Below are positions 1 to 32,000 of a stretch of 32,000 nt of DNA, piece after piece. A program made the translations under genes and the position numbers. The notes under the pieces were generated by a model that saw only the letters and a list, made by a program, of their open reading frames with translations, was not told where the DNA came from and did no database searches. Numbering within the stretch: position 1 is the stretch's first letter; the number at the start of each line of letters is the position of its first letter. This DNA comes from Bdellovibrionales bacterium (GTDB lineage Bacteria; Bdellovibrionota; Bdellovibrionia; Bdellovibrionales; UBA1609): the NCBI GenBank assembly GCA_963692945.1, contig OY843585.1, positions 960,001-992,000 on the forward strand, written 5' to 3'.

Positions 1-249
1 GCAAATGACTATGATGTTTGTTACAGATCAGGAACTTATATCTCTAAATCAAAACGATCAGGTCGTAGGCCTAACACAAGATGTTGGTTTCTCAATGCGG
101 GCCCTCATAGTTGTAAACCTGAAGGGGTGAACTCTGGAGTTATTGATTTAAAAGATCGTGATTATGAGTGTTATGATAAATTGGGGACATTTGGGAATTT
201 AAATGTTCGCGAAGCTTTTAATGTTGGTGATGATGAATTTCCTTATTAA
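1..249 (+). CDS. 3' end of a hypothetical Cys-containing protein, truncated at its 5' end by the window edge
   Basis: Frame +1 is open from base 1 to TAA at 247-249. That is 82 sense codons, which is unlikely by chance in AT-rich DNA. The fragment has 4 Cys and ends ...GDDEFPY. No start codon lies in the window. Confidence 0.5.
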   Translation, partial: ANDYDVCYRSGTYISKSKRSGRRPNTRCWFLNAGPHSCKPEGVNSGVIDLKDRDYECYDKLGTFGNLNVREAFNVGDDEFPY

Positions 250-277
250 AAAAAATAAATATTCAGGGAGGTAGTTT

Positions 278-889
278 ATGAAGTATTTTTTAGTGTTAGT
301 GTTCTTTTTATTTCTGGTTGATTGCGGTAGTGATAAAAAAACAGATGTTATTACCCCTGGTACAGGTTCTTTTGGTTCTTTAGCTTTTTCAAAAATCTGC
401 TCGGGAGGTTCTTTTCAAGTTTATAAAAAATCAGTTGTAGGTGCTGTTGGTCCCTCTCAAATTAATAGTTTACCTGTAGGTGCTTCTGTATCTGTTAAAG
501 GTGTTATAAATGATTCTCCTTGCCATTCAGGTAGTGTTAAATTCACTTGTGAGGGAACGGTTGCTATTGATACGAATAGGGCTATAATTTGTAACACAGG
601 AACGGTTCAAGGGGGAGTTGGTTCTTCTCTAACTACAACAACAACACAAAGCTCTAGTTTGATACCTAATCTATTACAGCAAAATACGGAATGTAATCCA
701 CTCACTCATTCTTGTGGTACTAACATAAACCCTCTAACAGCTCATGGTCATGGTTATGGTTCTGTGAATCTGATTCAGGGTCAAGTTCATACCTATGACA
801 ATGGAACTAAAGCTTATGTAAATATTGAGTTTCCTCGTCCTAGGGGACTTTCTGTTCATGGGAATTGTTCAACAGGATTCGCTTGTTGA
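278..889 (+). CDS. Hypothetical exported Cys-rich protein, possibly a lipoprotein
   Basis: The ATG is preceded by GGGAGG at 266-271. The N-terminus is hydrophobic (MKYFLVLVFFLFLVDCGSD) with a non-canonical lipobox-like Cys. There are many Cys residues and a TTTT/S-rich linker. I recognise no family motif. Confidence 0.7.
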   Translation: MKYFLVLVFFLFLVDCGSDKKTDVITPGTGSFGSLAFSKICSGGSFQVYKKSVVGAVGPSQINSLPVGASVSVKGVINDSPCHSGSVKFTCEGTVAIDTNRAIICNTGTVQGGVGSSLTTTTTQSSSLIPNLLQQNTECNPLTHSCGTNINPLTAHGHGYGSVNLIQGQVHTYDNGTKAYVNIEFPRPRGLSVHGNCSTGFAC

Positions 890-915
890 TTTTATAGTCA
901 TTCTTTTTTAAAGTT

Positions 916-1797
916 ATGTTATTAGATCAACAAGATGATTTTTTTAGAGATCTTTTATTTAACAAACAATATTCTGAAAACACTATCGCTGCTTATAGGA
1001 GAGACTTATTTATTTATCAAGAATTTTGTAAAACAAAAAAGCAAATTTCAGAATTTTATCAATATCTTACAAAAAAAAATTTAAGTCCAAAATCTCAAGT
1101 TCGTATTATTAGTTGTCTAAGAATGTATTTTAAATATTTACAAAGTTGTGGAATATCTACACCTGATATAAATATTTTAAAATTTCCTAAGTTAAAAAAG
1201 AAGTTACCAAAAATTATCAGTATCAAAGAATTTAAAGCTTTATTAGAGGCTTCTAGAGAGAAAGATAAAGTTTTAACCATTCGCAATCATCTTGTATTAA
1301 GTTTTTTATATGGTTTAGGTTGTAGAGTGAGTGAATTGGTTCATTTGGATTTAGAGGATTTTAATGCTACAGAATCTTGGGTGAATATAACAGGAAAAGG
1401 GAATAGACAAAGATTGTTACCTCTATCTAAAGACCTCTATGAACTTTTAAATTTTTATTTAAAAGAATCTCGTCCGTTGGTTGTTAAGACAGAAATGCAG
1501 GCTTTGCTTTTTAATAATAAAGGAAATCGTCCTTCCCGTATAGATATTTGGAGATGGCTTAAAAAATGGTCTCAACAAGCAGGTTTTGATGATGTTAAAA
1601 ATCCCCATTCTTTTCGTCATGGATGTGCTACGGGATTGTTAGAACGAGGGGCTGATTTGAGGAGTATACAAAAACTACTAGGTCATCTCAATATTCAAAC
1701 AACTCAAATTTACACTTCTGTTACTTCTAAGCATTTGAAAGAAACTGTTGATAGATGTCATCCATTCTCTCAATCTGAAACTTCAGTTGAAGATTGA
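916..1797 (+). CDS. xerD: Tyrosine site-specific recombinase, XerD-like
   Basis: Length is 293 aa. The N-terminal motif YSENTIAAYRRDL is typical of XerC/D. The C-terminal catalytic region is HSFRHGCATGLLERGADLRSIQKLLGH...TTQIYTSV (H-x-x-R, H and the Tyr nucleophile). Confidence 0.85.
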   Translation: MLLDQQDDFFRDLLFNKQYSENTIAAYRRDLFIYQEFCKTKKQISEFYQYLTKKNLSPKSQVRIISCLRMYFKYLQSCGISTPDINILKFPKLKKKLPKIISIKEFKALLEASREKDKVLTIRNHLVLSFLYGLGCRVSELVHLDLEDFNATESWVNITGKGNRQRLLPLSKDLYELLNFYLKESRPLVVKTEMQALLFNNKGNRPSRIDIWRWLKKWSQQAGFDDVKNPHSFRHGCATGLLERGADLRSIQKLLGHLNIQTTQIYTSVTSKHLKETVDRCHPFSQSETSVED

Positions 1798-1813
1798 TTT
1801 TTTAGAAGAAGAT

Positions 1814-2314
1814 TTAATTTTTATCTTCAGAAAAAAAATTGATTTTTTTTAGATTTTTACAGGTGTCATTTTGATCACATTGAGAGGAACCTAAGGGTCT
1901 TATAGGTTCTTCAACTGCGATCATTTCATATATAAACTCTGGAAGTTTAAATAAGGAGTTATTTAAAATAGTGAAATTTTCTTGTTGCAATTGTTCTGAG
2001 TAATGATTGATGCGAACTTCTTTTTCTTTTCGTTGTTGTTTTTGTTGAATAATAATTTTTTCTGAAAATTTTTTATGAACTTTATATTTAAGTTCATAGG
2101 CACAACGAGAGCATAAAAGGTTCAGTTGAGTCTTGATAGTCCCTTTGATCTTATAGGTTGAATCTCCTGTTGGTTCTATATGAATGCTTATATAGTAATC
2201 ATTATCTTCTATCAACTCTTTTAAAATTTGGTTTAAATCTTTAGATTGACGATCAAAGTGGAACTCCAAGCCTTTGCTTGGGATATTTTTAAGTTGAATA
2301 TTCAAATTTTTCAT
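1814..2314 (-). CDS. DUF177/YceD-family protein (large-ribosomal-subunit RNA accumulation protein family)
   Basis: Length is 166 aa. The pattern LLCSRCAYEL...KKF, followed by an acidic segment EFIYEMIAVEEPIRP...C..C, matches the YceD layout (CxRC, then D/E-rich ..P..P..C). Confidence 0.6.
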   Translation of the reverse strand: MKNLNIQLKNIPSKGLEFHFDRQSKDLNQILKELIEDNDYYISIHIEPTGDSTYKIKGTIKTQLNLLCSRCAYELKYKVHKKFSEKIIIQQKQQRKEKEVRINHYSEQLQQENFTILNNSLFKLPEFIYEMIAVEEPIRPLGSSQCDQNDTCKNLKKINFFSEDKN

Positions 2315-2435
2315 AACCTTAACTTTTGATTTAGGATTAATTTAGATAAATTACACATTAAAATCAAGATGTTTGTAGAAAATTCATTATTAAATTTACA
2401 ATTTTTTTTTTATTTGTAAAACTATATTTAGTTTT

Positions 2436-3341
2436 ATGATTTTCCCTAAAAAAACATTTGAAGAGAAAAGACAGGAGTTGAAAGATAAACTTAAGAGTCA
2501 AAAATGTCTTCGTTTTGTTGGGGCTTTTTCTCCCTTAGTGGCACAATTGATTGAAGAAAAGGGTTTTGATGGAGTTTATATTTCAGGTGCTGTGGTTTCT
2601 AATGATAGAGGATGGCCTGATGTAGGTCTTACCACTTTGAATGAAGTGGTTGATAGAGCGTCAAATATTGCTCAAATTTCTTCTTTGCCTTCTATTGTTG
2701 ATGCAGATACAGGTTTTGGAGAGTCTATGAATTGTGCTCGTAGTCTAGCAGAGATGGAGCAGAGAGGGCTTGCTGGTTTACATATAGAAGATCAGGAGTT
2801 TCCTAAAAGATGTGGTCATTTAGATAATAAAAAATTGATTTCTATGGAGGATATGGTTTTAAAAATACAAAGTGCTGTTAAGGTGCGTAGAGATAAAAAT
2901 TTTTTAATTATTGCCAGAACAGATGCTAAAAGTGTTTCTGGTATGGAAGAGGCTGTAGATAGGGCTAAGGCTTATTTAGAAGCAGGAGCGGATATGATCT
3001 TTCCTGAATCTTTATCTTCTATAAAAGAATTTGAGGAATTTCGTTCAAAAGTATCCACTTTTTTAATGGCAAATATGACAGAATTTGGTAAAACAGATAT
3101 TATTTCTCATAAGATTTTTAAAAAAATGGGATATGATATTGTTATTTATCCTGTTACCACTTGGCGTTTAGCTCTAAAAGCTGTAGAAGATGGTTTGGAT
3201 ATATTGTTTAAAGATCAACAAGAGAGTTTATTGAGTCATATGCAAACACGAAAAAGACTTTATGAGTTACTTGACTATGAAGGGTATAAACTTTTTGACA
3301 AAGAGGCTTTTAACTTTAAAATAAGTAAGGACAAAACTTAA
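2436..3341 (+). CDS. prpB: Methylisocitrate lyase (PEP mutase/isocitrate lyase superfamily)
   Basis: Motifs VDADTGFG, LHIEDQEFPKRCGHLDNK and IIARTDA are present. A short-type citrate synthase gene lies immediately downstream. Confidence 0.8.
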   Translation: MIFPKKTFEEKRQELKDKLKSQKCLRFVGAFSPLVAQLIEEKGFDGVYISGAVVSNDRGWPDVGLTTLNEVVDRASNIAQISSLPSIVDADTGFGESMNCARSLAEMEQRGLAGLHIEDQEFPKRCGHLDNKKLISMEDMVLKIQSAVKVRRDKNFLIIARTDAKSVSGMEEAVDRAKAYLEAGADMIFPESLSSIKEFEEFRSKVSTFLMANMTEFGKTDIISHKIFKKMGYDIVIYPVTTWRLALKAVEDGLDILFKDQQESLLSHMQTRKRLYELLDYEGYKLFDKEAFNFKISKDKT

Positions 3342-3352
3342 TAGGGAGAAAT

Positions 3353-4462
3353 ATGTTAAATAATAAAATATCTAAAGGTTTAGAAGGAATCATTGTTGAT
3401 GAAACAAGAATTTCTAAGGTTATTCCAGAAACCAGCCAACTTCTTTACAGAGGTTATTCTGTAGCAGATCTTGTTCAAAAATATTCTTTTGAAGACATTG
3501 TTTATTTACTTTGGGAAGGGGAGCTTCCAACAGAAAAGGAAAAGGAACAGTTTTCAAAAAAAGAAAAAAAGAAACGACCTTATTTAGATAAAGATTGTAT
3601 TGTTCTTTTAGAATCTATGAAAGATTCTCATCCTATGGATGTTCTTAGAACAATGATTAGCTATTGGGGGGCAAAAGGTTTTTCTTGGGATGAAACTTCA
3701 GAAGAAAGAAAGGACAAGGCGTTAAGGTTTTTAGCGGCGGCTCCTATTTTTATAGCGGCTCATTATAGATTGAGGAAAAAATTAAATCCTATTTCTCCAG
3801 ATACCAAACTTTCTTTTTCTGAAAATTTTTTAAAAATGTGTTTTGAACATATTTCATCTCCAGAGATGGTAGATTTATTTGATAAGACAATTATTCTTTA
3901 CGCAGAGCATGGATTTAATGCTTCTACTTTTACAGCCCGAGTGATTGCATCTACAACTTCAGATGTAGGAAGTGCTGTGACAGGTGCTATTGGAGCTTTA
4001 AAGGGGCCTCTTCATGGAGGAGCGAATGAAAAAGTTATGGAAATGATGAAAGAAATTGAAGAACCAAAGAAAGCAAGGGATTGGATTTTGAAAGCTTTAA
4101 AAGAGAAAAGAAAAATCATGGGATTTGGTCATAGGGTGTATAAGAAGCAAGATTCTAGGGTGGCTGCTATGTATGAATGTGCAAAGAAAATGGCAGAGAT
4201 AAAAGGTGAAGAGAAGTGGATAGAAATCTACGATATTTTAGTTCAAACTATGCAAGAAGAAAAAAACATTTATCCTAATTTAGATTTACCAGCTGGTCCT
4301 GCTTACTATTTAATGGGTTTTGATATTGATATGTTCACACCTTTATTTGTTATGAGTCGCATTTCTGGTTGGTGTGCTCATATTATAGAACAAAGAGATA
4401 ACAATCGTATCATCAGACCTCTTAGTTCTTATAAAGGTCCTGAACAGAGACAAGTTTTTTAA
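3353..4462 (+). CDS. prpC: 2-methylcitrate synthase / short-type citrate synthase
   Basis: RBS AGGGAG precedes the start. Citrate synthase motifs GPLHGGANE and GFGHRVYKKQDSR are present. Length is 369 aa. The gene is adjacent to prpB. Confidence 0.8.
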   Translation: MLNNKISKGLEGIIVDETRISKVIPETSQLLYRGYSVADLVQKYSFEDIVYLLWEGELPTEKEKEQFSKKEKKKRPYLDKDCIVLLESMKDSHPMDVLRTMISYWGAKGFSWDETSEERKDKALRFLAAAPIFIAAHYRLRKKLNPISPDTKLSFSENFLKMCFEHISSPEMVDLFDKTIILYAEHGFNASTFTARVIASTTSDVGSAVTGAIGALKGPLHGGANEKVMEMMKEIEEPKKARDWILKALKEKRKIMGFGHRVYKKQDSRVAAMYECAKKMAEIKGEEKWIEIYDILVQTMQEEKNIYPNLDLPAGPAYYLMGFDIDMFTPLFVMSRISGWCAHIIEQRDNNRIIRPLSSYKGPEQRQVF

Positions 4463-4623
4463 AAGAATAAATACAAAACTCTAGTTCAAAAGAACCCATT
4501 ATGTATTAGACTGAAAAATCTAAGTTTATTTTTACAGATTAAAAATGGAAAAAGAAGACAGTACTGTTTCATAAAATTCTATAAAATAAATAAACTCTTT
4601 TTGTTTTAATTTGAGGAAAGAAT

Positions 4624-6729
4624 TTATTCAAAAACAATTCTATCCAATAGGTCTATTTTTTTATCAGTAAATATTATATTTTTAGCTGGAAGTTTTTTTG
4701 AATAAATTCTTTGTTTTGTATCTTTTTTTATTATAACAATTTTCTTTCCTTTTTCAAGATGAGGAAGAGCTACAACAATAGGATAAGTGATTAACTCTTC
4801 TGTAGTGGATTGTTTGTTAAAAGAATCAATAAATTCAATACTTACTTTTGTAGAAATTTCTATAGAATAAAGTATTTTGGAAAAATTATCTAAAATTTGT
4901 ATTTCTAAATCTCCATTAGGATTTGAAGGAGTTAAAATCCCCTCTGCAACATATTCTAGCTCTGGTTCTATAAAATTTTGTTTGCTATATAGACTAGAAA
5001 AAATAATAATTTCTGGATCCTGCATGGGATCAGTTAAAGTTTTTAAAGATTTACTGTAAGTATCTCTATCTATCCATTGCTGAGAGATGTTTGAAGAATT
5101 TCCCATGATACTTACTGATTTTTTCACAAAACTCCAATTTGAATAATCCTTCCATTTTAGAGAACCATGAAATCCCTCAAATTTATTAAAACGAAAACAA
5201 TAATCTGTTTTTTGATGGAATTTACAAATATCATTGACTGATAGTTGTTTAAAACTTTTTTGATAAAATTCTTTTAACTGACCTAAAAGATGTCCCAGTT
5301 CGTGTAGAATTGTTCCCTTACCAGCTTGATCTATCCTTATAAAGCCTACATTTTCTGTTGTGGCTGGTGATTTTGTAAATATAACAAAACCTCCAACATT
5401 TTCTTTGTTTATTTGTTTGAAGTAATCTTTGGAAGCCACTGCAAATAACTTACTGAGTTGTTGTTTAATTCTTAATTTTTTAAGTGCCATTAAATCTTTT
5501 AAAATATATTTTGTTTGATCTGTATCAGACTCTTTTAAAGTTATAATTTTATCTTTAGATTCAATGAATGCAGCATCTCTTTTACTATCTTCAATTTTAG
5601 AGCTCTGTTTTGTTTTCATAGATTGATTTAAAAAAATCCATTGAGGAACATTATCTCCTTTATCAGGAACAGGAAAAATCTTCTTTAATAAATTAAAATC
5701 TAAAAGAGAGTCATTTATAAATGACTTCCAAAAGGGAGTGGAAAAAGAAAGGGCTTGTTCCATTAAAACAAATCCTATTTGTAATTTTCTTGTTTTATGA
5801 ATATTAAGAGTCAATGAAGTATTTAAACGGTCATTGAAACAGTTTTTATCATTTTTTAATCCAAAAGATATTTTAAAAAATCCTTCTTTGTTTAAAACTT
5901 CACCTTGATTCATAGGAAATATAACAATTTGTTTTAAAATATCTTTTTCATTGAAGTCATTTAAAGTGAAATGACAGTTTATTGGGGTTTTTTTAATCTC
6001 ATCAAAACATTTAGGTTTATAAGTTTTTTGATTGATAGTTATTGTTGGCTCTAAAACTTTATCAGAAAATACATTTTCTCTTTTTTTATAAGAAAGAACC
6101 ATAACAGCTGGTTTATCTTTTGTTAAATCAAAAGATTTGGAGTTGTTTTCTAAATCTATCTTTGGAGAAGGAACAACTTGATAAATCTCATAATCCACTA
6201 TTTCAAATAATAATTTATTAATTTTTGTCGTTATAGAAAGGTTTTGATTATTTGAAAAGAAAGAGTCATTCATAGAAAATAAAATATTTTTTGCTTTGGA
6301 AGGTATTTTAATATTGGTGCATTTTTTAGAATCCACTGGAAAATCAAAAGGGATGTCTGTTGGAAGTTTTGAAAATTTTGTTTTAAAACTAATTGGACTT
6401 TTCAAAACTTCATCTTCTAAAGGAATGAAATTTCCAAATTCATCTGTAAATACTCCTAATAGTTTATTTATTTGATTGTTACTAGAAGAAAATCCTATTT
6501 CTAAAACATCACTTTTTGCTGCTTTTATATCTTCCAAAGAAATAGAAGTTGGTTTTTCAGTTTGTTTGTCATGGAAATAATCTACAAATAAATAAGTTCC
6601 ATTTGGTTTAATATTTGTTGTTAACGCTAAAAGAGGGTTTGAAAAAAATAAAAATATCAAACTGCCAAGTAAAATCATATTTTTGAAAAAAGGGGTTTTA
6701 TATTCTTTTAATCTTTTTTGTAAAAACAT
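4624..6729 (-). CDS. Secreted HExxH zinc-metalloprotease-like protein (paralog A, 701 aa)
   Basis: RBS AGGAGG lies 9 nt upstream of the start, and there is an N-terminal signal peptide. The HELGHLLGQLKEFY motif is encoded at 5290-5304 (HELGH), followed by SIMG and WIDRDTY. The protein is alignable along most of its length with the 7562-10330 product. Confidence 0.8.
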   Translation of the reverse strand: MFLQKRLKEYKTPFFKNMILLGSLIFLFFSNPLLALTTNIKPNGTYLFVDYFHDKQTEKPTSISLEDIKAAKSDVLEIGFSSSNNQINKLLGVFTDEFGNFIPLEDEVLKSPISFKTKFSKLPTDIPFDFPVDSKKCTNIKIPSKAKNILFSMNDSFFSNNQNLSITTKINKLLFEIVDYEIYQVVPSPKIDLENNSKSFDLTKDKPAVMVLSYKKRENVFSDKVLEPTITINQKTYKPKCFDEIKKTPINCHFTLNDFNEKDILKQIVIFPMNQGEVLNKEGFFKISFGLKNDKNCFNDRLNTSLTLNIHKTRKLQIGFVLMEQALSFSTPFWKSFINDSLLDFNLLKKIFPVPDKGDNVPQWIFLNQSMKTKQSSKIEDSKRDAAFIESKDKIITLKESDTDQTKYILKDLMALKKLRIKQQLSKLFAVASKDYFKQINKENVGGFVIFTKSPATTENVGFIRIDQAGKGTILHELGHLLGQLKEFYQKSFKQLSVNDICKFHQKTDYCFRFNKFEGFHGSLKWKDYSNWSFVKKSVSIMGNSSNISQQWIDRDTYSKSLKTLTDPMQDPEIIIFSSLYSKQNFIEPELEYVAEGILTPSNPNGDLEIQILDNFSKILYSIEISTKVSIEFIDSFNKQSTTEELITYPIVVALPHLEKGKKIVIIKKDTKQRIYSKKLPAKNIIFTDKKIDLLDRIVFE

Positions 6730-6765
6730 AGTAAAAGCCTCCTGCTTTCTTTACATACAAAATCT

Positions 6766-7158
6766 TTAGTTTAAATTCTCTAGATAAGGCTTAACTTTTA
6801 AATCATTTTGACAGTTTTTATTAAAAAAAGACTGCCAAGTATGACGGATAATCTGCTCTGAATTTTTGGATTGCATTTCTATTTGTTTTACAATGCTTTC
6901 ATTTTTTTTAAGACATTCTTGAGAGTGAGTCTTAGTTTTTTTAAATTCTAAAGTACATTTAAAAGTCCAATAAACACGATTGCAATCCTTATTTGAAAAA
7001 TGGTTTTCAAATGGTGAATTTTCTGGCTTTCTATCTTTTGGCACATTATCTATAGTTTCAAATTTCCCCCCATCTATCTCTTCACTTTTATCTGAGTCTT
7101 TTGAAGAGCTACAACTTAAGATATTTATTATAAATAAAACTAAAAAAATATATTTCAT
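6766..7158 (-). CDS. Small hypothetical lipoprotein (130 aa), co-oriented just upstream of paralog A
   Basis: I prefer the internal ATG at 7158, because it gives MKYIFLVLFIINILSCSSSKD (signal peptide plus lipobox). The longer ORF from 7281 only adds a non-signal extension. The mature part has 4 further Cys. A 36 nt gap separates it from the next gene. Confidence 0.65.
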   Translation of the reverse strand: MKYIFLVLFIINILSCSSSKDSDKSEEIDGGKFETIDNVPKDRKPENSPFENHFSNKDCNRVYWTFKCTLEFKKTKTHSQECLKKNESIVKQIEMQSKNSEQIIRHTWQSFFNKNCQNDLKVKPYLENLN

Positions 7159-7447
7159 AGAAATTCTTATTCTACACAATGATATTAAACTGTCTAGCTT
7201 TTCATTTTTAAAAAAATAAAATCTGTTAAATCTTAAAATTTGCTCGTAAAAAAATAAATTAGAATTATTTAAATTAAACATTCTTTATAAAAAAGTTTTT
7301 TTCATCTCACGAAAAATGTCTCAAAATGAAACTATTTTTTATTCTAGACTAAAGCTTAGTACTTATTTTTCAGATCATTTTTTCGTAAAAAAACTCTTTG
7401 TTTATAGGTTTTTTAAAAGAATATCTAATTTTTCATAAATATTTTTG

Positions 7448-7478
7448 TTTTATTTTGAGATATTTTTTCAAAATAAAA
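7448..7478. promoter_or_regulatory. AT-rich inverted repeat in the divergent intergenic region; possible operator
   Basis: TTTTATTTTGA (7448-7458) and TCAAAATAAAA (7468-7478) are perfect reverse complements with a 9-nt loop. The repeat lies about 85 nt upstream of the 7562 start. Confidence 0.25.
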
Positions 7479-7561
7479 TAAAAAACAATTTTATTTTTAA
7501 AAAAATTATGATTGAATTATTTCTTGTGTAAAATTTCATAAATAAACAAGGAGGTTTAAAA

Positions 7562-10330
7562 ATGAATTTTTTTAAAAAATATGGTCGGATTGTTTTATGC
7601 AATCTTTTTTTGATTTTCTGTGTAAGTATTGCTCAGTCCCAACAATCACTTTTTCAAATGTTTTCTGTAAAAGTGAATCCTAGAGGGACTTATTTAAGAA
7701 CAGATCGTGATGATATCACTCGTATATATAATAACCAAGGAAGAGTGACTAGAACTTTTCGGCCTCTAGGGGCATCTTCTTTTTCTTTAAGTAGTCGCTC
7801 CATTATGCCAGGGGATTTTTTGCAACTTATGTCAAAAGGAGAGTTTGTTTTTGTAAGAAATGATAATTCTTCAATAAGCCGAGGTATGTTAGGAGTTTTT
7901 GTAGATTCAGATAGAAGTTTTTTAAATCCAGGGGAAGATAGTGATGAAAATATAGGAACCATATCTCTTCCTAGTTTCAATAGTGGTCGTTCTACGGATA
8001 TTCCTCAAGATTTTTATATTCCATACAATAGTGATCAATGTGTTACTGTTCAAGTCCCTGAAAATGCTTCCAGAATCTTATTTAGTGCTAATGATGCTTT
8101 TTTTTCAGATAACCATGATCCAGACGGAGATTTTAAAGCAGATATCTACATAAATAAATTAGATGTGGGTGTGGCTTATGCCAATCCTATGCAATCCATA
8201 TTTGCACCACAATTAAATGCCTCACAAGGTTATTATGAATGGCCTTATGATTTAGTGGCAAAAAAAGCTGCTTTTGTACAAGCAGGGTTTGATAAACTTT
8301 CTTCCAATATAGATAGTAGTATGACTTTCAATCCTGTTTTGAAAATTGACGATCAAGTTTATACGGATACAAAATGTATTATTAATAAAATTGAGAGTAG
8401 CTGTTCTTTTAGAGCTTCTGATTTTGGAGATGAGGAACAAATTTATAGAGTGTTTGTTATCCCTGAACTTACTTCCGGAAGACATAAAGTAGAAGTTACT
8501 TTATATCCTGAGATTCCTTCTGTTTTTTCTTCCTGTTTTGAGGACAGTGAAATGCATTTTAAAAGTTTTGAAGTTCTAGTTCATGACATTCAAGCTCCAC
8601 GAATTGCTATAGCAAAAACTCAGTGTATGGAAGATGCAGATAAACCAGATGCAAGTAAGACATGCAGTTTAAATAATGCAGATTACAATAAATTTACTAA
8701 CAGTAGAAGAAACTTAGAAATTAATTTATTTTCAGCAATGTTTCCTGTTCCTGATAAAGAGCAAATATTTTTTAAGTTGACCCATACGTCACTTTTTGAC
8801 CGAATAAATGATTTTTTTAATGCTATTTCAAAACATCTGAACACTCAAACAAACGATGAAGACAGTTTAAGCAGATCGATACGTTTAGCATTGAATATAA
8901 ATGGACTTAATCTAAGAAGAATACTATCTCGTGTTGATTATATAGTAGCTATTGCAACACCAATTTTTTTTACTGATGTTCTTGGACATACAGATGCTGT
9001 AGGTCTTTATTATGATGATGAGACTTCTAAAGTATCTAAAGTTGGTCTTGTTAGATCCGATCAATTAAATACAGGAACTATGCTTCATGAACTGGGGCAT
9101 GTTTTAGGACAAGGCAAAGATTTTTATGATGGTAGTGCCAGTAAATGCACAAAACATGATCTAAAAATAGCAATGAATGATAGGGAAGAACTACTTTGCA
9201 AAGATCTTAAACCTTTTGAAGGTTATAATTCCTTAGCTAAAGAGTATGTCTATGAAGAAAACAGCATTATGGGAGCTGCCTTAATTGATGAAGAAAATCA
9301 AGTTAGAGATCTATGGATAGATAGAGATACCTATATCACTGCTTTTAACACCTTAAAAAATCCAGCTCTTGATCCAGAATTAACTATTGTTTCTGGTATT
9401 TATGCAGGAGGAAGACTCTTTAACGGAAGAGTTAACAACTATGGAGCAGGATTGCTTGAACTTCTTTCTACACAAGGAGATTTGAGAGTGATGTTAAAGG
9501 ATGCTCAAAATAATATTCTTTCAGAAGCTAGGGCTTCCTCAACAGGTCAAGTGGAGATATTAAGAGCTGGAGGTGGGGAATCTATGGATCTTTCTGTTGT
9601 TCCTGTTATGGTGGTTTTGCCTTATCAAGCAAGAGCCAGCCAAGCTGTAATTATGAAAATGGAAGCAAATGGAAGTGAGACAATGATTTTTTCTAAAACT
9701 CTTCGTCCAGAAACAAGTGCCAGAAATACCTTGCTCTCAAGTCATAATCTTTTTTCTACAGAAAAACCTCTTCCTAAACTTCAAAAACCCCCAGGAGTTA
9801 ATCTATTGGAAAAATCAGCTGTGAATGGAACATCTATTACTTTTTCTAAATTTATCTATAATCCAGCCATTCGTATAGAGTTCAATTACAGTGCTTGTAA
9901 AAGTAAACCCGATGCAGGAGATGGTTTGTCTCTTGTTTTTGGGAAAAACCCAGAAGATTATTCGGTTTCTCTTCCAAGAGGTAATCAAGGAGTTTTGTTT
10001 AATGGGGAAGGCTTTTCTCTTCATTTGGATATAAAAGCAGGTCGTCTAGTTTTAAAAGACGGAAATGGAAAAGTCCTTAAACGTGTTACTCATCAAGTGG
10101 CTACAGGTTGTAGTGAATTTCAAAAGTTAAAAATTAGGATAAATGAAGATGGAACATTTCATCTTCTTCAAGGAAAAGATATCCTTTTGACTTACCAATT
10201 AACATCTGAACAAAGAGTAGCTATAGAGTCACAAGCTATTGGTTGGAGTGCTCACTCTTCAAATAATGGTCAGTATAGAGTAAAAGGTATTAAAATAGAT
10301 AGTATTCCCTTTCCAAGAGATGAGGAGTAA
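7562..10330 (+). CDS. Secreted HExxH zinc-metalloprotease-like protein with a C-terminal L-type-lectin/ConA-like domain (paralog B, 922 aa)
   Basis: A strong RBS, AAGGAGG, precedes the start, and there is a signal peptide (...CVSIAQSQ). HELGHVLGQGKDFYDG is present, with HELGH encoded at 9086-9100, followed by SIMG and WIDRDTY. The C-terminal ~190 aa carry the lectin-like motifs GDGLSLVFG, GFSLHLD and IGWSAHSS. Confidence 0.85.
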   Translation: MNFFKKYGRIVLCNLFLIFCVSIAQSQQSLFQMFSVKVNPRGTYLRTDRDDITRIYNNQGRVTRTFRPLGASSFSLSSRSIMPGDFLQLMSKGEFVFVRNDNSSISRGMLGVFVDSDRSFLNPGEDSDENIGTISLPSFNSGRSTDIPQDFYIPYNSDQCVTVQVPENASRILFSANDAFFSDNHDPDGDFKADIYINKLDVGVAYANPMQSIFAPQLNASQGYYEWPYDLVAKKAAFVQAGFDKLSSNIDSSMTFNPVLKIDDQVYTDTKCIINKIESSCSFRASDFGDEEQIYRVFVIPELTSGRHKVEVTLYPEIPSVFSSCFEDSEMHFKSFEVLVHDIQAPRIAIAKTQCMEDADKPDASKTCSLNNADYNKFTNSRRNLEINLFSAMFPVPDKEQIFFKLTHTSLFDRINDFFNAISKHLNTQTNDEDSLSRSIRLALNINGLNLRRILSRVDYIVAIATPIFFTDVLGHTDAVGLYYDDETSKVSKVGLVRSDQLNTGTMLHELGHVLGQGKDFYDGSASKCTKHDLKIAMNDREELLCKDLKPFEGYNSLAKEYVYEENSIMGAALIDEENQVRDLWIDRDTYITAFNTLKNPALDPELTIVSGIYAGGRLFNGRVNNYGAGLLELLSTQGDLRVMLKDAQNNILSEARASSTGQVEILRAGGGESMDLSVVPVMVVLPYQARASQAVIMKMEANGSETMIFSKTLRPETSARNTLLSSHNLFSTEKPLPKLQKPPGVNLLEKSAVNGTSITFSKFIYNPAIRIEFNYSACKSKPDAGDGLSLVFGKNPEDYSVSLPRGNQGVLFNGEGFSLHLDIKAGRLVLKDGNGKVLKRVTHQVATGCSEFQKLKIRINEDGTFHLLQGKDILLTYQLTSEQRVAIESQAIGWSAHSSNNGQYRVKGIKIDSIPFPRDEE

Positions 10331-10378
10331 AGTAGAATAAAGAAATAGATTTTTTAACTCAAAAAAAAAGGAGAGAAT

Positions 10379-11197
10379 TTGATAAATGCATCTAAAGTTA
10401 TCACTCTCTCCTTTTTGATTCTTTTTGGAGTTGAAGCTTTTTGTTGTAGGATAACAGTTACTGTTATGCAACGAGCTGTTTTTGCTAAGGGATCTTCTGA
10501 ATCAGAAAGAGCAAAAAGTTCTATTGAAAATATAAAAAAACTTCTTAAAAAAGGAATAGATATAAATTCACAAGATAATTATGGAAAAAGAACAGCTCTT
10601 CATATGACTGTAGCTACAAACAGCAAAAAACTAAAAGAACTAAAATTTTTACTAAATAAAGGAGCCAATGCAAATATACGAGATCATTATGATGCCACCC
10701 CTCTTCATCTGGCTGTAGCTTATAAGAATATGAAAAGACTTTCTACTCTTGTGCCACATACTTATACAAAACATATTAAAACAGCTTTATCTTTTGCAAA
10801 AGAGCAAAAAACTTTATTAAAATCTATGGGTTTAAAAAGATTTAAGTTGAAATATCGAACCAGATGTAGACGGAAAGTGGTTCCTTTTAATAGATCAGAC
10901 TCTCAATATAATCAAAAAATCAAAGAAGAATTAAAAAAGAAACTGGAATCTCTTGGTATAAAAGACATAGAAGTTAAGTATAAACCATATGGAGTATTTT
11001 CATCTATAGTTTATGACTCTATTATGGATCGCCAGGGAATGTATAAAATAGATGACAAAGAATTAAAAAAGAAAAGAGAGGGTTACATCAAGAAATTTGA
11101 TGAAATCATTAAAATCTTATCGGATGAGATAGTTTATAGAGAAAAGCTAAAAAAGGAAAAGACCAAAAAAGAAGAACAAAAAAAAGAAAGAAACTAA
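10379..11197 (+). CDS. Exported ankyrin-repeat protein with a Lys-rich C-terminal half
   Basis: A TTG start lies 5 nt after AAGGAG. The N-terminus is hydrophobic. ANK repeats are visible (GKRTALHMTVATNS...LLNKGANANIRDHYDATPLHLAVAYKN). Confidence 0.75.
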   Translation: MINASKVITLSFLILFGVEAFCCRITVTVMQRAVFAKGSSESERAKSSIENIKKLLKKGIDINSQDNYGKRTALHMTVATNSKKLKELKFLLNKGANANIRDHYDATPLHLAVAYKNMKRLSTLVPHTYTKHIKTALSFAKEQKTLLKSMGLKRFKLKYRTRCRRKVVPFNRSDSQYNQKIKEELKKKLESLGIKDIEVKYKPYGVFSSIVYDSIMDRQGMYKIDDKELKKKREGYIKKFDEIIKILSDEIVYREKLKKEKTKKEEQKKERN

Positions 11198-11353
11198 AAA
11201 ATAAAAATATCAAACTAATTCATCTTAAGCCTTTAAGTAGCAAAGAAGCTATTTCATCAATTAGAGTGTGGAATTTTTCTTTTTTGCATAATTTTAAATT
11301 TTCCTAAATAAACAACTAAAGTTTTTTTGATATTTTTCCGATATATTATTTTA

Positions 11354-11512
11354 ATGTCCTTTAAAAGTCTTTTTCTTCTTCTTTTATTTTCCCCTATTTT
11401 AAGTTTTTCTGAAAATCTTGTGATGTTCCCTGAAAGCTATAATTTTATAAAAGAAAAAGCTTACTCAAAAAAAGATAAAGAATATCTTTTTGAAATGGGA
11501 AAAATATTATGA
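11354..11512 (+). CDS. Possible small exported peptide (52 aa)
   Basis: An ATG at 11354 gives MSFKSLFLLLLFSPILSFSEN, which is signal-like. Its stop overlaps the next gene's ATG (ATGA at 11509-11512). No homology is recognised. The ORF track's TTG at 11327 is an alternative start. Confidence 0.3.
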   Translation: MSFKSLFLLLLFSPILSFSENLVMFPESYNFIKEKAYSKKDKEYLFEMGKIL

Positions 11513-12099
11513 AATATATTTTATTTGTTGCTTTACTTTTTCAACTCTCTTGTAAAAAGAATCAAGGGATAAATGATGAGTCAGAAGAAATCCGAAGATA
11601 CATTGAAGCCAATAGACTTTTTAAAACCATAGAAGAAGCTCAAAAACACCTTGAAGCCAATAGAAAGTATGAAATGGTTAAAGGTTGCAAGGTGATAGAA
11701 CGAACTCGCATTATTGAATCTGGTATATTTATTGCCATAGATCCAGTAGGTGAGCTATTAGAAACAAACAGAGTATACTTAACAATACTTGATGATCTTG
11801 TAAGATCTGTTGTGTTTGGAGACACAAAAGCTGTAAAATGTCTTCTAGATAAAGATCATGACCCTAATTCAAGAAGTAATACATTTGGAGCAGCAAAACT
11901 ACACTCAGCTCTTTTTTGGGCTATTGTTCAAAATTTTCCTAAAATCGTAAAACTTCTGATAGAAGCAGGAGCCGATGTGAACGAAAAAAATGAAGACGGA
12001 GTCCCTTTTCTTTTAGAAGAAGCAGAATTCTTAAAACATACAGAAGTGGCTAAAATCCTTAAAGCTCACGGAGCCAAAGCAAGAAAACCAATTCGTTAA
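11509..12099 (+). CDS. Ankyrin-repeat protein, probable lipoprotein
   Basis: MKYILFVALLFQLSCKKN is a signal peptide with a probable lipobox. The C-terminal ANK repeats read LHSALFWAIVQNFPKIVKLLIEAGADVNEKNEDGVPFL...HTEVAKILKAHGA. Confidence 0.8.
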   Translation: MKYILFVALLFQLSCKKNQGINDESEEIRRYIEANRLFKTIEEAQKHLEANRKYEMVKGCKVIERTRIIESGIFIAIDPVGELLETNRVYLTILDDLVRSVVFGDTKAVKCLLDKDHDPNSRSNTFGAAKLHSALFWAIVQNFPKIVKLLIEAGADVNEKNEDGVPFLLEEAEFLKHTEVAKILKAHGAKARKPIR

Positions 12100-12140
12100 A
12101 TAATTTGTTTAATTGATTTATGGAATCATTTTAACAAAAA

Positions 12141-12237
12141 TGGTGGAGGGAGTGATTTGCCTACTACATTCGTTCGCATCCAGCTCACTCATTGCGTAGG
12201 CTCACCTCAGTCACTAAGAAAAACATCCTGTTTTTCT
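12141..12237. repeat. Repeat A, copy 1: a diverged tRNA-3'-end-like segment fused to a conserved 81-nt sequence ending in a hairpin
   Basis: 12157-12237 matches 12653-12733 at 80/81 positions. 12141-12156 is a diverged version of the tRNA 3' end (minus-strand reading ...CTCCCTCCACCA). The hairpin GAAAAACA-TCC-TGTTTTTC lies at 12218-12236. Confidence 0.85.
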
Positions 12238-12461
12238 CTGGTTCAAACATAAGCTGTTAGTAAGATGCAAAAAACAGTAGTTTTTCTTTAGTTCAAACAT
12301 AAGTCTATTAAGCAACTCTTATTTTAACGAGATTTGAAGATCTTATCCATAAGCGAAAAACAGCAGTTTTTCTCTAGTTCAAACATAAGTCTATTAAGCA
12401 ACTCTTATTTTAACGAGATTTGAAGATCTTATCCATAAGCGAAAACCAGCAGTTTTTCTCT
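12238..12461. repeat. Repeat B: tandem units, each ending in a GAAAAAC-N4-GTTTTTC hairpin
   Basis: There is one short diverged unit (12238-12289). Two 86-nt units follow, at 12290-12375 and 12376-12461, and they match at 85/86 positions. Hairpins lie at about 12270-12285, 12355-12372 and 12441-12458. Confidence 0.9.
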
Positions 12462-12468
12462 ATGAATA

Positions 12469-12534
12469 CCTTTCTTATTTTCTGAACTTGAAGAGTGTCC
12501 CCTTTTACGATGAAAGGTCAGAAAATAAGAAAGG
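12469..12534. repeat. Perfect 17-bp inverted repeat with a 32-nt loop
   Basis: CCTTTCTTATTTTCTGA (12469-12485) is the reverse complement of TCAGAAAATAAGAAAGG (12518-12534). Confidence 0.85.
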
Positions 12535-12634
12535 ATACACTAGAGTTTTGTAAAAGAGTGTCCCTTTTACGATGAAAAGCTCGTTAGAATAAGAGTAAGA
12601 AAATATCTAAGTAACTGAACTAGAGTTTTGTAAA
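12492..12634. repeat. Repeat C: two direct units bounded by AGAGTGTCCC(C)TTTTACGATGAAA and CTAGAGTTTTGTAAA
   Basis: The units are 12492-12554 and 12555-12634. The second contains an inverted, diverged copy of part of repeat B (CTCGTTAGAATAAGAGT versus the reverse complement of B, CTCGTTAAAATAAGAGT). Confidence 0.75.
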
Positions 12635-12733
12635 TGGTAGCGAGGGATGGACTTGCCTACTATATTCGTTCGCATCCAGCTCACTCATTGCGTAGGCTCA
12701 CCTCAGTCACTAAGAAAAACATCCTGTTTTTCT
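12635..12733. repeat. Repeat A, copy 2: a displaced tRNA 3'-end copy (att-like) fused to the conserved 81-nt sequence
   Basis: 12635-12655 matches the tRNA gene's 3'-terminal 21 nt (13079-13099) at 20/21 positions. Identity stops inside the T-loop. The 81-nt sequence shared with copy 1 follows. A hairpin lies at 12714-12732. Confidence 0.85.
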
Positions 12734-12748
12734 TCCCTGCATCACTTG

Positions 12749-12949
12749 CTCCTAAAGTCGCAAGTGATTTGCTTCTAAAGTCGCAAGTGATTTGCTCCTA
12801 AAGTCGCAAGTGATTTGCTCCTAAAGTCGCAAGTGATTTGCTCCTAAAGTCGCAAGTGATTTGCTCCTAAAGTCGCAAGTGATTTGCTCCTAAAGTCGCA
12901 AGTGATTTGCTCCTAAAGTCGCAAGTGATTTGCTCCTAAAGTCGCAAGT
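12749..12949. repeat. Tandem array of a 23-bp unit, CTCCTAAAGTCGCAAGTGATTTG, in about 8.7 copies
   Basis: There are 8 full units plus a 17-nt partial unit, head to tail with no spacers. The only substitution is in unit 2, at 12774. Stop codons occur in all six frames. ATCACTTGC at 12741-12749 is an inverted copy of GCAAGTGAT at 12760-12768. Confidence 0.95.
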
Positions 12950-13012
12950 AACACAGGTCGTTCCTTCGTTTCAAGTCCTACAACCTCTACCTATTTAAAG
13001 CAGTAATAAATT

Positions 13013-13037
13013 AAAAAAATAGAAAGCTTTCGCTTCC
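13013..13037 (-). terminator. Probable intrinsic terminator downstream of the tRNA
   Basis: The minus strand reads GGAAGC-GAAA-GCTTTC, a 6-bp stem including one G-U pair and a GNRA loop, followed by TATTTTTTT. Confidence 0.45.
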
Positions 13038-13078
13038 CCTTTTTTTAATTTAGTAAATATTTGTTTTTCCGTTTAAAA

Positions 13079-13155
13079 TGGTAGCGAGGGAGGGACTTGA
13101 ACCCCCGACAAATGGATTATGATTCCACTGCTCTAACCACCTGAGCTACCCCGCC
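13079..13155 (-). tRNA. tRNA with a CAT anticodon; elongator tRNA-Met or lysidine-modified tRNA-Ile2, which cannot be distinguished by eye
   Basis: The 77-nt minus-strand sequence is GGCGGGGTAGCTCAGGTGGTTAGAGCAGTGGAATCATAATCCATTTGTCGGGGGTTCAAGTCCCTCCCTCGCTACCA. It folds as a cloverleaf with a 7-bp acceptor stem (G1-U72 and G5-U68 wobbles), a D arm GCTC/GAGC, an anticodon loop ATCATAA and a T arm GGGGG-TTCAAGT-CCCTC. The CCA end is encoded. It lacks initiator features. Confidence 0.9.
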
Positions 13156-13258
13156 TATGCTTTTTTCTTAACAAATTTTAAATCAAAAAGCCATATTTAA
13201 AAATAGAATAAAAGTTGTATTTTTTTTAAAATATCTTGTAGAATGATTTTAATCACTT

Positions 13259-13717
13259 ATGGTTACTACTATTAAAAATACATTTTTACTTGCTTTTTTT
13301 CTTTGCTGTAGCGCTGCCTGTGTGCATGTTTCTAAATCTGGTAATGTAAAACTTTATCCATCTTCTCGTGAAAAAACTTGGAAGGCTTTGATTTATATTT
13401 TTAAGTCTTATCCTATTAAAACTATTGATATAGAAAAAGGTTATATTGAAACCAAAGTTTTAAAAGGTTCAAAATATTGGACAGCCCCTCATCAAAAAAA
13501 TATAAATACTAATGGGTTAAGTGCCGTTATTAAAGCCTATTTATTTTATGACAAACCTTATTCTAAAGTAGAAATTCGGAAAACTATTTTTAAACAATCT
13601 ACTTTTTTTTCTGATCCTGAAATCGTAGATTCAGATTTTTTAGAAGAAAAAAACATACTCTATCGTCTTAAAAGAGAACTCTTTATCAGAAAGGTTTTTG
13701 ACAAAATTTCCAATTAG
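13259..13717 (+). CDS. Hypothetical lipoprotein (152 aa)
   Basis: The N-terminus is MVTTIKNTFLLAFFLCCSAAC (signal peptide with lipobox-like Cys). No family motif is recognised. Confidence 0.65.
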   Translation: MVTTIKNTFLLAFFLCCSAACVHVSKSGNVKLYPSSREKTWKALIYIFKSYPIKTIDIEKGYIETKVLKGSKYWTAPHQKNINTNGLSAVIKAYLFYDKPYSKVEIRKTIFKQSTFFSDPEIVDSDFLEEKNILYRLKRELFIRKVFDKISN

Positions 13718-13841
13718 CTAAGGCTAACTCTTATTTTAAAAAATAAACTCCTATAGATTAATATTTTCAACTAATGTCTTGAAAAATAAGCTTATAAGAA
13801 GTAAATAAGATGCACTAAAAGAAGTTGAGAAGGGTTTAATA

Positions 13842-15002
13842 GTGTCATTTACATTTAATACAGTTACAGAAATTATTCATGCTTTAAAATCAGGTCAATT
13901 TGTTATTCTTGTTGATGATGAAAATAGAGAAAATGAAGGAGACTTAATTATAGCTTCTGATTTCATAACTCCTGAAGCTGTTAATTTTATGGCTAAAGAA
14001 GCAAGAGGTTTAATTTGTGTTTCTTTAGATACAGAGCAGGTGAAAAGATTAGATCTTCCTCTCATGGTTAAAAGTGAGGATAATGTTTCTCCTCATAGAA
14101 CGGCTTTTACTGTTAGTGTAGAGGCTTCCAAAGGGGTTTCTACTGGTATTTCTGCTAAAGATAGAGCTCAGACTATCAAGGTGGTTTCCGACCCCAAATC
14201 TCAAAAAGAAGATATCATTAGTCCCGGTCATATTTTTCCCATACAAGCTCAAAAAGGGGGAGTTTTAAAAAGAGCAGGTCATACGGAAGCAAGTGTGGAT
14301 TTTTGTAAATTGGCCAATTTAAATCCTTCTGCTGTGATTTGTGAAGTTGTGAATATGGACGGAACCATGTCTAGAGCCCCTGAACTCTTTAAATTTGCTA
14401 AAAAACATCAAATTAAAATAGGGACTATTGAAGATTTGATTAAATATAGAATGGCTCACGATTCTTTAGTTGAAGAAAGAGTTCAAACTTCTTATCAAAC
14501 GGGTTTGGGGAAAGATTGGACAGCTCATGTTTTTTATGACGAGATCAATGATAGAGAGCATCTTGCTCTTACAAAAGGAAAAATCAATCCTCAAAAATCT
14601 GTTCTTGTTAGAGTTCAGACTTCTTGTATAACAGGTGATCTTTTTCAAGATGAATTTTTATCTACAGGTTCCTATATAAGAAAGTCTCTAGATTATATCA
14701 ACGAAGAGGGAACAGGTGTTTTTGTCTATCTTAGAATGCAAAATACGATTTCAAAGTATTTGGATTATCATAAATTACAAAAAGAAAAATTTGATTCAAA
14801 AAGAATTTTTAAATCAGATAGTAAAGATTATGGAATAGGAGCTCAGATTTTAAGAGCTCTTCATATTTCTAAAATTCGGCTTATTACTAATTCAAAAAGT
14901 AAAAAAATTGGTCTTAAAGGGTATGGGTTAACAATTGAAGAGACGGTTCCTATTATTGAAGATGAACATGGCTTTCAATTTATTTCTAAAGATTCTAAAT
15001 AA
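13842..15002 (+). CDS. ribB: 3,4-dihydroxy-2-butanone-4-phosphate synthase fused to a degenerate GTP-cyclohydrolase-II-like domain (RibBX-type rather than a true RibBA)
   Basis: The gene uses a GTG start. The N-terminal DHBPS motifs DDENRENEGDLI and GHTEASVD are intact. The C-terminal domain aligns to RibA but lacks the RCDCG zinc Cys pair (LSTG here) and the QEGRGIG motif. Confidence 0.85.
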   Translation: MSFTFNTVTEIIHALKSGQFVILVDDENRENEGDLIIASDFITPEAVNFMAKEARGLICVSLDTEQVKRLDLPLMVKSEDNVSPHRTAFTVSVEASKGVSTGISAKDRAQTIKVVSDPKSQKEDIISPGHIFPIQAQKGGVLKRAGHTEASVDFCKLANLNPSAVICEVVNMDGTMSRAPELFKFAKKHQIKIGTIEDLIKYRMAHDSLVEERVQTSYQTGLGKDWTAHVFYDEINDREHLALTKGKINPQKSVLVRVQTSCITGDLFQDEFLSTGSYIRKSLDYINEEGTGVFVYLRMQNTISKYLDYHKLQKEKFDSKRIFKSDSKDYGIGAQILRALHISKIRLITNSKSKKIGLKGYGLTIEETVPIIEDEHGFQFISKDSK

Positions 15003-15004
15003 TA

Positions 15005-15424
15005 ATGAGTAAAAAAATAGCTATAATTTGTTCACAGTTTAATAAAGATCTTGTGGAATCTTTATATAAAGACGCCTCTGCAGAATTGATGCATTCTATA
15101 AAGAAAGTGCAATTGGATGTTTATTGGGTGCCAGGGGCTGGAGAAATTCCTCTTTTTACAAAATGGATTATAGAGCAGAAAAAGTATGATGGTCTGCTCA
15201 CTTTAGGAGTTATTATTCGTGGAGAAACCACTCATTATGATTCTTTATGCCGAATTTTAGAAAAATCTTTGTGGGATTTACAAAAAAAGTATTCATTGCC
15301 TGTCATTTTTTCTATTCTTACAGTAGAAAATAGAGATCAAGCCTTGTATAGAATTCAAAAAGGACGAGGAAAAGAACATGCTAAAACATTATCTCAAATG
15401 ATAAAACTTAAGGAGCATCTTTAA
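15005..15424 (+). CDS. ribH: 6,7-dimethyl-8-ribityllumazine synthase
   Basis: The motifs IAIICSQFNKDL, VPGAGEIP, LGVIIRGETTHYD and PVIFSILT follow the RibH pattern. Length is 139 aa. Confidence 0.85.
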   Translation: MSKKIAIICSQFNKDLVESLYKDASAELMHSIKKVQLDVYWVPGAGEIPLFTKWIIEQKKYDGLLTLGVIIRGETTHYDSLCRILEKSLWDLQKKYSLPVIFSILTVENRDQALYRIQKGRGKEHAKTLSQMIKLKEHL

Positions 15425-17154
15425 TGAAATGGAGTGAGTTGTATTTAAAGACTTTAAAAGAAAAGCCTTCAGGAATTTCTATGTCCAGTCATGCTCTTCT
15501 TATTCGGTCTGGCTATATTTATAGTACCAGTCAAGGAAGTTTCACTTACAATACTTTTTTTTTAAGAGCCATTCAAAAATTTGAAAAAATAATAAGAGAA
15601 GAATTGGAAAAGCAAGGGGCTAGAGAGATTCTTATGCCTATGGTTCAACCTAAAAAATTATGGAAAGAGACAGGTCGTTGGAATAAATTTGAAGGCTTGC
15701 TTCAAAAAATGAAAAACAGATCGGATCAAGATTTTTGTTTAGGTCCCACTCATGAAGAAGTGATTACAGATTTTGTAAGGTCATCCTTGATAAGTTATAA
15801 AGAAATGCCTTTCAATCTTTATCAAATACAAATTAAATATCGGGATGAAATACGTCCAAGATTTGGACTTATGAGAGCAAGAGAATTCATTATGAAAGAT
15901 GCTTATAGTTTTGATAGAACAAAAGAAGAATCAAATCTTAGTTATCAAAAAATGTTTCAAGCTTATACAAACATTTTTAATCGGTTAGGGGTTAAGTTTG
16001 TTGTTGTTCAAGCAGATACAGGTTCTATTGGTGGAGATAAATCAGAAGAATTTCATGTTTTAGCTGATAAGGGTGAAGATGTGTTGTTTATTTCTGATAA
16101 AAGTGATTTTGCAGCCAATCGTGAAATTTGCCCTTCTGTTTTAAAAACAAACGAAGAGGTGCAGCAGCAAGAGCAAAAAACAGTTGAAAAATTTGCAACT
16201 CCAAATATTTTAACCATTTCTTCTTTAGCAAAATTTTTAAAGTGTAAAGAAAAAGACCTTGTTAAGATACTGTTTTTTATTTTTTCTAAAAGTTCTTCTT
16301 CAGAAAAAGAATGTGTAGCCGTTTTATGTCAAGGGGATGATGAGATCAATCCTATTAAACTTAAGAGAGAATTTTCTCTTTTTGAAACTCCTTATTTAGC
16401 AGATGATAAAGTCATTCAAGATATCACAGGAGCTTTACCGGGAAGTTGCGGTCCTTATAAATTAAAAAAAGAAACATCTATTTATGTAGATCATAGATTA
16501 AAAGGAAAAAGTAATTTTATCACAGGAGCTAATGAAGATGGATTTCATTTTAAAAATGTGAATCTGGAAAGAGATTTTAAAGTTTGTCAGTATGGAGATT
16601 TTTGTTATGCCAAAGAAGGAAGCACTAGTCCTGATGGGAAAGGCACTCTTAAGATGTATAGAGGTATTGAAGTGGGACATCTTTTCTATCTTTCTGATAC
16701 TTATTCTAAAAAAATGAATCTGACTTATTTAGATCAACAAGGAAAAAAACAATATATTGAGATGGGTTGTTATGGATTAGGAGTTACTAGAACTCTTCAA
16801 GCTCTTGTAGAGCAAATTCATGATGAAGATGGAATGATATGGCCAATGGCTGTAGCTCCTTTTTATGTTCATATTTGCCTTATTGATGAATCTAGTCCTA
16901 TAGTTTTAAAATCTTTAGAAGAAATTCTTAAACTTTTAAAAGAACAAAATTTAGATTATTTTATTGATGATCGTAAAGAGCGAGCTGGCATCAAATTTAA
17001 AGATGCTGATCTTTTAGGTCTTCCTATTCGTTTAAGCTTAGGAGAAAGAGATTTAAAAGAATTAAAAATAGAATTTTATATTAGAAAAACAAAATACAAA
17101 GAAAAAATAAAAATTAAAAGCTTAAAAGAAAAACTTTTACAAAATTTATCGTGA
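15424..17154 (+). CDS. proS: Prolyl-tRNA synthetase, bacterial type with an insertion (editing) domain
   Basis: The N-terminus L.TLKE.P......SH.LL.R.G.I, together with MPMVQPKKLWKETGRW, matches bacterial ProRS. Length is 576 aa. The start overlaps the ribH stop (TAATG). Confidence 0.9.
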   Translation: MKWSELYLKTLKEKPSGISMSSHALLIRSGYIYSTSQGSFTYNTFFLRAIQKFEKIIREELEKQGAREILMPMVQPKKLWKETGRWNKFEGLLQKMKNRSDQDFCLGPTHEEVITDFVRSSLISYKEMPFNLYQIQIKYRDEIRPRFGLMRAREFIMKDAYSFDRTKEESNLSYQKMFQAYTNIFNRLGVKFVVVQADTGSIGGDKSEEFHVLADKGEDVLFISDKSDFAANREICPSVLKTNEEVQQQEQKTVEKFATPNILTISSLAKFLKCKEKDLVKILFFIFSKSSSSEKECVAVLCQGDDEINPIKLKREFSLFETPYLADDKVIQDITGALPGSCGPYKLKKETSIYVDHRLKGKSNFITGANEDGFHFKNVNLERDFKVCQYGDFCYAKEGSTSPDGKGTLKMYRGIEVGHLFYLSDTYSKKMNLTYLDQQGKKQYIEMGCYGLGVTRTLQALVEQIHDEDGMIWPMAVAPFYVHICLIDESSPIVLKSLEEILKLLKEQNLDYFIDDRKERAGIKFKDADLLGLPIRLSLGERDLKELKIEFYIRKTKYKEKIKIKSLKEKLLQNLS

Positions 17155-18471
17155 TGAATTTTTAGGCAAAACATGAAAACCAATAGGGATGCCTTTTAAA
17201 TTCCAATTTTGTTTGATTTGATGAATTACAAAGCGGCGATAAGACGGTGTAACGCCTTTAGGGTAATTGGCAAAAGCAATAAAATCAGGAGGGGTTTTGT
17301 GAGTTTGAGTGATATAATAAAAATTGACATTACTTGTTCCATAAACAGGGGAAGGGGCTTTTCGTATTGTTTTAGTAAAAAAACGATTTAATTTGGAGGT
17401 TGGAATTTTTACATTCATTTTATTTTTTATATCCGTAATAACATTAAACAGTTTTTCTTTATGATAAGCCGTCTTAGCACTTATAAAAACAACAGGTAGA
17501 TCAGAGCAAAAATGGAAAGTTCTTTTGAGTTCTTCTTTTTTTTGTTTTCTTTCTTGTGGATCTCTTTTTTTAACAAGATCCATTTTATTAACTACAAGGA
17601 TAACAGGTTTTCTTTTTTCAAGACACAATTGAACAAAGCGAGTGTCTTGTCGGCTTGCTCCTACGGTTCCGTCTATAACAAGAAGAACAATATCAGATTT
17701 ATCTATTGCAGAAAGACTTTTAGAAAAAGAAATTTTTTCTCTCTCTTCTCTGTTTCCTCTTCGTGAACCTGGATTATCAGAGATAGAATATTCTTCTTTA
17801 TTTTTTGAAAAGAATTCTGTCACTGTGTCTAAAGTTGTTCCTGCTTTAGAGCTAACAATCATTCGTTCTGTATTAAGAATTTGATTGCAAAGCAAACTTT
17901 TTCCACTATTGGCTTTTCCAATAACAAAGAGGGAAGTGATGTTCAAGGAATCTTTTTTGGTTATTTCAGAATTAGAAAATTTCTTTTTTTGTAAAATAAT
18001 CCATTCTATCACTTCATTTACACCAAAATTTTGTTCTACGGATCCAGAAAGTATTTCTGTAGATAAATTAAAAAAATCGGATGCAAAGAGATTTGTGTTT
18101 TTAGGGTTATCTATTTTATTTACAAACACAGTAAAAGGTTTCCCTGTTTTTCTTATCATTTCTATGACTCGAGTGTCTTCTGGGTGAACACCAACCTTTC
18201 CATCTGTGACAATAATAAATACATTAGCTTTTTTCATTGCCATTTCAATTTGTTGTTGAATTTTTAAATAGAGTTCACTTTTTTCTTGTTGTTCAGGAAG
18301 GCCTCCTGAATCCATAATTTCAAATGCATGCCCCCACCACTTTACAGGTTCTTTTAATACATCTCTTGTAATGCCTGATTCATCAAATACCAAAGATTTT
18401 CTTTTTTTTGCAATTCTATTAAAAAGAGAGGATTTACCTACATTTGTTCGTCCTACGATAAGAGCTTTCAT
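17146..18471 (-). CDS. der: Ribosome-associated GTPase Der/EngA (two GTPase domains plus a KH-like C-terminus)
   Basis: There are two P-loops, GRTNVGKSSLFNR and GKANSGKSLLCNQ. NKID and NKMD are the G4 motifs. Length is 441 aa. Confidence 0.9.
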   Translation of the reverse strand: MKALIVGRTNVGKSSLFNRIAKKRKSLVFDESGITRDVLKEPVKWWGHAFEIMDSGGLPEQQEKSELYLKIQQQIEMAMKKANVFIIVTDGKVGVHPEDTRVIEMIRKTGKPFTVFVNKIDNPKNTNLFASDFFNLSTEILSGSVEQNFGVNEVIEWIILQKKKFSNSEITKKDSLNITSLFVIGKANSGKSLLCNQILNTERMIVSSKAGTTLDTVTEFFSKNKEEYSISDNPGSRRGNREEREKISFSKSLSAIDKSDIVLLVIDGTVGASRQDTRFVQLCLEKRKPVILVVNKMDLVKKRDPQERKQKKEELKRTFHFCSDLPVVFISAKTAYHKEKLFNVITDIKNKMNVKIPTSKLNRFFTKTIRKAPSPVYGTSNVNFYYITQTHKTPPDFIAFANYPKGVTPSYRRFVIHQIKQNWNLKGIPIGFHVLPKNSSR

Positions 18472-18482
18472 ATTTTATATCC

Positions 18483-19133
18483 TTAGTTGGAAGGTATCTT
18501 TAATTTAGTAATAGCTGCTTTAGCTGCTATTTGTTCAGCTTGTTTTTTTTGAAGATCAGATCCAGACCCTACATGGTCTTTTTTTATAAAAACATCAACA
18601 TAGAACATTTTTTGATGATGAGGTCCTTCTTCTTTTTTAATTTTGTAAATAGGTAGTGTTTTATATTTTTTTTGACACCACTCTTGCAGGGAAGATTTGT
18701 AATTTAAAGAAGGGGAGTTTTCATTGATTCTTTCTTCAAAAAGTTTTTGAATGATTTTCTTTACTGTTAGGAATCCAGCCTCTATATAAATAGCCCCAAT
18801 GTAAGCCTCTAGAGTTCCTGCTAGTATCCTCTTCCCTTTATCTACTTGTATGCCAGTTTGAATGTAATGGTCTAAATTTAAGCTGAGTGCGATTTCATAA
18901 AGAGTTTGACCATTTATAAGTTGAGCCCTTTTTTTTGTTAAATCACCTTCATTTTGTGTTGGGAATTGTTCCATCAATTTATCAGCAATAATTAAATTTA
19001 AAACAGCATCTCCTAAAAACTCCAACCGTTCATTGTGACAACTTACATTTTGGCAACTCTTATGAGTCAAAGCCTCTTGGAGAAGATTTTTATCTTTTAT
19101 TTCATAATTTAATTTTTGATTGAGAGATTCCAT
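18483..19133 (-). CDS. rnc: Ribonuclease III
   Basis: The RNase III signature NERLEFLGDAVL is present, with a C-terminal dsRBD (...AEQIAAKAAI). Length is 216 aa. Confidence 0.9.
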   Translation of the reverse strand: MESLNQKLNYEIKDKNLLQEALTHKSCQNVSCHNERLEFLGDAVLNLIIADKLMEQFPTQNEGDLTKKRAQLINGQTLYEIALSLNLDHYIQTGIQVDKGKRILAGTLEAYIGAIYIEAGFLTVKKIIQKLFEERINENSPSLNYKSSLQEWCQKKYKTLPIYKIKKEEGPHHQKMFYVDVFIKKDHVGSGSDLQKKQAEQIAAKAAITKLKIPSN

Positions 19134-19152
19134 TTTTAAACCTTAATTAGAA

Positions 19153-19181
19153 TTTATAAAGGCTATGACTTTAAGTGTCAA
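19153..19181 (-). promoter_or_regulatory. Near-consensus sigma70-type promoter for rnc-der
   Basis: The minus strand reads TTGACA (19176-19181), a 17-nt spacer, then TATAAA (19153-19158). The promoter ends about 20 nt upstream of the rnc ATG. Confidence 0.55.
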
Positions 19182-19192
19182 AAAGTTATTAT

Positions 19193-19225
19193 AAAAAAAG
19201 CCAAGTTGGAATAACTTGGCTTTTT
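19193..19225 (-). terminator. Intrinsic terminator after the OMP gene, potentially bidirectional
   Basis: The sequence is A7-GCCAAGTT-GGAAT-AACTTGGC-T5. On the minus strand, an 8-bp G+C-containing stem is followed by T7. Confidence 0.65.
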
Positions 19226-19244
19226 AGAGTTATATTTTTAAATT

Positions 19245-19790
19245 TTAGTAAAAATCAAAGTAGTATCCAAATCCTGCCATTAGATTCACATTATGGGATA
19301 AGGAACTGAAATTAAAACTTGTAGGAACAGCAGCAAGGTATTCAAGTTTCACTATAAAAGGAGTTCGTTTTGCGACAAAAAACTTCATAGAGGTGTGAAC
19401 ACCAAGTGTAAGTTCTGTACTGCCTCCTCCTTTAGCTCCTAAGGACATACCAAGAGCAGGGATGAATTTTACTTTTCCACGGTTTTTGATAAAATTGTAT
19501 TCAGCCAAAAGACCCCCTGAGTAATCAGAGATGTTAAAACTTGGGAGAATATTAAGTCCAAGGTTAAAATAAGGCCCAACTTCTATACGCCCCTTCCAAT
19601 TGTAAGTGTAGCTTCCCCCAGTAGAGAGTTCGGCTTGTCGTGTAGGATAGACTTCCGCTGGAAGTTTAAAATCAAACCTAACACCATGCTCTCTTTTAAT
19701 GTAACGGTATTTCTTTTTTGCTAGAGAGGCTTCAGGTAAAGCAAAGAAAAAAGTAGCAATTAAGCTTAAAAATAAAAATGATTTTTTCAT
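19245..19790 (-). CDS. Small outer-membrane beta-barrel protein (181 aa)
   Basis: I prefer the ATG at 19790, which has an AGGAG RBS and gives MKKSFLFLSLIATFFFALPEASLA. The sequence shows an alternating beta-strand pattern and the C-terminal motif GYYFDFY. The TTG at 19844 in the ORF track looks like an over-extension. Confidence 0.7.
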   Translation of the reverse strand: MKKSFLFLSLIATFFFALPEASLAKKKYRYIKREHGVRFDFKLPAEVYPTRQAELSTGGSYTYNWKGRIEVGPYFNLGLNILPSFNISDYSGGLLAEYNFIKNRGKVKFIPALGMSLGAKGGGSTELTLGVHTSMKFFVAKRTPFIVKLEYLAAVPTSFNFSSLSHNVNLMAGFGYYFDFY

Positions 19791-19867
19791 AAAAACTCCT
19801 TTATTTAATATAATCACTTTAAAACTATATTTTAGGAATTGCAAAAGATTTTATTTGAAAATTAGAG

Positions 19868-20752
19868 TTAAAAATTGACACCAAATATCAAAAGCGTGGT
19901 TATTGTATCCCCATAAAAGCGATACCCTTTAACTTCGGGTGTGTCTGGATAAATCAATCTATCAAAAAAGGTTTTATTGGTTGGAATATTAGGAGTTATT
20001 TTAATATTTGATAAATCCGTATTTTCATTCTGTAAATTTGTGTAAAGATAAGCCATTTCAAACCCCAAATAAGTTTTTTTAATAAAAGGGACCTCTACTC
20101 CTACACCCAGCTTAAATCCAATAGATGTAAAATCGGAAAGGGTTGATATATCTGTATTGTTGAGGGTGGAAGGTGGTTGCCGAACATTAGATTGTGGTGT
20201 TGCTCCAGGGAGATTGGTTGGAATATTTTGTTTGTTGCTTACATCTTTAATATTAGGATTTGTGATTTTAAACCAAAAAGGGCCAAAAATAATATAAGGA
20301 TTTAAAAATTCAGCAACACTTTTAGTGAGTTTTTGCTTGTTAAAATAGTATTTAAAATCAAGATTCATAGTAGAAAAAAGATCTGTGATACTAAGAATAC
20401 TATTATAGTGAGAGTGAGGGAATAGACCTCCTATATGTAAAGCAAAATTTAAATCAAAAAAGAATCCAATAGAAACACCTATAACTCCAGGGCTATCCCC
20501 ATAGATTTGTCTCATATTGAAAGTGATTGCTTCATAACCTAAAAGAACATTTATATTTAGGGAGCGACCCTTTTGAAAAAAGTTGATGCTTTCTTGCTCT
20601 GTGACATTGTCTTGAAATTCTCCATAGTCAATAAAAGGATCAAAAGCCGTTATCTCCTTTTCGGCCACTAAGAATCTTTGAGATTTTAAGAGGTCACTTC
20701 CTTGAGATGAGAGAGGAGTAAAGAGAACAAAAAACAATGAAATCAAAAACAT
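19868..20752 (-). CDS. Outer-membrane beta-barrel protein (294 aa)
   Basis: There is a signal peptide (MFLISLFFVLFTPLSSQG). The sequence is aromatic- and Gly-rich with alternating segments, and the C-terminus is ...LLIFGVNF with a terminal Phe. Confidence 0.7.
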   Translation of the reverse strand: MFLISLFFVLFTPLSSQGSDLLKSQRFLVAEKEITAFDPFIDYGEFQDNVTEQESINFFQKGRSLNINVLLGYEAITFNMRQIYGDSPGVIGVSIGFFFDLNFALHIGGLFPHSHYNSILSITDLFSTMNLDFKYYFNKQKLTKSVAEFLNPYIIFGPFWFKITNPNIKDVSNKQNIPTNLPGATPQSNVRQPPSTLNNTDISTLSDFTSIGFKLGVGVEVPFIKKTYLGFEMAYLYTNLQNENTDLSNIKITPNIPTNKTFFDRLIYPDTPEVKGYRFYGDTITTLLIFGVNF

Positions 20753-20837
20753 ATCTTACACTTAGTATATAAGAAAAAAGAGAAGTGTGAAAGATAACTC
20801 ACTTTTTTTTGAAAGAATAATAGTATATATCTCTAAT

Positions 20838-21857
20838 ATGAGAAGAAAAATAAATTATAAATCTTCAGGGGTTGATATCAATAAGGCCAATCGTCTTGTT
20901 TCTTGGATCAAAAAAAGCAAACCTTTTTCTGAAGATTCTTTAGGAAGTGATTATGCTTCTTTGTTTTCGTTGCCTCTAAACGAGTATAAGGAACCTGTCA
21001 TGGCCTCTTCTACAGATGGTGTTGGGACTAAAGTTAAGATATCTAGTTACTTTTCAGATTGGAAAGGTTTAGGTCAGGATTTAGTGGCCATGTGTGTTAA
21101 TGATTTGATTTGTGTAGGAGCAAAACCACTTTTCTTTTTAGATTATTACGCTTGTGGAAAATTAGATATTCAACAATCTAAAAGTTTTTTTAAAGGTCTT
21201 TACAAGGCTTGTAAAGAAGCCTCTTGTGATTTAATAGGAGGGGAGACGGCTGAGCTTCCAGGTCTTTACAAAAAAGGAGATATAGATTGTGCAGGTTTTG
21301 CAGTTGGTATTGTAGAAAAAAAATCTATTTTTGGACCTCATAAAGTTCAAGAAGGGGATGATGTTATTGCTCTTGCAAGTTCTGGATTTCACAGCAATGG
21401 TTACTCTCTTTTACGAAATGTATATAAGTCCACTAGGGATTTAAATAAAAATAAAAAACTGTTGTTGGAACCAACAAGGCTTTACAGTTTTTTACAACCT
21501 TACTTTCATCAAATATCAGGACTAAAATCTATGGCTCATATTACAGGTGGTGGTTTAGATAATATTTCTCGTATTATACCTAAGGGATTGTTTTTACCTG
21601 TGAATCCTTGGTCTGTTCCCGGGCCTTTTTTAGATGTAAAAAAAAGGTCTCAAATGACCTGGCCAGCTCTTTTAAAAACTTTAAATTGTGGATTAGGTTT
21701 TGTTCTTATCCTTAGAGATAAACAGGAGTTTTTCAAACAAAATATTGTTCCAAAAGAGGAGGTCTTTTTTTTAGGAAAAGTGGAAAGATCTTTAAAAAAA
21801 TCTTCTTGTCGTTGGAGTTTAAGTTGGAAGGCTATGGACAAGAAAAATAATGTTTGA
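20838..21857 (+). CDS. purM: Phosphoribosylformylglycinamidine cyclo-ligase (AIR synthetase)
   Basis: YKSSGVDINKAN lies near the N-terminus. DGVGTK, DLVAMCVNDL and GGETAE are present. The start at 20838 matches the usual PurM N-terminus. The GTG at 20787 is an upstream in-frame alternative. Confidence 0.85.
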   Translation: MRRKINYKSSGVDINKANRLVSWIKKSKPFSEDSLGSDYASLFSLPLNEYKEPVMASSTDGVGTKVKISSYFSDWKGLGQDLVAMCVNDLICVGAKPLFFLDYYACGKLDIQQSKSFFKGLYKACKEASCDLIGGETAELPGLYKKGDIDCAGFAVGIVEKKSIFGPHKVQEGDDVIALASSGFHSNGYSLLRNVYKSTRDLNKNKKLLLEPTRLYSFLQPYFHQISGLKSMAHITGGGLDNISRIIPKGLFLPVNPWSVPGPFLDVKKRSQMTWPALLKTLNCGLGFVLILRDKQEFFKQNIVPKEEVFFLGKVERSLKKSSCRWSLSWKAMDKKNNV

Positions 21858-22911
21858 TGTTACCTTATTTAGCTCTTTTTGGCCTAAAGGTCTTTTTCTT
21901 TCTCAACAACTATCTAAACAGGGAAAGAAGGTTTGCTATGTTGATCTTCAACAAGAGGCTTTAGCCCCACTAGGTGTTTTTATTCAAGAGAATCCTAAAG
22001 AAAAGGTCTTTTTAGAATCTTTGGGTCTTCTTTTAAAACAAAATGAAGGTTTTTGTCTTTTAAGCTGTGAAGGGGGCTGGTCTTTTCAGGAAATAGATTG
22101 GCAAAATATGTCCGCACCTCTCTTTCAAAATTTTAAAAATAAAGAATTAGGAGATTTTAAAAATCATTGGCTGTCTTTTTTGTCTAAAAATTTAATGTCT
22201 CGCGTTTTTGAAGGAAATCATTTTATTGCATCAGAAGAGGGTTTGGATTTTTTTTCTGATTATTTTTTGTTTGAAATGACTTTAAAACAAAAAAACCAAT
22301 TTAAACTGGACTATCCTGATATTCACTATGTAGAGACTTCCTTAGAAAACATTCAAGTTCTTCAAGAAAAATCACAAGCTTCTTTTTCTATAAAAGGTGA
22401 AAATATAGAAAGCCATCAATTTTTATGGCTGGCTGATGATGTGAGTTTGTTAAGCCTTTTTTCCTCTAACAAAATCATTTCTCCAGAATGGGAGTGGAAA
22501 TCCTTTTCTTTTGAAGGAAATCTAGACAATTATGGTGATATTATTCCTTCCCATTTTGTGTCTTTAAAAGACTTATCATTGCCTTGGACTCATGATAATT
22601 TATTAAGTGTTTTTTATAGAGACCCCCATTGGGAAGTTTGGTTTAAACAAGCTTATTCTAGAGAGGATGAAGACTTATTGGAACTTATTTTAAATCATTT
22701 AAATCAAATCTTTAAAGAAGCTGTGTCTTTCAAGGTGATACCTAAGAAGTATTTAAAAAGTTTTTGTATTTATGGAGAAGATAAATTGAAACAAAAAACA
22801 GTTTTGCCAAAAAATGTTATGCTTCCTAGTGTGAAGGATGTTATTCAAGGAGATCTTTTAAGCCAGTTGAAGTTTGAAAGACAACTTTTGGAAAAAGGAG
22901 CGTTTAGTTAA
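21850..22911 (+). CDS. Hypothetical protein embedded in the pur operon, with a degenerate Rossmann-like N-terminus
   Basis: Length is 353 aa. It overlaps the purM stop by 8 nt, and its own stop overlaps the purB ATG (TAATG). The N-terminus FDVTLFSSFWPKGLFLSQQLSKQGKKVCYVDL mimics DVxIIGxGxxGLxxAxxLxxxGxxVxxxE but has lost the glycines. Confidence 0.7.
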   Translation: MFDVTLFSSFWPKGLFLSQQLSKQGKKVCYVDLQQEALAPLGVFIQENPKEKVFLESLGLLLKQNEGFCLLSCEGGWSFQEIDWQNMSAPLFQNFKNKELGDFKNHWLSFLSKNLMSRVFEGNHFIASEEGLDFFSDYFLFEMTLKQKNQFKLDYPDIHYVETSLENIQVLQEKSQASFSIKGENIESHQFLWLADDVSLLSLFSSNKIISPEWEWKSFSFEGNLDNYGDIIPSHFVSLKDLSLPWTHDNLLSVFYRDPHWEVWFKQAYSREDEDLLELILNHLNQIFKEAVSFKVIPKKYLKSFCIYGEDKLKQKTVLPKNVMLPSVKDVIQGDLLSQLKFERQLLEKGAFS

Positions 22912-24206
22912 TGATTGAAAGATATAGTCTTAAGAAAATGTCTTCTCTTTGGTCTCTTGAAAGCCGCTTTTTATATATGCTTAAAGTAGAGCAGGCTGTG
23001 GCTATGGCTCAAGGAGATTTAAACATTATACCTAAGAGGGCGGCTCAAGCTATTCAAACCAAGTCTAAAATTTCTGTACCTAATATTTTAAAAAGGGAGA
23101 AAAAAACTTGTCATGATGTGACAGCCTTTATCAATGAAGTGGCTTCCTCTTTAGGTGATGACGGAGCTTATGTTCATTATGGTTTAACTTCTTCCGATGT
23201 TTTAGATACGGCTCTCAGTTTGCAAATTAAGGAAGCTTCTGAAGTGATTCATGAGAGTGTGAAAGAATTAAAAAAAACTTTAAAGAAGATAGTTCAAGAT
23301 CACAAAGGCACTTTGTGTTCTGGGAGAACCCATGGGATTCATGCTGAACCAACAAGTTTTGGTTTTAAAATTTTAGGACATCTTGTGGAGTTGCAAAGAG
23401 TGGAAGAAACTTTTAACACTTTTGTCAATCAATCTTTGGTTATAAAATTAAGTGGAGCTGTAGGAACTTATTCTTCTTTATCTTTTAAAGTTGAACAGAA
23501 GGTTTGTAAACTTTTAAAACTCAAACCAGAGCGTGTTGCCACTCAAGTGGTGCCAAGGGATCGCCTTGCTAGACTTGTATTTTCCTTAAGTCTCTTCGGT
23601 GCCTTTTTAGAACGATTGTCTGTGGAGCTAAGACATTTACAAAGAACAGAAGTGGGTGAGGTTTTAGAAAATTTTAAGCAAGGGCAAACAGGATCAAGTG
23701 CTATGCCTCATAAAAAAAATCCTATCTCTAGTGAAAATCTTGTAGGAATAGCAAGGATTCTTAGATCTTATGTGAATCCTTCTTTAGAAAATATTTCTTT
23801 ATGGCATGAGAGGGATATCAGCCATTCTTCTGTTGAAAGAGTGATTCTTCCAGATGCTTTTATTCTTGTTCATTATGGATTGGATCGTATGACAAAGCTG
23901 TTAAAAAATTTACAAGTTTACCCTAGGAGAATGATAGAAAATCTATCCCTTTCTCAAGGACTTATTTTTTCTTCTCAAGTTTTAAACGGCCTTGTAGGAA
24001 AAGGTTTATCTCGTGAAAAATCTTATGCTTTGGTTCAAAGTATAAGTCATAAAATAAAAAAAGGAGAGCACTTCCAAGACCTTCTAAAGAAAAACTCTCA
24101 AGTGACTAAGTATTTAAATGCAAAGGAGATTCAAAATATTTTTTCAGGTCAGAAAAATCTTAACTCCTTACTTGCTCATATTGATAGAGTTCTTAAAGAG
24201 ATTTAA
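22911..24206 (+). CDS. purB: Adenylosuccinate lyase
   Basis: The fumarate-lyase signature GSSAMPHKKNP is present. Length is 431 aa. The gene sits in the pur operon. Confidence 0.9.
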   Translation: MIERYSLKKMSSLWSLESRFLYMLKVEQAVAMAQGDLNIIPKRAAQAIQTKSKISVPNILKREKKTCHDVTAFINEVASSLGDDGAYVHYGLTSSDVLDTALSLQIKEASEVIHESVKELKKTLKKIVQDHKGTLCSGRTHGIHAEPTSFGFKILGHLVELQRVEETFNTFVNQSLVIKLSGAVGTYSSLSFKVEQKVCKLLKLKPERVATQVVPRDRLARLVFSLSLFGAFLERLSVELRHLQRTEVGEVLENFKQGQTGSSAMPHKKNPISSENLVGIARILRSYVNPSLENISLWHERDISHSSVERVILPDAFILVHYGLDRMTKLLKNLQVYPRRMIENLSLSQGLIFSSQVLNGLVGKGLSREKSYALVQSISHKIKKGEHFQDLLKKNSQVTKYLNAKEIQNIFSGQKNLNSLLAHIDRVLKEI

Positions 24207-24953
24207 ATGGAAACAAAAGGAGATTTGATTTACGAGGGAAAAGGGAAGAAAATCTACTCTGTGCAAGGGAGTGTGGATCAAGTTATTTTATTTTTTAAAG
24301 ATGATCTCACAGCTCTTCAAGGTCGGAAGAAAAATACTTTTGTAAAAAAAGGGGAGATTTGTAAAACAATATCTTCTATTGTTTTTAAATACTTAAAAAA
24401 AGAAGGTGTTTCTGTTCATTGGCTTAAAGATATAAATTCTTTAGAAAGTCTTTGTTTAAAAGTAGATATCATTCCTTTAGAAGTTGTTGTTAGAAACCGA
24501 TTGGCAGGAAGCACAGCTAAACGATTAGGGTTAAAAGAAGGAGAAGCCATTCCTAATTCTCCTCTTTTAGAATTTTATTACAAACGAGATGATTTGGATG
24601 ATCCCTTTGTGAGTGAAGAACAGATTGTGAAATTATCTCTTATAAAGAAAGTTTCTTTTTTACCGCAAATTAAAGAGATGGCTTTAGTCATCAATGAAAA
24701 GTTAAAGTTCTTTTTTTTAGAGTCTGGGTTAGAGCTTGTAGATTTTAAAATGGAGTTTGGAGATTTTAAAGGAAAACTTTTTTTATCAGATGATATCAGT
24801 CCAGACAGCTGTCGGATTTGGGATAAAGACACGGGATATCGTTTAGATAAGGATCGTTTCCGAAGAGACTGGGGAAAGGTAGAAGAAGGCTATCATAAGA
24901 TTAAGGATAAAATTCTTAAAAGATGGAACCAAGAATTAGAGGATAAAAAGTAA
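24207..24953 (+). CDS. purC: SAICAR synthetase
   Basis: LIYEGKGKKIY lies at the N-terminus, with LEVVVRN and DKDRFR. Length is 248 aa. Confidence 0.9.
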   Translation: METKGDLIYEGKGKKIYSVQGSVDQVILFFKDDLTALQGRKKNTFVKKGEICKTISSIVFKYLKKEGVSVHWLKDINSLESLCLKVDIIPLEVVVRNRLAGSTAKRLGLKEGEAIPNSPLLEFYYKRDDLDDPFVSEEQIVKLSLIKKVSFLPQIKEMALVINEKLKFFFLESGLELVDFKMEFGDFKGKLFLSDDISPDSCRIWDKDTGYRLDKDRFRRDWGKVEEGYHKIKDKILKRWNQELEDKK

Positions 24954-25195
24954 TGATTAAAGTAGGAGTGAAAATTCAATTTCGTAAAGAGGTTTTAGAT
25001 ACAGAAGGAAGAGCTCTTTTAAAACTTTTTCAAACTCAAAAACTACCAGTCAAAGAGTGTTGTTACGGTAAATACATTGAGCTTCATATTAACGAAACGG
25101 ACAAAAAAAAAGGACTGGATGTGGCTCATCAGATTGCTAAAAATATTTTATCTAATGAATTGATAGAGACTTTTGAATTAAAAATCATTGAGTGA
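24953..25195 (+). CDS. purS: FGAM synthase PurS subunit
   Basis: Length is 80 aa. The gene lies between purC and purQ. VLDTEGRAL is typical of PurS. Confidence 0.85.
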   Translation: MIKVGVKIQFRKEVLDTEGRALLKLFQTQKLPVKECCYGKYIELHINETDKKKGLDVAHQIAKNILSNELIETFELKIIE

Positions 25196-25208
25196 AGAGG
25201 TTTAGATT

Positions 25209-25856
25209 TTGAAAAAAACAGGTGTTCTTCAGTTTCCTGGAACCAATTGTGAAAGAGATGTTTGTAAGTCTCTTAAAAATTGCAATCCTGTTATTTTATC
25301 TTGTTTTGATTCTATAGATATTCAAAACTATAAAGCTTTTATTATTCCCGGTGGCTTTTCTTATGGAGATTATTTGAGGTCAGGTTCTTTAGCGGCTCAA
25401 TCTCAAGCGATGAAAGATGTTATAAGAGCGGCTCAAAAAGGAGTTCCAGTTTTAGGCATTTGCAATGGATTTCAAATCTTATGTGAAGCTCAACTCCTTA
25501 AAGGGGTTTTATTAAAAAACAAATGGGGTCGGTTTATAGATCGTTGGTCTTCTTTAACATTACAAAATCAAAATGAATTTTTTGGTGGAGGAAGTATCAA
25601 ACAAGTTTGTTTGCCTGTTGCTCATGGAGAGGGTCGTTATTATATTTCTCAAGAAGAACTTAAAAGGCTTTGGGATGACAATTTAGTTTGGCTCACTTAT
25701 GATGATAATTTTAATGGTTCTTTAGAGAGTATAGCAGGAATTATGAATGACACAAAAAATGTTGTGGGTTTGATGCCTCATCCAGAAAGAGCGATGGAGC
25801 TGTGGATGGGTGGTGTTGATGGTCAAAAGTTTTTTCATTTTTTAGAAAGTTTATGA
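25209..25856 (+). CDS. purQ: FGAM synthase glutaminase subunit
   Basis: The gene uses a TTG start. FPGTNCERD is present, and the catalytic triad context is GICNGFQ, HGEGR and MPHPER. Confidence 0.9.
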   Translation: MKKTGVLQFPGTNCERDVCKSLKNCNPVILSCFDSIDIQNYKAFIIPGGFSYGDYLRSGSLAAQSQAMKDVIRAAQKGVPVLGICNGFQILCEAQLLKGVLLKNKWGRFIDRWSSLTLQNQNEFFGGGSIKQVCLPVAHGEGRYYISQEELKRLWDDNLVWLTYDDNFNGSLESIAGIMNDTKNVVGLMPHPERAMELWMGGVDGQKFFHFLESL

Positions 25857-28033
25857 TCATGGAAAAAGAAAATCTTTATTTAAAAAAACATTTAAAAGAA
25901 GAAGATTATAAAAGGTTACAAAATCTTTTAAAACGCAACCCAAAAAATATAGAATTGGCATTGGCTGTTGCTTTATGGAATGAGCACTGTTCTTACAGAA
26001 GCTCTAAAATTCATTTAAAAAAATTTCAATTTCCTACAAAAAAAGAAACAGCGGCTATTGGAGAAAACGCAGGTATTGTAAGTGTAGGTCAAGGAGAGCG
26101 AGTGGCTTTTAAAATGGAAAGTCATAACCATCCCTCTTACATCATTCCTTATCATGGAGCAGCCACTGGGGTTGGAGGTATTTTAAGAGATGTCTTTGCA
26201 ATGAATGCTCGTCCTTTAATGCTAGCCGATTACCTTTGTTTTGGTGATCCTGAAACAGCTAAGGATAACCATTTGCGTGTTGATGGTGTTGTTCGTGGTA
26301 TTGGAGATTATGGAAACTGTATGGGAATACCAACACTGAATGGTCATACAGAATTTTCAAAATGTTACAATGGTAATATTTTAGTGAATGCTATGGCTTT
26401 AGGTTTTTTAGGTTCTAAAAATAAAGAGATGAGTTCAGGAGCTAAGGGGGTTGGTAATTATGTTGTCTATGCAGGTTCTACAACGGGAAGAGATGGTGTT
26501 TTAGGAGCTTCAATGGCAAGTGCTTCTTTTGAAGAAGAGGTGGATAAGCCCACTGTTCAAATTGGAGATCCTTTTTTTGGTAAGCAATTGATGGAAGCCT
26601 GTCTTTCAGCTATGAATCAAAATTTAATCGTTGCTTGTCAAGATATGGGAGCAGCTGGCTTAACTTGTTCAAGTTTTGAAATGGCAGAAAAGGGATCCAT
26701 AGGGTTGAAACTTCATTTAGATAAAGTTCCTTTAAGAGATCAAACTATGAGACCAGAAGATATTTTATTGTCTGAAAGTCAAGAACGAATGCTTTTTATT
26801 TGTGAGCCTTCTAAATGGGAAGAGTTAAAAAATATTTTTAATAAGTTTCAGTTAGAGATTCATATTTTAGGAGAGGTTTTAGATCATAAAGAGATTGAAA
26901 TTTATTGGAAAGATAAGTGTTTGTTAAAAGTAGATCCTACATTATTTACAAGTGAATCTCCTGTAGAAGATCGTCCTTATGAGTTTCCAGAGCCAGCTCT
27001 TAGAGTTTCTCCAAAAGAGTTTTATTTTCCAGAAAAAGAACTGAAAAATATTTTGCTTAAAGTTTTAAAAAGTTCTAATGGGAGAAGTAGGAGATTTATT
27101 TATGAGCAATACGATCAAAGGGTTGGAACAAATACAGTAAAAGACTCTTCTTATCCTCTTGCCATCATTCGTCTTCCAGAGAGTGGAAGAGAGCTAGGTG
27201 TGGCTTTAGGTTGTCGGGTTCCTCTTATGGAAACAGATGTAGAACAAGGAGCTAAGGATTCTATTTTTTTTCCAGCTTTAGAGCTGGTTTTAAGAGGGTT
27301 CACTCCTTGGGCTGTAACCGATTGTTTGAATTTTGGTAATCCAGAAAAACCAAAAGTTATGGGAGAATTTGTTTTAAGTGTAGAAACCCTATCTAAAGCT
27401 TGTGAGATTTTAGATACACCTGTTATCAGTGGAAATGTTAGTTTCTATAATGAGAGTCAAGATGTTAATATCACTCCCACACCTTCTATTGCTATGATAG
27501 GGCTTAAAGAAAATTCTCGTAAAATCCCTCAAAGTGGTTTTGTAAAGAAGAAAGAACAAGTTTATCTTTTAAGTTCTCATCAGTTTTGGTTTCCAGGCTC
27601 TATAAAAGATTTTTTTCCTCAAGTTAAAAATAACAATCAGGCTTTTGGGTTCTTACAAGATGACCTTGTAAATCTTTTTATAAACAAGATGAAAGAGTTA
27701 CAAGAAAAGGTTGAGTTTTCTAGTGCTAAGCTTGTAGGAAAATTTGGTATTCCCTATGCTTTAGCTCGTATGGTTTTAGAAAGAGGTGTTGGTTTTACCT
27801 TAGAAAAAGATTTTTCCTTACCTCTTTTAGGAGAAAGATTATATGAAGTGTTGGTGAGTCTTTCTCCTTCAGAAGAAAAGAATTTTAAAAATGAGGTTAA
27901 AAATCTAGGTTTAGATTGTGTCTTAGTAGGAAAAACAGAAGAGAATTCCTATCTTACAATAAAAAAATATCAATGGTCTTTAGAAGAATTGCAAGAGGCT
28001 TATTATTGTTCTTGGGAAGATATAAGTTTATGA
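25853..28033 (+). CDS. purL: FGAM synthase II (small PurL)
   Basis: Length is 726 aa. WNEHCSYRSSK, ESHNHPS and GIGDYGNCMGIP are present. The gene overlaps purQ and purF (ATGA junctions). Confidence 0.9.
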   Translation: MIMEKENLYLKKHLKEEDYKRLQNLLKRNPKNIELALAVALWNEHCSYRSSKIHLKKFQFPTKKETAAIGENAGIVSVGQGERVAFKMESHNHPSYIIPYHGAATGVGGILRDVFAMNARPLMLADYLCFGDPETAKDNHLRVDGVVRGIGDYGNCMGIPTLNGHTEFSKCYNGNILVNAMALGFLGSKNKEMSSGAKGVGNYVVYAGSTTGRDGVLGASMASASFEEEVDKPTVQIGDPFFGKQLMEACLSAMNQNLIVACQDMGAAGLTCSSFEMAEKGSIGLKLHLDKVPLRDQTMRPEDILLSESQERMLFICEPSKWEELKNIFNKFQLEIHILGEVLDHKEIEIYWKDKCLLKVDPTLFTSESPVEDRPYEFPEPALRVSPKEFYFPEKELKNILLKVLKSSNGRSRRFIYEQYDQRVGTNTVKDSSYPLAIIRLPESGRELGVALGCRVPLMETDVEQGAKDSIFFPALELVLRGFTPWAVTDCLNFGNPEKPKVMGEFVLSVETLSKACEILDTPVISGNVSFYNESQDVNITPTPSIAMIGLKENSRKIPQSGFVKKKEQVYLLSSHQFWFPGSIKDFFPQVKNNNQAFGFLQDDLVNLFINKMKELQEKVEFSSAKLVGKFGIPYALARMVLERGVGFTLEKDFSLPLLGERLYEVLVSLSPSEEKNFKNEVKNLGLDCVLVGKTEENSYLTIKKYQWSLEELQEAYYCSWEDISL

Positions 28034-29397
28034 GTTGGAAAGATAAATGTGCTGTTTTTGGAATTTGGAATCATCCAGAGGCTTCTTTTTTAACTTATTT
28101 GGGTTTGTATGCTCTTCAACATCGTGGTCAAGAAGGAGCTGGTATTGTTTCTTTGAATAAAGGTCAACCTATCTCTTTTAAAAATCTAGGTTTAGTGGGA
28201 GATGTTTTTTCTCCTGAAAACTTACAAAAACTTTCTGGTTTAGCAGCCATTGGACATACGAGATATTCTACAACAGGTTCTGATGAATTAAAAAATATTC
28301 AACCTTTGACGATGAAAACTTCTTTTGGGTTTGTTTCCATTTCTCACAATGGAAATATTGTAAATCATCGTCAAATTCAAAAAACAATGAAGAGTGGAAA
28401 AGAAGTAAGCAGTAGTGATACGGAATGCATTTTTTCTCTTTTAAATAACTGCAATCAAAGTTCAGTGGATCAGGCTTTAAAAGAAAATTTATCAAAATTA
28501 GAAGGAGCTTATAGCCTAGCCATTTTAACAAAAGATTCTTTAATCGCTGCGAGAGATCCTATGGGGTTTCGTCCTTTAGTTTTAGGACAAAAAAAAGGAG
28601 CTTATGTTGTGGCTTCTGAAACTTGTGCATTTGATCTTATAGGTGCTACATACATTCGTGAAATTAAGCCAGGTGAAATTTTAACAATAACGGATAAGGG
28701 GTTAAAATCAGAACAGATTTCCAAACCTTCTAGGTTGGCAAAATGTATTTTTGAACATGTTTATTTTTCTCGTCCAGACAGTTTCGTTTTTGGTAAAAAT
28801 GTTTATGAATGTAGAAAAAAAATGGGCATGTATTTAGCTCAAGAGCATCCTGTGGATGCGGATTTGGTCCTACCTGTTCCTGATAGTGGAGTGCCTGCTG
28901 CCATTGGTTACTCTCAGGAAAGTGGCATACCTTACGAAATGGGAATCATACGAAATCATTATATCGGAAGGACATTTATCCATCCTTCTGATTCTATAAG
29001 AAATTTCAAGGTGAAGATAAAGTTAAATCCTCAGCAGCATTTGGTTGAAGGAAAGAAAATTGTGGCTATTGATGATTCTATTGTGAGAGGAACAACTTCT
29101 AAGTCTTTGATAGAAGTTCTTCGTCAAGCGGGAGCAAAAGAGGTGCATTTAAGAGTCTCTTCACCTCCTATTAAAGGGCCTTGTTATTATGGTGTAGATA
29201 CTCCTTTAAAGAAGCAACTTATTTCTGGGAATCATAAAAGCGTTGAAGACATTAGAAAGTTTTTAAAAGCCGATTCTTTAGCTTATCTTTCTTCTGAAAA
29301 TTTAATTAAAGCCAGTGGAGGGGATTCAAGTCATTATTGTCTTGCTTGTTTTAATGAAAAATATCCAACTCCTTTGTATGAAGGAGATAGTCTATGA
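28030..29397 (+). CDS. purF: Amidophosphoribosyltransferase, propeptide-bearing [4Fe-4S] type
   Basis: MSWKDK-CAVFGIW is a 6-residue propeptide before the catalytic Cys. LQHRGQEGAGI is present. Cluster Cys candidates are KCIF, GPCYYG and CLACF. The start at 28030 overlaps the purL TGA. The ORF-track start at 27916 lies inside purL. Confidence 0.9.
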   Translation: MSWKDKCAVFGIWNHPEASFLTYLGLYALQHRGQEGAGIVSLNKGQPISFKNLGLVGDVFSPENLQKLSGLAAIGHTRYSTTGSDELKNIQPLTMKTSFGFVSISHNGNIVNHRQIQKTMKSGKEVSSSDTECIFSLLNNCNQSSVDQALKENLSKLEGAYSLAILTKDSLIAARDPMGFRPLVLGQKKGAYVVASETCAFDLIGATYIREIKPGEILTITDKGLKSEQISKPSRLAKCIFEHVYFSRPDSFVFGKNVYECRKKMGMYLAQEHPVDADLVLPVPDSGVPAAIGYSQESGIPYEMGIIRNHYIGRTFIHPSDSIRNFKVKIKLNPQQHLVEGKKIVAIDDSIVRGTTSKSLIEVLRQAGAKEVHLRVSSPPIKGPCYYGVDTPLKKQLISGNHKSVEDIRKFLKADSLAYLSSENLIKASGGDSSHYCLACFNEKYPTPLYEGDSL

Positions 29398-30281
29398 AAT
29401 TAAAAAAAGGTGATACTATTGATCTTGTTGCTCCTTCTTCTTTTCCTTTGAATAAGAATTGGTTAAAAGGGCTTAAAATTTTAGAAGAGTGGGAATTGAA
29501 GATTCGTTTTCCAAAAGATATGATTTCCCCTTGGATGTATCATGCAAACACGAATCAAAAACGAACAAAGTTTTTAGAACAGGCTTTTAAAAACTCTACA
29601 TCTAAAGCCGTTTGGGCTATTAGAGGAGGTTATGGGTTACAAAAAGTAATGCCTTCTTTTGTTAAATCTAAAATTCAAAAGAAACTCTTTATTGGTTTTA
29701 GTGATGCTACAGCTTTACATATTTATTTAAATGATATTTGTAAGATGCCCAGTTTACATGCTCCTTTTGTGGCAGACCTTCCTTATTTGTCTAAAAAAGA
29801 TTTAAGAATGTTAAAAAGTATTTTATTTGGAGAGCAGAAAGAAGTTGTATTTTCTGATTTAAAATTACTCAATAAAAATCTAAAAGTAAAAAAATTAAGA
29901 GCTCCTATTGTTGGTGGTAATCTAACTCTTTTAAGCACTTCTTTATCTTCTCCGTGGTTTCCTAAAAATTTAGACAAATGTTTTTTATTTTTAGAAGATG
30001 TTAACGAAGAAGATTACAGGATTGACCGATCTCTTCATCAACTTTTGTTTTCTGGAGCCATGAAAAAAGTTCAAGCCATACTTTTAGGATCTTTTACTCC
30101 TTTAAAAAAGAGAGATTTAGAAAATAAATTATTAAAGTCTTTTTCTGATTTTTCCAATACACCTATTTTTACAGGACTGCCTTGCGGCCATATCTTTAAA
30201 AACAGCCCTTTGCCATTGGCTAAAAATTCTGAAATAAATTTTCAAGATAGTAAAGCGACTTTACGAGTTACATCTTTTTAA
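29394..30281 (+). CDS. ldcA: Muramoyltetrapeptide LD-carboxypeptidase (peptidase S66)
   Basis: IRGGYG, GFSDATALH (Ser nucleophile), GGNLTLL, FLEDVNEEDYRIDRSLHQL, AILLGSF and GLPCGH closely follow the LdcA pattern. Confidence 0.85.
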   Translation: MKLKKGDTIDLVAPSSFPLNKNWLKGLKILEEWELKIRFPKDMISPWMYHANTNQKRTKFLEQAFKNSTSKAVWAIRGGYGLQKVMPSFVKSKIQKKLFIGFSDATALHIYLNDICKMPSLHAPFVADLPYLSKKDLRMLKSILFGEQKEVVFSDLKLLNKNLKVKKLRAPIVGGNLTLLSTSLSSPWFPKNLDKCFLFLEDVNEEDYRIDRSLHQLLFSGAMKKVQAILLGSFTPLKKRDLENKLLKSFSDFSNTPIFTGLPCGHIFKNSPLPLAKNSEINFQDSKATLRVTSF

Positions 30282-31744
30282 TGAGTGTTTTTAAATTAAA
30301 AGTTAGAGTATCTATTTCTTCTCCTAAATTTTGTGATTTAGAAATGAAACAAAAAGATTCTATTTATTTTATGGGAATTTGTGGGACAGCTATGGCTTCT
30401 TTTGCTGTTTATTTAAAAACAATGGGTTTTTTAGTCTCAGGAAGTGATGCCAATGTTTATCCACCTATGTCTTCTTTGTTAGAGCAAAAAGATATTTCTA
30501 TTTTTACTTATAATAAAAACAATTTATCAAAAAAAATAAAACTAGTTATTGTTGGAAATGTTATACAAAAAATCAATGAAGAGATTCAAGTTTTAGAAGA
30601 ATTACAAATACCTTATATTAGTCTTCCTGAATTTTTAGAGCAAACCCTATTAAAAGATACAAAAAATATAGTGATTGCTGGGACTCATGGAAAAAGTACA
30701 ACCACTTCTCTTATGACTCAAATCTCTCAATGGACTCATAAAGAGGCTGGGTTTTTTATTGCTGCTTTATCTTCAAACTTTCAAACCTCTTTTCATGTTA
30801 CAAACAAAGAATGGTTTATTATTGAAGGGGATGAGTATGACACCGCTTTTTTTGCTAAAAGGGCTAAATTTTTTTATTACAATCCTTTTGCTCTTATTTT
30901 AACAAATGTTGAATTTGACCATGGTGATATTTATAAAAATTTTGAAGAGGTGAAAACAACTTTTAAAAATCTTATTCAAAAAATGTCTTCTGACAATTAT
31001 CTTGTGGCTTGTTTTGAAGATGAGACAGTGAGAGCATTAGCATCTTTTTCTAAAGCTCAGGTTATTAGTTATGGAATGAATAAAGGAGATTATCAAATTA
31101 AAAATCGTCAGATTTTAAAGAATCAACAAGTCTTTGATATTCATTATAAAGGTCAAAAAATAGAGACTTGTTCTTTAAATTTATTTGGAGAGCATAATGC
31201 CCTTAATGCTTTAGCAACGATAGCCTTAAGTCACACTTTAAAATGGCCTTTAAAAAAGGTTGTAGAGGCTTTAAATCATTTTAAAGGTCTTGAACGAAGA
31301 CTTCAAAAAATAGGGGAATACAATAAAATTTTATTGTATGAAGATTTTGCTCATCATCCAACGGCTGTAAAAGCGAGTTTATCTGCACTAAAGGAAAAAT
31401 TTCCAAATAAAAGGTTGGTGGTTTTATTTGAACCTCGTTCTTTTACTTCTCGTCTTAATGTTTTTCAAAAAAATTATAGTGAGGCTTTTTATAAAGCCGA
31501 TGTTGTTATTATTTCTAAACCTTTTGATACTTCTAGAATTGAAAAAAACAAACGGTTTTCTGCAAAATCTTTAGTTAAGGATTTGAAAGAAAAAGAAAAA
31601 ATAGCTTTTTATGGAGAGAGTATTGGCTCCATTAAAAAACAACTTTTTTCTTTGATTCGATCTAATGATGTGATTGTAGTTATGAGTAATGGTTTTTTTG
31701 GAGGAATATTGAAACAGATTAAAAAAACTTTGCAAAATCAGTAA
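30281..31744 (+). CDS. mpl: UDP-N-acetylmuramate:L-alanyl-gamma-D-glutamyl-meso-diaminopimelate ligase (murein peptide ligase)
   Basis: GICGTAMASFA...GSDANVYPPMSSLLE, GTHGKSTTTS, EGDEYDTAFF, FDHGDI and DFAHHPTA match Mpl closely. The alternative start, an ATG at 30344 (MKQKDSIYFMGICG), may be the true one. Confidence 0.85.
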   Translation: MSVFKLKVRVSISSPKFCDLEMKQKDSIYFMGICGTAMASFAVYLKTMGFLVSGSDANVYPPMSSLLEQKDISIFTYNKNNLSKKIKLVIVGNVIQKINEEIQVLEELQIPYISLPEFLEQTLLKDTKNIVIAGTHGKSTTTSLMTQISQWTHKEAGFFIAALSSNFQTSFHVTNKEWFIIEGDEYDTAFFAKRAKFFYYNPFALILTNVEFDHGDIYKNFEEVKTTFKNLIQKMSSDNYLVACFEDETVRALASFSKAQVISYGMNKGDYQIKNRQILKNQQVFDIHYKGQKIETCSLNLFGEHNALNALATIALSHTLKWPLKKVVEALNHFKGLERRLQKIGEYNKILLYEDFAHHPTAVKASLSALKEKFPNKRLVVLFEPRSFTSRLNVFQKNYSEAFYKADVVIISKPFDTSRIEKNKRFSAKSLVKDLKEKEKIAFYGESIGSIKKQLFSLIRSNDVIVVMSNGFFGGILKQIKKTLQNQ

Positions 31745-31822
31745 TTATTCCTTGTTTGTTTATCAATTAGAAAAGCAAATTTGTAATGTAACACCTAAAA
31801 AATGATTGACTGACAAGATATT

Positions 31823-32000
31823 TTAAAAAATATCGCGACATCTAGAAAGAAAAGAAGTTTCATTTCTTTCATTTGCACTAGCCTTGTTTTCAAGAAGTTT
31901 AACAAGTTCTGGATAACCTGTCCCACTTGCTATGTGAAGAATTGTATAGCCATGTATGTCTTTAGCATGGATATCAGCACCGTGTTCAAGAAGAAATTTA
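31823..32000 (-). CDS. C-terminal part of an ankyrin-repeat protein, truncated at its 5' end by the window edge
   Basis: The minus-strand frame is open from the window edge to TAA (plus-strand 31823-31825). It translates to KFLLEHGADIHAKDIHGYTILHIASGTGYPELVKLLENKASANERNETSFLSRCRDIF, a classic ANK repeat consensus. Confidence 0.7.
   Translation of the reverse strand, partial: KFLLEHGADIHAKDIHGYTILHIASGTGYPELVKLLENKASANERNETSFLSRCRDIF

Follow-up and report, generated by a model that had tools for sequence, protein, structure and literature searches.

The window, by which we mean the whole 32-kb stretch of DNA analysed here, comes from a Bdellovibrionales bacterium and carries a tRNA(CAU) gene that ARAGORN and Rfam both call as a single tRNA on the minus strand, in agreement with a preliminary description made from the sequence alone (Table 1). 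ARAGORN calls the tRNA Met, a call that covers elongator Met or Ile2. Core genes lie to its right (a 152-aa ORF, ribBA, ribH, proS and der). To its left are two non-coding modules, A and B, each ending in a displaced copy of the tRNA 3' end, and beyond them an outer insert with cargo genes, followed on the far side of its 701-aa ORF by gltA, a PEP-mutase-family gene, a YceD-family gene and xerD.

Table 1. Features in and around the tRNA(CAU) locus, in window coordinates
Feature	Position	Strand	Description
xerD	916-1797		core recombinase gene
Source-specific insert	4463-13078		8.6 kb, abuts tRNA 3' end
Outer insert	4463-12140		two HExxH paralogs, 171-aa ORF (-), two ankyrin genes
17-nt inverted repeat, left arm	4472-4488		perfect
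HExxH paralog, 701 aa	4624-6729	-	
HExxH paralog, 922 aa	7562-10330	+	
Ankyrin gene	10379-11197	+	
Ankyrin gene	11509-12099	+	
Displaced copy 2 of tRNA 3' end	12141-12159	-	degraded
Module B	12160-12634	-	non-coding
Module B, 78-nt arm	12160-12237		
Module B, tandem repeat	12270-12462		86 nt x 2.2, with hairpin variants
Module B, two diverged 63/80-nt units			each terminating in ACTAGAGTTTTGTAAA
17-nt inverted repeat, right arm	12616-12632		2 nt outside displaced copy 1
Displaced copy 1 of tRNA 3' end	12635-12655	-	T-loop C56 to CCA, 20/21 identical, attR-type core
Module A	12656-13078	-	non-coding
Module A, 78-nt arm	12656-12733		
Module A, palindrome			GAAAAACATCCTGTTTTTC, between 23-nt array and arm
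Module A, tandem array	12746-12949		23 nt x 8.9
Module A, conserved block	~12950-12996		
Inverted fragment like tRNA 3' end	12966-12996	+	within conserved block; TTCAAGTCC...CTACC
Module A, terminator-like hairpin	13021-13038		
tRNA(CAU)	13079-13155	-	anticodon CAT; 3' end faces left

Displaced copies of the tRNA 3' end share one arm

The recurrence of the last 21 nt of the tRNA at copy 1, with a single mismatch, had been reported and is secure, two matches to this query being found in 0/100 shuffles. Copy 2, previously placed at 12141-12156 and here extended to 12159, departs from the tRNA by 2 single-base deletions and 2 substitutions; its score of 11, taken alone, falls inside the shuffle range and is not significant, and the copy is credible only because it stands in register with copy 1 (17/22 columns, 2 gaps). 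Both copies lie on the minus strand, and the insert is thus bounded by an intact tRNA and same-orientation displaced fragments. No third att copy was found at the gltA boundary, and no further one in the outer part of the insert.

On its tRNA-proximal side each displaced copy is fused to the same sequence, the arm. The preliminary description had given this shared sequence as 81 nt with 80 matches; the sequence itself stands, but the ungapped identity runs for 78 nt (77/78), after which the two copies differ by a 3-nt indel. Within the modules the two arms terminate at an identical base, and, read together with most of the adjoining cores, they form a 92-nt direct repeat (12146-12237 vs 12642-12733, 96% identical). 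Like the 21-nt repeat, the arm goes beyond what chance would give. The G+C content of the arm, 44-46% against 31% in the window, bears out the earlier estimate of about 44%, above the surroundings.

Resemblance to the tRNA starts sharply inside the T-loop, between T55 and C56. When the arm is compared with the tRNA body in register, 16/56 positions match, a figure equalled by 887/2000 shuffles; the arm shows no relationship to the tRNA body, and the junction is therefore of the recombination type and not a decayed tRNA duplicate. A whole-tRNA pseudogene was rejected on the same random-level match. These attR-type junctions, with their sharp T-loop start, have the geometry of successive integrations that had been proposed for the locus. 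At the same time, the outer core is more diverged than its own arm (4/21 vs 1/78, Fisher p = 0.007), a gap that simple in-place decay does not explain. The 10-mer GCAAATCACT is common to the copy-2 junction and every 23-nt unit of module A.

Modules A and B are gene-less and lack an integrase

The modules had been described as elements of about 0.42 and 0.49 kb with no ORF of at least 60 aa and no integrase, and all three statements hold: they measure 423 bp (A) and 475 bp (B), the longest ORF within 12100-13078 is 55 aa, and no integrase or integrase remnant was found in that interval, tblastn with the recombinases of two related loci described below (the L088 integrase and the L087 recombinase) matching only XerD. 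The tRNA 3' end and copy 1 flank module A, and copy 1 and the degraded copy 2 flank module B; each is thus an att-flanked unit without integration or transfer genes, its ORFs no longer than 55 aa, as the definition of a CIME demands. The sole sequence common to the two is an arm-plus-core block of ~102 nt. The interiors of the modules were not found to resemble one another, nor were the three distal flanks, and no residual homology was found between the flanks and the spacers of relatives.

Both the 23-nt array (98% matches) and the 86-nt array are near-perfect, and the first 23-nt unit forms a 9-bp palindrome, ATCACTTGC..GCAAGTGAT. Against Rfam 15 only the tRNA passes, the modules being without a match at either the gathering or the E-value threshold, and an attC-like or other stable fold was rejected since only an AT-rich hairpin is robust. 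We do not rely on the inverted tRNA-end-like fragment in the conserved block, a block that is also conserved in the family members P0250 and P0252 described below: with 8 occurrences of the T-loop motif in the window, the fragment could be chance. The 17-nt inverted repeat reaches a score seen in 0/300 shuffles, and its arms bracket 8.1 kb comprising the cargo and module B. If joined, they would form a hairpin 2 nt beyond copy 1, followed by a T-rich run; they may be the separated halves of an ancestral terminator of the tRNA, or else terminal inverted repeats.

The modules form the tip of an 8.6-kb island

Homology to relatives (blastn; RibBA 79-88% identical) stops at ~4453 and resumes exactly at 13079, and the DNA between is specific to the source genome. 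The two small elements of the preliminary description are therefore real, but the inserted DNA is far larger, and the modules are just its tRNA-proximal tip, with the cargo lying outside them. The empty site that the same description had proposed to look for is seen in relatives, which lack the insert. In L001, L002 and L006, gltA is followed by a short spacer (~150-175 bp in L001 and L002) and the tRNA; in L003-L005, polA directly adjoins the tRNA(CAU), its stop codon 1 nt from the tRNA 3' end (~9314-9392). The tRNA sequence itself is the same or almost the same in L001, L002, L003 and L006. With gltA as neighbour in some relatives and polA in others, the tRNA(CAU) gene marks a synteny breakpoint across the lineage. 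The L001 contig (JARPSI010153342.1) belongs to an assembly of >150,000 contigs (GCA_029782575.1), which suggests a bacterium sequenced with its eukaryotic host and fits a gene content that includes ankyrin and Sel1 genes. A RibBA-guided scan of a genome collection returned almost exclusively distant taxa.

No recombinase ORF or remnant was found in 4463-13078, and the island thus has no integrase gene of its own of the kind that Islander expects in each island of an array. The only recombinase in the window is XerD, which is syntenic in relatives and is a core gene rather than an island integrase. Searches of phage and plasmid sequences by blastn gave no match.

The two HExxH paralogs are 26% identical (E = 4e-52), and an HELxH motif is invariant across 8 homologs; by this motif, the 701-aa and 922-aa proteins may be zinc proteases. 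Neither matches a Pfam, NCBIfam or PHROG family. In 5.8 billion proteins there are only about 8 homologs, and those with visible context adjoin ankyrin genes in mobile DNA.

Cargo homologs lie in mobile DNA of relatives

The few homologs of the 922-aa protein are 36-46% identical to it. In locus L088, such a homolog and an ankyrin gene are bounded by a tRNA-Leu(TAG) gene and by 18 nt that repeat the 3' end of this tRNA; next to the tRNA is a 150-aa C-terminal fragment of an integrase, and next to the displaced copy a further remnant (51 nt, 96% identical to the 3' end of the same integrase). L088 is a stacked pair of decaying, truncated tyrosine-integrase elements, and the stacking envisaged for the window is thus seen in a cargo-bearing relative, among tRNA-targeting elements whose integrases are decaying. 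L087 has a duplicated cargo, adjacent to a tRNA-Arg and a truncated serine recombinase. The duplication is a 3.84-kb tandem repeat (9951-17557) of the protease-like and ankyrin gene pair, with stretches 100% identical, and the tRNA-Arg is overlapped by a recombinase ORF without its catalytic N-terminal domain. In L089 the cargo lies near TrbC and TraG. A metagenome scan guided by the cargo protein confirmed nothing.

Clusters of AAAATC(A/C)C occur in the arms that flank the att cores of relatives' tyrosine-integrase elements (L088, 9517-9695 and 15299-15501; L090, 10760-10968), and this motif is probably an arm-type binding site. A 25-nt likeness between the tRNA-adjacent flank of the window and an L088 arm is borderline and AT-rich, and we have not used it as evidence.

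Other members of the arm family

A phmmer search with a 43-aa spurious ORF that crosses the arm matched two proteins, P0250 (E = 1e-12) and P0252 (E = 5e-4), both of which are read here from protein sequence and not from DNA. P0250 is encoded on a 1,561,448-bp contig in sequence that differs from the window's, and is taken to be another locus of the source genome. It contains two tandem units, each collinear with window positions 12626-12768 and 12930-12995 (tblastn) and each running through TTTTGTAAA, core, arm, one 23-nt unit and the conserved block; the units are read in different frames, and the unit length is therefore ~186 nt. The two cores are not alike, and neither is the same as the tRNA(CAU) end; to judge from the translated sequence, they appear to come from tRNAs of more than one kind, an outcome not expected of attR junctions in their simple form.

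P0252 lies on a 1,003,754-bp contig of another assembly, and its reading rests on back-translation. A displaced core is followed by a homolog of the arm (17/27 residues) and then by ~114 nt that include the conserved block and a T-run hairpin. It ends, on this protein-level reading, in the antisense translation of a tRNA-Gln-like gene whose 3' end matches the displaced core, with the junction at the same T-loop position as in the window. The order of parts in module A is thus seen again in both P0250 and P0252. Each of these appears to have about one 23-nt unit, and by this comparison the array in module A would be a local expansion.

Beyond these matches, searches of genome, metagenome and viral collections for exact words of 21-24 nt from the arm and the 23-nt unit gave nothing, a viral collection scanned with a degenerate peptide pattern likewise contained no arm, and nhmmer found no copy in 1.49 Mb of related loci. 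The copy of the arm beside an integrase, for which the preliminary description had suggested a search, did not emerge: neither the collections nor the related loci yielded an integrase-linked or full-size element with the 78-nt arm. As to a scattered REP or MITE sequence, which would occur in many copies away from tRNA genes, the arm has 2 copies in the window and 0 in the 1.49 Mb, and the other detected members of its family have tRNA-end cores.

Discussion

Overall, we believe that the anatomy of the locus, the sharp junction, the empty site of relatives, the other family members and the stacking with integrase decay in a relative are best explained by serial site-specific integration, in which members of a family of miniature, integrase-less (CIME-like) elements inserted at the edge of an older cargo island, a reading to which we give somewhat better than even credence. 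The 3' side of the tRNA(CAU) gene, as the integration target, would be a recombination hot spot, and the island would have been built by successive site-specific insertions, with crossover in the T-loop between T55 and C56 and a tyrosine recombinase as the putative maker of the junctions. A T-stem/T-loop crossover reportedly figures in the sublocation classes of tRNA integration attributed to Williams in 2002. Every insertion would restore the tRNA 3' end and push the earlier 3' end outward, which would make the displaced ends attR-type junctions and the 78 nt the element-side arm, and would make the more distal insertion the earlier event.

The inserted units would belong to a small non-coding family, ~0.19-0.24 kb long without satellite expansion and so roughly the size of a bare attP, in which the tRNA is followed by terminator, conserved block, 23-nt unit or units, palindrome, 78-nt arm and displaced tRNA end. 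Since the units encode no recombinase, they would have been moved by an integrase encoded elsewhere or since lost, in the manner of CIMEs or other non-autonomous elements. The protease-like and ankyrin cargo would be an older layer of the same island, its recombinase gone. Of the two options raised by the preliminary description, heavily decayed islands or integrase-less modules, the modules fit better, given the recurrence in P0250 and P0252. Against serial integration of such units speak the failure of all these searches to find an integrase-linked copy of the arm or an integrase in the window other than XerD, the restriction of module similarity to the ~102-nt block with identically ending arms, the high divergence of the outer core and the mixed tRNA origin that the P0250 cores appear to have.

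A rather different history would lead to a similar picture if two full-size integrative elements (prophages or islands with integrases) had arrived in succession and random deletions had left only 0.42 and 0.49 kb of them, with the 78 nt as a surviving distal end that was never part of a small element. A genome as small as 1.56 Mb, with gene content that looks host-associated, would suit such losses, and integrase decay with stacking is on record in relatives: in addition to L088, locus L090 has an rve transposase gene directly upstream of a 240-aa integrase ORF, and the L088 integrase family comprises 143 homologs of just 82-263 aa each, with several in a genome (of the best 120 of the 143, none is assigned to the source genome). 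Random deletion, however, is expected to leave idiosyncratic remnants, whereas module A, the P0250 units and P0252 have the same order and similar length, and the arms of both modules finish at one and the same base. The same minimal architecture at several loci and tRNAs thus argues against random deletion remnants and favours a discrete ~0.2-kb unit, and we consider plain decay possible but unlikely.

The two junctions might also descend from a single real integration, one attR junction having been copied locally by unequal crossing-over, slippage or gene conversion. Tandem repeats are many here (23 nt x 8.9, 86 nt x 2.2 and the 63/80-nt units), P0250 has the look of a single unit genuinely duplicated in tandem, and the near-identity of the arms would fit a recent copy or gene conversion. 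Nonetheless, the copies stand 496 bp apart, and the DNA between and beyond them is unrelated, so that this is not a simple tandem duplication; the core, moreover, is strongly diverged beside a near-identical arm, and we hold such local copying to be quite unlikely. Very improbable, finally, is that the ~100-190-nt unit is a functional non-coding RNA or protein-binding cassette (for instance a small RNA whose 3' end resembles that of a tRNA, or sites of the iteron or operator type maintained by selection behind tRNA genes) and not the scar of a mobile element, for although fold energies lie below those of shuffles (z -2.2 to -3.0), the arm is conserved where its neighbours are not, both modules contain palindromes (GAAAAAC-N5-GTTTTTC; ATCACTTGC..GCAAGTGAT) and the shared 10-mer recurs, the unit matches no Rfam family, its sole stable feature is the AT-rich hairpin (MFE structure frequency 0.003-0.004), no convincing promoter was found, and covariation is uninformative with two near-identical DNA copies.

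Serial integration, the reading we prefer, has clear counterparts among known systems. In the islands found by Islander, a regenerated tRNA and same-orientation displaced 3' fragments mark the ends of elements, and older elements are pushed outward (PMC4383910). The identity block from T-loop to CCA, the displaced fragments and the empty site in relatives are all alike; however, Islander needs an integrase gene per island, and the units here, which have none, measure 0.2-0.5 kb where islands span several kb or more, with the cargo outside the att-flanked units. CIMEs, known from the ICEs and IMEs of Streptococcus, are att-flanked, lack integration and transfer genes and stand in tandem with other elements at target-gene 3' ends (PMC5704250). 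The att-flanked, gene-less units described here share that tandem arrangement. CIMEs span several kb and have known ICEs as their source, whereas the present units are attP-sized and non-coding, and a parent ICE was not found.

Tycheposons of Prochlorococcus likewise form tRNA-seeded islands, one of three Met-CAU tRNAs being among their targets, in which successive integrations are separated by partial tRNAs and leave degenerate remnants and cargo behind (bioRxiv 10.1101/2020.12.28.424599). The seeding at a tRNA, the partial tRNAs between integrations, the remnants and the leftover cargo are all alike here, but the hallmark genes are absent, the lineage is another one (Oligoflexia/Bdellovibrionota-like), and the miniature unit is conserved. 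MITEs, integron cassettes and IMEX resemble the units in concept only, as short, gene-less, multi-copy arrayed units that need a recombinase in trans: unlike MITEs, the units here have neither terminal inverted repeats nor short target duplications, and unlike integron cassettes and IMEX they have no attC-like fold and target a tRNA T-loop instead of dif or attI.

Displaced tRNA ends behind tRNA genes are a textbook footprint of integration, and in this respect the basic finding is ordinary. What is unusual is a conserved, gene-less, attP-sized unit found repeatedly, both in arrays and at separate loci (a second one in the source genome and one behind a tRNA-Gln-like gene in another genome), and situated at the growing edge of an island with effector-like genes (HExxH protease-like and ankyrin-repeat proteins). 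A bolder proposal, and in our estimation a rather unlikely one, is that the ~0.2-kb unit is in itself an entire integrative element, non-autonomous and in essence a bare attP, which consists of two arms and a terminator for the restored tRNA, spreading among the T-loops of different tRNAs (CAU, Gln and others) by means of a recombinase in trans, and so seeding and extending islands in reduced, host-associated Oligoflexia-like genomes. If that were true, the unit would correspond to a MITE that depends on a tyrosine recombinase. Such units would escape tools that detect islands by their integrase gene. If they do move by a recombinase supplied in trans, the units would illustrate a way for tRNA-linked islands to go on growing in small symbiont genomes whose own integrases have been lost.
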